From: Candidatus Hydrogenedentota bacterium
GTDB lineage: Bacteria; Hydrogenedentota; Hydrogenedentia; Hydrogenedentales; JAEUWI01
Assembly (NCBI GenBank): GCA_034669905.1
Contig: JAXMOL010000050.1
Span: forward strand, 1 to 54,214
Direction of reading: 5' to 3'
DNA length: 54,214 nt
A program made the position numbers and the translations under genes. This document shows positions 1 to 54,214 of this stretch, in pieces. The notes below the pieces were generated by a model. That model was not told the origin of the DNA. It ran no database searches and saw only the letters and a program-made list of their open reading frames with translations. How positions within the stretch are numbered: position 1 is the first letter of the stretch; each line of letters begins with the position of its first letter.

Positions 1-19
1 CCTACGTCTCTTTCCAGAG

Positions 20-226
20 GGGGACAGCCCCGACTTTCAATGGCACCATGACCAACCACGCACTCGTGCTGGCCACACCGACTATCCCCCCAACGTGTGA
101 AAAACGATGTCGGTGCAGTCCCCGGGGACTGCACCGACGCAATGCACCCCAAATTACCGCGCCCGCGTAGTGGCCAACACTACAATGCCGAAGACCCCAG
201 ACAGACTGGACGTCGGGGCTGTCCCC
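20..226. repeat. Two head-to-head REPIN/MITE-like units (20-123 inverted, 124-226)
   Basis: Each ~104 bp unit is bounded by GGGGACTGCACCGAC ... GTCGGGGCTGTCCCC (imperfect 15-bp inverted repeats). The junction 109-138 is a perfect 30-bp palindrome. Confidence 0.9.
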
Positions 227-394
227 CTCTTCAACAACGACCCCGGAGCGGAGTGCGGGTTCTTCTACCCGCAGTAACCGCGACGTGAAACGTCACGCTT
301 CACATCCTCCATTTCACGATGCCCGCCACCACCAATCTCCCTCGCACACCCAAAGGTCACATCGCCGCTCGACCACTCATGCTATCATGAGCAA

Positions 395-1933
395 ATGCGA
401 AATCATCACGGCGTACCCAGCTTGAGTCCCCGCGACTTCCAGATTCCCGTCGCTTTCGCAGTGGCCAAGGTGCTACTGCACCTCGCGTTCCTTGGGCGCT
501 ACGGCATCTTCCGGGACGAATTCTATTACCTCGCCTGCGCGCGCCATCTGGACTGGGGCTACGTCGATCACCCACCCCTCTCCATTGCCTTTCTCGCCGT
601 ATGGACCGGCCTGTTCGGGGACAGTCTAACGGCCCTGCGGGTGCCAGCCCTTCTGGCGGGTGCCCTGATTATTCTGATAACGGGCCTACTGGTTCGGGAA
701 CTGGGCGGCCAACGTTTCGCACAGGCCCTCGCGTGCCTGGCCGTCTTCATCGCCCCCCTCTTCCTGGCCATCAGCAATTTCTACTCTATGAACGTCTTCG
801 ACCAGTTGTGCTGGGTCACCCTCGCATGGATCCTGGCCCGCTTTCTCCGCACCGGGGAGGGCCGCTATTGGATTCTCTTCGGCATCGTGGCCGGGGTAGG
901 GCTACAGAACAAGATCAGTGTGGTCTTCTTCGGCTTCGGCGTCGTCGTGGCCCTCCTGCTGACGAAACACCGAAAGGTTTTTCTAAAAAAGGAAATCTGG
1001 ATCGGCGGGGTGTTGGCAGGACTGATCTTTCTCCCCCACATCCTATGGCAGGTACACCACGGTGCGCCTACCCTGGAGTTCATGCACAACGCCACCACGC
1101 TGAAGAACACCCCCATGACCCCCCTCCAACTTTTCCTGGGGGTTATCCTCGAAATGCACCCCCTGAACGCGGCCGTCTGGATAGCCGGTCTTGGCTACGC
1201 GCTTTTCCATCCCCAGGGCAAACACTATCGGGTGCTTGGCCTATCCTTTCTTGCGGTGTTCTTCACCTTTGGATTCACCAATGGAAAGGTTTATTACCTG
1301 GCCCCCATCATGCCCATGTTGCTCGCGCTCGGCGCCGTGGCCTGGGAACGAGGCACCCGAAAATCCCCCCGATGGCGCACCGCACTCGTGGTGCCCATGA
1401 CGCTCCTGGGGGCAGTCTTCCTCCCCATCTCCCTGCCCATGCTGTCGCCCACGGGTTTCATGGACTACCAGGCGCGGCTCGGCATGGCGCCCGCCCAAAT
1501 GGAGCGCGGAGAGGCCAGCGCCCTGCCCCAATACTTCGCCGACCGCTTTGGATGGGAAGCGCTCGCCGCCTTCGTCGCAGAACAGTATGGCCCCCTGGCC
1601 CCCGAAAACGACAGCCCCCTGACCATCATCGTCGGAAACTACGGTGAAGCCGGTGCACTGGAATACTATTCCGACCAGTTCCCCCTGCCGCGCGTCGTTT
1701 CCGGCCACAACAATTATTATCTCTGGGGACCCGGCAACTTTACCGGCGACAGTTTCCTGGCCTATGGCATCGACCGGGAACAGCTGGAGGCAACCTGCGA
1801 ATCCGTCGAGGAGTTGGGCCGTTTCGAACATCCCTACGTCATGCCCTACGAAAACAACGTCCCCCTCTATCATTGCAGCGGCCTGAAGAAACCCATCGCC
1901 GAGATATGGCCCCTGGCAAAACGCTATATCTAA
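395..1933 (+). CDS. GT-C/GT39 (ArnT/PMT-like) integral membrane glycosyltransferase
   Basis: GIFRDEFYY...GYVDHPPL motif, many TM segments, C-terminal extracytoplasmic domain. Confidence 0.85.
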   Translation: MRNHHGVPSLSPRDFQIPVAFAVAKVLLHLAFLGRYGIFRDEFYYLACARHLDWGYVDHPPLSIAFLAVWTGLFGDSLTALRVPALLAGALIILITGLLVRELGGQRFAQALACLAVFIAPLFLAISNFYSMNVFDQLCWVTLAWILARFLRTGEGRYWILFGIVAGVGLQNKISVVFFGFGVVVALLLTKHRKVFLKKEIWIGGVLAGLIFLPHILWQVHHGAPTLEFMHNATTLKNTPMTPLQLFLGVILEMHPLNAAVWIAGLGYALFHPQGKHYRVLGLSFLAVFFTFGFTNGKVYYLAPIMPMLLALGAVAWERGTRKSPRWRTALVVPMTLLGAVFLPISLPMLSPTGFMDYQARLGMAPAQMERGEASALPQYFADRFGWEALAAFVAEQYGPLAPENDSPLTIIVGNYGEAGALEYYSDQFPLPRVVSGHNNYYLWGPGNFTGDSFLAYGIDREQLEATCESVEELGRFEHPYVMPYENNVPLYHCSGLKKPIAEIWPLAKRYI

Positions 1934-1934
1934 C

Positions 1935-2276
1935 GGGGAGTGCACCGACGCAATGCACCCCGAACTACCGTGCCGGCATAGTGGCCAACACTACAATGTC
2001 GAAAACCCCAGACAGACTGGACGTCGGGGCTGTCCCCCGGGGACTGCACCGACGCGATACCCCCCGAATTACAGCGTCCGCGTAGTGGCCAACACATCAA
2101 TGTCGAAAACCCCAGACAGACTGGACGTCGGGGCTGTCCCCCTCCCTCAGAGATCCACGTCTCTTTCCAGAGGGGGACAGCCCCGACATCCAATCGCACC
2201 ATGACCAAACACGTACCCGTGCTGGCCACAGCGACTATCCCCCCAACGTGTGAAAAACGATGTCGGTGCAGTCCCC
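1935..2276. repeat. Three REPIN/MITE-like units (1935-2037, 2039-2141, 2173-2276 inverted)
   Basis: Same 15-bp ends as 20-226. 1935-2037 is similar to 124-226, and 2173-2276 is similar to 20-123. Confidence 0.9.
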
Positions 2277-2279
2277 GCG

Positions 2280-3920
2280 CTACCGCTTCGCCAACGCCTT
2301 CACCTCTTCCGCGCCCAGGGCACCGCCATAAAGCCGCACCTCTTTCATGCGGCCATTGAAGTAGTCATGTTGCCCCAGCCCAATGCGCAGGGGCGCGCTA
2401 TTATTTACGTCCAGGCCCCCGTCCGATTTTTCTTCCACCTTCTCGCCATTCAGATAGAGCGACAGGGTGCCGCCGCTGCGCTGGGCCACCAGGTGCACCC
2501 AACCCGCCGGCATTTCCTCATCATGGCTGAGGGCCTTGCCCGCCTCGTAACTGTGAATCCCACCGGAAGGCAACACGCCACAAAACAGTTTTCCGTCATA
2601 AACCGCCATGCTCCATGCGCGGCGATACTTCACGTCGGGCGTCCTATCCAGGCGTCCCGTATTGGTCCAGTTCGTGCCCCCGTCATAGCGATAGACCTGG
2701 GCCAACGGCAGGGTACCGCCATAGATCTTGCCATTATAGACCGCCATGCCCATGCTCTCTTTTTCGTCTCCAAGCTGGCCCCGGTCCGACCATTCCCCCG
2801 GCGCACCCAACTCAAAGACCTTCCCCGTAGGCCACGAAGCCACAAACAGATTGCCCTCATACTGCATGAAGCCATAGCACTGGGTCGTGTCCGGCGGCGT
2901 GCCCATATCGGTCCAGCCGGGATCATCAAAGCGATAAACCCCGCCATAGTTCAAATCAAAACCAGCCCCCAGGAGCTGGCCATTGTGGACCCCCAACGCC
3001 TCTACCCGACCACCGGGATTCCCCACGTCGGTCCAGGTCGTACCCCCGTCATAACGGAACAGCCCGGCCGGCGCGTAGAGGGAAGAGCCGTAGAGCTTTC
3101 CCTTGTAGGTCACCAGGCCGTAGATGGCCTCACTCTCACCGAGCTTGCCGCAATCTTCCCACTGGTCTTTTCCTTTGAAACGATAGACCCGGCCACCGTG
3201 GAGATCATTTTCCGAATCGCCCAGCGAAGAACCCCGGGAGCGATAGTGGGAGGCCGCTACGTAGAGTTCGCCCTCATGAACCGCAAGCGCGGAAACCGCA
3301 TTGCTCGGAAAGGGCGAACCACAGTCTTCCCATTGGTCATCGCCCTTATAGCGATACAGATGGCCCGCTTCATTTTTCCCCATCTCAAAGGTGCCCGCGT
3401 AGAGGTCCCCCTTATAGACACACATAGCCATGGGATAAATCGCATTGCCGGGACGGCCCGCATCCTTCCACGGCCCCGGCTCGACCCCATCATCCACGCC
3501 GAAAAAGAGATTCCGATAGTTGGACTGGCCACACACGACCCCATGGTAATTCATGAGGCCAAAGTTGACGCCCTTTCGAGTAACCGGGTCATACTTCGTC
3601 ATGAGGTCACCCAGCGTATCGTCCAGCACTGCCTCGGTGTGTACCCAGAGGGCCACCGCAAAATCGGCGGTGCCGGGGTTCAGCGCTTCGCTGTGGGGCA
3701 CTTCCAGAAAGCTCGTGCGCCCATTGAAGGTCGCGCCCTCTTTGGCGTCGAAGGTGACCTCGTGCACCTCGGCGTTCAGGCCGTTGCCCGAAATATCCTT
3801 TCCATCGGCGGTCAGGGGCCAATGGGCCACGAGCGGCGCTTGCGCGAAGGCGGGTATCGCAACGGTGGTCATCGCTATCGCGACCATTCGGATTCCCCGT
3901 CGGACAGTATATTTAAACAT
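2280..3920 (-). CDS. Secreted LamG/ConA-like domain protein with a beta-propeller insertion
   Basis: Signal peptide (AIPAFA). LamG N-half (VAHWPL..DISGNG..FNG) and C-half (WVHLV..LYLNG..LRIG..FNGRMKEVRLY) flank repeated 'YxGxLY..RYDG..W.D.G' blades. ATG 3920 has a GGGAG RBS. Confidence 0.75.
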   Translation of the reverse strand: MFKYTVRRGIRMVAIAMTTVAIPAFAQAPLVAHWPLTADGKDISGNGLNAEVHEVTFDAKEGATFNGRTSFLEVPHSEALNPGTADFAVALWVHTEAVLDDTLGDLMTKYDPVTRKGVNFGLMNYHGVVCGQSNYRNLFFGVDDGVEPGPWKDAGRPGNAIYPMAMCVYKGDLYAGTFEMGKNEAGHLYRYKGDDQWEDCGSPFPSNAVSALAVHEGELYVAASHYRSRGSSLGDSENDLHGGRVYRFKGKDQWEDCGKLGESEAIYGLVTYKGKLYGSSLYAPAGLFRYDGGTTWTDVGNPGGRVEALGVHNGQLLGAGFDLNYGGVYRFDDPGWTDMGTPPDTTQCYGFMQYEGNLFVASWPTGKVFELGAPGEWSDRGQLGDEKESMGMAVYNGKIYGGTLPLAQVYRYDGGTNWTNTGRLDRTPDVKYRRAWSMAVYDGKLFCGVLPSGGIHSYEAGKALSHDEEMPAGWVHLVAQRSGGTLSLYLNGEKVEEKSDGGLDVNNSAPLRIGLGQHDYFNGRMKEVRLYGGALGAEEVKALAKR

Positions 3921-4039
3921 CGATATTCTCCCGTATGAGTTACATTGTATTGAAAGAAAACGTGGAGTCCCACGCTCAGGGCCGGAGGGGCCAGTCCGCG
4001 CGACAACTTCACGTTCATGATCGTGCATTGGTGACTTGC

Positions 4040-5521
4040 CTACCGTTCGCGCAATATGAAGTTGCTGGCATCGTTCACGTCCCCGTCGCCGTCGTATTTC
4101 ACCCGCTGCGGCCAGGGCACCAGGGGCCGGGTCATGGCCGGGGCGTCGTCTTTTGCCGGACGGTGCGCCACGATGCGATCCGGGGCCTGGCCCGTCTCCA
4201 CCCAGGCCACAATTTCACCGAGCCAATCCACGCCCGAAACACCCGGACCACCCCCGCAGTGATAACAGCCGGGAATCATGAAGAGGCGGGCATAGTCCAT
4301 TGCCTGGGGATCCCGGGCGAGCACCTCCTCATAGTAATCAATCGTGGCACCCGCGGGCAGGGCCGCGTCGGACCAGCCGTGCCACAAGAGCAGTTTGCCG
4401 CCCCGGGCCTTGAAGGCATCCAGGTTGGGGTCCGTGGCGTTCAGCACCGTGCCCGCCAGGTGGGTATCCTTTTTCCAGCCGTCGAAGTCATAGGTGGAAT
4501 AATCCCAATCGGGGTCATTGAAGACGAAGTACTTGTAGATGTTGGTGGTGAAGGCGTAACCCAGGTTGACCAGGTCCGGGATAGGCCCGACCTGCCATTC
4601 GAAAAGCCCGCCCGAACCCCGCTCGGCGCCCACGGGAAAGCCGGGGTAAATGGGGCCGTCGCTATTGCCCGGGCCGGTGTAGAGGGCGTCCAGTGCCCGC
4701 CGTTGATCGGTGGTGAGGCCGGGGATGCGCGACAGGTTCACCGTCACCGCCGTCGGGTCATCGATGATGCCGTCCTTCAGGCCATCGGCCTCGTCCACCT
4801 GCTCCATGATGGCGTCGTAGACCCTATCGAGGACTTCCTGGGTCAGATAGGTTTCCGACAGGTTGTTGGGGTCCGGATACTGCACCTGGGAAAGATAGAT
4901 GCCGAGAGCCGCGAAGCCCGTCCAATAAAAGGCCGGCGCCCCCGCCACAATACCATCAAAGTCTTTCGGGTAGCGCTGGGCCTCCATCATGGCCTGACCG
5001 CCGCCCCGGGAACACCCGACGAAATAGGACTTCTCCGGACCCTTCCCATAATAGCTGCGGATAATGGCCTTGGATACCTCGGCGGTCCGGTGGATAGCCG
5101 CATGGCCAAAGTTGACCAGGGCCTCCACATCGTCCAGCGCCCAGCTCCCGTCCGTGCCCCGACCCTGGTGTCCTGTGTCGGTGCCCGACGTGGCATAGCC
5201 CTCATTCACCGAACGCCAGATACCATTCTGCACCGAGCCCACCAGCCCACCGCCACCGCCCATGGCGAAGCGGCCATTCCAATCATCGGGCAGGAGCACC
5301 TCAAACCGTATGGCCTTGCCAATGACGCCCTCTACCTTCACGTGACCCACCGCCGGCTTCCCCGACTCCGTCGACCCATCGTGGTGGGTGGCCGCCGTAA
5401 TCGTGACGTCGGGCAGCTGCAGAGACGCCACGTCAGACGGCGAAGCCATCACAGGCGCTTCCGCCCAGAGCCCGCTGGCCCCTACCAGCACCACGGTAAT
5501 AAGTACGCACAGATTCTTCAT
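4040..5521 (-). CDS. Tannase/feruloyl esterase family alpha/beta hydrolase (secreted)
   Basis: WNGRF..GGGG, GTDTGH, GCSRGG nucleophile, HGWSD and HCGGG motifs; signal peptide. Confidence 0.92.
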   Translation of the reverse strand: MKNLCVLITVVLVGASGLWAEAPVMASPSDVASLQLPDVTITAATHHDGSTESGKPAVGHVKVEGVIGKAIRFEVLLPDDWNGRFAMGGGGGLVGSVQNGIWRSVNEGYATSGTDTGHQGRGTDGSWALDDVEALVNFGHAAIHRTAEVSKAIIRSYYGKGPEKSYFVGCSRGGGQAMMEAQRYPKDFDGIVAGAPAFYWTGFAALGIYLSQVQYPDPNNLSETYLTQEVLDRVYDAIMEQVDEADGLKDGIIDDPTAVTVNLSRIPGLTTDQRRALDALYTGPGNSDGPIYPGFPVGAERGSGGLFEWQVGPIPDLVNLGYAFTTNIYKYFVFNDPDWDYSTYDFDGWKKDTHLAGTVLNATDPNLDAFKARGGKLLLWHGWSDAALPAGATIDYYEEVLARDPQAMDYARLFMIPGCYHCGGGPGVSGVDWLGEIVAWVETGQAPDRIVAHRPAKDDAPAMTRPLVPWPQRVKYDGDGDVNDASNFILRER

Positions 5522-5694
5522 AATCTATTCTCCAGGTTCCTGGGCCTTGCTCGTCACGAATAAGATGGACCCAAATCGTAGCACGAACACGCACAGGAGT
5601 CGACCCAAGACCGACACAGTCCCCGCCGCTCCCCTTGGGGGCACCCATTTGTTACAATCGCCCCCGTAACCCCAACCCAATCGCAGGAAGTTCC

Positions 5695-6474
5695 ATGACG
5701 TCCATCCTCCAAGGCCACTTCACCCCCCGAAGCCTCCGCATCTATGTGGCGCTGGAGGCCCTTTGTTTTTACGGGCTCATCTTCCTGTGTTGGCGTCAGT
5801 TCCCTGTGGAAAATGCCTTCTCCATACTCACCCACACCTTCAGCTATCTCGGCAGTTTCAACGAAGACCGAAACCCCCACGGCTGGTGGCTCTTCTGCGT
5901 GGCGATGACGGGCTGGGGCTTCGCCACCATCCCCCTCGTGCGCTACATCGGACGCTGTCTCGCCCCCTTCGAAGCCCGCCAGGCCCACATCGCCACACGG
6001 CTCCTCGTCGCTGGCGCGATAGGCATCATCCTCGTGGGCCTTTTCCCCGATGCGCGGGAGACCCTCATCGGGCCCATCCGGTGGACCTCTGTGCACTACG
6101 TGGGCGCGTTGGTCCTCGTGGTAGGCTTTATCGTGGGCGTCCCCTGGACCGCCTGGGTCATTCGACGGGGTATAAAGGCGAAGCACCTCGACGCCCATAC
6201 CCGCCAGGCCTTGCAGCACGCCCGTTGGCCCCAACGTCTCTTCCTGGCCGTGAGCAGTGTGGCCCTGACTTTCCTCACCGCCTGGATATTTGTGTACGAA
6301 ATCCGCAAGGCCGCCGCCGAAGAAGCCGGACTCCTTTTCGGCAGCCCCTGGCAAGAAGCCATGAACACCCCCTACTCCTTCCCCCTCTGGGACAACGTCT
6401 TCGTCCACACCTTGTTTATCTATCTCATCTGGACCGCCCTCACCCTCCCACCCCCAAGGGACACCAGCAAGTAA
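5695..6474 (+). CDS. Integral membrane protein (DUF998-like)
   Basis: About 6 TM segments, 'FSYLG', 'VGLFP' and 'VHYVGA' motifs; AGGAAG RBS before ATG 5695. Confidence 0.6.
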   Translation: MTSILQGHFTPRSLRIYVALEALCFYGLIFLCWRQFPVENAFSILTHTFSYLGSFNEDRNPHGWWLFCVAMTGWGFATIPLVRYIGRCLAPFEARQAHIATRLLVAGAIGIILVGLFPDARETLIGPIRWTSVHYVGALVLVVGFIVGVPWTAWVIRRGIKAKHLDAHTRQALQHARWPQRLFLAVSSVALTFLTAWIFVYEIRKAAAEEAGLLFGSPWQEAMNTPYSFPLWDNVFVHTLFIYLIWTALTLPPPRDTSK

Positions 6475-6559
6475 CTGCGGAAAAGAACGTCCCCTACCAC
6501 CCTTTCCAATATAACCTAATGGGTGCCACACCGACGTCACGAAAGGGGGCCAAGGGCCC

Positions 6560-6589
6560 CACGGGCAGGGCCGCACGGCTTTGCCCGTG
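6560..6589. repeat. REP-like hairpin upstream of RAYT
   Basis: CACGGGCAGGGCC-gcac-GGCTTTGCCCGTG; near copy at 18759-18788. Confidence 0.65.
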
Positions 6590-6641
6590 CAGAGACGTCA
6601 CGTTACCCCCGCCTGCTATACTATCCCCAAGGAGGCCAAGC

Positions 6642-7295
6642 ATGGCGGAACGATTCAGCCAACCCCATGATCCCTACATCCAGGACCGGACGACCCGGCA
6701 ACGCACCCCACACCCCCAGGCGACCGAAGCCCCGAAAGGCACCTTTCACTTCGTGACCTGGCGTCTCGCCGATTCCATCCCCCAGGACTATCTGCACCAG
6801 TGGCAAACCGAGCGCAATGCATGGCTTCGCACCCATCCCAAACCCTGGGACGAGGCCACGGCAGAAAGCTATCGTGCGCGCTTCCCAAAGCGGCTGGAAC
6901 GCTGGCTCGACAAGGGCTATGGGGCCTGCCACCTGCGTAACCCCTACTGCGCCGACTTCGTGCGCCGTGCCATGCGCGCATCCGATGGGGAACATTACAC
7001 CCTCGCCACCTACGTCATCATGCCCAACCACGTCCACACCCTGGTCCACCTTCCCCACGGCGAAGACCTGGAAAGCATCGTCCAGGAATGGAAAAGCTAC
7101 AGCACCCGAAAGATCAATGGCCTCCTCCACCGCAAGGAAACCCTATGGCACACCGAAAACTGGGACCATGTCCTCCACGACACGGCCCAGCTCCAACGCT
7201 GTCGGGAGTACATCGCGCAAAACCCGGTCACCGCAGACCTGCGCGAAGATGAGTTTCTCCACTATGTGTCGCCCGTATTTATTCCGGAATGCTGA
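6642..7295 (+). mobile_element. REP-associated tyrosine transposase (RAYT; IS200-like Y1 HUH)
   Basis: FHFVTWRL, YVIMPNHVH (HUH), WKSYS, W...WDH and YIAQNP (catalytic Tyr). AGGAGG RBS and TGcTATACT -10 at 6614-6622. Confidence 0.85.
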
Positions 7296-7360
7296 ACATG
7301 ACTCTGCTACACTAAGGGATGTGAGGATATTAAGGGACTAACATTCGAGGGAGCAACCCC

Positions 7361-8338
7361 ATGCGTTATTTCACTTGCCTGATACTGCTAGTCGCCGCAG
7401 GCACCGCCCATGCCTGCGTAAACATCGAGGGCGTCACCCAGGAGGGCACCTATGAGATGGTGTCTGGCCAATCTCCTGTCGACCTCTTACGTTCCCGCAT
7501 GAAATCGAAACCCGCCAGCAAACTGGCCACCTTGTTCGGCGGCCCCGAAGATCACTACGAGTTGGAGCTGAAACTGGTCACACGACCGGAAGAACAAGAA
7601 GTCGACGCGGTGCGCGATATTCTTACGGGCCACTACACCGAGGCCATTGAAAAACTAACGGCACTGGAAGCCGAGAGTCCCGGTCGCTACAACACCGCGG
7701 CCAACCTCGGCACGGCCTATGAACTTGCGGGCGATAACCAGCAGGCCCTCCACTGGATTACCGAGAGCATTTCACGCAACGAGGATTCCCACTACGGCAC
7801 CGAGTGGCTCCATAAGAAAATCCTCGAAAGCAAGATCGCCATGGAGGGCGACCCGGAGTATTTGAAAAACAACCCCATCCTGCCCATTGACGAGGAAAAA
7901 ATCGCCGATCAGGCTATCATGCTCACCTACGACGGCCGCGAAATCGCGCGCGACGACTTATTGAAGGCGCTCCATTATCAATTGGGCGAGCGCATGCTCT
8001 TCGTCAAACCGAAAGATCCTGTCGTGGCCGATCTCCTTTATAGCTTCGCCCTCTTCGAGGCCCATACCCGCGTGCTCGAGCCCGCCGTCGAACTGCTCGC
8101 GCTCGCACGGGTATATGGATATCATGATTTGCCTGCCCTGGAAGCACGCATGCTCCAGTATCAGGAGATTATTGACAGCACGTGGAAGATTTCACCCGAG
8201 ACACTGATTCCATCCGCAATCTCCCTGCTGGTGCTGTGCGCCCTGCTCTACCCTATTATCCGTTTCGCATGGTCCCTTCGCCGCCAATTAAAGCGCGTCC
8301 ATGAACAAGGCTCCACATCAGCGCAGGCCGAAGACTGA
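7361..8338 (+). CDS. Exported TPR-containing protein with C-terminal TM anchor
   Basis: Signal peptide (TAHA/C), TPR-like 'AANLGTAYELAGD..AL.WI', C-terminal hydrophobic helix. Confidence 0.7.
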   Translation: MRYFTCLILLVAAGTAHACVNIEGVTQEGTYEMVSGQSPVDLLRSRMKSKPASKLATLFGGPEDHYELELKLVTRPEEQEVDAVRDILTGHYTEAIEKLTALEAESPGRYNTAANLGTAYELAGDNQQALHWITESISRNEDSHYGTEWLHKKILESKIAMEGDPEYLKNNPILPIDEEKIADQAIMLTYDGREIARDDLLKALHYQLGERMLFVKPKDPVVADLLYSFALFEAHTRVLEPAVELLALARVYGYHDLPALEARMLQYQEIIDSTWKISPETLIPSAISLLVLCALLYPIIRFAWSLRRQLKRVHEQGSTSAQAED

Positions 8339-8550
8339 CACGCTCACGAAGGAAGAATAGCGGGAAGAGTTTGGGATTCCGCCTTTCCATCATGTAGGCA
8401 CCACTTCCTTCTCCTCTTCTTCGTGCTCTTCGTACTACGATCCGGCGTTTTCTTTCCCTTTTAACAAGCAAATAGATTTCGAGCGTCCGTATCACCTTTT
8501 CCTTCTTAAAGTTGCACCCGTAAATCAGGGTTGGAGAGATTCCGAATTTT

Positions 8551-8700
8551 GACCACGGATTAAACGGATAACGCGGATAGGAGAACATCGTCCAATAGCA
8601 GGTCAGCTCAACGAATCCATCGTGGGTATGAATGGTATGAAGCCGAGTAGCGGTAGGGATTCATTTCAATACCTCCGTGCTATCCGTTTTATCCGTGGTC
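8551..8700. repeat. 27-bp inverted repeat pair built of 9-mer (CGGAT) units
   Basis: 8551-8577 GACCACGGATTAAACGGATAACGCGGA versus 8674-8700 TCCGTGCTATCCGTTTTATCCGTGGTC. Confidence 0.75.
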
Positions 8701-8988
8701 AATCATGTTGATTTCCATCCAGTGCTTTCTCCCCACAGAGACATAGAGGAGCGAAGAGAGTATTTCGTCTCTGCGTTCCTTGCGTTCTTTTGCGGCCAAC
8801 AAAATTCGTGTGAATTTGTGTGCATTCGTGGTTCAACTTTTTTGGGTTGCGGCCAACGGCTGCGCTAAGTCTTTCGTGGTGAAGAGCCTGAATAACACGT
8901 GCAGGACCACTCCCGCCACAGCCAGCCCACAGCCGGGTCGAGTAAGGGAATATGTTGGGCCCGGCCGGGCCCAACAGACACCACCCCA

Positions 8989-10512
8989 TCACACCGTAGG
9001 CGTCAACACCCCCGGCGCGGTCTTGATGGGCCGCACCATCGGCAGGAGCACCGCCAGCACCAACGCGAAAAATGCGAAGGCTGATGCGGCACTCACCCAG
9101 AAGCACAGGGACAAGACCGCCGCCACCATGGCAAACACGCCCTGAACGGGTGCCAGGGGTATACGCAGGGGACGGTGCTGATAGAGCCGGTAACAATCCC
9201 GCACGCAGATGAATGCAATCGTGCCGCCCGTCAGGATGTAGAAGGCCAGAAACCCAATCACATAGGGCGGCACGGCATCGGTGGTCTGGACCGTAACCCC
9301 CGGTGCCGCGCGTCGGGTCAAATTAAACAGAATGGCCGCCTCCCCGAGCAAGGGGGCATCCACCGTATCGGACAAGACCCGCGGTCCGAGCAAGATGCCC
9401 CCGGGCAGGGCCCAACTCGTCACCAGCATTTCCATCGCCAGGGGGTAGGCGTGGTCGAAGCGACCATTCGCCCGTGCGGCCCCCACGCCGAAGGCGCTGC
9501 CCGACGTGCTGAAGCCATCGATAACCGGGCCGGCGTCCACATCGAAATACCAATTGCGCGCCTCATCCTCAGGAAACTCGAGGAAACCCCAGATACCGTG
9601 ACGCTGTCGCCAGTAGTGGGTCTCCACCGTGTCATACCAAATCTTCGCTTGCTCGGGCCAGAGATGGGGGGCCGTGAATCCCATGTACGCATTGGAACAG
9701 CCCCGCGCCGGACCGATGGGGCCGCCGTTATTTCGCAAGGCGAGGTACGGGGAAAGTCCGCGTTGGTCGACACAGGGCGCCACGAAGCCACGAACGCCCC
9801 GCGCGATTTGTGCGCTGTGGTCCGTGCCCAGCAGTTCATCCGCCCGTTGGATGGTCAGCCACGCCATCATCACATCGCCGGGATAACATTCGTTGGGATA
9901 GTCATCGAGGAGCCCCACGGGCGATTCGTCAATACTGCGCACCAACGACGCCGTTTCCTCCTTCAGTTGCCCAAGATATTGGTCGTCGCCAAGCAATCGG
10001 GTGTAGGCGGTCATGCCGCCTATCCGTAACATGCGGTAGAAAACGTTGTCCTGGTGCATATAGTTTTCTTCCCCCCAATGGAGGATGACCCAATTGGCAT
10101 GTCCCTTATCCAATAACAATTCCGTCGCGGCAATTACAGCATCTTCCGCATATACCGCAGGTGCCACCTTGCCTACGGGATCTTTTTCCCACGCATCCTG
10201 CAAGGACTCCGTCGCCTGCAAATAGAATAAAGACCCGAATACGGGCCACTCCGTGCCGGATATATTGAATTGGTCTACCTGTCCCCCGCCATTAACCGCG
10301 ACCCGCTCCCGCGCCCATCGCGCATAGCGGGGACTCAGGTCACGGTGCAGGGCCCAGGCGACTTTCGGAATACCGTCACCCCGCAAACCCGGATCACCCA
10401 TACTATCGAGTACAACCCAGGCCGGGGTCACGAAAAAATAGCCCGCCATACCCAGCAAAATCAGGCGGCTCGTCCATACCCATCCCCGCAAACAAGATTG
10501 TTTCCATTCCAT
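8989..10512 (-). CDS. Membrane-anchored (alpha/alpha)6-barrel protein, linalool dehydratase/isomerase-like
   Basis: EWPVFGSLFY, CYPGD, RGCSN and DVDAGP motifs; N-terminal TM plus several C-terminal TMs. Confidence 0.55.
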   Translation of the reverse strand: MEWKQSCLRGWVWTSRLILLGMAGYFFVTPAWVVLDSMGDPGLRGDGIPKVAWALHRDLSPRYARWARERVAVNGGGQVDQFNISGTEWPVFGSLFYLQATESLQDAWEKDPVGKVAPAVYAEDAVIAATELLLDKGHANWVILHWGEENYMHQDNVFYRMLRIGGMTAYTRLLGDDQYLGQLKEETASLVRSIDESPVGLLDDYPNECYPGDVMMAWLTIQRADELLGTDHSAQIARGVRGFVAPCVDQRGLSPYLALRNNGGPIGPARGCSNAYMGFTAPHLWPEQAKIWYDTVETHYWRQRHGIWGFLEFPEDEARNWYFDVDAGPVIDGFSTSGSAFGVGAARANGRFDHAYPLAMEMLVTSWALPGGILLGPRVLSDTVDAPLLGEAAILFNLTRRAAPGVTVQTTDAVPPYVIGFLAFYILTGGTIAFICVRDCYRLYQHRPLRIPLAPVQGVFAMVAAVLSLCFWVSAASAFAFFALVLAVLLPMVRPIKTAPGVLTPTV

Positions 10513-10534
10513 GGTCTTCCCTTTCGTGGTTTTA

Positions 10535-10574
10535 CTTTGTGTTACAAAGCTCATATTTACTTTATAACACAAAG
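10535..10574. promoter_or_regulatory. Pair of palindromic operators CTTT(G/A)-N5-CAAAG
   Basis: 10535-10549 CTTTGTGTTACAAAG and 10560-10574 CTTTATAACACAAAG (14/15 identical as reverse complements), located in the divergent intergenic region. Confidence 0.7.
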
Positions 10575-10740
10575 CTCTTGCCGCATCAAGCATTTCCGGG
10601 TACAATAAGACCACGAGGCAATGGAGTTCACTCAGGTTCACCGCTTTGCCCGCCCTACCCCATCATCACGTGGGGGTAGTCAGGCGTTGCGTGCGCCATC
10701 GATGACATCACGCCCAACAACCCGACCCGAGACACCCCAC

Positions 10741-11370
10741 ATGGAAGAATTCGAAGACAAGGCCCCTATCGCACTCCACGATCGCGCCATGGAAAACCTT
10801 TCCTTTATTCGCGAAACGATGGAGCGGTCTACCCCCTTTACCGGCATCTCGGGCAAGGGCATGGTGGCCATGGGCGTCATTGCCCTCGTCGGAAGTTACG
10901 TAGGTCAACTGCACCTTACCCGCGACTGGTGGATCTTCACCTGGCTCGCGGTGGCATGCCTCGGCGCCACCGTCGGACTCGTCACGATGATGGTCAAAAT
11001 GCGCGGGCAGGAACGGCCCAGCGTACACCGCGCCGCGCGGCGTTTTGCCTTTAACCTGGCACCCGCGGTCCTGGCCGGCGTCTTCCTCACGGAAATGTTT
11101 TACGAACTGGGCCTCAAGGCCTTCATGCCTGGCATGTGGCTCTTACTCTATGGCACCGGCGTGGTCGCCGGGGGGGCCCTCTCGGTCCGCGTGCTTCCCC
11201 TCATGGGAAGTTTCATGATGGCCCTGGGGACCGCCGCCCTCTTCTGGACCCTCTGGGGTTCCACCAGTTTCGCCATGGCCGATGCCGTGGGCGAAACAGC
11301 CATGGCCGTCGGCTTTGGCGGGCTCCATATTGTCACAGGCATCATTATTCATATCCGCTACGGCGGCTAA
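10741..11370 (+). CDS. Multi-pass membrane protein co-encoded with the HTH regulator
   Basis: 'AMENLSFIRETMERS..FTGISG', 6 TMs, 'GFGGLHIVTG' ending. Confidence 0.75.
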   Translation: MEEFEDKAPIALHDRAMENLSFIRETMERSTPFTGISGKGMVAMGVIALVGSYVGQLHLTRDWWIFTWLAVACLGATVGLVTMMVKMRGQERPSVHRAARRFAFNLAPAVLAGVFLTEMFYELGLKAFMPGMWLLLYGTGVVAGGALSVRVLPLMGSFMMALGTAALFWTLWGSTSFAMADAVGETAMAVGFGGLHIVTGIIIHIRYGG

Positions 11371-11388
11371 TCAAAAAGGAATTACACC

Positions 11389-11769
11389 ATGGCTGGCAAC
11401 ACGGCACGAAAACGGACCACCAAGACCGTCAAGAAAGCGGATCCCAACGGCGTCATTGCACCGGAAACGGAAACCACGACCAACCTCAATCGCCTCGTGC
11501 ACGAACGCACCCGCCTCGCCATCATCAGCGCCCTGGCCGTCAATGACAAGCTCACCTTCACCGAGCTGAAAAAACTCCTCGACACCTCCGATGGCAATCT
11601 CAGCGTCCATGCCCGCAAGCTCGAAGAAGCGAGTTACATCCGCTGCACCAAAACCTTCGAAGGCCGCATGCCCAAAACGGAATACAGCATTACCCGCGAC
11701 GGCAAGAAAGTCCTTCGCGACTACCTCAAACACATGGAGCGCATCATCGGCGCCGTACGGGGCACCTGA
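11389..11769 (+). CDS. Winged-helix transcriptional regulator (HTH_34/MarR-like)
   Basis: HERTRLAIISAL...FTELKKLL..SDGNLSVHARKLEEA.YI...K.F.GR.PKTEY. Confidence 0.9.
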   Translation: MAGNTARKRTTKTVKKADPNGVIAPETETTTNLNRLVHERTRLAIISALAVNDKLTFTELKKLLDTSDGNLSVHARKLEEASYIRCTKTFEGRMPKTEYSITRDGKKVLRDYLKHMERIIGAVRGT

Positions 11770-11910
11770 CACCACCCGCTCCCCGACATCACGAAGCGAG
11801 AGACGAAGCGGGTGCCACTTACACGGACGTGAGGCACGAACGGCCTTATGGGTGCCTCACTAATAAGGCGGGTCCACGACGCCCCCTAACAGGCGGGTCC
11901 ACGACGCGCC

Positions 11911-12310
11911 GTAGGCGGGGACTGCACCGACGCAGTTCGCCCACCCCAAGGAAAAAAGTCAGGGGGCAAGCCCGCCCCAACGGCCCCTACCCCGAACACC
12001 CGGACGTCGGGGCCGTCCCCCTCTTCACAGCGATTCCTGGCAGACCAGGAGCCCCACGTTAAGGCCGCAAGCAAGCTTGCTTAAAAAGAGCAGCAGCAAG
12101 CTGCCGCACCGCAGGCGGGGACTGCACCGACGCAGTTCGCCCGCCCCAAGGAAAAAAGCCAGGGGGCAAGCCCACCCCAACGGCCCCTACCCCGAACACC
12201 CGGACGTCGGGGCCGTCCCCCTCTTCACAGCGATTCCTGGCAGACCAGGAGCCCCACGTTAAGGCCGCAAGCAAGCTTGCTCAAAAAGAGCAGCAGCAAG
12301 CTGCCGCACG
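11911..12310. repeat. Tandem 200-bp duplication, each copy a REPIN-like unit (11917-12020, 12117-12220) plus a GCAAGCTTGC...GCAGCAAGCTGCCGCAC REP
   Basis: Near-identical copies with period 200 and the same 15-bp ends as 20-226. Confidence 0.9.
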
Positions 12311-12336
12311 CCGGGGTTTTCGCCCCCTCGCTTCCC

Positions 12337-12873
12337 TTATCCCTTCGCCATGAAGGCAATAATCGCCTTACAAAAGGCCGGTAAATCCCCCGGACGTCGA
12401 CTCGAAATGAAGTGGCGGTCCACCACCACCTCCGCGTCCTCAAAAATCGCTCCGGCGTTGACCAGGTCATCCTTAATCCCTGGCGACCCCGTCACCCGCA
12501 CCCCGTGATAAACCTTCGCCGAGATGGGGATCCATCCTCCATGACAAATCGCCGCCGTAAGTTTTCCTGCCGCCGCAAAATCGGCCACCAACGTCAACAC
12601 CGCCGGGTCCCGGCGCAAGACATCCGGCATGAAGCCACCCGGCACGATGAGTCCGTCAAAGTCCGCCTCCAGCATGTCATCGATCCGGGCATCCGAAACA
12701 CAGGGGTAGCCATGCTTTCCCCCATACTTCACCCCCGCCTCCGGCCCCGCGATTGTCACCTTGGCACCCGCCTCTTCCAACCGTAACTTGGGATACCACA
12801 GCTCCAGGTCTTCATAGATCTCGCCCACCAATATCAATACGCGCTTATGCAACAGGGGGTTATCTTCCAACAT
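12337..12873 (-). CDS. PfpI/DJ-1 family (type 1 glutamine amidotransferase-like) protease/glyoxalase
   Basis: YEDLEL.YP, IVPGG..PD.LR, AAICHG nucleophile, DAEVVVD...SSRRPGDL. Confidence 0.92.
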   Translation of the reverse strand: MLEDNPLLHKRVLILVGEIYEDLELWYPKLRLEEAGAKVTIAGPEAGVKYGGKHGYPCVSDARIDDMLEADFDGLIVPGGFMPDVLRRDPAVLTLVADFAAAGKLTAAICHGGWIPISAKVYHGVRVTGSPGIKDDLVNAGAIFEDAEVVVDRHFISSRRPGDLPAFCKAIIAFMAKG

Positions 12874-12925
12874 GGCACTATCCTCCAGAAAAGTTTAAGG
12901 TGATTCAGGGTATGAACAGGTATCC

Positions 12926-12967
12926 AAAGGAAAAGCGGGGGCGCCCCCATCCCGGAAACACCCCCGC
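12926..12967 (-). terminator. GC hairpin with U-rich tail downstream of the virion-like operon
   Basis: Minus strand GCGGGGGTG...CGCCCCCGC followed by TTTTCCTTT. Confidence 0.55.
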
Positions 12968-12984
12968 ACGATACCTCTGACTTC

Positions 12985-13013
12985 AGCCTACGCTAATCCC
13001 CACCCGACGTCAA
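12985..13013 (-). promoter_or_regulatory. Putative sigma70 promoter
   Basis: TTGACG-N17-TAGGCT on the minus strand. Confidence 0.4.
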
Positions 13014-13070
13014 CAACAAGACGCGCTCTCAGATAACGCCATACCGCTGGACGAGACACTATATTTTCCA

Positions 13071-13115
13071 TTCTAAATTCTAAATTCTAAATTCTAAATT
13101 CACTATTCTAAATTC
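13071..13115. repeat. Heptamer tandem array (TTCTAAA)4 TTCACTA TTCTAAA
   Basis: Read directly; immediately 3' of the holin-like gene. Confidence 0.95.
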
Positions 13116-13119
13116 CCGC

Positions 13120-13485
13120 CTACCGGCGGCGACGGCCAATCAATCGGCTGATCCACACATCGATGTAGTCCTCGCCGATGGTACGCAGCAAATCAATCCC
13201 CTCCTCCCGCGCCAGCTTGATGGCCCGCATACGCGCCATCGAGCGCGCACGGGATTTCTCCTCCTCCGTCAAGCGCCCATCCGCACGCCCCGCCTTGATC
13301 GCCTTCACATAGGCCTGGTAGGTCCGCTCCACGCCGGCCTCCAAAGCAAGCAAAGCGGCACGATAGCGCCGCTGCTGCCAGCGCTGGTACCGGTCACTTG
13401 CCTTGAAGCCCGACCACAAGCCCCCCACGACCGTACCCACAATCGTCATTCCCAAATCCAAACCCATCGCTTCCATTCCCTCCAT
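13120..13485 (-). CDS. Phage LL-H-type holin-like small membrane protein
   Basis: Single N-terminal TM, then 'AGVERTYQAYVKAIK...DGRLTEEEK..A' helices. Last gene of the structural operon; start uncertain. Confidence 0.5.
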   Translation of the reverse strand: MEGMEAMGLDLGMTIVGTVVGGLWSGFKASDRYQRWQQRRYRAALLALEAGVERTYQAYVKAIKAGRADGRLTEEEKSRARSMARMRAIKLAREEGIDLLRTIGEDYIDVWISRLIGRRRR

Positions 13486-13522
13486 AGCCATTCCCTTTCC
13501 CGAACCCAAACCTACATCCGGA

Positions 13523-14047
13523 CTAAACAAAGGTCCGCACGTCCTCGATATAGCCATTTACCCCATCGTCCACATCCTTGATGGACACCATCCCCGGCCG
13601 CAACACCAGGGTCGCCAGCGCCAGGGCACCACTATCCACCGCCGGTGCCACGGGACTCGCTGCCTCCGCCCCCGTCTTGATGGACACGCTCCACGTCGCC
13701 AGGTCGGCCTGCACCAGGTCAACCCGATCGTTGACGGATGGCACCTCCACCAACGCGGTAGGGGTCGCCTCCGAAAGACGATAGGGATAGCCGCCAATAA
13801 AGGCATAGCCCGGCGACACGGTCACGCCAAGTCCCACCGGTGCCGTCGCTTCCACCGCCAACTCCCCGGGCCCCAGGTTGCGCAAGACGCCATCGCCACC
13901 ACCCCACGCCTCGGCAATCAACAAAAAGGCCATCTCCAACGCCGCCTCGATACGGTCGTCCCACTGGTTCAACTTCGCGCTCGACACCGGTCGCTCTTCA
14001 AATACCCACTGGGTCTTCGTATAGGACGGACCCTGAATCGACATCAC
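13523..14047 (-). CDS. Minor tail / upper-baseplate-like protein
   Basis: GLGVTVSPGYAFIGG, DRVDLV, GAEAASPVAP, LALA.L...I.D.R pattern of siphovirus minor tail proteins; AGGAGG RBS. Confidence 0.65.
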   Translation of the reverse strand: MMSIQGPSYTKTQWVFEERPVSSAKLNQWDDRIEAALEMAFLLIAEAWGGGDGVLRNLGPGELAVEATAPVGLGVTVSPGYAFIGGYPYRLSEATPTALVEVPSVNDRVDLVQADLATWSVSIKTGAEAASPVAPAVDSGALALATLVLRPGMVSIKDVDDGVNGYIEDVRTFV

Positions 14048-14059
14048 TCATTCCTCCTC

Positions 14060-15798
14060 TTAGTCCAGGTGATACCCGACATCCAGCCCAATCACGTCGT
14101 CGTCCAGACGAAACTCGAAGAAGGCCGACAAACTGTCCTGACTGCGCGTGATAAAGCTCAGCGGAGACGTCACCGATCGATAGGGAGAGCCCAACTCCAA
14201 CTGGGTCTCCACGGTCTCGCCCGCCAGGCGGTGGACAACACCCGTAACCCGCGCCACGAAGCGTTCGCCAAAGTCATCCGCCCACCCCGCCGCGACGACG
14301 CTGTCCCGCTCCACCAGGGAGGCGCCCCGAAATTCCAGGAGATCCCCCACCGCTGCCGAAGCGCTTCCCCGATAGAACAGGGCGCGGCCCACCCGCGTTG
14401 GCCAGGCCAGGTCGCGCAAAATCCCCTGCCCCATCCGGGCGGCGTCATCCACCCGGCTCAACGCAAAAAACGGAAAGTAGCGAAAGGCCGTCCCCAATGC
14501 ATCGATACTGTCCTGCTCCGCGTGGTACCCGTCCACCGCGCCCTCCTGGGGATTCCCGACCAGGCGCAAAAGATTGACCAACCCCTCCTGCATCCGCCCC
14601 ATTTCGACCCCCGTCTCCACCGGATCGACCCGCACCACCGCGTCGATGTCCGTTCCACGGCGGACGGAGACCGCGCCATCCAGGTCCACCGAAAAGACAA
14701 AGCCATCGGCCAGGGTGACCAGGGCGGCAAGCACCTCCAGCACACCACCCCGGGTTTCAAAGGCCCCCACCACCGTGGTACAGGGCGCGATAGAGTCCGT
14801 GTGTACCCCCCTGTAGGAATAGAACTCCTTCAGGGCCAACGCGGAATCATGGTAACGGCCATCCGCATAGAGATAGACATCAGCCAGCCCCGCTTCCACC
14901 AGCCCTGCATTGAAACATTCACCGCCCCCAAAGACCAGCCCCAGGTAGCGACCGTAGGCATCCACCCGGTCATCATAGTGTCCGCTACCATCCACATGGG
15001 GATTCAGTTCGATGAAATCGATGCCCTTGGTGTCGATGTACTCCTGGAGCCGTGCCTTCGCCGCTTCGGCACGCTGCTTATACACGCTGCGCGCGTAGCG
15101 TCCATCGTCCCAATCCGCTACTTCCGGATGCCGCCCAATCGCGTGGCTGTTCCGGCTCGTCTCCTCACAGTCGATCATCATGAGGCGCAAGTCCGGCCAG
15201 GCCACCCCGTCGACCACGAGTCCCGATATCGTATCCCCATCCTTCGCTACCGCCGAGGAGGCATCAATCCGTGCGCTGTCCACCCACTGCCCGCTGTCAA
15301 TCCCCCCAGCGGCAACGCATCCGTCGCCGCCCGGCGCACATCGAACTTACCGTACTCCCGCTGTGCCCCATCCGGATAGGCCGTGTGGGCCACCGTATAA
15401 TGGACCGGCCCCCGTGCCCGGTTGAGCGCCGAGCGAATCATGGCATCGATGCGCATGTGCTGAAAGCGCACCGCCACGCTCCCGTTCCAACGCGCACCGT
15501 CCTGCTCGGCCTCGAAGGAAAGCAATTCCTGAAAATCCACATAGCGATCCACAATCAGACGCCGGACGTCCCCCCAGGCCGGACGCACGGTGGTCACGGT
15601 AGCCGATACGGCCATCCGGTCGTCCACGTAGACATCGACCCGATAGCCCACGCCGAATTGGGCCAGGGTGACCGGCAAGAGTCCCTCCACGCGGTCCGGA
15701 CGATCCGGCCCCGTACGGGTGACCTCCAGCAGGGGCACATCCCGAAAAAGCCCCACCCGCAACCCGGCCCGGTCGAAAACCTCCACACGATAGTCCAT
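14060..15798 (-). CDS. Baseplate hub/Tal-like protein with an inserted thermonuclease (SNase) domain, split into two frames at G6 (15302-15307)
   Basis: ORFs 15247-15798 and 14060-15283 overlap, and one extra G gives ...LPLGGIDSGQWVDSARID... Contains DGDTI, LRLMMIDCEET, DAYGRYLG and NAGLVEAGLA. Hub-like C-terminus (SIDALG, GDLL, ELGSP). Confidence 0.7.
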
Positions 15799-15800
15799 GC

Positions 15801-16484
15801 CTACCACCACCGGTCACGAAAAGTGACCTCCCCGTCCAGCAGGTGCGAACTACCGAGCCCGTCGTTGTAGGTCAACACGGTCTCCCCCGGTGCCAGGACG
15901 GGAAAGTCCCCCGTGGTGTAAGCCGTAATGTCGAGGTCATCGAGCCAGACCTGCCCTGCAGTCCCATCCACAATAAGCGTCGCACCCCCGTCGATTTCCC
16001 CCGCATACGTGAGGGTGCGCACACCGTCACTGAGTTCCGGGGCCACCACCGCCCCCAAGGTATCCAACGTCAGCACCGGGGAAGTCGAGAGGGTGCCACG
16101 GTTTTCCAACGTGACGGTGGCACCCGACGTATCGATGCTCCAGCCTACCGTGGTCGCCGTTTCCGCCTCCTCCCACGCCTCTTCCGCCCGCAGGACGACC
16201 GTGTACGCCCCCGTTCGTTGCGCACCGTTTAGCTCCCGGGTAAAGCCTTCCCGGCGCACCAACAGGCGGCGACCGGAACGCACCGAAAGGTAGACCGGCC
16301 CGTCCGCCGACGCCGCCTTCATCACTTCGTCCAGGGCGGCCTCCAGTGTGGCCCGGTCCGCCACGCCCCGGATCATGCCCGTAATCGTAATCAGGCGCGT
16401 GTTCCGCCCGCCTACCTGCTCATACGCTTCCCGCACCACCGTGTGCCCCTCGTCCAGTGCAAGGGTGCCAATACGAATTGTCAC
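15801..16484 (-). CDS. Distal tail protein (Dit)-like
   Basis: ENRGT...P.LT, LIVDG, and C-terminal GDFPVLAPGE...V.FRDRWW; positioned directly before the hub gene. Confidence 0.75.
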   Translation of the reverse strand: MTIRIGTLALDEGHTVVREAYEQVGGRNTRLITITGMIRGVADRATLEAALDEVMKAASADGPVYLSVRSGRRLLVRREGFTRELNGAQRTGAYTVVLRAEEAWEEAETATTVGWSIDTSGATVTLENRGTLSTSPVLTLDTLGAVVAPELSDGVRTLTYAGEIDGGATLIVDGTAGQVWLDDLDITAYTTGDFPVLAPGETVLTYNDGLGSSHLLDGEVTFRDRWW

Positions 16485-16513
16485 GCCGAATCCCCCTCTC
16501 CGGGCTCCCTACC

Positions 16514-16927
16514 CTATTCCCCCAGCACTTCCGTTGTCTCGCCCACCCGGGCCGGACAATCGGCCTCCGGCTGGGCGCTATGGGGTGCCAGCAAGACGTA
16601 CCCCGCCTTTTCAAAGCGCCGGGCCATACTCATCAACGAAGCAAAACGCTGCCCCGCTCCCACGCGCTGTCCACCAATCTGCAGCTCCACCTGCTCGGCC
16701 GCATCCCTGGACGCCAGCCCCCGCAAGACCCCGCCAGCGGCCAGCAGCGTTTCTCCCTGCACCACGGCTTCTGGCGGACTCTCCAGATCCACCCCACCGT
16801 CCAGGTCCGCCAGCACCCGCTCATGGGCTTCAACGATACAGGCCGTCACCAATTCCGCACTCGCCACCGACGTATCCTCCACCTGCACCTGTAAGCGCAC
16901 CCCGGCCTCCGTCGCAAATACCGCCAT
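16514..16927 (-). CDS. Head-tail adaptor (connector)-like protein
   Basis: FATEAGVR start, helical ~137 aa, directly after the major capsid gene. Confidence 0.55.
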   Translation of the reverse strand: MAVFATEAGVRLQVQVEDTSVASAELVTACIVEAHERVLADLDGGVDLESPPEAVVQGETLLAAGGVLRGLASRDAAEQVELQIGGQRVGAGQRFASLMSMARRFEKAGYVLLAPHSAQPEADCPARVGETTEVLGE

Positions 16928-16992
16928 AACCACGCTCCCCTGTCTGCGCCATGGGAAAGGGATGCCGCGAGCCCAGACCCACGACACCCCTT

Positions 16993-17044
16993 TCACCCGT
17001 CACCCGTCACCCGTCACCCGTCACCCGTCACCCTTCACCCTTCA
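16993..17044. repeat. Heptamer tandem array (TCACCCG)5(TCACCCT)2
   Basis: Read directly; immediately 3' of the major capsid stop. Confidence 0.95.
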
Positions 17045-17046
17045 AT

Positions 17047-18096
17047 TCAGCTCCAGTCGCTCGTCATCACGACCCGGGCCTTGTCATAGGTGATGGCAAA
17101 GTCGGTCACCACCGAAAGATAGGTCCGGTCCCACTGCTGGCTGATGAGCTTGTCGGACTCCACCAGGAGATCCTGCTCGGTCAGTTTCTGCACGGCAAAC
17201 CCCGCATCAAGCAAGGTCAGCGTATCGGCCGGCTGGTCCGCCATGGGCACCAGCTCCACCCCCAGCGGCGTGGGCAGATTCCCCGTCTTCGCAAAGTCGA
17301 AAAGGGCACTGTCCGCAATCTGGGACAACTGCAAGACCGACTGGGCCGTGGCGTTGTCCACAATCATGTGGGTCGGCGTGAAGTAGTGCTCCTGGCTCAA
17401 CTTCATATAGGCCGCCACCAGATCGCCATAGGTCCACGTGTCCGCCGTCTCGGTGTTCATGGTTACCGGGGCCGTACCCGAGCCAGACGAGTCCCCTTCC
17501 ACCAGCACCGTCGCCAACCGCGCATCCAGACTGCGTCCCAGACGCTCGCCCATGCGCTGGAGGTGGACCCGGAGCATGTCGACACTCATACGGCGCACCG
17601 CCTCATAAGAGGCCAATACACCGCGCCCCTTCTTGTCCAACTTGACGATGCGGTCGCCATACTGGATTTCCGACTCGGGAATGGCCGCGCCCTCGGCGAC
17701 GCTGCGCAATTCCTCACTGCCTGCGTCTTCCGTCACGTAGGGCACGTCATAGGCCGTGCCCTCCACCCGCTCATCGTGCATGATGAGATGGGGATACACG
17801 GGCTTTCGCTGCAGGCCCGTGAGCACGGCCTCCCGCACCACATCGGGAAAGAGCCATTTCGCATTCGGGTCGGACTGGAAAAAGCGGTCCACCGTGATAC
17901 GGTTCACATCAATACCAAACTCCTGGGCACAGTAATCCTGAAGGTTGGTGTCCAGCGCACGAAAGTAGTGCTGATGCGTCAACCCCAGGTTGTTCAAGGT
18001 CTCATAGAGGCCCTGCCCCCGCACCTGTCGCAAGCTCTCCGGCGACTGGGCCAAAAAGCGAATCTGTTCCTTCATCTGCGTGTCTTGATAAGCCAA
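17047..18096 (-). CDS. HK97-fold major capsid protein
   Basis: LFPDVVREAV, VAEGAAIP, KLDKKGR...SYEAVRR...L.GD; AGGAGG RBS before the TTG start. Confidence 0.88.
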   Translation of the reverse strand: MAYQDTQMKEQIRFLAQSPESLRQVRGQGLYETLNNLGLTHQHYFRALDTNLQDYCAQEFGIDVNRITVDRFFQSDPNAKWLFPDVVREAVLTGLQRKPVYPHLIMHDERVEGTAYDVPYVTEDAGSEELRSVAEGAAIPESEIQYGDRIVKLDKKGRGVLASYEAVRRMSVDMLRVHLQRMGERLGRSLDARLATVLVEGDSSGSGTAPVTMNTETADTWTYGDLVAAYMKLSQEHYFTPTHMIVDNATAQSVLQLSQIADSALFDFAKTGNLPTPLGVELVPMADQPADTLTLLDAGFAVQKLTEQDLLVESDKLISQQWDRTYLSVVTDFAITYDKARVVMTSDWS

Positions 18097-18166
18097 TTCA
18101 CATTCCTCCTGACAATAGACGGGGACTCCTCGTGTAAGGGCTCGCCCCAGTCATCGCTAAGCTCAA

Positions 18167-18204
18167 CTCACAATTCAAAATTCGCTATTCACTATTCTCT
18201 ATTC
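18167..18204. repeat. Degenerate heptamer array (TTCNNNA)
   Basis: CTCACAA TTCAAAA TTCGCTA TTCACTA TTCTCTA TTC, 3' of the decoration gene. Confidence 0.8.
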
Positions 18205-18206
18205 GG

Positions 18207-18587
18207 TCACAGCAGCACGTGTACCGTAGACGCCGTCCCATCCACCTTCACGTTGATGCCCCGGCCATTCCCCGACGCGGGTGCCTTCACCGAACCATCC
18301 GTCGCCGAAGCCACCACACCCTGGGCACCATCCACGGTTGGGGCCGTTCCCGTGTACGTGAAGATGCTGATGCCCCGCACCTTGACCGGAATCGCCACAT
18401 CGTTTTCCGTTGCAGCCGCCAGCGCCTCACCGAAGACGTCGTCTTCCGCGTCCGTCACATTCGTGACCGTGTAGGCCCCCGAAAGCTTGACCGCGTCCCC
18501 CTTTGCAATCGCCACACTCCCCGAAGAAACGGTGCGACACGTAATCACCAACTCCGTTACCGAACCACCCGTATCACCAAAAGCCAT
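18207..18587 (-). CDS. Capsid decoration/cement protein (DUF2190-like)
   Basis: IAKGDAVKL, VFGEALAAA, IPVKVRG; small beta-rich protein before the capsid gene; GGAGG RBS. Confidence 0.75.
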   Translation of the reverse strand: MAFGDTGGSVTELVITCRTVSSGSVAIAKGDAVKLSGAYTVTNVTDAEDDVFGEALAAATENDVAIPVKVRGISIFTYTGTAPTVDGAQGVVASATDGSVKAPASGNGRGINVKVDGTASTVHVLL

Positions 18588-18758
18588 CTCAGCTTCCTCC
18601 TCTTTCATTGATACCCCGAAGCCCCACGCCCCGAGAAAACCTATATCTACCCCGTCGCCCCACCATCCACAAAGGCGAATGTGAGGGTGCAACTTGGCAC
18701 AAGGCCCTTGCATCCATAACAAAGCCCCACAACCCGATCCGATCAACCCAATGGGTGC

Positions 18759-18788
18759 CACGGACAGGCCCGCAGGGGCTTGCCCGTG
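18759..18788. repeat. REP-like hairpin (same family as the one upstream of RAYT)
   Basis: CACGGACAGGCCC-gcag-GGGCTTGCCCGTG, with AACCCAATGGGTGCCAC running into it; a similar 17-mer lies at 6514. Confidence 0.65.
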
Positions 18789-18811
18789 CTAATCGGTGCC
18801 GACTACCCGGG

Positions 18812-19525
18812 CTACCCGTCGGTGGTCAACTGCCGAAGAATCCCCATGGCCCGCGTCTGGTCGCCCGCGCCTTCTTCCACCGGCAATGTCACCGGACGAG
18901 ACACGGGCGTCGGGGGATACTTCTGGTCAAAGCGCACTTCCAGTCCGTGCAGATACTGCTGCACCACGGCCAGCCGCTCCCCAGCCAGGGTCTTGCGCCA
19001 CAGGGCTTCGTCAAAGCCCGCTCCATCCAACTCCCGACCAAGACCACAAAAACGTCCGACGGCCCGCTCCCGTGCCGTCTTGCCATCCTCGGCCAAGGCG
19101 GCCAGCTCTCCCACGGATATACCCAGATCGGCGGCGGCAGCCCGCAAGGTGGCCACCGTGCCCGCCGTCACGTCCTCCGCCTGGTCCACCCAAACGGAGA
19201 CCCGCTCGCGTTGGCCTTCCAAGACCAGAACACCCTCCGACGGATCCCCCGAGTCCCAGTAGTAGGTCCCCTCATCTTCCCGGACCGCCTCCCCATCCTG
19301 GGCCAGCCACGCCACCGGATGGGGGGCCTTCGCCGTCGCCCAGACGGTTCCCTCCAAGACAAGACCGTCCACCCGGAAGCCCATGAGGTAGCCCTCCTGC
19401 TCCAGGCGCAAATCCAGGTGCGCACCACCTTCGTCGTGGTGGCGGTGCAACACAAAGCGCCGCCCCGTAGCGCCATCTTTCGTGCCTTCCGCCGAGGCCC
19501 GTTCGCATCGCAGTCGATGTAACAT
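18812..19525 (-). CDS. LigD 3'-phosphoesterase-like domain fused to a scaffold-like helical C-terminus
   Basis: RRFVLHRH..HLDLRLEQ..KAPHPVAW..DEGTY aligns by eye to LigD PE FVVQKH..HYDFRLE..EDHPLDY..DRGTY. C-terminal LAEDGK..RE..scaffold-like helices. Confidence 0.6.
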   Translation of the reverse strand: MLHRLRCERASAEGTKDGATGRRFVLHRHHDEGGAHLDLRLEQEGYLMGFRVDGLVLEGTVWATAKAPHPVAWLAQDGEAVREDEGTYYWDSGDPSEGVLVLEGQRERVSVWVDQAEDVTAGTVATLRAAAADLGISVGELAALAEDGKTARERAVGRFCGLGRELDGAGFDEALWRKTLAGERLAVVQQYLHGLEVRFDQKYPPTPVSRPVTLPVEEGAGDQTRAMGILRQLTTDG

Positions 19526-19539
19526 GCTTCCCCCTATTC

Positions 19540-19734
19540 CTATTGTGTGAGCAGTTGCTGCGCCAGGGTGATGGTGACCCCAATCAAATTCGCCACCAAC
19601 AACAACACACCCCGCGCCAGGGTCGCCTCCAACCGGCTCACCCGCTCTTTCACTTCCCGCAAATCTTCCCGCACGTTGTCCATTTGAAGCGCGTAGATCG
19701 GCTCAAAGGGACAGGTGCATCCCGCTTTCTCCAT
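19540..19734 (-). CDS. Small coiled-coil plus C-terminal TM protein (XhlA/holin-like)
   Basis: 64 aa MEKAGC...LREVKERVSRLE...VLLLVANLIGVTITL; AGGAGG RBS. Confidence 0.6.
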   Translation of the reverse strand: MEKAGCTCPFEPIYALQMDNVREDLREVKERVSRLEATLARGVLLLVANLIGVTITLAQQLLTQ

Positions 19735-19754
19735 AGCTCCTCCTTGTCTCGTCC

Positions 19755-20432
19755 CTATTCCCCAGCCCAGAGCGGCGCCTGTTTTACAGCGGCGGAATCG
19801 GGAAGCTTCTCCCACACGCGTTCCGCACCACTGCGCTCCCCCCGCACAAAGCCCGTACCCTGTGAGCCCGACGAAACGACCGAACCTTCCAGGACCTCCA
19901 ATACATCCCGCATGATGAAGTGACACACGTCCTCCCCGTAGGCCTGGCCGGGCACGTGGTCGCAGGTGCGCAGGTCTTTGCCACAGACGGAACATTCTGG
20001 CATGCGGAAGGAAAACCCAATGGAGGTCTCCCGATAGACGCCCCCTTCGATATTCAGGATGAAGTCCCGGTTCTCTTCCGTCCGCATCACATACACTTCG
20101 GGACGAACCGAGACCATCTCACCTTCGCGGTGCAACGCCGAACGAAAGAAACGGCCCCGCGGCAGGGTGCCCCGCAGGTCATGCCGTTCCATCAAGGGAC
20201 GTCCCGGCACGAGCGCGTTGATGCGTTCCAATTCCTCCTCCGGAAAACGACTGAAGTGGCGGTCCACCTGGTTGTTACACAAATCCAGTGTGAAGGTGAC
20301 ATATTCCGCCCCATCCATTTCCCGGAGGGCAAAGCGATTCACCGCGTCCGCCACGTCCGATTCATCCATCACCACCGCCCGGGACGCCACCAGACGCCCC
20401 GCCTGCCGAAACACAAACGGTTCCAATTCCAC
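19755..20432 (-). CDS. Prohead maturation protease-like protein with Cys/His zinc-binding insert
   Basis: LCNNQVDR..RF, ERHD (His), ETSIG, CSVC..CDH..C, EGSVV (Ser); AAAGGAGG RBS; follows the portal gene. Confidence 0.75.
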   Translation of the reverse strand: MELEPFVFRQAGRLVASRAVVMDESDVADAVNRFALREMDGAEYVTFTLDLCNNQVDRHFSRFPEEELERINALVPGRPLMERHDLRGTLPRGRFFRSALHREGEMVSVRPEVYVMRTEENRDFILNIEGGVYRETSIGFSFRMPECSVCGKDLRTCDHVPGQAYGEDVCHFIMRDVLEVLEGSVVSSGSQGTGFVRGERSGAERVWEKLPDSAAVKQAPLWAGE

Positions 20433-20520
20433 CCAAGCCTCCTTTCAATGCCGACGCTCCATAGGCCGACAACCTCACCCCGTTGACGTGCCGCCCCCGG
20501 CGCATCCAACTCAAACGTCG

Positions 20521-20576
20521 CCCTTCACCCTTCACCCTTCACCCTTCACCCTTCACCCTTCACCCTTCACCCTTCC
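20521..20576. repeat. Heptamer tandem array (CCCTTCA)7, supplying the portal stop codon
   Basis: Read directly; TGA at 20567-20569 lies inside the array. Confidence 0.95.
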
Positions 20577-21814
20577 AACTCCCGCCGCAGCCCTTCATCG
20601 TCCAAGAGCCCGGCCTCACGAAGTTGCAAGGCATTCCCGATCTCCTTCTCCCGGGCCTGGGCTTCTTTCAACACATCCACCGTGCGGTTCCTGTGCATCC
20701 GCACCTGCGCTTCGGCTTCGCCCCACATGAGCGCCAGCTCCACGTTGTAGAGACGCTCCAGCATCTGCTGGACGCTGCGGTTAATGCCTTCCACCTGGCG
20801 GTTGATGATTTCGAACTGGGCCGTGCCATAAGTCTCCGTCGTGCCATAATTCCGCCCGAGCAAGATGGGCATGAGGTGCATCCCCGTGATCACCTGTTCC
20901 TCAATGGCCTTGTGGTTGTCATAGAAAACCTGGGTTCGCTGGTCCCCGCGCAACATGGAGATATTCACGTTGTCGTAGGTCACCAGATTCTGATCCGCCT
21001 CAAGGCCACTCAACTTGTCCCGCAGCGCGGACAGGTTCGATTGCATCCGCTCCTGGTACGCCTCCACACTTTCGCCCCGCGCCCGCTCTTCCACGGCATA
21101 TTGAACATGCAACTTGTTCCACCCCGCATTGTGGGTTGCCTTCGCCATGTCTTCCATCAAACGTTGCTGAATTTTCACGACAAAAGGAATAGAGCGCAAC
21201 ATGGAACGCCCGTAGGGATTGGTGCCTTCGCGGTCGAGTCCCACATAGATAAATCGCTCCATCGGCAGCTTGATCGATTGCCCACCGACCAGCTGATAGG
21301 CCTGGAGCTGCCCGTCTTCCCGACGAAAGCGGATAGTCCACACATCGATGGGCACCACATCCCAAATGGACTCACGGCTCTGCGACAGCACAATCTCCAC
21401 CGCAGCGGCACCGTAGGTGAAGAGCGACGTATAGAACACATCGAGGAGGCCCTCCATACCCCGGTCCCCCGAATTTACCCGCTTGTCGAGGGCCGTGATG
21501 AGACGGCGTGCCCGCGCTTCCGCCGCCTCCGAACTGACCGACGTGAAGTCGACCGTGTAGCCCGTCTGGCAAAGGCGCTTCCATGTCCATATCGCATCAG
21601 ACACATCGGGGATGGCATCCCGCAGAAAGCGATAGACATCGAGCATGGCAAAGGGCGTGTCATTGGCCATCCCCACATAGGATCCCCAGGCCCCATCCCA
21701 TGGCCCCCCATCCGCCGTGCGGCTGACCGTCTTGAAGACCCCCGCCGGTGCCTTGGGTGCCGGACGCACCCCCCGGGTCTTCTCCCGCCGGAACCAATCC
21801 TTCCATCGCCCCAT
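20567..21814 (-). CDS. Phage portal protein
   Basis: LFTYG.A..EIV, VPIDVWTIRF, NPYGRSML, helical stem, QMLERLYN; 415 aa; first gene of the head module. Confidence 0.82.
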   Translation of the reverse strand: MGRWKDWFRREKTRGVRPAPKAPAGVFKTVSRTADGGPWDGAWGSYVGMANDTPFAMLDVYRFLRDAIPDVSDAIWTWKRLCQTGYTVDFTSVSSEAAEARARRLITALDKRVNSGDRGMEGLLDVFYTSLFTYGAAAVEIVLSQSRESIWDVVPIDVWTIRFRREDGQLQAYQLVGGQSIKLPMERFIYVGLDREGTNPYGRSMLRSIPFVVKIQQRLMEDMAKATHNAGWNKLHVQYAVEERARGESVEAYQERMQSNLSALRDKLSGLEADQNLVTYDNVNISMLRGDQRTQVFYDNHKAIEEQVITGMHLMPILLGRNYGTTETYGTAQFEIINRQVEGINRSVQQMLERLYNVELALMWGEAEAQVRMHRNRTVDVLKEAQAREKEIGNALQLREAGLLDDEGLRRELEG

Positions 21815-21949
21815 ACCGTTCCTCTCCCTCTGCTGTGGGCCACGGGCCCGCCTGACTTCCAGCTATAGGGATCGGTCATCTACCCCAAAGGGCGCTAATA
21901 AGGGAATTTCAAAGGACTTACAGAATCAGCGGCTCTCGATGCTTTCGCA

Positions 21950-22443
21950 ACACGCCCCCGGCGGGGACTGCACCGACGCAACACACCACGCCGCACCTAC
22001 ACCAACCCGCGGGCGAGAGCCCCCCACCGGACACAGCCAAGCCCAACCGGACGTCGGGGCCGTCCCCCTCTTCAAGCAAGACTCCACCCAACCCAAGGCA
22101 TCCTGCCAACGCTCGTCCACCCACCAATGCCGCAAGCAAGCTTGCTCAAATAAAGCGACAGCAAGCTGCCGCACGCCACGGAGTTTCCCCAGCTGACTTC
22201 ACAACAGGTCGAACGTAGTCAGGAGACGCGTTTTGGGGCGGGTCCACGACACGCCCCCGGCGGGGACTGCACCGACGCAACACACCACGCCGTACCCACA
22301 CCAACCCGCGGGCGAGAGCCCCCCACCAGACACAGCCAAGCCCAACTGGACGTCGGGGCTGTCCCCCTCTTCAAAACGACGAAGGAGTACCGAAGCACAC
22401 GTGAAGGGTGCCACCTATACGGACGTGAGGGACGTACGGCCTT
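21950..22443. repeat. REP mosaic: REPIN-like units 21963-22067 and 22262-22366, GCAAGCTTGC REP 22129-22176, GGGTGCCAC motif 22406-22443
   Basis: Same motifs as in 11810-12310. Confidence 0.88.
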
Positions 22444-22457
22444 GGGGGTGAAAGCCC

Positions 22458-23462
22458 TTACTCCGCCGCGGCCGCCTCAGGCTCCTTGCTCCCCGCAGGT
22501 GCAACTACCGCGCGCATCGCACCGCCATCCACGGTGAACAACTGGAGCGGAAGGACCGGCGCCGTTGACGGAATGGCATAGCGCGTCCGTCCCCAGGGCA
22601 GGGTCTCGCCGACTCCCGGCACCATCTCGCCGGAAACGAGATAGTCCAACGGGTCATCCACGAACAATACGAGTTGGGACCGAATCGACCAGTCCAATCC
22701 GAAGCGGCCCGTTACCCCCACGCTCCAGCGAGACGCACGCAAGGCCCGTCGCCATCGATGAATCGCGCCCATACGGCCATCCACCCCCACATCCGTTTGG
22801 GAAAGTCCCGCACCGAAAAGCATGTACCCATCTTTTCCAAAGGAAAAGGCATGCTCGGAAACAATCGGATTTCCAGCCGCACGACAACGCGCCACTTCTT
22901 CCCCGTCTGGACAATAAAATACCGGCACGGCCATTTCGGACCACTGCGCCTCCAGCGCCACATACGACGCCTCCTGCCCATCGGTCGTCAAGGTACCCAC
23001 CAGAAAAACGAGCGCGGCATCCGTTGCCCGGACTTCGCTGACCAGGGATTCCGAAAAAACGGCAGCACCCGGTTGCCCGTCTGAATCACGACGAACCACC
23101 GCCACGGAATACGCCTCAGGGAATTCCGGAAGCACGTGGACCCTTCCCGATGGCAGCGTCGATTCGTCCGCCGGGCCGGCGACGAATTCATAGCGCCCGG
23201 CGGGCAGCTCCTCGGGGATACGGACATGGCCTGCGCCAATCGGCAGCGCCCCCTTCGGCGCGACGACCGGCAGGGGGTACCGCTCCAAGCCCCGTATCAG
23301 GGTGACGGTTTCTCCGGCCCCTTCCCCAACACCGAACAGACCGCCGGGTACAACGACCGCGGGACGACCAGGCGCTGGTCCACCGACTGCGGCAGCTGCT
23401 CCCAGCCCATGCATGCCGGCAACCCACAGCAACAGGCTCGTGATTACAAGGCGTCGTGTCAT
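22458..23462 (-). CDS. Secreted protein with a degenerate calcineurin-like metallophosphoesterase fold
   Basis: Signal peptide; VFLVGTLTTDG...Y and PVFYCPDG in place of GD/GNHD motifs. Confidence 0.5.
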   Translation of the reverse strand: MTRRLVITSLLLWVAGMHGLGAAAAVGGPAPGRPAVVVPGGLFGVGEGAGETVTLIRGLERYPLPVVAPKGALPIGAGHVRIPEELPAGRYEFVAGPADESTLPSGRVHVLPEFPEAYSVAVVRRDSDGQPGAAVFSESLVSEVRATDAALVFLVGTLTTDGQEASYVALEAQWSEMAVPVFYCPDGEEVARCRAAGNPIVSEHAFSFGKDGYMLFGAGLSQTDVGVDGRMGAIHRWRRALRASRWSVGVTGRFGLDWSIRSQLVLFVDDPLDYLVSGEMVPGVGETLPWGRTRYAIPSTAPVLPLQLFTVDGGAMRAVVAPAGSKEPEAAAAE

Positions 23463-24673
23463 CCGTCGTGCTCCGGGCGCCAGGCGGGAAAGGCCGCTGC
23501 ACCATCCTGTTTACCTAACGCTTCCAGCTCCTTGCCCTTGTCGGAAACCACATAAAGTTGTGGCACCCCCGTGCGATCGGAGACAAAGGCCACCCATTTC
23601 CCATCGGGCGACCAGGCCGGCGACCAGGCCTCCCCTTCGCCCACGGCCAGGGGGCTCACCAGCGCGGTGTCTGTAAATACCTGATAAATACCCCGAGGGC
23701 CATCCCGAAAGGATTCGAAGGCCAGGCGCCGCCCCTCGGGCGACCACACCGGATTCCAATCTGCGGCACGGTGGTTGGTCACATTCGCAATACCCCGCCT
23801 TCCCAGGACGAAGATCTCCCGGTCCCCGCCTTCGTCGGATTCATAGGCAATACGATTGCCCTCGCCCGGATCGTCCAGCCGGTAGGGCCCATAACGATTC
23901 CCGGTCGGAGCACCTGCGTCGAAGGCGGGCTCTTCCCAGTTGGGCTCCAGTTGCCACAGGACCGCCTTCAAACCGGCCCGCTCCGGGTCTGCGAGCCCCA
24001 GGAAGGGCAGTACCTCGCTCGCTGTCACCATCACGGGCACCGTCGTGATGCCGCCCCCACCATCGCCCCCGGGAACCAACTGGAGCGCCACCAGGGCCTC
24101 AGGCAATACCTTTCGGAGAATGCTCAGACGCCCCATTCGTGCCTCGGTGATAAACCGCTCCATATCCACGCCGGGTACCGCAATGGAGCTATCCGGGTCC
24201 AACATCAACATGAAGTAATTGAAGGGCATCCAGACCGGACGCACCAGTCCCTGCCGATTTCCGCCCCAGACCGCCTCCGTCTCCCCGTTCAAATCGTAGA
24301 CACCGACGCGCCCCAGGCCACCCCGTCCCGGGGATGACACATAGGTCAGCCGGGTGCCGTCGGTGGACCAGCGGGGGGCCGTATTCCAGGGCTGCGCCAG
24401 GGGGAGGGCACGCCCTTCCCGGCCATCGGCCCGCACCACATAGAGGCCCCGCGTCGATTCCTGGTCCCCCGTCTCGAAAGCCAACCAGGCACCATCGGGC
24501 GACCATTGCGGCGCGCCATCCCAGGAACCGGGTCCCACGGAGCGGGTCGTCTTCTGTGCCACATCAAGGACCCGCACCTGGGCCGACGGCGTGCCGGCAT
24601 CCGCCACATAGGCCACCTGGCCCGACGGCTGGGCCACGAAACTACAAAGCATCATCCATAGTGTCAGGGTCAT
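23459..24673 (-). CDS. TolB-like beta-propeller (PD40 repeat) protein
   Basis: Repeated P.WSPDG..LAF.S motifs. Confidence 0.85.
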   Translation of the reverse strand: MTLTLWMMLCSFVAQPSGQVAYVADAGTPSAQVRVLDVAQKTTRSVGPGSWDGAPQWSPDGAWLAFETGDQESTRGLYVVRADGREGRALPLAQPWNTAPRWSTDGTRLTYVSSPGRGGLGRVGVYDLNGETEAVWGGNRQGLVRPVWMPFNYFMLMLDPDSSIAVPGVDMERFITEARMGRLSILRKVLPEALVALQLVPGGDGGGGITTVPVMVTASEVLPFLGLADPERAGLKAVLWQLEPNWEEPAFDAGAPTGNRYGPYRLDDPGEGNRIAYESDEGGDREIFVLGRRGIANVTNHRAADWNPVWSPEGRRLAFESFRDGPRGIYQVFTDTALVSPLAVGEGEAWSPAWSPDGKWVAFVSDRTGVPQLYVVSDKGKELEALGKQDGAAAFPAWRPEHDG

Positions 24674-24709
24674 GAAACACTCCAAGGCGCCCTGGGCAGC
24701 AGGGCCATG

Positions 24710-24748
24710 AAAAAGGACCGCCGTGTGAAGTGTATTCACACGGCGGTC
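24710..24748 (-). terminator. Rho-independent terminator
   Basis: Perfect 14-bp stem GACCGCCGTGTGAA/TTCACACGGCGGTC with a 5-nt loop and T-run on the minus strand, after the M4 peptidase gene. Confidence 0.85.
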
Positions 24749-24779
24749 TGCTATGGTATCAATTATGGGGCGCGACGCG

Positions 24780-27700
24780 CTAGCGGAGCAGCGCCTTGTT
24801 CACCACCACCTGGATGTCCGAGGCGTTTACCTGGCCGTCCCGGTTGGCGTCCGGATTAACGTCTTCCGACTTGGCGCCTGGCAGTGCCAGCACCGCGTTG
24901 ACCACCAACTGAACGTCAATGGCGTCGATTTTTCCGTCGTTGTTCACGTCGGTCACCGCGACAGCCGACCCTTCACCCAGATAGGTGAAGCCGTTGTGCA
25001 GGATGCCGTTTCCGTTGGTCGTTTTCACCACCACGTCAACCGTACCCGGCGCATGCAAGGGCGTCGTCACTTCGATTTCGCCGTCGGAAATGGCCCGGAT
25101 GCTCGTCACATCGGTGCCGCCGAAGGAGACCGAAATGGGCGCGCCCATACGGTTACCTTTGATACGAACCACGTCGCCGCCCATCACACTGCCCAGGGCC
25201 GGTGTCACAGAGACAATTTCCGGAATGGCCGATACGGTCACCACAGGCGAGAAGGCAATCGCGCCGGCAATACCGATCTGAGTGACCGGCACCACACCAA
25301 AGTACCACTTATCACCACCCCGGGTTGCCTGGGGCGAAATGCGGGTGCGATTGGTGAGACTCGTTACGATCTGGTTGTTGCGATACCAGTAGATAACCGA
25401 AGAGCCTTCGTCGTAGAGGCCAAAACCGTCCGCCTGCAGGGGATGGCTGTAGCTGTAGGCCGCCGAAAGTGCGCTCTCCGTTTGGACCGCACGGCTCCGG
25501 GTCGGATCTTCACCCGGCTCACCGGAAAGGAGCATCAGATTCGTGGCTTCCGGAATCAGCAGCACATCGCCAACCTGCACGGTAATGTCCTGGTAAGCGA
25601 TCTGCCCATCCGCCCGGGCCGTGACACGGAGCTGGTAGGTGCCCGCATCCTGCAAGGTCGTCTGCCAGCTGAAGGTTCCCGTTCCATTCCCGTTGTCTGC
25701 GAAGCGCAAACCACCCGGACCATTCCATTCGCCAGTGAGCACCGGCGTCGTGGCGCTGCCTTCGGGAGCGATGGCCGTAACCGTGAACTCGACGAGTTCA
25801 CCCGCATCCACTCCAGCTACCGAGACGGGCTCCAGTCGAAGCAGTACGTTGTTCTCCGGCAGATTCGAGAGGTCCGAAAGACCGCCCGCACTCGCCACAC
25901 CCGGGAAGATGGTTGCGGGATCAACCGGAACACCCCGGCCATCCGAAAGACCAACCACGGCGGCACTCGCCACCGCATCCAGATAGGTCATCCGAATGTG
26001 GCCACTGTAGAAAAGCTCCACCTGAATGGTGCTCGTCGAACCCACCGTGCTCGGAGCCAGCGAATTAAACTGGGGCACGTTCTCGTAGGTAACCACGAAG
26101 CGGTCATCGAGGAAGCGCAACCACATCGAACCACCCGCGCTGGAAGCCAGGGTATCAAAGAGGTCCGCGTTGCCTGCGAAGAAGTAGGAGATACGGGGAA
26201 TCGCAAAATGGGACGCCAGGCTGGGGAAGTTCAAGGTATCTCCCGCACCCACCGGCTGGAAACTGATGTAGCCGTTTGCCGCCGCGTATATCTGCGCATA
26301 AGGCTGCCCGAAGAAGGGGAAGGTCTTCTCGCCCAGATTCACAACAACACCCGAATCCTGGGGCGACGTGATATCGAAGGCCCGACCCGCACTATCTTCA
26401 CGCGCCACGGGCAACGCAAAGGCTTCGGGATTAAAGGTCGCTTCGTAGTTATTGAAGCTGCCACTCCCGGTGCTGCTGCCGAAGGCCCCGACAGGCGGGC
26501 CAACCGGCGTATAGAGAATCTGGCTGTAGGCAAGATCCACCGTGTTGGATCCGTCCCCGAAGAGACTGTCCGATCCGAAGGACTCTGTCAGGGCGCTGGA
26601 GGCAATTTCGCCTGCCGTCGCCCGCGCCGAGACCAACTGGGGAAGCCCCGAAGTCAGGTCCACGATGACGCTGTAGTAGTAGGTAACGCCGTCGAGTACA
26701 TCTTCGTCCAGAAACTGGGCCATGGTACCGCGCGCAATTTCTTCGCCGTCACTCAAGCTCGTCGGGAATCCCACGACACTTCGCACGACGACGACTTCGT
26801 CAAAAAGCGCCGCATCCGGATTCGTCCATTTCAGGGCGATTACCGGGCTACCCGTCGTATCGGTCGTGGCCAGTGCGCGGAAGTCGCGCAATCCGTCGTC
26901 AAAAAGGAAATCCGGAATAATCTCGACGGCCTTACCGGCGTTCGAGATATTCAGGCGTTCTTCGAAACTCAGCCCCATATCGATCGCCGAAGCGCCCATG
27001 GCGAGATAGAGGTCGTTGTAGTCCGACCCGGGCGAAAGCAGAAACTGTGTCCCAAAGAACAAATCCGCGGTCATAGAGATGCCCATGCCGGTGATAGTCT
27101 GACCATTGAAGGTGCCACCGTCCGTCAGCAGATAACACAGCTTGTTACCAATACCGCTGTTGACGTGTACCCCGCCATTGTCCACGAAGGAAGTCACGTC
27201 CAGCAGGAGCGAACTGCCCAAGCGGTCGGGATGCCCGAAAATCGTCGGGTCCTTCATATTACGGATACCGACATTGCCGAAGGTCCCGAAAATACTCGGG
27301 TCCAATTCTTCACCGACGATCCAACGGTTGGCTTCCGTATCATTGTCGCTGCCATTGGTCTGGTCGACCCACTCGCCCCACATGTCCGAGAAAGACTCGT
27401 TGATGGCGCCGGAGAAACCAAAGTAAATGAGCCCCGAGGTAAACTGGGTCAAGCCGTGCGTCAACTCGTGGGCCACCACGTCGTCGAGAACAAACCCGGT
27501 GCCGAAAAGCATTTCGGTAATGTCACCCGAACCTTCCTCGGTGCTACCCGGGCTGAGCGAACAACCCCAGCAGGCGTTGGAGAATGGCACGTTGACGGTG
27601 GCCACAATCGGGCTGCCGTTGCCATCGAAGCTGTCGTATCCATGTTCGGTGAGGTAGAAATTGTGCGTGTCACCCAGAAACTCGTACGCGTCGTCCACCG

Positions 27701-28559
27701 CCGGGATGCCCGTCGGGCCGTCCCCTTCGGCGCGGGTCGGCGTCGCCGGAACCGTAATCCCACCGTCCGCATCAAAAATCTGACGATCCAGCACATGTTC
27801 CATCAGCGAGTACTGCAGAGCCACCTGGCCGCTGTGTGCATCCACAAAGACCACGCTGTGCACGGGGTCCGCACCGTTGGCGGCCAGTTCCAAACGCCAC
27901 ACCAATCGGGTCGCGCCGGAAAGTCCGACCACGGAAGGGCGGAAGATCATCAATTCGGGCGCTACCACGCCCCGATAATCGCTGGCCACATGCGAATCAG
28001 AGTTTACCGCGAAATCGTTAATGGCCGCCGCAAGCGCCTGTCCCCCTGAAAGGGTCGGCGTCAACGATACCGAGCCATCATCCAGCGCACGGGTGTCGCG
28101 CATGATGTCGCTCATGACATTCTGCACGCCTCGGGAAGCATTCACCTGCAACACGACCTGGCCACCCAGAACCGGGATATCGTCGTAGTACTGGTCCAGG
28201 TGCACAAAATCAGCGTCCCCATAGGAACGGATCGGACCGGTACGGAAGTTCGTCGCGTCGCTGAGCACACCAAAGGCACCCGCGTGATCGGTGACAAAGA
28301 CCGATGCCACCGAAGCCGCATCCGCGGCCTTCGCTCCGGTCTCGCGCACGAGGAAACTACCCCCCGGAGGCGCACCGAGGAATCGGACGAATCCTTCGTC
28401 CGTCTGGTGAATCACTGGCGCTTCCGTCGCACCCGGCGCATTCAACGACCGGAGCACGCCCCGGACATCACTATCCTCTACCGAAAGAGATTCCGCCGTG
28501 CTGATGAAGGAAACCGTCACCATTGCCAAGGCAAGACCGCTGGTCAAAAATGCGTTCAT
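24780..28559 (-). CDS. Secreted M4 (thermolysin-like) metallopeptidase with FTP/PepSY propeptide, Ig-like and IPT/TIG domains, and C-terminal dockerin-like repeats
   Basis: VVAHELTHG, GAINESFSD, DNGGVHVNSG; IPT 'GG..V.I.G..V.FGG..TP.HAPG.VDV'; DVNNDG..DVQLVVN and DANRDG..DIQVVVN. Confidence 0.92.
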   Translation of the reverse strand: MNAFLTSGLALAMVTVSFISTAESLSVEDSDVRGVLRSLNAPGATEAPVIHQTDEGFVRFLGAPPGGSFLVRETGAKAADAASVASVFVTDHAGAFGVLSDATNFRTGPIRSYGDADFVHLDQYYDDIPVLGGQVVLQVNASRGVQNVMSDIMRDTRALDDGSVSLTPTLSGGQALAAAINDFAVNSDSHVASDYRGVVAPELMIFRPSVVGLSGATRLVWRLELAANGADPVHSVVFVDAHSGQVALQYSLMEHVLDRQIFDADGGITVPATPTRAEGDGPTGIPAVDDAYEFLGDTHNFYLTEHGYDSFDGNGSPIVATVNVPFSNACWGCSLSPGSTEEGSGDITEMLFGTGFVLDDVVAHELTHGLTQFTSGLIYFGFSGAINESFSDMWGEWVDQTNGSDNDTEANRWIVGEELDPSIFGTFGNVGIRNMKDPTIFGHPDRLGSSLLLDVTSFVDNGGVHVNSGIGNKLCYLLTDGGTFNGQTITGMGISMTADLFFGTQFLLSPGSDYNDLYLAMGASAIDMGLSFEERLNISNAGKAVEIIPDFLFDDGLRDFRALATTDTTGSPVIALKWTNPDAALFDEVVVVRSVVGFPTSLSDGEEIARGTMAQFLDEDVLDGVTYYYSVIVDLTSGLPQLVSARATAGEIASSALTESFGSDSLFGDGSNTVDLAYSQILYTPVGPPVGAFGSSTGSGSFNNYEATFNPEAFALPVAREDSAGRAFDITSPQDSGVVVNLGEKTFPFFGQPYAQIYAAANGYISFQPVGAGDTLNFPSLASHFAIPRISYFFAGNADLFDTLASSAGGSMWLRFLDDRFVVTYENVPQFNSLAPSTVGSTSTIQVELFYSGHIRMTYLDAVASAAVVGLSDGRGVPVDPATIFPGVASAGGLSDLSNLPENNVLLRLEPVSVAGVDAGELVEFTVTAIAPEGSATTPVLTGEWNGPGGLRFADNGNGTGTFSWQTTLQDAGTYQLRVTARADGQIAYQDITVQVGDVLLIPEATNLMLLSGEPGEDPTRSRAVQTESALSAAYSYSHPLQADGFGLYDEGSSVIYWYRNNQIVTSLTNRTRISPQATRGGDKWYFGVVPVTQIGIAGAIAFSPVVTVSAIPEIVSVTPALGSVMGGDVVRIKGNRMGAPISVSFGGTDVTSIRAISDGEIEVTTPLHAPGTVDVVVKTTNGNGILHNGFTYLGEGSAVAVTDVNNDGKIDAIDVQLVVNAVLALPGAKSEDVNPDANRDGQVNASDIQVVVNKALLR

Positions 28560-29019
28560 TCTTCCTCCAAGTCCCCTCGGCTTCGGAGCGATACCGCTCG
28601 TCATCGCTCCAGCCCTACGTCCTCGCATAGCTACCTTCTCCTTTGGGACCGCGCTGTCAACTACGGCACGGTTGAAAAATCAAATACGCTGCGCATGCGA
28701 GCCATATGGACCGCTATGCCTAATCAGGCAGCGACACAACCCGGGCTGCGCCAAATACTCCCCGTATTTTCGCGTCGTTCATGTCAAAATGGGTGGTAAA
28801 CATCTGACAACAGGATTGTGACAGATCCCCTACACCCTATCGTACTATTTTTTATCTTAATCCTTCTACACCAATACGATACGATAAGTCAAGGAAAACC
28901 TCCAACGGAATGGATGCAATATACGAAAAACGTCAATTGTGTCGCTCCGGTCCAGTTTCACCATGGGGCAGCCGATAGACCGGGAAGCACCCAGGCAACG
29001 GCAATGGAGGCCCTGTATC

Positions 29020-29343
29020 ATGTCCCTTCGTATTGAATCCCTCCCCCGGTCCCTCCCGGAATCGCGCCCACAGCGGGCACCCCAGACCTCACCGGACACC
29101 ACCACGATCGCCCAGGCCGTCGAAGACACGTTCGACCTGTCAGACTCAGGCCGCGACCTGCATCAACACCTGCAATCGCTGGCTCCCGCAGACCGGGAAG
29201 CCTATCTTAAGATGCTGGCCCGGCTCCTGAAATCCGGCGTGGTGGGCACGGAAACACTCGAGGTCCGTGGCCGATCCTATCAGACTTTCGCTACGACCCG
29301 ATTAGCGGATCCCCGACTCGCTCGTGCACGCCCATATCGCTAA
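29020..29343 (+). CDS. Hypothetical protein
   Basis: GGAGG RBS, 107 aa, 'DTFDLSDSGR' motif. Confidence 0.6.
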   Translation: MSLRIESLPRSLPESRPQRAPQTSPDTTTIAQAVEDTFDLSDSGRDLHQHLQSLAPADREAYLKMLARLLKSGVVGTETLEVRGRSYQTFATTRLADPRLARARPYR

Positions 29344-29365
29344 GGTCCACTCCGCAGCGCGTCCG

Positions 29366-30223
29366 TCAGGCCTGATTCCGGGCACCTGAACGGCCCTCCA
29401 GACCATGCAACAAATCCAACATCAACCGCGACTCCGCTACCTGGGACTCATGCTGGTAGGCCCGCACCAGATTCCCCAGCACCCGCGCCACGATGGTGTC
29501 CACCGAAGCCGCCTTGTCCACGATCGCCTCCGCCGCCTCCTTCGAGGGGCCTTGTAGCTTTAAAAAGGACTCCCGATCCACCATGCGCCCTCCGTTGAAG
29601 CAATCCACCAGCATCAACTGCTGGTTCAGCCGCACGCGGGCATAGAAATGATTCGGCCAGTTACAGCCCCCAATCTTAAATCCCAGACGCTCCCCCACCA
29701 GCATGTAGACACAGGCCAGGCTGATAGGCAGGCCCCGGCGTGTTTCCACCACATTGACCAGGTTGCTGTTGAGGGGATGATAATAGTTGGAGCGATCCCC
29801 TTCCAGGCCCTTCTCCTTAAAGAGAAAGCGGGAAAGGGTCTCCTCGTCGACCGTGCCGCCACGGAGGCGAAAGGCCTCGGCCAGCTCATCCAATACGGTG
29901 CTTAGCGTGGCCCCATGGCCCGGACCATTCTGAAACTCGGACAAGAGGGCCAACGCGGTTTCCAGGCGGGAAAGGGGGCGCTCCGATTTATCCGCCCGGA
30001 GCCAGGCCTCCCAGCCCTCCCGCAGCCGCCGACGACCTTCCTCCACGATGAGTTCACGGATGGTGGCCAATGCGGGTCCTTCGGGGGGAAAATCCAACGC
30101 GGCCAAATCCGCCATCAGCGACGGTCCATAGGCGTAGAACTCCCGCGCCAGGGCCTCGCGGACCACCGGAGACTCGTCCCCGAGTAGTCGAAGCAAATGT
30201 ACCAACTGCCCTTGCTCGCCCAT
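29366..30223 (-). CDS. SirB1/transglutaminase-like (Transglut_core2) protein
   Basis: GDRSNYYHPLNS, RRGLPISL..VY, PNHF, VDCFNGG, RVLGNL. Confidence 0.85.
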   Translation of the reverse strand: MGEQGQLVHLLRLLGDESPVVREALAREFYAYGPSLMADLAALDFPPEGPALATIRELIVEEGRRRLREGWEAWLRADKSERPLSRLETALALLSEFQNGPGHGATLSTVLDELAEAFRLRGGTVDEETLSRFLFKEKGLEGDRSNYYHPLNSNLVNVVETRRGLPISLACVYMLVGERLGFKIGGCNWPNHFYARVRLNQQLMLVDCFNGGRMVDRESFLKLQGPSKEAAEAIVDKAASVDTIVARVLGNLVRAYQHESQVAESRLMLDLLHGLEGRSGARNQA

Positions 30224-30371
30224 AGTCTCCTGTCCCTGGTCGTCCGACACTACGCCGGAAAGGTTCCCCATACCATTGCGATGCCCTCCATTGTACACGC
30301 CCAAACGCCATCCGCCAAGTACCCTTGGGCCCGGGGATGAGGGGCGCAGGGAAAGCACGCCCAAAGGGGGA

Positions 30372-31496
30372 TTAGACCGGATCAAAGGCCCGGTCGTAGT
30401 CTTTCCATACGGGGTCATAGCCCGCCGCCCGAATCACCTGCACCACCTCTTCGGGGGTGCGGAGATCTTCAATCTCAAACTGCTCCAGGACTTCCTTGCC
30501 ACGGGAGGCGTAACCGCCCGGTCGGGTGCTGGAGCCGGCGCTCATGGCCGTAACGCCCAGGGGAATCAGCTTATCCCGGAAGGAGGCCGCCTCGCGGGTC
30601 GAGAGATTAAAGCCCACTTCCGGCAAGAAGAGACGCAAGGCCAACATGCCCTGCACCAAATCACTATCCCCCACGAAATCCCGCACGGCATAACGCTCCG
30701 GCGTGTGAAGCAGCCGGGGGAAGGAGACCGAAAGGGAGGACTGCCAGCAGTGCTTTTGGAGGTGTCGTGCGTGGAGCCCGACCCACAGGAGTTCCTGCTG
30801 CCACTGATAGAGGCCCAGCAGGGCACCAATACTCAAATTGCGCACCCCGGCCTTACCCGCCCGCTCCGAAGCGTCGAGGCGGTAGTCATAGACCGATTTC
30901 TCCCCTTCGAGGTGGACCTGGCCGTAGGTGGGCCGGTGGTAGGTCTCCATGTAGAGCGTCACCCCTTCGAGGCCCGCTTCCACAAATTTCACATAGTCGG
31001 CTTCATCGACCGCATAGACCTCGACGGAGACCCCGCTGAAGTACTCCCGGGCAATGGCGATGGCCTCGGCGATATAATCCACCGTAACAGCCTTGGGCGC
31101 TTCCCCGGTCAGGATCAGCACGTTCTGATAACCCATACGGGAAAGGGCTTCGCACTCTTTCCGAATCAACTCCGGCTTGAGCGTGATCCGCTTCTCCTTA
31201 TTGCCCGAACGCACGGAAAATCCGCAATACACACAGTCCGCGGCACAAAGGTTAGAGATATAGAGGGGCGCGTAGAGGGAAATCGTGCGGCCAAAATGCC
31301 ATCGGGTAAGCCGGTTCGCCTTCTGCGCCATGGGCTCCAGATACGGCTTGGCCGCAGCAGAGAGCAAGGCCCCCAGATCGGCCATGCTGAGCTCGTCTTT
31401 GGCCAGGGCACTTTCTACGTCGGCCGCCGTCGCCTCGCTGTAGAGGGGCAGGAGACGTGATTCGGGCCACGCTGCAATGGTGGATTGAAAACTCAT
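30372..31496 (-). CDS. thiH: 2-iminoacetate synthase ThiH (radical SAM)
   Basis: FGRTISLYAPLYISNLCAADCVYCGF, ETYHRPTY, GALLGL, LSTRE, SAGSSTRPGGY, QFEIED.R, PVWKD. Confidence 0.92.
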   Translation of the reverse strand: MSFQSTIAAWPESRLLPLYSEATAADVESALAKDELSMADLGALLSAAAKPYLEPMAQKANRLTRWHFGRTISLYAPLYISNLCAADCVYCGFSVRSGNKEKRITLKPELIRKECEALSRMGYQNVLILTGEAPKAVTVDYIAEAIAIAREYFSGVSVEVYAVDEADYVKFVEAGLEGVTLYMETYHRPTYGQVHLEGEKSVYDYRLDASERAGKAGVRNLSIGALLGLYQWQQELLWVGLHARHLQKHCWQSSLSVSFPRLLHTPERYAVRDFVGDSDLVQGMLALRLFLPEVGFNLSTREAASFRDKLIPLGVTAMSAGSSTRPGGYASRGKEVLEQFEIEDLRTPEEVVQVIRAAGYDPVWKDYDRAFDPV

Positions 31497-31661
31497 GATG
31501 GGAACTACACCTGATAGGTCGTAACAAGGGCCACCGGGAATCGGGCCACTTACACCGTCTATTCTATCCCCTGGGCCCGCCGGGTTTCCATGCCCCGCCA
31601 CAATTCGAGGCGTCTCCCCCGTTCTGGTAGAATCATCCCACACAAAAACAAGGAACCCCCT

Positions 31662-33680
31662 ATGACATCGCTCCTGCTCGCCGGTCTGCTCGCGCTCGTC
31701 GCCGCAGACTCCGATTCGACCCAGCCGCCCAGCATCATTGATCAGCCGTCCATCACCTATCCCAGCGAGATCCCCGAGGTCCCGTCGCCTGAAGACGAGG
31801 ATCCCATCGCCACGGCCCTGGAAGAGATGTCCCTGCGCAAGAAGGTGGCCCAGCTGATGGTGGTCACCATGGCGGGCAGCCACCAGCCCAGCGCGGAAGA
31901 CGTGGCCTTCCTCAAGAGCTACCCGCCCGGCGGGGTCATCATCCGAAAGATCCTGAAGCCCTCGTACGCCTCGGTCTACGTCACCAAAGTCCGGGGAGTC
32001 GAGCAAATAACGGGCATTCCCCTCTGGGTCGGCACCAACATTTACCGCCTCACCACGGCAGAACGCGAAGAACTCAACGAATTCATTCAGCTCCCGTCGC
32101 CCCTTTCCCTCGCGGCCGCCAACGACCCCGCGACCACCGAGGCCCTCGCCGAACTGCTCGCCCAACACCTCAATCTGATGGGGTTCAATCTCCACCTGGG
32201 CCCCTCGCTGGAGCTGGCTCCCAGCATCAAAGACGCCGTGGGCTCCGTCTACAACCTGGGCAGTGACCCCTATTTCATCGGCGATACCTTTAATATTACC
32301 CAGCGGGTCTTCAACGAGCGCGGTATCATCGCCGTACCCCTTGGCTTTCCCGGCGGCGGGGCCAACCGGCTGGAAAAATCTGCGGCCGTGCTCCTGACCC
32401 CCGTGGCCCAACTCCCCCAGCAGGACCTCTTGCCCTATCACCGGGTGATTGCCAACCAGGCCCCCCTCATGCATGTGGGCAATACCCTCGTTCCCACCCT
32501 GGACAGCAGCGGCCTCCCGGCCTGCGTTTCCCCCGTAGTCTTGCGCCAGATGCTCCGCACGGACCTCGCCTACGAAGGCATCGTCCTCGCTGGCCCCATG
32601 GATACCCAGGACGTGTCGGGCATCATCGATCCCGCCGAAGCTGCCATTCGGGCCCTCACCCATGGCGCCGATATGATCATGTGGGATGGTGCCGACAACC
32701 AGGAAATGCGCGCCGTCGACCGCATCACAACGGCCGTCCACGAAGGGCGCCTTACCGAAGACCTCATCAACACGGCCCTGAAACGGGTGTTGACCTACAA
32801 ATTCGAGCACCTCATGGAGCAGGTCGCCAAGTCGGAAAAGGATGCCGCCCCCCTGGAACACACCCGCAAGCTGGCTGAGAAAGTTCAAGCCATCGAAGAG
32901 CGGGCCATCACCGTCGTCCAGAACAAGGGCAACGTCCTCCCCCTGCAAAAAGACAAGAGCATGCCCATCGGAATCACCGGCACGATCGGCGTGGAAATCC
33001 TCCACGCGGGCATGGAAAAACACATCAAGCGCATTTCTCAGCAACCCATCACCACGGCCCGCCACGTTGGCGAGATCAAAGATTTTGAAATTCACCGCAT
33101 CACCAGCCACATCCGGGGCATCCGCACGGTGGTCTGTGTCTTTGGCGAAACCGATCGGCCCGAAGGCCAGGTCCGTCTGGTTCGTGAGCTGAAGGCCAAA
33201 GGGGCCCAGGTAGTCGTTGTGCTGCTGGGTTACCCCCGCAACCTGCCCTACCTTTCCGAAGCCGACGCCATCGTGCTCGCCTACTGCGACAGCAACAAAT
33301 ACAGCCAGACCCTGGTTTCCATGGCCGATGTGCTCGTGGGAGAAGGCGCCATCCGCTTCATTGACATCGATCAGGAAATCAACGTCAACGTGGGCGAATC
33401 CCGCACCTTCAACGCCTATGACTTCATACGGGTACCCGCGGGACGCCTGCCTATCACCCTCTCGAAGAATTTCACGGTCGGCCAGGCCGTCCCCTATAGC
33501 CCCGAGACCGCCATCAAAAAACTTCAATGGAACTTTGGCGACGGCAAGAAGTCCAAGGAACCCCGCACGGTGCACGCCTTCAAGGCGCCGGGAAACTATC
33601 CCGTCAACCTGAGCGTCACCACGCAGGATGGGGAGACTACCTATTGCACCTTTCATATCGTTGCGAATGGGGTACAATAG
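31662..33680 (+). CDS. GH3 (beta-N-acetylhexosaminidase-like) fold protein with C-terminal PKD domain and non-canonical active site
   Basis: MSLRKKVAQL, GFN..LGP, LRTDL.YEGIVL, GADMI, NKGNVLPL, WNFGDG (PKD). Confidence 0.8.
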   Translation: MTSLLLAGLLALVAADSDSTQPPSIIDQPSITYPSEIPEVPSPEDEDPIATALEEMSLRKKVAQLMVVTMAGSHQPSAEDVAFLKSYPPGGVIIRKILKPSYASVYVTKVRGVEQITGIPLWVGTNIYRLTTAEREELNEFIQLPSPLSLAAANDPATTEALAELLAQHLNLMGFNLHLGPSLELAPSIKDAVGSVYNLGSDPYFIGDTFNITQRVFNERGIIAVPLGFPGGGANRLEKSAAVLLTPVAQLPQQDLLPYHRVIANQAPLMHVGNTLVPTLDSSGLPACVSPVVLRQMLRTDLAYEGIVLAGPMDTQDVSGIIDPAEAAIRALTHGADMIMWDGADNQEMRAVDRITTAVHEGRLTEDLINTALKRVLTYKFEHLMEQVAKSEKDAAPLEHTRKLAEKVQAIEERAITVVQNKGNVLPLQKDKSMPIGITGTIGVEILHAGMEKHIKRISQQPITTARHVGEIKDFEIHRITSHIRGIRTVVCVFGETDRPEGQVRLVRELKAKGAQVVVVLLGYPRNLPYLSEADAIVLAYCDSNKYSQTLVSMADVLVGEGAIRFIDIDQEINVNVGESRTFNAYDFIRVPAGRLPITLSKNFTVGQAVPYSPETAIKKLQWNFGDGKKSKEPRTVHAFKAPGNYPVNLSVTTQDGETTYCTFHIVANGVQ

Positions 33681-33709
33681 GGGTATCTTTGGCTCGAGGA
33701 ATAACACGC

Positions 33710-35278
33710 ATGTGGAAGATACGCTTACCATATCTGAGGGGTCGAGGGGCACGCCGCAACGTTATCGTGATCGGCCTTTTGCTCCTTTCCGGCGCGGTCG
33801 CCAACGGACAGGAACCCGACCACACCACCTACATCATCCGCACTCCCAAGACCGACGTGGATACCCTCCGCAAGATTGAGGAAACCGGTGCCATCGTGGA
33901 CCACTATGACGGCAACGGAACCCGGGCCTACGTGCTGCACACCTACTGGCCCGCCTTCCAGGCCAGCAATATCCCCTATACGCTGGAAGCCATCCAGCCC
34001 CCCGCGGAAAAGCAGGCCACCGACTACCCCAGCTACGGAGAACTGAGCACCCTTCTCAGCGATTGGGCGACTGCCTACCCGGCCATCTGCCGCCGCGTCA
34101 GCATTGGCCAGTCTGCCCAGGGGCGGGAGCTCTGGGTGCTGCAGATCACCGACAACCCGGGCGTGGAAGAAGATGAGCCTGAATTCGCCTATCTCTCGAC
34201 CATGCACGGAGACGAAACCGTGGGCACGGTGCTCTGTCTCAACTTTATCGAAACCCTGCTCACGGGTTACGGCAGCGACGCGGGCATCACCAGCCTTATC
34301 AACGAAACCGACATCTGGATCCTGCCCCTCCTCAATCCCGACGGCTACGAACTGGGGATTCGCTGGAACGCCAACAACGCGGATCTGAACCGAAGCTTCC
34401 CCGAGTGGCCGCTGGACTTTTCCGGCACCCTCGCCACCGAGCCGAACTTCGATACCACGGGACTCCAGCCGGAAGTGGCCCGGGTCATCGACTGGTCAGT
34501 CGACCACCGATTTGTTCTAATGGCCAGTTATCACGCTGGCGCACTCCTCGTGAATTATCCCTACGATGAAATTCCCGACATTCCATCGGGCCAGGAAGCG
34601 GCCACGCCCGATGATGACCTCATGCGTTCCCTCGCCACCACCTATGCCAGCCTCAACCCTCCCATGGCCGCCAGTCGCGTATTTCCCGGCGGCATCGTCA
34701 ATGGCTCGGTGTGGTTCCGCATTTCGGGCGGCATGCAGGATTGGCATTATCGCTACGCGGGGGCCATCGATTTCACGTTGGAAATCTCGACCATTAAGAA
34801 CCCCGGCACGGGTAGCTTGCCCGGCCTCTGGGACGATAACAAGAACGCCATGCGCGCCTACCTGGACCGGGTCCATCGTGGGGTCCGGGGCGTGGTGACC
34901 GATGGCACGACTGGCACCCCCCTCTTTGCCACCGTGACGGTGGAGGGCAACACCCAACCTGTCTTTACCGATCCCGAGGTGGGCGATTATCACCGCCTCC
35001 TGCTACCCGGCACCTACACCCTGCGCGCGGAAGCCCCGGGCTATATCCCGTACACGACGGCCAACATTCTGGTGGGGGAAACTTCGGCCGTCCGCAATGA
35101 CGTGGCCCTTTCGCAAGGCGACGTGGACGGCAACGGCCAGGTGGACGCCGTCGACCTCCAACTGGTGGTCAACAACATCCTCGGGCGGGACGAAACCCCC
35201 GCAGCGGATGTGGACGGGAACGGCGTATCGGCTACGGACCTTCAACATCTGGTGAATCGGGTACTGGGACGGCCGTAA
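33710..35278 (+). CDS. Secreted M14 zinc carboxypeptidase with CarboxypepD regulatory domain and dockerin-like repeats
   Basis: MHGDE, NPDG, DLNRSFP, SYH.G..VNYPYD, GGMQDW, TLE; DVDGNG..DLQLVVN. Confidence 0.92.
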   Translation: MWKIRLPYLRGRGARRNVIVIGLLLLSGAVANGQEPDHTTYIIRTPKTDVDTLRKIEETGAIVDHYDGNGTRAYVLHTYWPAFQASNIPYTLEAIQPPAEKQATDYPSYGELSTLLSDWATAYPAICRRVSIGQSAQGRELWVLQITDNPGVEEDEPEFAYLSTMHGDETVGTVLCLNFIETLLTGYGSDAGITSLINETDIWILPLLNPDGYELGIRWNANNADLNRSFPEWPLDFSGTLATEPNFDTTGLQPEVARVIDWSVDHRFVLMASYHAGALLVNYPYDEIPDIPSGQEAATPDDDLMRSLATTYASLNPPMAASRVFPGGIVNGSVWFRISGGMQDWHYRYAGAIDFTLEISTIKNPGTGSLPGLWDDNKNAMRAYLDRVHRGVRGVVTDGTTGTPLFATVTVEGNTQPVFTDPEVGDYHRLLLPGTYTLRAEAPGYIPYTTANILVGETSAVRNDVALSQGDVDGNGQVDAVDLQLVVNNILGRDETPAADVDGNGVSATDLQHLVNRVLGRP

Positions 35279-36803
35279 TACCTTTCCACGGCTCTGGATT
35301 CTCGCCGTTTATCGGGAATTCCCGGTAGATCTCCCGCACCAATTCATCGATGTCTGTCAATATGGGCACCGCGGTGATGTAGGCGATGTCCGAATTCGGT
35401 GCCGGGGAAACATAGTGGACGAGGCGGAACCCCTTGCCCACCAGCCAGGCATCCAGGCGTGCGAGGGTGGGCTCTCCTTCAAGAACAGCCAACTCGTCCG
35501 TCGTGACCGCAAAGACCACCCGGCCGCCGGGGACCAGCCATTCCCGGGAATACCCCAAGACCCAATCGACATCCTGATCGCATCGCTCGGGCGTCACCCA
35601 CATGACCGCATCAAACGCTGCGCTCGCCAGGGGCAATTGATCCACCCGCCAGATCTCATCGTAGGACTTGGCCCGTTGTCGCAGGGCAATCACTTCACGC
35701 GCCACCCCCACCAGGCGTTCCACCCCCCGATGCAACATGCCCACCCGACTCGCCTTCAGCCCCAAACCGAAATCCAGGACATGGCGCGACGCCAGGGGCA
35801 CCAAGTCCCGCGTTGCCCCCGCCGCCCGAAACCGGGGATAGCTCCGCTCGCCCAGGGCCAGACCGTGGGCATTCAGCCGTTCCAGCACGGCGGTAACACG
35901 GTGGGCGTAGGTATGATTCGCCAATACCTCCGCCTGACCCGCCGCACCGATGGCCTCGGCCGCTTCCTGATCGTTGAGATAGTGACGCACCTGCGAGACC
36001 AAATCCCCATCGTCGTAGCCGATATAGTGGACGCCCTCCTCAAAGAGTTCGTCCAGGCCGTTCGCCACCGCCTCCCGGTTGGTCACCAGCGGACGGCCCG
36101 TCGCCAGGGCTTCGAAGACCCGCATGTTGACATCACAGGCGATGCTCGCGTTGAAGACGAGTCGCGCCGGAGACAGCACCTCGGCCATTTCTTCGGGACC
36201 CATCCCGAAAAACACGCGCAGGTCAAAGGCTCCGTTCAGCATGCCGAGCCGGGCACGGCGCTGCCCGTTGACATAGTAGTGGGTACGCCCCACAAAGGCG
36301 ATATCATAGGCCGGTGCCACCTCCGGCTTCCCGTAGTGGGATGCGGGATCACAGGCAAGGGGGAGCCAGAAGGCCCGGCAACACCCCACCTGGTACATAT
36401 ACTTCACCAACGCGCGCTGGGCAAGAAAGACAAAGTCATAGGCATAGGCATATTGATATTCACTGACGTCATGCCACGTATCCACAGAAAGATAGACCGT
36501 GGGACACCCGACCTGGCCAATACCCTCGATGCGCACATCGCTGGACTGGATCACCACCAGCAGATCGGGCTCCCACCCCTCGGGAAGCAGGGCCAATCGC
36601 TCCGCCGCATCCGCCGTGGTGGTACAGGCATCGTTTTTCACCACGTACGATGAAACCCGATCCCAGTCCGGATAATCATGGCCTTCCGGCACGATGGCCG
36701 GCCCCACCACGAAGGTGTCACAGACCGCGCGAAAAGCACGGACATAGTGCGCCGACCAATGAAGTAACGTCTCCGCAGCAAAGAGGCAGACCCGAGGTTT
36801 CAT
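35232..36803 (-). CDS. CgeB/YkvP-like glycosyltransferase fused to a degenerate methyltransferase-like domain
   Basis: WLPLACDP, YDIAFVG, NMRVFEALATG, HTY.HR; C-terminal VLDFG.G..L.PGGR. Confidence 0.8.
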   Translation of the reverse strand: MKPRVCLFAAETLLHWSAHYVRAFRAVCDTFVVGPAIVPEGHDYPDWDRVSSYVVKNDACTTTADAAERLALLPEGWEPDLLVVIQSSDVRIEGIGQVGCPTVYLSVDTWHDVSEYQYAYAYDFVFLAQRALVKYMYQVGCCRAFWLPLACDPASHYGKPEVAPAYDIAFVGRTHYYVNGQRRARLGMLNGAFDLRVFFGMGPEEMAEVLSPARLVFNASIACDVNMRVFEALATGRPLVTNREAVANGLDELFEEGVHYIGYDDGDLVSQVRHYLNDQEAAEAIGAAGQAEVLANHTYAHRVTAVLERLNAHGLALGERSYPRFRAAGATRDLVPLASRHVLDFGLGLKASRVGMLHRGVERLVGVAREVIALRQRAKSYDEIWRVDQLPLASAAFDAVMWVTPERCDQDVDWVLGYSREWLVPGGRVVFAVTTDELAVLEGEPTLARLDAWLVGKGFRLVHYVSPAPNSDIAYITAVPILTDIDELVREIYREFPINGENPEPWKGITAVPVPDSPDVEGP

Positions 36804-36831
36804 AGCATCTGACCATCCCCAGATGGGGCCC

Positions 36832-37779
36832 TTAGCCTTCCTTATTCCAAATCATTCGCTCAATGAGTGGCATGTACTCCGACCACTCCTGATTCTTGTC
36901 CTTGGAATCCTGAATGATGCGGGAGAAGGCGGCTGCCTGGGCATCCAGATTATCAATATGATGGAGCACAATCGCTTCCAGCGACTTGGGCACCACCGGC
37001 GATCCATACTGCAACTCACCATGATGAGACAGAATGCAGTGCAACAATTCGAGCCGCAGCGACTCCGGAAACCCATCGATCTCGGCAATCCGCTTCGACA
37101 CCATCTCCGCACCGAGGTGGACGTGACCGAGGAGCCTGCCCACGGTGGTGTAGTCCACACAGAGGTCGTGGGTCATCTCGTCGAGTTTTCCGATATCATG
37201 GAAAAAGATTGCGGTCATCAACAGATCGCGATCGATGTTGGGATAGAGCTCACACATGGTTTCACCGAGCCGGCACATCTCGTGGGTATGACGCAGCAGC
37301 CCCCCGCGAAACTCGTGGTGCCATTTCTTGGCCGCCGCGGCGCCCGTAAAACGGCCCATGAAATCCGTATCGTTCAAGAAGGCATCGAGCAGGGCCTTTA
37401 ACCAGGTATTCTGCACCGATTCGAGAATTCCCCGCACCCCCGCGATATCTTCTTCCATGCTATCCGGGGTGAACACCAGATCCGACACGTCATACTCGCC
37501 GTCGCGCAGGGGCAACACACGCTCCACCTGCAGCTGAAGACGGCCCTGGTAGGAATTCACTTTGGCCTTGACGTTGACCACGTCACCCACCTGAAACTGG
37601 CGCGACACTTCCGCCGCATTGTTCCACATGATCCCGCCGATTTCACCGGTGCGATCTTTGAAGACCATTCCCAGGAATTTGCCCCCATCCTGCTTCGACC
37701 GCAGATCGTTGCGCGTCGCGATAAACACATCATTGACAACATCCCCCTCTTGGAGGCTATTGACGTACTGATTCTTCAT
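36832..37779 (-). CDS. yhaM: 3'-5' exoribonuclease YhaM family (OB + HD)
   Basis: KDRTGEI, AAKKWHH...GGLLRHT, HDIGK, GRLLGH, LSHHG..GSP. Confidence 0.88.
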   Translation of the reverse strand: MKNQYVNSLQEGDVVNDVFIATRNDLRSKQDGGKFLGMVFKDRTGEIGGIMWNNAAEVSRQFQVGDVVNVKAKVNSYQGRLQLQVERVLPLRDGEYDVSDLVFTPDSMEEDIAGVRGILESVQNTWLKALLDAFLNDTDFMGRFTGAAAAKKWHHEFRGGLLRHTHEMCRLGETMCELYPNIDRDLLMTAIFFHDIGKLDEMTHDLCVDYTTVGRLLGHVHLGAEMVSKRIAEIDGFPESLRLELLHCILSHHGELQYGSPVVPKSLEAIVLHHIDNLDAQAAAFSRIIQDSKDKNQEWSEYMPLIERMIWNKEG

Positions 37780-37844
37780 GACCTTCTCCAAACTACAACG
37801 CCGAAAGCGGGCGTAAGCGCTCTCCCAACGACCACACGCCGGGA

Positions 37845-38708
37845 CTAAAATCCATTATCCTCAGCGCCACCATCTTCCGGTTTCGGCACCTCAGCTGTTG
37901 TCGGAGTCTCTGCAGACGGGGCTTCTACGGCCACCGGATCATAGACCTCGACAAGATAGGCCGATGCATCGGTCGTCGGATCTCCTTCAAAGGCACCCCA
38001 ATGGATGGCATAGACGCCAGGACCCAGGGGCCGGGAAGGACGTATCTCCCACAACAATTGCTCGGGCTCGTCAATGGGTAAGGCCTGAACCGGCACCCGA
38101 ACAGACTCCACCCAAATCGATTCCGTGCCCCCCGACGTCACCTCGCCATCGGGACCCTCCCGAAAGGCCTGGACCTGCTCCAGCCGACTCATACGCCAAT
38201 CATAGGGCGACACCCGAAACCCGACAATACGGTGCAGCGCCTCGGGAACCCGAAAGGCCGGGTCCAGTAAGGTTCCGAAGACCACCGATTTATCTTCTCG
38301 AAGAAAACGCTCCGGCTCGACCCGGGTCCACTCGACGTAGCGATGGGACTCATAGTCAAAAATACCCCGTGCTCCCGGCAGGGGCCACAAGACGACGGGC
38401 GGCACTTCAAGACTGCGGCCCTCCCCGGTGACGATAGCCTGGGTCGCCGACGTGAAGCCTGTTTTCATGTAGTATAGATCCCAACTCCCCGGCGGCACCG
38501 TCAGCCGTCCCGGGCGCAGTCCAAAAAGACCGTTGCCATTGGAGATGGCGAAAAACTCGGTGCCCGTAACCTTTACCGACACCCCCGGCAAGGGCGCACC
38601 AGCCTCGTCCGTCACCAGGCCCGTAAGCGCCACCTGGGGCGAACAGCCTCCCAGGGCCACGGCAACTACCACTATCAACACGCTCAGCCACGGGCAGCGA
38701 CGCACCAT
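37845..38708 (-). CDS. Lipoprotein with carboxypeptidase-regulatory-like domain
   Basis: Lipobox LGGC; G.VTD..G.PLPGVSV.V.GT. Confidence 0.7.
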   Translation of the reverse strand: MVRRCPWLSVLIVVVAVALGGCSPQVALTGLVTDEAGAPLPGVSVKVTGTEFFAISNGNGLFGLRPGRLTVPPGSWDLYYMKTGFTSATQAIVTGEGRSLEVPPVVLWPLPGARGIFDYESHRYVEWTRVEPERFLREDKSVVFGTLLDPAFRVPEALHRIVGFRVSPYDWRMSRLEQVQAFREGPDGEVTSGGTESIWVESVRVPVQALPIDEPEQLLWEIRPSRPLGPGVYAIHWGAFEGDPTTDASAYLVEVYDPVAVEAPSAETPTTAEVPKPEDGGAEDNGF

Positions 38709-38827
38709 CATTCCTCCACGGAGTGTTATACCCCGTATCCATCGACTACTCACCGTTCACCTGCCCATCCACAAAGGGCCCGGTACCGACCCTTCTTTCG
38801 AATCCTTTCGACCGCACGGCACGTCCA

Positions 38828-39592
38828 TCAAAAGACGTGAACCCGCATATAGGCCGCATTCATACGGGCACTCTCTAGTGGATCCCGCGCGGACTCATCT
38901 TGTTCCACGATCAGCCATTCCACGCCGATTTCCCCGGCAGCCTTGAGCACGGGCCCGAACTTGGTCGCGCCGTTCCCCAACTCCGTAATATGGGGTTCTT
39001 CGCCCTCATAGCGCTGTTTGATATCCTTGATGTGCAGCAGGGGGATCCGACCTTCATACTTTTTCATCACGGCCAGGGTGTCCGCTCCGCCGTAGTGGGA
39101 CCAGCCTACATCCAGCTCAATCGACAGGGACGCAGGATCGGCGGCCTCGAAGACCGCATCGAAGGGCGTCTTCCCGTCGATGGCCTCAAACTCCACGCTA
39201 TGATTGTGATAGCACAACGTAATTCCAGCGGCCTTGAATGCTTCGCCCATCACCGCCATTTCCGCGCCCCGCGCCGACCAATCGGCCAGCTGGGTATGCG
39301 CTTCGGGATCGAGCCATGGGATAACCGCCCACCGCACGCCGAGGGCCTGGCATTCGGCGATGGCCCCTGCGAGATCGCTCTGACAACGCGCGAATTCAAC
39401 GTGGCAGGAAATCACGGACAACCCTGCGGCCTTCAGCGCCGCCTGAAACTCTTCCACGGAGAGCCCGGCCAGGCCGTAGAGCTCTACATGGTCGTAGCCC
39501 GCTTTCTTGACCCGTTCCAGGGTGCCGGCGGTGTCTTCCTGCAGTGCGTCACGTACGGAATAGAGTTGCAAAGCAAAGGGTAATTTGGCCAT
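38828..39592 (-). CDS. Sugar phosphate isomerase/epimerase (xylose isomerase-like TIM barrel)
   Basis: LQLYSVR, YHNH..EF, ELDVGW, HIKD, VEQD. Confidence 0.9.
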   Translation of the reverse strand: MAKLPFALQLYSVRDALQEDTAGTLERVKKAGYDHVELYGLAGLSVEEFQAALKAAGLSVISCHVEFARCQSDLAGAIAECQALGVRWAVIPWLDPEAHTQLADWSARGAEMAVMGEAFKAAGITLCYHNHSVEFEAIDGKTPFDAVFEAADPASLSIELDVGWSHYGGADTLAVMKKYEGRIPLLHIKDIKQRYEGEEPHITELGNGATKFGPVLKAAGEIGVEWLIVEQDESARDPLESARMNAAYMRVHVF

Positions 39593-39710
39593 GAAGCGAG
39601 CCCCTTTCAATGGGATACGACGTTGAAAAGAAATTCCCCGAAGCGGATCCGAGGCACGAGCCCATTCTATACGAGGAACCCATTGGATACAAACGGAGCC
39701 GTGGCAACAC

Positions 39711-39744
39711 AAAAACGGGAGCAACGCATATTACGTTGCTCCCG
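39711..39744 (-). terminator. Rho-independent terminator of the alpha operon
   Basis: 11-bp stem CGGGAGCAACG/CGTTGCTCCCG with T5 on the minus strand, after rplQ. Confidence 0.85.
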
Positions 39745-39783
39745 GAATGTACCTGTTAACCGCCGTAGGCGGGGAGTCCCGGC

Positions 39784-40161
39784 TTAGTCTTCTGCCTGGT
39801 ACTCACCCATCTCGACCAACTCAATGCGCGCCATGGGGGCGGCATCACCGACCCGGTTGCCCAGGCGCAGAATGCGCGTGTAGCCGCCGGGACGCTCGGC
39901 ATAGGCCGGTCCGATGGTCGTAAAAAGCTTCGTTACGGCTTCTTTGTCACGGAGCTTCGCAAAAGCGCGCCGACGATTGGCAACGGTATCTACTTTGCAC
40001 AGCGTGATGATGGGTTCTGCAAACCGACGCAGTTCCTTGGCTTTCAAATGACCCGTTTCAATCGCATTGTGGTGAAACAGCGCCACGGCCAAACTCTGCA
40101 TCGTCGCCTTACGGTGGGACATGTTACGTCCCAGGCGTCTACCTGCTTTGCGATGCCGCAT
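39784..40161 (-). CDS. rplQ: 50S ribosomal protein L17
   Basis: [24 protein letters not shown]. Confidence 0.98.
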
Positions 40162-40163
40162 GA

Positions 40164-41174
40164 TTATTCATCCTCATTGATATCAGGTTCGGGGGCGCCA
40201 ACCGCAGCGGCGGCAGCTCCGACTTTCATTCCAAGTGACATGCCCATCGATTCGAGAAGGGCCTTAATCTCGTCGAGCGACTTTTTGCCGAAGTTGTGAA
40301 ACTGCAACATTTCGCTCTCTTCACGGACCACCAGATCACCGATGGTACGGATATTCGCTGCTTTCAGGCAGTTCGCCGCACGCACACTCAACTCGAGCTC
40401 ATCTACCGTGCGGGCCAGGGAGCGCATCAATTCCGGATCTTCCGTGGAAGACTCGGCGGCGCTGTCATCACCCTCTTGTTCCTGCTTCACGAAAATGCGC
40501 AGGTGACCAATCAGGAGGCTCGCGGCTTCTTCCAGCGCGTTCTCCGGTGTAATCGAACCGTTGGTCCAAATATCCAGCAACAGGCGGTCATAGTCCGTCG
40601 TCTGTCCGACACGCGCGTCTTCTACCTGGAAATTCACCTTCTTAACCGGTGAAAAGTTGGCGTCCAGGTAAATCGTGTCAATGGGCGCGTGTTCCAGCTC
40701 AAAGTGCTCCGCCGTAAGATACCCACGGCCACGGGCGACCTTGATCTCCATCTCCAACTTCGTCGATTTGGAAGTGGACGTCATAATCACATGCGTCGGG
40801 TCAAAGACGTCGACCAGTTCCTGGTCGCCGAAGATATCGCCCGTCGTAATTTCGCCTTCGCCACTGTAGGAGAAGGTAAAAATAAGGGGCTCTTCCCGAT
40901 TCAAACGAATGTCACACTTCTTCAGGTTCAGCACCGCTTCGGTCACATCTTCCCGAACACCGGGAATGGCCGAAAACTCATTGCTGATACCTTCGATTCG
41001 AATCGCTGTTACAGCCGTACCTTCCAAGGAAGCCAGCAGTACACGACGAAGGGAATTCCCTACCGTCGTACCGTAGCCACGTTCAAAAGGCTCTACCGTT
41101 ATGCGTGAATATTTCTCGTTCGACTCATCGTCGATTTTCACGTATCTCGGGATCGTAAATTCTTTTGCTATCAT
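40164..41174 (-). CDS. rpoA: RNA polymerase alpha subunit
   Basis: [39 protein letters not shown]. Confidence 0.98.
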
Positions 41175-41281
41175 CTATCCACGCCTTTCAGGACTCAAGC
41201 TATCCAATAGCCCCCACTCAGACCAACGCCATGTGACACCACGTCTCGAATCAGACCCCAGATCCGAGTACGAATGCGGTG

Positions 41282-41680
41282 CTACACCCGGCGACGCTTG
41301 GGAGGGCGACATCCGTTGTGCGGAACACTGGTCACGTCTTTGATCAGTGACACACCCAGGCCAGCAGCCTGAATCGCACGGATAGCCGACTCACGTCCAG
41401 CACCCGGTCCGTTCACGTAAACGCGAACTTCTTTGAGTCCAATCTCCAGAGCCTTGGTGCTCGCCTGTTCAGCGGCAAGCTGCGCGGCAAAGGCCGTGCT
41501 CTTGCGGGAACCGGAGAACCCAACCTGGCCCGCGCTTGACCACGCGATTACGTTCCCCTGGGGGTCCGTAATAGAGATAATCGTGTTATTAAAAGTCGCC
41601 TGAATATGTGCAACGCCCGAAGTCGAGTTTAATGCAACACGGCGCTTCTTGCTCTTGCCTTTTTTTTTCTCTTTCGCCAC
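41282..41680 (-). CDS. rpsK: 30S ribosomal protein S11
   Basis: [20 protein letters not shown]. Confidence 0.98.
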
Positions 41681-41721
41681 GTGACGGTGCCTCCTTTGGC
41701 ATCAAGGTTGACTGTCTGTAC

Positions 41722-42087
41722 TTACTTCTTCTTAACGGCCATACGACGGGGACCCTTCCGGGTCCGGGCATTGGTACTGGTGCGCTGACCACGAACCGGG
41801 AGACCGCGCTTGTGGCGCTGACCGCGGTAGCAGTTAATTTCCATGAGGCGCTTCACATTCGCCGATACTTCACGGCGCAGATCACCTTCTACCTTGTACT
41901 CCGTCTGAATGGTGGAGGAGAGCAGGTTAGCTTCTTCATCGGAAAGATCGCGAACGCGGGTATCGGGATTGATACCCACCTTCTCCAAGAGTTTCCGAGC
42001 CCTGGTCAGACCGATCCCATAGATCGACTGCAAACCAGCTTCCACACGCTTTTCCCGGGGAAGGTCTACACCTATAACACGAGCCAT
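41722..42087 (-). CDS. rpsM: 30S ribosomal protein S13
   Basis: [23 protein letters not shown]. Confidence 0.98.
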
Positions 42088-42139
42088 GTCCTAAGTTCTC
42101 CTACGGAACGTCCCACGTAAACTACGCGGACCTCCCTTC

Positions 42140-42253
42140 CTATCCTTGTCGCTGCTTGTGCTTGGGGTTTTCACAGATGACCCGTACCCGACCATGACGC
42201 CGAATAATCTTGCACTTTTCACAAATCTTCTTTACAGAACTGCGTACTTTCAC
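42140..42253 (-). CDS. rpmJ: 50S ribosomal protein L36 (Zn-binding type; not in the ORF track)
   Basis: Manual translation from [40 protein letters not shown]. Confidence 0.97.
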
Positions 42254-42293
42254 TATCTATCTCCCGTGGGTCCGGATCTTCCGGCACCTTCGA

Positions 42294-43073
42294 TTAGGAC
42301 GCTTTACGCTGGCCCCAACTATGTACCTTGGAACCAGACAATATCTCACCACCACCTTCGCGTACGACCACGCTATGCTCAAAGTGCGCACTCGGCTTTC
42401 CGTCCAGCGTCACCGCGGTCCAGTCGTCCTCCAGCACCTTGAACTTCTCCGTGCCCAGGTTAATCATGGGCTCAATCGCCAGGACCATCCCCGCCTTAAG
42501 GCGCGGACCCCGACGACCATCATCATAATTCGGTATCTGCGGTTCTTCGTGCATCGCGGTACCAATACCGTGACCTACGAAGTCCCGTACAATGCCATAG
42601 CCTTTCGGCACGCAGACCGATTCCACAGCCCGACCAATGTCTTGAAGCACATTGCCGGCTGCGGCGGCCTTAATGGCCTCGCTCAACGCCAGGTCGGTCG
42701 CCTCAAGCAGGGCCTGACGATCGGCATCCACCGGGCCGCAAGGCCAGGATACCGCCGCATCGCCATAATATCCTCGGTAGGCTACGCCTACATCAATACT
42801 TACTATCTCGCCCGCTTGGAGCTTCCGATTTCCCGGAATTCCGTGGACAATCACTTCATCGACCGATATGCAGGTCGCTGCGGGATACCCATGGTATCCC
42901 TTAAACGCGGGCTTCGCATCGGACGAAAGAATGATATCTTCCGCCACCGCATCCAACTCCGCCGTCGTCACGCCGGGCGCGACCATCGCCTGAAGGGCAT
43001 CATGCACCTTGGCCACGATTTGATTCGCCTCCCGAAGAAGGTCTATTTCGCGCTCGCTTCGAACCGATATCAT
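42294..43073 (-). CDS. map: Methionine aminopeptidase type I
   Basis: VHGIP, SIDVG, GHGIG..MHEEP, AIEPM, SAHFEH. Confidence 0.97.
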   Translation of the reverse strand: MISVRSEREIDLLREANQIVAKVHDALQAMVAPGVTTAELDAVAEDIILSSDAKPAFKGYHGYPAATCISVDEVIVHGIPGNRKLQAGEIVSIDVGVAYRGYYGDAAVSWPCGPVDADRQALLEATDLALSEAIKAAAAGNVLQDIGRAVESVCVPKGYGIVRDFVGHGIGTAMHEEPQIPNYDDGRRGPRLKAGMVLAIEPMINLGTEKFKVLEDDWTAVTLDGKPSAHFEHSVVVREGGGEILSGSKVHSWGQRKAS

Positions 43074-43208
43074 CACTTGCCTGACGTCACCATCTTGGGT
43101 GGCTATGCTGGTGTGACTCCACTGGTATCCACACACAAACGACGTATAGTTTATACTAACGGACCTACCGAAGTCTTGTCCGTTCTAAAATTAACTCAGA
43201 ACCGGGTT

Positions 43209-44540
43209 TCAGGTACCCCGACGGGCCCGTACACGACCGGCACCGCCCTTGGGCGAAAACCCGTCATAGTGACGCATGGTCAGGTGCTGTTCAATCTGTT
43301 TAATCGTATCCAGCGCCACACCCACCAGGATGAGCAGGCTCGTACCACCAAAGAACTGAACAATCATCCAGTCGGGCACATTGAGGAAGACGTATACGAT
43401 TACCGGTAGAATGGCAACCAGGGTCAGGAAGAGCGAACCCACCAGCGTAATACGGGTCATCACCTTGTTCAGGTAATCCGCCGTGGCCTTGCCGGGTCGC
43501 ACACCCACAATCACACCACCATACTTCTTCATGTTATCCGCCAGCTCTACAGGATTGAAGGTAATCGCCGTGTAGAAGAAGGAGAAGAAGACAATCAGGA
43601 TGGCATACAGGATGTTGTGTACCAACTGGTCCGGACTGGCAATCTGATTAATAATCAGGGCCAGCGTACCACTGTTGAGGTTCTGGGCCAACATGCCCGG
43701 AAGCATCAGCAGGGAGCTCGCGAAGATAATCGGGATAACACCCGCCTGATTGACCCGAAGGGGAAGGTAGGAACGCTGTCCACCCATCACCCGACGTCCG
43801 CGAACCTGGCGGGGATACTGTACCGGAACCCGACGCTGACCGGTCGTGACCAGGATAGCACCCATCACCACCACTACCATCAGGAAGACCAGGACGATAC
43901 CGGTGAAGATATTCACCTGGTTGGTACCAATCATCCGAATGAGGTTAACAATAGCCGCCGGCATGGACGAGATGATACTGGTGAAGATAATCAGCGAGAT
44001 ACCGTTGCCGATACCGTGCTCACTAATCTGTTCACCCAGCCACATGATAAAGGCCGTACCCGTCGTAAAGGTAACGATACACAGGAGGATGAAACCGAGA
44101 CCCGGATTGGGCACAATTTCCGTGCCCTGGCTCTGGAGGAACATGGCAATGGCCATACTCTGTACCAGACACAGGCCGATGGTGCCATACCGTGTGTATT
44201 CCGTTATCTTCTTCTGCCCTTCCTGGCCCATCTTCTGCAACGCCTCAAGGGCGGGCACAACCGGAATCAGAAGGGACAAAATAATGGAGGCGGTAATATA
44301 GGGCATGATGCCGAGCGCAAAAACCGTGGCATTGGAAAATGCCTGGCCCGTGAACATGTCATAGAAACCGAGAAGACCGCCACCACCGACTTTCTTCGCC
44401 AGGGCAGCACCGTTCACACCCGGGGCCGGAACGTGGCAACCCAGGCGATAGACAGCGAGCATAAGCAGCGAGAAAATGATGCGCTGCTTCAGCTCGGGTA
44501 TCTTAAAGGCATTCTTAAAGGCTTCGATTGGCTCGGACAC
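43209..44540 (-). CDS. secY: Preprotein translocase SecY
   Basis: ALGIMPYITASII, GIGNGISLIIF, AGVIPIIFA, GGTSLLILVGV. Confidence 0.98.
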   Translation of the reverse strand: MSEPIEAFKNAFKIPELKQRIIFSLLMLAVYRLGCHVPAPGVNGAALAKKVGGGGLLGFYDMFTGQAFSNATVFALGIMPYITASIILSLLIPVVPALEALQKMGQEGQKKITEYTRYGTIGLCLVQSMAIAMFLQSQGTEIVPNPGLGFILLCIVTFTTGTAFIMWLGEQISEHGIGNGISLIIFTSIISSMPAAIVNLIRMIGTNQVNIFTGIVLVFLMVVVVMGAILVTTGQRRVPVQYPRQVRGRRVMGGQRSYLPLRVNQAGVIPIIFASSLLMLPGMLAQNLNSGTLALIINQIASPDQLVHNILYAILIVFFSFFYTAITFNPVELADNMKKYGGVIVGVRPGKATADYLNKVMTRITLVGSLFLTLVAILPVIVYVFLNVPDWMIVQFFGGTSLLILVGVALDTIKQIEQHLTMRHYDGFSPKGGAGRVRARRGT

Positions 44541-44551
44541 CCCGTTACTCC

Positions 44552-45043
44552 TTATTCAGCGTTTTCAGCCGTTGCGGCATCAGAGTCAACTCGGGTCGCA
44601 GCGACGATTTCCACGCTGCCACCGGCGGCTTCGATCTTTTTCTGTGCACTCGGCGAGATCGCCTGTACCTTGACCGTAAGCGCCTTCGTCAACTCGCCGC
44701 GGCCCAGAACCTTCAGGCCACCACGGGTCGTCCGTGTCAATCCAATGGCGACAACCGCTTCCGCGGTAATCTCCGCACCCGCTTCAAAGGCCTTCTCCAG
44801 CGCGTCCACGTTTACCACGGCCATGGGCCAACGGTTTTCATGGTTGAACCCACGCTTGGGAAGACGACGGTGCAGCGGCATCTGGCCGCCTTCAAAACCA
44901 AAGTGACGGGAATAACCGGCGCGGGACTTCTGACCCTTCTGACCACGGCAAGAGGTCTTGCCATGCCCGGAACCTGGGCCACGTCCGACTCGCTTACGCT
45001 TCTTACGTGCGCCGGGGTTATTTTTTAAATCATGCAATTCCAT
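44552..45043 (-). CDS. rplO: 50S ribosomal protein L15
   Basis: [28 protein letters not shown]. Confidence 0.98.
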
Positions 45044-45099
45044 GTGCTCGGTACTTTCCTGTCCGTGCCGTCGCCATCAGGGGCGAATACGGGCCTGCC

Positions 45100-45633
45100 T
45101 TAGAGTATTTCGGCCACATCCAGACCACGCAGCGCAGCAATCTGCTCGGCGGTCTTCAGTTGCTTCAGGCCTTCAATCGCTGCCCACACCACGTTCGTCG
45201 CGTTGTTGGAACCGAGCGATTTGGTCAAAATGTTCTGATATCCCGCAGCTTCCACAACGGCACGCACAGCGCCGCCCGCTACAATACCGGTACCCAGCGA
45301 GGCCGGCTTCATCAACACCGCCGCCGAATCGGAACGTCCCGTTACCTGGTGGGGCACCGTGGTGTTTACCACCGGCACGCGCACCATGTTGTTCCGGGCA
45401 CGTTCAATGGCCTTACGAATGGCATTGGGGACTTCCGTCGCCTTACCCATCGCAGCACCGACGCGACCTTTACCATCACCCACAACGACGATTGCGCTGA
45501 AGCTGAAACGGCGACCGCCCTTCACCACCTTCGCCACGCGATAGATTTTGACCACGTGTTCGATGAACTCGTTGTCTTTATCCTGGTTATCGCGACTGCG
45601 TTTATCTCGCTTGTTGCCTCGATCTGTACTCAA
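45100..45633 (-). CDS. rpsE: 30S ribosomal protein S5
   Basis: [25 protein letters not shown] start with AGGAG RBS. Confidence 0.97.
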
Positions 45634-45643
45634 GAGACTGCTC

Positions 45644-46000
45644 CTAGAATTGAAGACCCGTTTCACGTGCCGCGTCAGCTAAAGCCTTGACCCGTCCGTG
45701 GTAGAGATTACCGCCTCGGTCAAACGCTACTTGTTCAATGTTCTGCGCTTTGGCACGCTCACCGAGCGACTTGCCAACTTCCTTGGCAGCGTCTACGGTG
45801 CCACCCGCAATCTTAAGCGCGACCGACGAACTGGAAGCCAACGTGGATCCCGTCGTATCGTCGATAATCTGTGCATAAATATGTTTCGTGGAGCGCACCA
45901 CCCGAAGACGGGGACGCTCCGTCGTGCCTTCAACCCGTTTCCGGATCCGACGCTGACGACGCTCTCGGAGCACTTTCGTATAGGTCGTTTTCTTAGCCAT
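45644..46000 (-). CDS. rplR: 50S ribosomal protein L18
   Basis: [28 protein letters not shown]. Confidence 0.98.
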
Positions 46001-46057
46001 GTTCTACCTTTCCTGGGCCACAGGTCGCTGACCTGGACCGCGAAACGCATTAGAAAA

Positions 46058-46597
46058 TTATTTACCGCCCGCTTTACCGGCCTTACGACGAACATGTTCG
46101 TTCTGGTAGCGGACGCCCTTGCCTTTATAGGGCTCTGGCTTACGGAACGCGCGCACATCGGCGGCCACCTGGCCAACCAGCTGCTTGCTGATACCGCTGA
46201 CCTTGACCGTCTGCTGGCCTTCGACCGTAAACGTGATGCCTTCGGGCGGGTCCACCGATACCGGGTGACTGAAGCCCAGGAGCAGGTTCAGGCTCTTGCC
46301 CTGCAATGAAGCACGGTAGCCAACGCCTTCGATAACGAGCGTGCGCTCGTAGCCTTCGGTAACACCCACCACCATATTATTGATGAGGGCGCGGGTCAGA
46401 CCATGAAAGGCCCGGTCCTGGCCGGAATCCGTGGGGCGCGACACGACGATTTCGTTCTCTGCCACCTCGATACCGATTCCAGGCTGAAATGTTTCTTCCA
46501 AGGTGCCCTTGGGGCCCGTGACTGTCAACGTGCTGCCTTTAAGCGCGCACTTCACGCCACTGGGTACCGGCACTGGCAGGTTTCCTACTCGCGACAC
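46058..46597 (-). CDS. rplF: 50S ribosomal protein L6
   Basis: SRVG..PV, GVGYRA, PEPYKGKGVRY. Confidence 0.98.
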   Translation of the reverse strand: MSRVGNLPVPVPSGVKCALKGSTLTVTGPKGTLEETFQPGIGIEVAENEIVVSRPTDSGQDRAFHGLTRALINNMVVGVTEGYERTLVIEGVGYRASLQGKSLNLLLGFSHPVSVDPPEGITFTVEGQQTVKVSGISKQLVGQVAADVRAFRKPEPYKGKGVRYQNEHVRRKAGKAGGK

Positions 46598-46681
46598 GAC
46601 CAAATCCTTTCACATACCAACCCGAATTCACTGGGCCGGTTGTCTTCAAACTCGCAGTATACAGTTTCCAGCAGGCGCTGC

Positions 46682-47080
46682 CTACCAGACCTCGCACAAC
46701 ACTTCACCACCCACCTTGGCATGACGGGCCTTCTTGCCCGTCATCACGCCACCGGAGGTGCTAATGATGGAAATACCAAGCCCGCTGCAAACCGGCTTAA
46801 TATCCTGGCTGCCCACGTACACCCGGAGACTGGGCTTGCTCACCCGCTTCAGGCCCTGAACAACCGCCTTGCGATCCCGGCCATATTTCATATGGATCCG
46901 AATCGAACCGGGCTTCGGCTCTTCAACGACCGTATATTCGCTGATATAACCTTCTTCTTTTAACACGCGGCAAATCTCTACCTTCAGGCGAGACGCCGGC
47001 ACATCCACAGTCTTGTGTTGAGCCTGGGCCGCGTTGCGCACGCGTGTCAGCAGGTCAGCGATGGGATCACTCATTGACAT
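46682..47080 (-). CDS. rpsH: 30S ribosomal protein S8
   Basis: DPIADLLTRVRNA, SKPSLRVY, GGEVLCEVW. Confidence 0.98.
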   Translation of the reverse strand: MSMSDPIADLLTRVRNAAQAQHKTVDVPASRLKVEICRVLKEEGYISEYTVVEEPKPGSIRIHMKYGRDRKAVVQGLKRVSKPSLRVYVGSQDIKPVCSGLGISIISTSGGVMTGKKARHAKVGGEVLCEVW

Positions 47081-47128
47081 GGGCCAAAAATTCCTTATCC
47101 TTTAGCGCCAAGCGACGCAGTATTCCAA

Positions 47129-47314
47129 CTACCAGCTCGACTTCGTCACGCCGGGCAACTTACCCTCAAGCGCCAACGTCCGGAAACAGATGCGGCAGAT
47201 CTGATATTTGCGGATATACGCCTTGGGACGACCACAGCAGCGACAGCGGTTGTAGGCCCGTACCTGAAACTTCGGCGTGCGCTTATTCTTCGCAATCAGT
47301 GATTTTTTAGCCAC
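47129..47314 (-). CDS. rpsN: 30S ribosomal protein S14 (Zn-binding type Z)
   Basis: NRC..CGRP...CRICFR..A..G.LPGV.KSSW. Confidence 0.97.
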
Positions 47315-47882
47315 GTTTCTCTCCTGCAGCAGTGCCGCTCGTTACAAAGGGCATTCCCATTTTACGCAACAACTCACGGCTCTGTTCCGTCGAATTACTC
47401 CGCGCCATCACGAAGGTGATGTTCATGCCGCGCGTACGGGCCAGCTTATCCTGGTCAACTTCCGGGAAGATCGACTGGTCTTTGATGCCGAGCGTATAGT
47501 TGCCCTGGCCGTCAAAGGACTTGGCCGATACACCGCGAAAGTCTCGGATACGCGGCATGGCCACGTTGAAGAGCCGGTCGATGAATTCATACATCCGCTC
47601 GCCACGCAGGGTGACCATGCAGCCAATCTTCACGCCCTCACGGAGCTTGAAGTTCGAGATCGACTTGCGGGCCGTGCGGACGCTCGGGAACTGACCGGTA
47701 ATCGCGGTCAGCTCTTCAATCGCCGCATCGAGCAGTCGGGCATCGCCAATCGCATCGCCAACACCCATGTTGACCACGACCTTTTCGATGACCGGCACTT
47801 GCATGACGTTCTTAATGTCGAACTGCGATTGCAGTTCGCCACGGATTGTCTCATTATACTTCGTCTTGAGTGTTGCAGGCAT
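47307..47882 (-). CDS. rplE: 50S ribosomal protein L5
   Basis: [24 protein letters not shown]. Confidence 0.98.
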
Positions 47883-47926
47883 TTTATGCCACTCCTACAT
47901 GCTGGTTTCGTCCAACGAGGCCGCGC

Positions 47927-48241
47927 TTAGTCGTCCAGCGACTCGCCGTTGACCTTCCACGTACGAACGCGGGAGCCGTCTTCCAAGGTCTTCATCACAA
48001 TTTTGGATGGACCGCCGGTCGCGTCACACCAAGCCATCACGTTGGAGATGTGTATGGGCGCCTCACGCTCTACCACACCGCCAGCCTGGTTACGCGAACC
48101 AGCCTTGGTGTGGCGCTTCATCATATTCACGCCTTCCACAAGGACCCGCTCTTTTTTGCGGTCCACTTCCAGAATGCGGCCGCGCTGGCCCGCGTTTTTA
48201 CCGCGAATTACCAGTACGGTGTCGTTCTTCCGAATATTCAT
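47927..48241 (-). CDS. rplX: 50S ribosomal protein L24
   Basis: IRKNDTVLVI.GK, VEGVN, EAPIHISNV. Confidence 0.97.
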   Translation of the reverse strand: MNIRKNDTVLVIRGKNAGQRGRILEVDRKKERVLVEGVNMMKRHTKAGSRNQAGGVVEREAPIHISNVMAWCDATGGPSKIVMKTLEDGSRVRTWKVNGESLDD

Positions 48242-48251
48242 TATTCGATTC

Positions 48252-48620
48252 CTATACCACTTCAGGGGCAAGTGAGATTATGCGCATGAAACCCTTTTCA
48301 CGCAGTTCGCGTGGTACGGGCCCGAAGATACGCGTACCGCGGGGCTCTTTGTTCGGGTTAATCAAGACCGCTGCGTTGCTGTCAAAGCGAATCGTCGTGC
48401 CGTCAGGACGTTGTGTATCGTGCTTCACGCGGACTACTACCGCCTTCACCACGTCGCCCTTTTTCACGTTCGAATTCGGCAGGGCCTCTTTCACACTCGC
48501 TGTCACAACGTCGCCCAGCCCCGCATAACGGCGCTTCGAACCGCCCATTACCTGGATCACGCGAATCTGGCGTGCACCTGAGTTGTCGGCGACTTTCAAT
48601 CGCGAATATATCTGAATCAT
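48252..48620 (-). CDS. rplN: 50S ribosomal protein L14
   Basis: [25 protein letters not shown]. Confidence 0.98.
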
Positions 48621-48686
48621 GCTCTCAAACCTTATCCGTAAGACAAATATTGCCTGGGTGGAATCCCGCCAGCCGCGCCGGAAGAA

Positions 48687-48968
48687 TTACTCCGCGCGCT
48701 TGACCACTTCAATCAGGCGCCAGCATTTGGTCTTACTCAGCGGACGCGTCTCTTTGATTCGCACGAGGTCACCGATGTTACAGGTGTTTTCTTCGTCGTG
48801 CGCCTTATACTTTTTCGTCGCCTTCATCGCCTTCTTATAGAGGCGGTGATACTTCACACCCTGAACGGATACGGTGATGGTCTTATCCATCGCGGCGCTC
48901 GTTACCAGACCGACCCGCTCCTTGCGACGTCCACGTGTGTCTTCGGCGATAGTTGTCTCTTCGCTCAT
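48687..48968 (-). CDS. rpsQ: 30S ribosomal protein S17
   Basis: [23 protein letters not shown]. Confidence 0.97.
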
Positions 48969-48970
48969 GT

Positions 48971-49180
48971 CTAGTTCTTACCTTTCGCTTCGGCAATGTC
49001 GCGCTCACGGAGGATCGTTTTGATTCGAGCGATATCTCGTCGAGCAGTGCGCGCAGCACGAACGTTTTCCACGACGCCCGTAGCCACTTGCATACGGAAA
49101 CTGCTTACGTCGTTTTCACGCTCTCTCATCTGCTTCACCAGCGTTTCGTTATCTTTGTCTCTGAGCTCGTTCGCTTTCAC
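48971..49180 (-). CDS. rpmC: 50S ribosomal protein L29
   Basis: [18 protein letters not shown]. Confidence 0.96.
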
Positions 49181-49215
49181 GAATCATCTCCTTGCGTACC
49201 GACTGCGCGGTCGCC

Positions 49216-49623
49216 TTAGTCGCGCTTGACGAATTTCGTCTTAATGGGCATCTTGTAGCTGGCACGTTCAATGGCTTCCCGTGCAAGCTCTTCGGGCACA
49301 CCCTCTACTTCAAACATGATCCGGCCAGGCTTGACGACCGCGACCCATGCTTCCGGGGCACCCTTACCTTTACCCATTCGTACTTCAGCGGGCTTCTTCG
49401 TAATGGGTTTGTCCGGGAAAACCCGGATGAATACTTTACCACCACGCTTGATGTGGCGCGTGATTGCGATACGGGCGGCTTCAATCTGACGCGCCGTAAT
49501 CCATCCATCCTGCATGGCCTTCAAACCGAATTCGCCAAAATCAAGGCTCGAACCACCCTTGGCCGCGCCGGAGCGACGTCCACGGTGTTGTTTGCGGTGC
49601 TTTACGCGTTTGGGCATTAACAT
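49216..49623 (-). CDS. rplP: 50S ribosomal protein L16
   Basis: [24 protein letters not shown]. Confidence 0.98.
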
Positions 49624-49636
49624 CGTTCAGGCTCTC

Positions 49637-50398
49637 CTACTCGTTTTCGTTGCCGCGCTTGCGGGAAGGGCCTGAACCCTTGCGCTGACGGTCACCACCG
49701 GCGCGTCGTCCACCGCCGGCCTGGCCACCGTGGCCCTGGGGCCGCTCGCCACCAACCGTCGTTACGCGTTCGCCAGGCATCATGTCGCCATGATAGATCC
49801 AGCACTTCACCCCGATACAACCGTAGGTCGTGTGGGCCGTCGCCGTGCCGTAATCTACATTGGCCCGCAGGGTGTGCAGGGGAACACTGCCTTCGGCCGT
49901 GTTTTCTGCACGGGCGATTTCCGCACCGTTCAACCGGCCGGCAACCCGCAGACGGATACCCTTGGCACCCAGGCGCATGGTGTTCTGCACGGCCTTCTTC
50001 ATCACGCGGCGGAACGACATACGACGTTCCAGCTGCTGCGCAATGCTCTCGGCAACGAGGGTCGAGCACAATTCGGGGCTCAATACCTCGTGGATATTAA
50101 TCATCATCTCATGGCCGGTGAGCTGCTCCAGCTCGTAGCGGAGCTTGTCCACTTCCGCACCACGCTGGCCAATGACCAGACCGGGGCGTGCCGTGTAGAT
50201 GTGCACTTTGGTCTTCCGACCCGCGCGTTCCAGATCGATCTTCGCAACACCGGTGTGGTAAAGACGCTTCTTCACGTAATCGCGAAGTCGCAGATCTTCA
50301 TGCAACAGCTCGGCGTAGTTCTTTTCGGCGAACCATAGCGACGACCAATTCTGGATGACGCCCAACCGAAATCCGTTTGGATGTACCTTCTGACCCAC
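49637..50398 (-). CDS. rpsC: 30S ribosomal protein S3
   Basis: GQKVHPNGFRLG, GRLNGAEIAR, PLHTLRA; GTG start at 50398. Confidence 0.98.
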   Translation of the reverse strand: MGQKVHPNGFRLGVIQNWSSLWFAEKNYAELLHEDLRLRDYVKKRLYHTGVAKIDLERAGRKTKVHIYTARPGLVIGQRGAEVDKLRYELEQLTGHEMMINIHEVLSPELCSTLVAESIAQQLERRMSFRRVMKKAVQNTMRLGAKGIRLRVAGRLNGAEIARAENTAEGSVPLHTLRANVDYGTATAHTTYGCIGVKCWIYHGDMMPGERVTTVGGERPQGHGGQAGGGRRAGGDRQRKGSGPSRKRGNENE

Positions 50399-50408
50399 AA
50401 CTTGCTCC

Positions 50409-50759
50409 TTACTTGTCCGCGATCCGGATTTCAACGTGGCTGCTGCGCTTACGAATGCGAGACGCACGACCGCGGGGGGCGGGTTGGTAGCGCTGTAACG
50501 TCCGCCCTTCATTCACCACGATTCGTTCGATAATCATTTCGTCGGTGTCCACGTCTTCGTGACCCTCCTGGGCCGCGAACTCCGCGTTGGCCACAGCCGA
50601 CTCAAGCAACTTCAAGAGTGGCTTGGAAGCGCCCTTGATCGTGAACCGTAACGTGTCACGGGCGTCTACAATCCGCTGGCCACGCACCAGATCTGCCACC
50701 AGGCGCACCTTTCGGGCAGATATCTGCAAATCACTAAGTTTGGCTGTTGCCACTGCCAT
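50409..50759 (-). CDS. rplV: 50S ribosomal protein L22
   Basis: SARKVRLVADLVRG, SAVANA, RGRA..I.KR.SH. Confidence 0.98.
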   Translation of the reverse strand: MAVATAKLSDLQISARKVRLVADLVRGQRIVDARDTLRFTIKGASKPLLKLLESAVANAEFAAQEGHEDVDTDEMIIERIVVNEGRTLQRYQPAPRGRASRIRKRSSHVEIRIADK

Positions 50760-50811
50760 GGTTTATCTCCTGCACTGCGTCACCCGGAGGGTAGCGTAGC
50801 GGTTATCAACG

Positions 50812-51069
50812 TTATTTCTTATGACCGCGGAAAGTTCGTGTCGGCGCAAACTCCCCGAGCTTGTGCCCCACCATGTTTTCCGTTATAAACACCGGAAGGT
50901 GGGTCTTTCCGTTGTGCACCGCGATGGTCAGTCCCACCATATCGGGAATCACCGTGGAGCGACGGGACCAGGTCTTAATAACCCGGTGATCACCCGTTGC
51001 ACGCTGGGCGTCTACCTTCTTCAGCAGGTGCTCGTCGGCAAAGAAGCCTTTTTTCAGGGAACGCGACAC
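50812..51069 (-). CDS. rpsS: 30S ribosomal protein S19
   Basis: [23 protein letters not shown]. Confidence 0.98.
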
Positions 51070-51095
51070 GATATATCTCCTCTAAAAGACCTGGG

Positions 51096-51923
51096 CTAGG
51101 CGTTTCGGCGCCTGATGATGTACTTGTTCGAACGATTCTTCTTCTGGCGGGTCTTGTAACCCTTCGTCGGCGTGCCCCAAGGGCTCACCGGGTGACGACC
51201 ACCCGAAGTACGACCTTCACCACCACCATGGGGGTGATCGACCGGGTTCATCGCCACACCACGCACTTTGGGGCGGCGACCGAGCCAACGCGAACGTCCG
51301 GCTTTACCCAGATTAATATTGCTGTGCTCTTCGTTACCGACCGTGCCAACCGTGGCGCGGCAGATGCTCAGCACACGGCGCATTTCGCCGGAGGGAAGGC
51401 GCAGGGCGACGTAACGCCCTTCCTTCGCCAGCAGCTGGCAACCGTTGCCGGCCGAGCGGGCCATCTGGCCACCCTTACCGGGGGTCAACTCCACGTTGTG
51501 GACGTTGGTACCCAGCGGGATGCTGTGGAGCGGAAGGCAGTTGCCAATCTCAAACTCCGAGCCTTCGCCGCTCATGACCTGCTGACCAACTTCCAGCTTG
51601 CCAGGGGCCAGGATATACCGTTTCTCACCGTCCGCGTAGACCAACAAGGCAATGCGGGCCGAGCGGTTCGGATCATATTCAATGGTTGCAACGCGCGCCG
51701 GAATGCCGTCTTTGTCACGACGATAGTCGATCACGCGGTATTTCCGCTTGTGACCGCCACCACGACGACGCATGGTAATCCGACCCGTGTTATTCCGACC
51801 ACCCTTTTTAGGGTTGGGCTCCAGGAGTTTTTTCTCCGGATCGCTCGCACTCAGCACCGAGAAATCGGCGACGCTCATCTGGCGCCGTGACGGTGTGTAA
51901 GGTTTAAATCGCTTTACAGGCAT
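51096..51923 (-). CDS. rplB: 50S ribosomal protein L2
   Basis: [21 protein letters not shown]. Confidence 0.99.
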
Positions 51924-51936
51924 TCCGATATCTCCG

Positions 51937-52230
51937 TTAGATCAATTCGATGCTGTCGCCAGCGCGGAGGGTAACAATCGCTTTTTTCCACTTGGAACGG
52001 CGACCCGTTTTACGTGAACCCATCTGGCGCTTCGTTTTGCCGTCATAGTTCATCGTGTTAACGCGTGTCACCTTCACTTCCGGGAAAATGGCTTCGATCG
52101 CGTCGCGAATCTGATTCTTGTTGGCGTCGGGCACCACGCAAAACGTGTACTGCGCACCTTTGGCCGTCTGAATCTGCGCCTCTTCCGTAATGATCGGGCG
52201 CTTCACAATCTGGTAGGGAGACAGACTCAT
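51937..52230 (-). CDS. rplW: 50S ribosomal protein L23
   Basis: [22 protein letters not shown]. Confidence 0.97.
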
Positions 52231-52853
52231 GCCAGACGCTCCTCAAGTTTGCTCAACGCCTCTTCCTGCACGAAGACCCGTGCAGCCAGCATGACATCCA
52301 GCGTATTTACTTCCGCCGCCGTGCGCACCGTGCAGCGCGCAATGTTACGGGCAGAAATCAGTAGGTTGTTATCGTGCTCCGGCGTAATCAGCAAGGTACG
52401 ACGACCTTCCTTCGATACCGAATCCAACATCTCCGCCACCGGCTTGGTCTTGATCGTGTCGAACTGCATACCCTGCAGCACCGCGAGGCGCTCACTCCGG
52501 GCACGGGCACTCAACACACAACAGAGGGCCTGACGACGCACCTGCTTCGGTACGTCCTGGCGATAGCTCCGGGGCACCGGTCCGTGGACCGTACCACCAC
52601 CCCGCATCTGGGGTTCGCGGCTACTACCCTGACGGGCGCGGCCGGTTCCCTTCTGACGGAAAGGCTTCGCACCACCACCGCGGACTTCGCGACGGGTTTT
52701 CACCTTGTGGTTGCCCTGGCGCTTTGCGTTCTGCAAGGCCACTACAACTTCATGGACCAGCGCGGCGTTTTCTTCCACACCGAAGATGGCGTCATTGCCA
52801 TCTACTGTGCCTTTGTCGTCGCCCTGGACGCTTACTATCTTCAAGGATGCCAT
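52227..52853 (-). CDS. rplD: 50S ribosomal protein L4
   Basis: KTR.EVRGGG.KP.RQKGTGRARQGS. Confidence 0.98.
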   Translation of the reverse strand: MASLKIVSVQGDDKGTVDGNDAIFGVEENAALVHEVVVALQNAKRQGNHKVKTRREVRGGGAKPFRQKGTGRARQGSSREPQMRGGGTVHGPVPRSYRQDVPKQVRRQALCCVLSARARSERLAVLQGMQFDTIKTKPVAEMLDSVSKEGRRTLLITPEHDNNLLISARNIARCTVRTAAEVNTLDVMLAARVFVQEEALSKLEERLA

Positions 52854-52855
52854 GA

Positions 52856-53491
52856 CTATTTGGATCCTTTCGTACTATGTTTGACCACGACCATGCCGCC
52901 GTTGGCCCCTGGTACGGGTCCGCGAAGCAGGATCAGGTTCTTTTCCTCATCCACACGGACGATTTCCAGATTCTGGGTCGTGCGTGCGACGTTACCCATA
53001 CGGCCCGGAAGGCGTTTGCCTTTGTAGACCTTGGAAGGATCCGCACTCTGACCAACCGAACCAGGTGCACGGTGAAAGTGCGAGCCGTGTCCACCAGGAC
53101 CACCGCCGAAGCCGTAGCGCTTGATAACACCCGCAAAACCTTTACCCTTGCTCGTACCAGAAACGTCGACGCGGTCACCCGCCTTGAAGATGTCGCTGCG
53201 AATCTCATCACCCACATTGAGGCTGGAGTCCGGGGCTACCCGGAATTCGCGCAGTACCTTCTTCAGCGATTGGCCTGCTTTCTTGAAGTGTCCGTGCTGC
53301 GGCTTCTTCAGCCGAGCTTCTTTCACTTCACCATAGCCGACCTGTACGGCATCATAGCCGTCGGTATCCGTGGTCTTCTTCTGGATAACCGTGCAGGGTC
53401 CTGCCTCAACAAGCGTCACGTTGATCCAACGCCCATCTTCGGTGAAGACCCGGGTCATACCCAGTTTTCGCCCTAACAGTCCATTTACCAT
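52856..53491 (-). CDS. rplC: 50S ribosomal protein L3
   Basis: GRKLGMT, SKGKGFAG, HGS.FHR.PGS. Confidence 0.98.
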   Translation of the reverse strand: MVNGLLGRKLGMTRVFTEDGRWINVTLVEAGPCTVIQKKTTDTDGYDAVQVGYGEVKEARLKKPQHGHFKKAGQSLKKVLREFRVAPDSSLNVGDEIRSDIFKAGDRVDVSGTSKGKGFAGVIKRYGFGGGPGGHGSHFHRAPGSVGQSADPSKVYKGKRLPGRMGNVARTTQNLEIVRVDEEKNLILLRGPVPGANGGMVVVKHSTKGSK

Positions 53492-53555
53492 GCTCTTGGT
53501 AATCCTTACACCGCCCTACGAATCGTTGCGTAGGCACGCATTCGTTCGTTGGTGG

Positions 53556-53867
53556 CTATTGCTTGATTTCCACGTCCACGCCGGCCGGCAACACCAATTT
53601 CATCAGCGCATCTACGGTGGATGCTGTGGGGTTCACAATATCCATCAGGCGCTTGTGCGTCCGGCTCTCGAACTGTTCACGGGATTTCTTGTCAACGTGG
53701 GGGCCGCGCAGCACCGTATACTTCGTCGTGTTTGTCGGTAACGGGATAGGTCCGTTTACATCGGCACCCGTACGCTGAGCCGCCGCAACGATCTCCTGCG
53801 CGGACTGATCCAGCAGACGATGGTCATAGGCTCGTAGTTTGATTCGTATCTTATGGCTGGCAGCCAT
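53556..53867 (-). CDS. rpsJ: 30S ribosomal protein S10
   Basis: [28 protein letters not shown]. Confidence 0.98.
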
Positions 53868-53959
53868 TGACTGTCTCCAAGCTAACGCCGATTCGGATGG
53901 CGCTTAGTTCCAACCTGTAAACCGTCCCTGCCTCACGCGAGACAGGGACGAGGTGTCAG

Positions 53960-54214
53960 TTACTCAATAATTTTCGTTACAACGCCGGCACCAACCGTGC
54001 GGCCACCTTCGCGGATAGCGAAGCGGAGCTCGGTGGTCATAGCGATGGGCGCAATGAGTTCGGCCGAGATGGTGATGTTGTCACCCGGCATAACCATTTC
54101 CACGCCTTCGGGAAGCTCAAGCTTGCCCGTAACGTCCGTCGTACGGAAGTAGAACTGCGGACGGTAGCCCGTGAAGAAGGGCGTGTGACGGCCACCTTCT
54201 TCTTTGGTCAGCAC
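53960..54214 (-). CDS. tuf: Elongation factor Tu, C-terminal part (gene runs off the window)
   Basis: [38 protein letters not shown]. Confidence 0.98.

Follow-up and report, generated by a model that had tools for sequence, protein, structure and literature searches.

The minus-strand gene at positions 15798-14060 of the window, by which we mean the whole stretch of 54,214 nt from a Candidatus Hydrogenedentota contig analysed here, encodes a gp27/Tal-type tail hub with a staphylococcal nuclease (SNase) domain inserted into hub domain II, an assignment confirmed by modelling of an intact homologue. Sequence comparison suggests a new variant within the hub family, which would belong to a candidate new system resembling gene transfer agents (GTAs). 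To our knowledge, known tail-tip enzymes act on the cell wall or on polysaccharides; a tail hub with a built-in DNase, in a presumably DNA-carrying particle, is unexpected.

An SNase domain with a full active site

The preliminary description had read this gene, after frame correction, as an SNase domain with a full active site, flanked by a gp27/Tal-type hub and placed right after the distal tail gene Dit. All SNase motifs quoted in it are present, on the minus strand, and each part of this reading held. In the Pfam scan, the C-terminal piece of the gene matched PF00565 (SNase) with an E value of 4.4e-6 and 27.5 bits, above the curated cut-off of 21, and a profile of 50 homologues searched against the PDB matched staphylococcal nuclease chains (best E 1.2e-7). 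Aligned to staphylococcal nuclease, D187, D189, R205, D210, E213, D280, and R284 correspond to D19, D21, R35, D40, E43, D83, and R87, which we take to be its calcium-binding and catalytic residues. The domain covers residues ~170-333 of the 579-aa form (14801-15292, minus strand), with the DGDT motif at 15241-15230, R205 at 15187, D210 at 15172, E213 at 15163, D280 at 14962, and R284 at 14950. Residues 170-333 of the modelled homologue P0002 aligned with the OB-fold of 1sta over 128 residues (VIA Z 13.2, rmsd 2.5 Å); the loop after E213, the E43 equivalent, is longer than in staphylococcal nuclease.

Conservation points in the same direction. All seven active-site residues are retained in 117 of 122 homologues (distinct sequences of at least 560 aa, 93 of them exactly 579 aa), while the other five, as well as the distant P0148, have lost at least one catalytic residue with the domain still present. 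Mean pairwise identity is 68% for the insert versus 47% and 45% for the two hub halves. For the insert, all ten chosen pairs gave dN/dS ratios of 0.07-0.12; hub values were 0.08-0.35 (below 0.36 wherever computable), and dS was often near saturation.

Two sequences stand apart from this set. P0148 is a divergent 612-aa hub-SNase protein with a degraded active site, encoded on an unplaced contig and possibly from outside the phylum; no locus for it was found in GTDB. P0171, a stand-alone SNase, has the same long loop after the E43 position and represents a candidate donor family of the insert.

Hub fold and insertion site

The hub flanks of the SNase domain had no Pfam or PHROG match. An AlphaFold2 model of P0002 from 50 sequences (pLDDT 89.5) gave hubs and spikes as its best Foldseek matches in the PDB (E 5e-11 to 8v3w_H), and phage tail and uncharacterised phage proteins as its best matches in BFVD. 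VIA aligned the model with the HFTV1 hub 9h4p_BD at Z 20.9, and the top 25 rows were all hubs or VgrG-type spikes. Furthermore, the hub gene directly follows Dit in all 21 loci compared.

Insert-free hub relatives of 359-399 aa skip from approximately residue 130 to residue 340, so that a stretch of ~200 residues, consisting of a conserved linker and the SNase domain, appears to have been inserted past the first helix of hub domain II. Among distant hub relatives, the longer ones bear laminin-G, CBM, or FN3 domains, which lie before that helix where they could be mapped. The idea that the SNase occupies the same slot as these sugar-binding inserts was rejected, since it lies after the helix. 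The sugar-binding domains nonetheless indicate that hubs of this lineage display surface-acting cargo. According to the accessible parts of the sources (10.1101/2022.09.20.507954, PMC10721106), the tube of T5 and RcGTA is closed by a large insertion in domain II; by the same logic the nuclease could point towards the exit of the DNA and put the cargo at risk.

A frame break in this genome

From the ATG at 15798 to the stop at 14060, the gene measures 1739 nt, that is, 579 codons plus stop minus one base, and it is present as two ORFs (15247-15810 and 14060-15283). Compared with the intact P0002, these correspond to residues 1-170 (84% identity) and 173-579 (88% identity), respectively. The N-terminal piece (15247-15798, minus strand) holds hub domain I, the start of domain II, and the conserved linker, and is out of frame past a G6 run at 15302-15307, where the frame is one base short. 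The C-terminal piece (14060-15283, minus strand) holds the SNase domain and the second half of the hub.

Contigs from two of four sequencing runs (X1 and X2) span the G6 run, both of them ungapped, which is evidence against an assembly slip; X1 and X2 belong to one study, maybe the source samples, and are not independent of the assembly. X3 and X5 contained no spanning contig. The break thus looks real in this population, and the hub-SNase copy of this genome is, judged from its sequence, probably inactive. Of the 89 genomes in which the hub was matched, G039, G084, and G040 likewise show a disrupted match. We considered a programmed frameshift at the G6 run and rejected it: at this place, close relatives carry different codons that stay in frame, and the folding of the downstream RNA is similar to that of shuffled sequences (z 0.97), which argues against a conserved mechanism of this kind. 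Occasional slippage at the run may occur.

A conserved cluster of virion genes

The gene lies in a cluster with the order portal, likely protease, small helical protein, scaffold-position protein, cement, capsid, adaptor, Dit, and hub-SNase. Next come an anchor-like protein of 173 aa, frequently a lysin-like gene, and a holin-like gene, the last two assigned from weak matches. This order is identical in all 21 hub-positive loci, which were picked for long contigs.

In the window, all of these genes are on the minus strand. The portal protein (20567-21814; phrog_3753, E 3.4e-48; PF06074) is followed by a likely prohead protease, so called for its position (19755-20432; phrog_16951, a family of unknown function, E 3.8e-36), and by an ORF (19540-19995) whose C-terminal ~65 aa are the small conserved helical protein (family F8, found in 18 of 21 loci). 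The scaffold-position protein (18812-19525) contains a LigD 3'-phosphoesterase-like motif (H-x-H...H-x-D-x-R...H). Its LigD_N match is below the cut-off (E 0.056; 0.0067 in an orthologue), and the motif is present in 38 of 39 loci, head-only lineages included. A DNA-end-healing enzyme within a head module would be unusual. Further along are the capsid decoration or cement-like protein (18207-18587; phrog_4588, E 8.8e-7), the major capsid protein (17047-18096; phrog_3922, E 2.8e-52), a head-tail adaptor of the Mu gp36/HK97 gp6 type (16514-16927), and Dit (15801-16484; phrog_33, E 3.4e-17; PF22768). The adaptor was assigned from the model of an orthologue, for which the best VIA match was 5ydn (Z 9.5) and the top 16 rows were all phage neck, connector, or tail-base structures; Foldseek gave no match at E ≤ 0.001. 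A predicted adaptor-Dit complex (score 0.15, mark 0.32) was set aside as evidence.

On the other side of the hub lie the 173-aa baseplate or virion anchor-like protein (13523-14047; phrog_20556, E 6.1e-8, and phrog_5339), whose similarity to longer virion proteins is confined to their N-terminal part, and a putative holin-like membrane protein (13120-13557). The latter is conserved at the cluster end, and its orthologue matches the holin family phrog_13712 weakly (E 0.14). No match for the lysin-like gene was obtained in this genome. Integrase and replication families were absent from the 25 window ORFs scanned, and none was conserved over the 21 loci, whose flanks are partly annotated.

Several other elements were observed around these genes. 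Near-identical intergenic repeats of ~170-190 bp are located on both sides of the region (11829-12274 and 21918-22174), where they show up as recurrent spurious ORFs. A peptidase of the thermolysin family (M4), 1282 aa long and containing Ig, TIG, and dockerin domains (24780-28628, minus strand), is a conserved neighbour of the cluster in five of the 21 loci. In G001, G002, and G078, the cluster also includes a fibre-like gene whose N-terminal motif is conserved (L040:6858-8159, L041:2124-3680, and L047:7384-8187); these copies have a signal-peptide-like start, and two of them show weak CBM_4_9 matches. The fibre-like gene of the genome studied here stands alone at G000:C1:261506-262186 on the plus strand (L170) and has no signal-peptide-like leader.

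Distribution and inheritance in Hydrogenedentota

The same hub-SNase architecture recurs in other genomes. Among 135 genomes of the phylum, the hub was matched in 89, Dit in 99, the capsid in 115, the terminase in 123, and rpoB, used as a control, in 127; hub, Dit, and capsid are nearly always single copy. The source names of the homologues point to Hydrogenedentota. A pattern scan of GTDB returned 72 loci, with 45 Hydrogenedent- titles, 18 of the Nitrospira type, 6 unlabelled, and 3 others. In a tree of 66, the non-Hydrogenedent labels are scattered among Hydrogenedentota, so we tentatively read them as labelling or binning noise.

A tree of portal, protease, and capsid shared 19 of 34 splits with the rpoB tree (shuffled mean 0.15, maximum 2). 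For strongly supported splits, 14 of 17 were common to both trees, with no strong conflict (FastTree; 37 of the 39 genomes that have all four genes). The hub had no match in INPHARED phages and none by pattern search in IMG/VR, and the closest capsid matches in isolate phage collections reached ~26-32% identity. Taken together, phylum-wide genes in nearly single copy, congruence with rpoB, and the lack of a close phage relative in these collections indicate, at the level of sequence, that the cluster is an old domesticated, vertically inherited element derived from a phage. The same three observations rule out a prophage or a recent prophage remnant. Vertical inheritance and purifying selection of phage-derived genes, both expected of a gene transfer agent, are found here.

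The terminase is encoded elsewhere

A large terminase of 491 aa is encoded among host genes on another contig (G000:C65:34660-36135; phrog_2, E 4.3e-23). In our search of this genome, PF03237 had a sole match, a UvrD helicase, which was discarded, and PF04466, PF03354, and PF05876 had none; a weak PF17289 match (E 0.02) pointed to the actual gene. The terminase adjoins the cluster in G063, G034, and G118. Thirty fetched copies all have Walker A and the C-terminal DHxxDA motif, and 29 have Walker B. A small helical gene nearby, with no family match, may be the small terminase subunit.

Related terminases occur in other settings. In each of three cassettes (L143, L144, and L145, in G082, G089, and G004), a replication-like gene and a small gene accompany a terminase that shares ~43% identity with its domesticated counterpart. 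No capsid genes lie close by, and the cassettes are possible satellites using the particle of their host. Two near-complete genomes (L161 in G071 and L162 in G132) have the terminase and a small partner gene and no capsid match.

The tail tip is dispensable in some lineages

The full hub profile matched in 4 of 23 genomes of lineage f3 and in none of the 10 genomes of lineage f8, yet the capsid was found in 20 of 23 and 10 of 10, respectively, and the terminase in 9 of the 10 f8 genomes. The core function therefore seems independent of the hub, and the gene content marks the tip nuclease as accessory and the tip as dispensable in some lineages. We inspected 20 loci from hub-negative genomes: 12 were head-only, 5 had Dit without a hub, 2 ended at a contig edge, and in 1 the hub was cut by the contig edge. 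In the head-only loci, the capsid is directly followed by lysin-like and holin-like genes. These clusters (L083-L086, L088, L089, L091, L092, L096, L098, L099, and L101) have no adaptor, Dit, or hub and are still well conserved.

None of the clusters examined contained a gene for a tube, stopper, or tape measure. Three tail tube families matched in none of five genomes, and a tape measure was above the cut-off in two of the five. The tape measure match of the present genome was rejected as a particle gene because it belongs to a separate, patchy integrated element on contig C30, present in three of nine genomes of the genus. This small element (G000:C30:29735-37193, minus strand) has integrase-like, protease- or scaffold-like, cement-like, capsid-like, small DNA-binding, and tape-measure-like (PF10145) genes, all labelled by eye except PF10145. 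No terminase or portal was seen in it, and it is possibly a capsid-forming satellite. Ranking 930 single-copy proteins by composition gave 39 candidates for dispersed tail genes, all from approximately the first 55 ranks; compared with PHROGs, they matched no tail family. Divergent tail genes dispersed in the genome are possible.

Possible functions of the tip nuclease

Tentatively, and with somewhat less than even confidence, we favour a GTA-like particle with an accessory nuclease at its tip that cleaves the extracellular DNA surrounding it after release. Assembly would be followed by packaging of host DNA through the terminase and by release on lysis, with three nuclease domains displayed at the distal end. 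Staphylococcal nuclease is calcium-dependent, and the hub domain would stay quiet in the low-calcium cytoplasm and become active outside. There it would free the particle from DNA in the lysate or the biofilm matrix, so that the particle could reach cells. A precedent for such a matrix-acting niche at a GTA baseplate is TspA of RcGTA, a detachable, biofilm-degrading, polysaccharide-directed tailspike that raises gene transfer, as described in the accessible part of the source (10.64898/2026.07.19.739414), where a search for the corresponding terms did not find a nuclease.

A tube-less DNA-packaging particle that has been kept since the root of the phylum, with the baseplate almost directly under the head, three active nucleases, and head-only forms in some lineages, is a speculative possibility. 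If true, the GTA architecture would be new and the DNase would be the first at a tail tip, serving to cut through biofilm DNA or to process the delivered DNA.

An unlikely alternative that still merits consideration is a nuclease facing the exit channel, where it would trim or nick the particle's own DNA at ejection and create ends for the competence machinery of the recipient. SNase cleavage leaves 3'-phosphate ends, and the LigD-like motif in the cluster could heal them. However, this motif is also kept in lineages without a hub, which uncouples it from the SNase and led us to reject a functional coupling of the two. Tube closure by the domain II insertions of T5 and RcGTA (10.1101/2022.09.20.507954, accessible part) would suit a position in the channel, but a non-specific nuclease at the exit would endanger the cargo.

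Rather improbable, in our view, is a particle that is not mainly a GTA and acts as a decoy, defence, or DNA-recycling device, its tip nuclease destroying foreign or released DNA. The 12 head-only loci among 20, the conservation of the head genes, and the retention of the terminase in f8 would fit such a role, as would head-only particles lacking an obvious means of DNA injection and the failure to find a conserved tube or tape measure. On the other hand, terminase, portal, and lysis-like genes suit DNA packaging and release, and tail-less or short-tailed GTA-like particles exist, such as FpGTA in the available text of its description (PMC12946183).

That the SNase fold serves as a DNA-binding or structural plug with incidental catalysis appears quite doubtful. 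The domain is kept with a degraded site in five homologues and P0148, and the longer loop after E213 might cover the site, but conservation of all seven catalytic residues in the other 117 homologues, across the phylum, speaks against such a role. Equally doubtful is a role as a bacteriocin-like weapon, in which the nuclease would enter competitors as a delivered toxin, an option of the preliminary description that emerges weakened. The hub fold is common to VgrG and contractile injection spikes, and PBSX packages DNA yet works as a tailocin, according to the accessible part of the source (PMC12946183). Here, however, the SNase sits mid-chain in a structural ring instead of at a terminus, the cluster contains neither a sheath nor a tube gene, the 21 loci showed no conserved immunity-like gene, and the nuclease is conserved and not diversifying. 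Finally, the suggestion that the SNase stands in for a missing terminase nuclease in packaging is almost certainly wrong, because the terminase, missing only from the window, is present in 123 of 135 genomes, its fetched copies have motor and C-terminal nuclease motifs, and the hub would be at the end opposite the motor.

Comparison with known systems

Neither a hub-SNase fusion nor a GTA of Hydrogenedentota was reported in the literature we searched, outside which most subscription papers fall; the matches for Hydrogenedent- together with GTA were metagenome surveys. Few GTA-like systems are known outside Alphaproteobacteria, as stated in the available part of one source (PMC12946183). The system described here spans an uncultured phylum and offers a natural series of full tip, Dit only, and head only, which makes both the adaptation of GTAs to biofilms and the role of a domesticated capsid after tail loss testable. 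Moreover, an assay of the SNase domain is feasible in E. coli and does not depend on cultivation of the host.

With the staphylococcal nuclease family (PF00565), the insert shares the OB-fold and all seven active-site positions. It differs in being embedded in a virion protein instead of being secreted, and in its longer loop after the E43 equivalent. The predicted hub resembles the gp27/Tal hubs (T4 gp27, Mu gp44, 80alpha Tal, T5 pb3, HFTV1 9h4p, and the RcGTA hub/megatron) in its four-domain fold, in following Dit, and in having an extra domain in or beside hub domain II. In contrast to these, the extra domain is an SNase placed after the first helix of domain II, and the protein lacks a long C-terminal spike or lysin.

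The nearest architecture, likened by description only, is FpGTA of Faecalibacterium, which likewise combines a head operon with baseplate and lysis genes. It has no visible tail, and its baseplate operon is missing in several strains (PMC12946183, accessible part). Its particles and their DNA packaging have been observed, whereas those of the Hydrogenedentota system are predicted, and the available text mentions no nuclease for FpGTA (PMC12946183). With RcGTA-type GTAs, as far as the accessible text describes them, the cluster shares vertically inherited, multi-locus, phage-derived particle genes and a matrix-acting baseplate enzyme, here a predicted one. It belongs to another phylum and to other gene families, with no tube, terminator, or tape measure found. 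Its predicted enzyme, a nuclease, is part of the hub itself, in contrast to TspA, which, by the same text, is a separate, detachable tailspike directed at polysaccharides.
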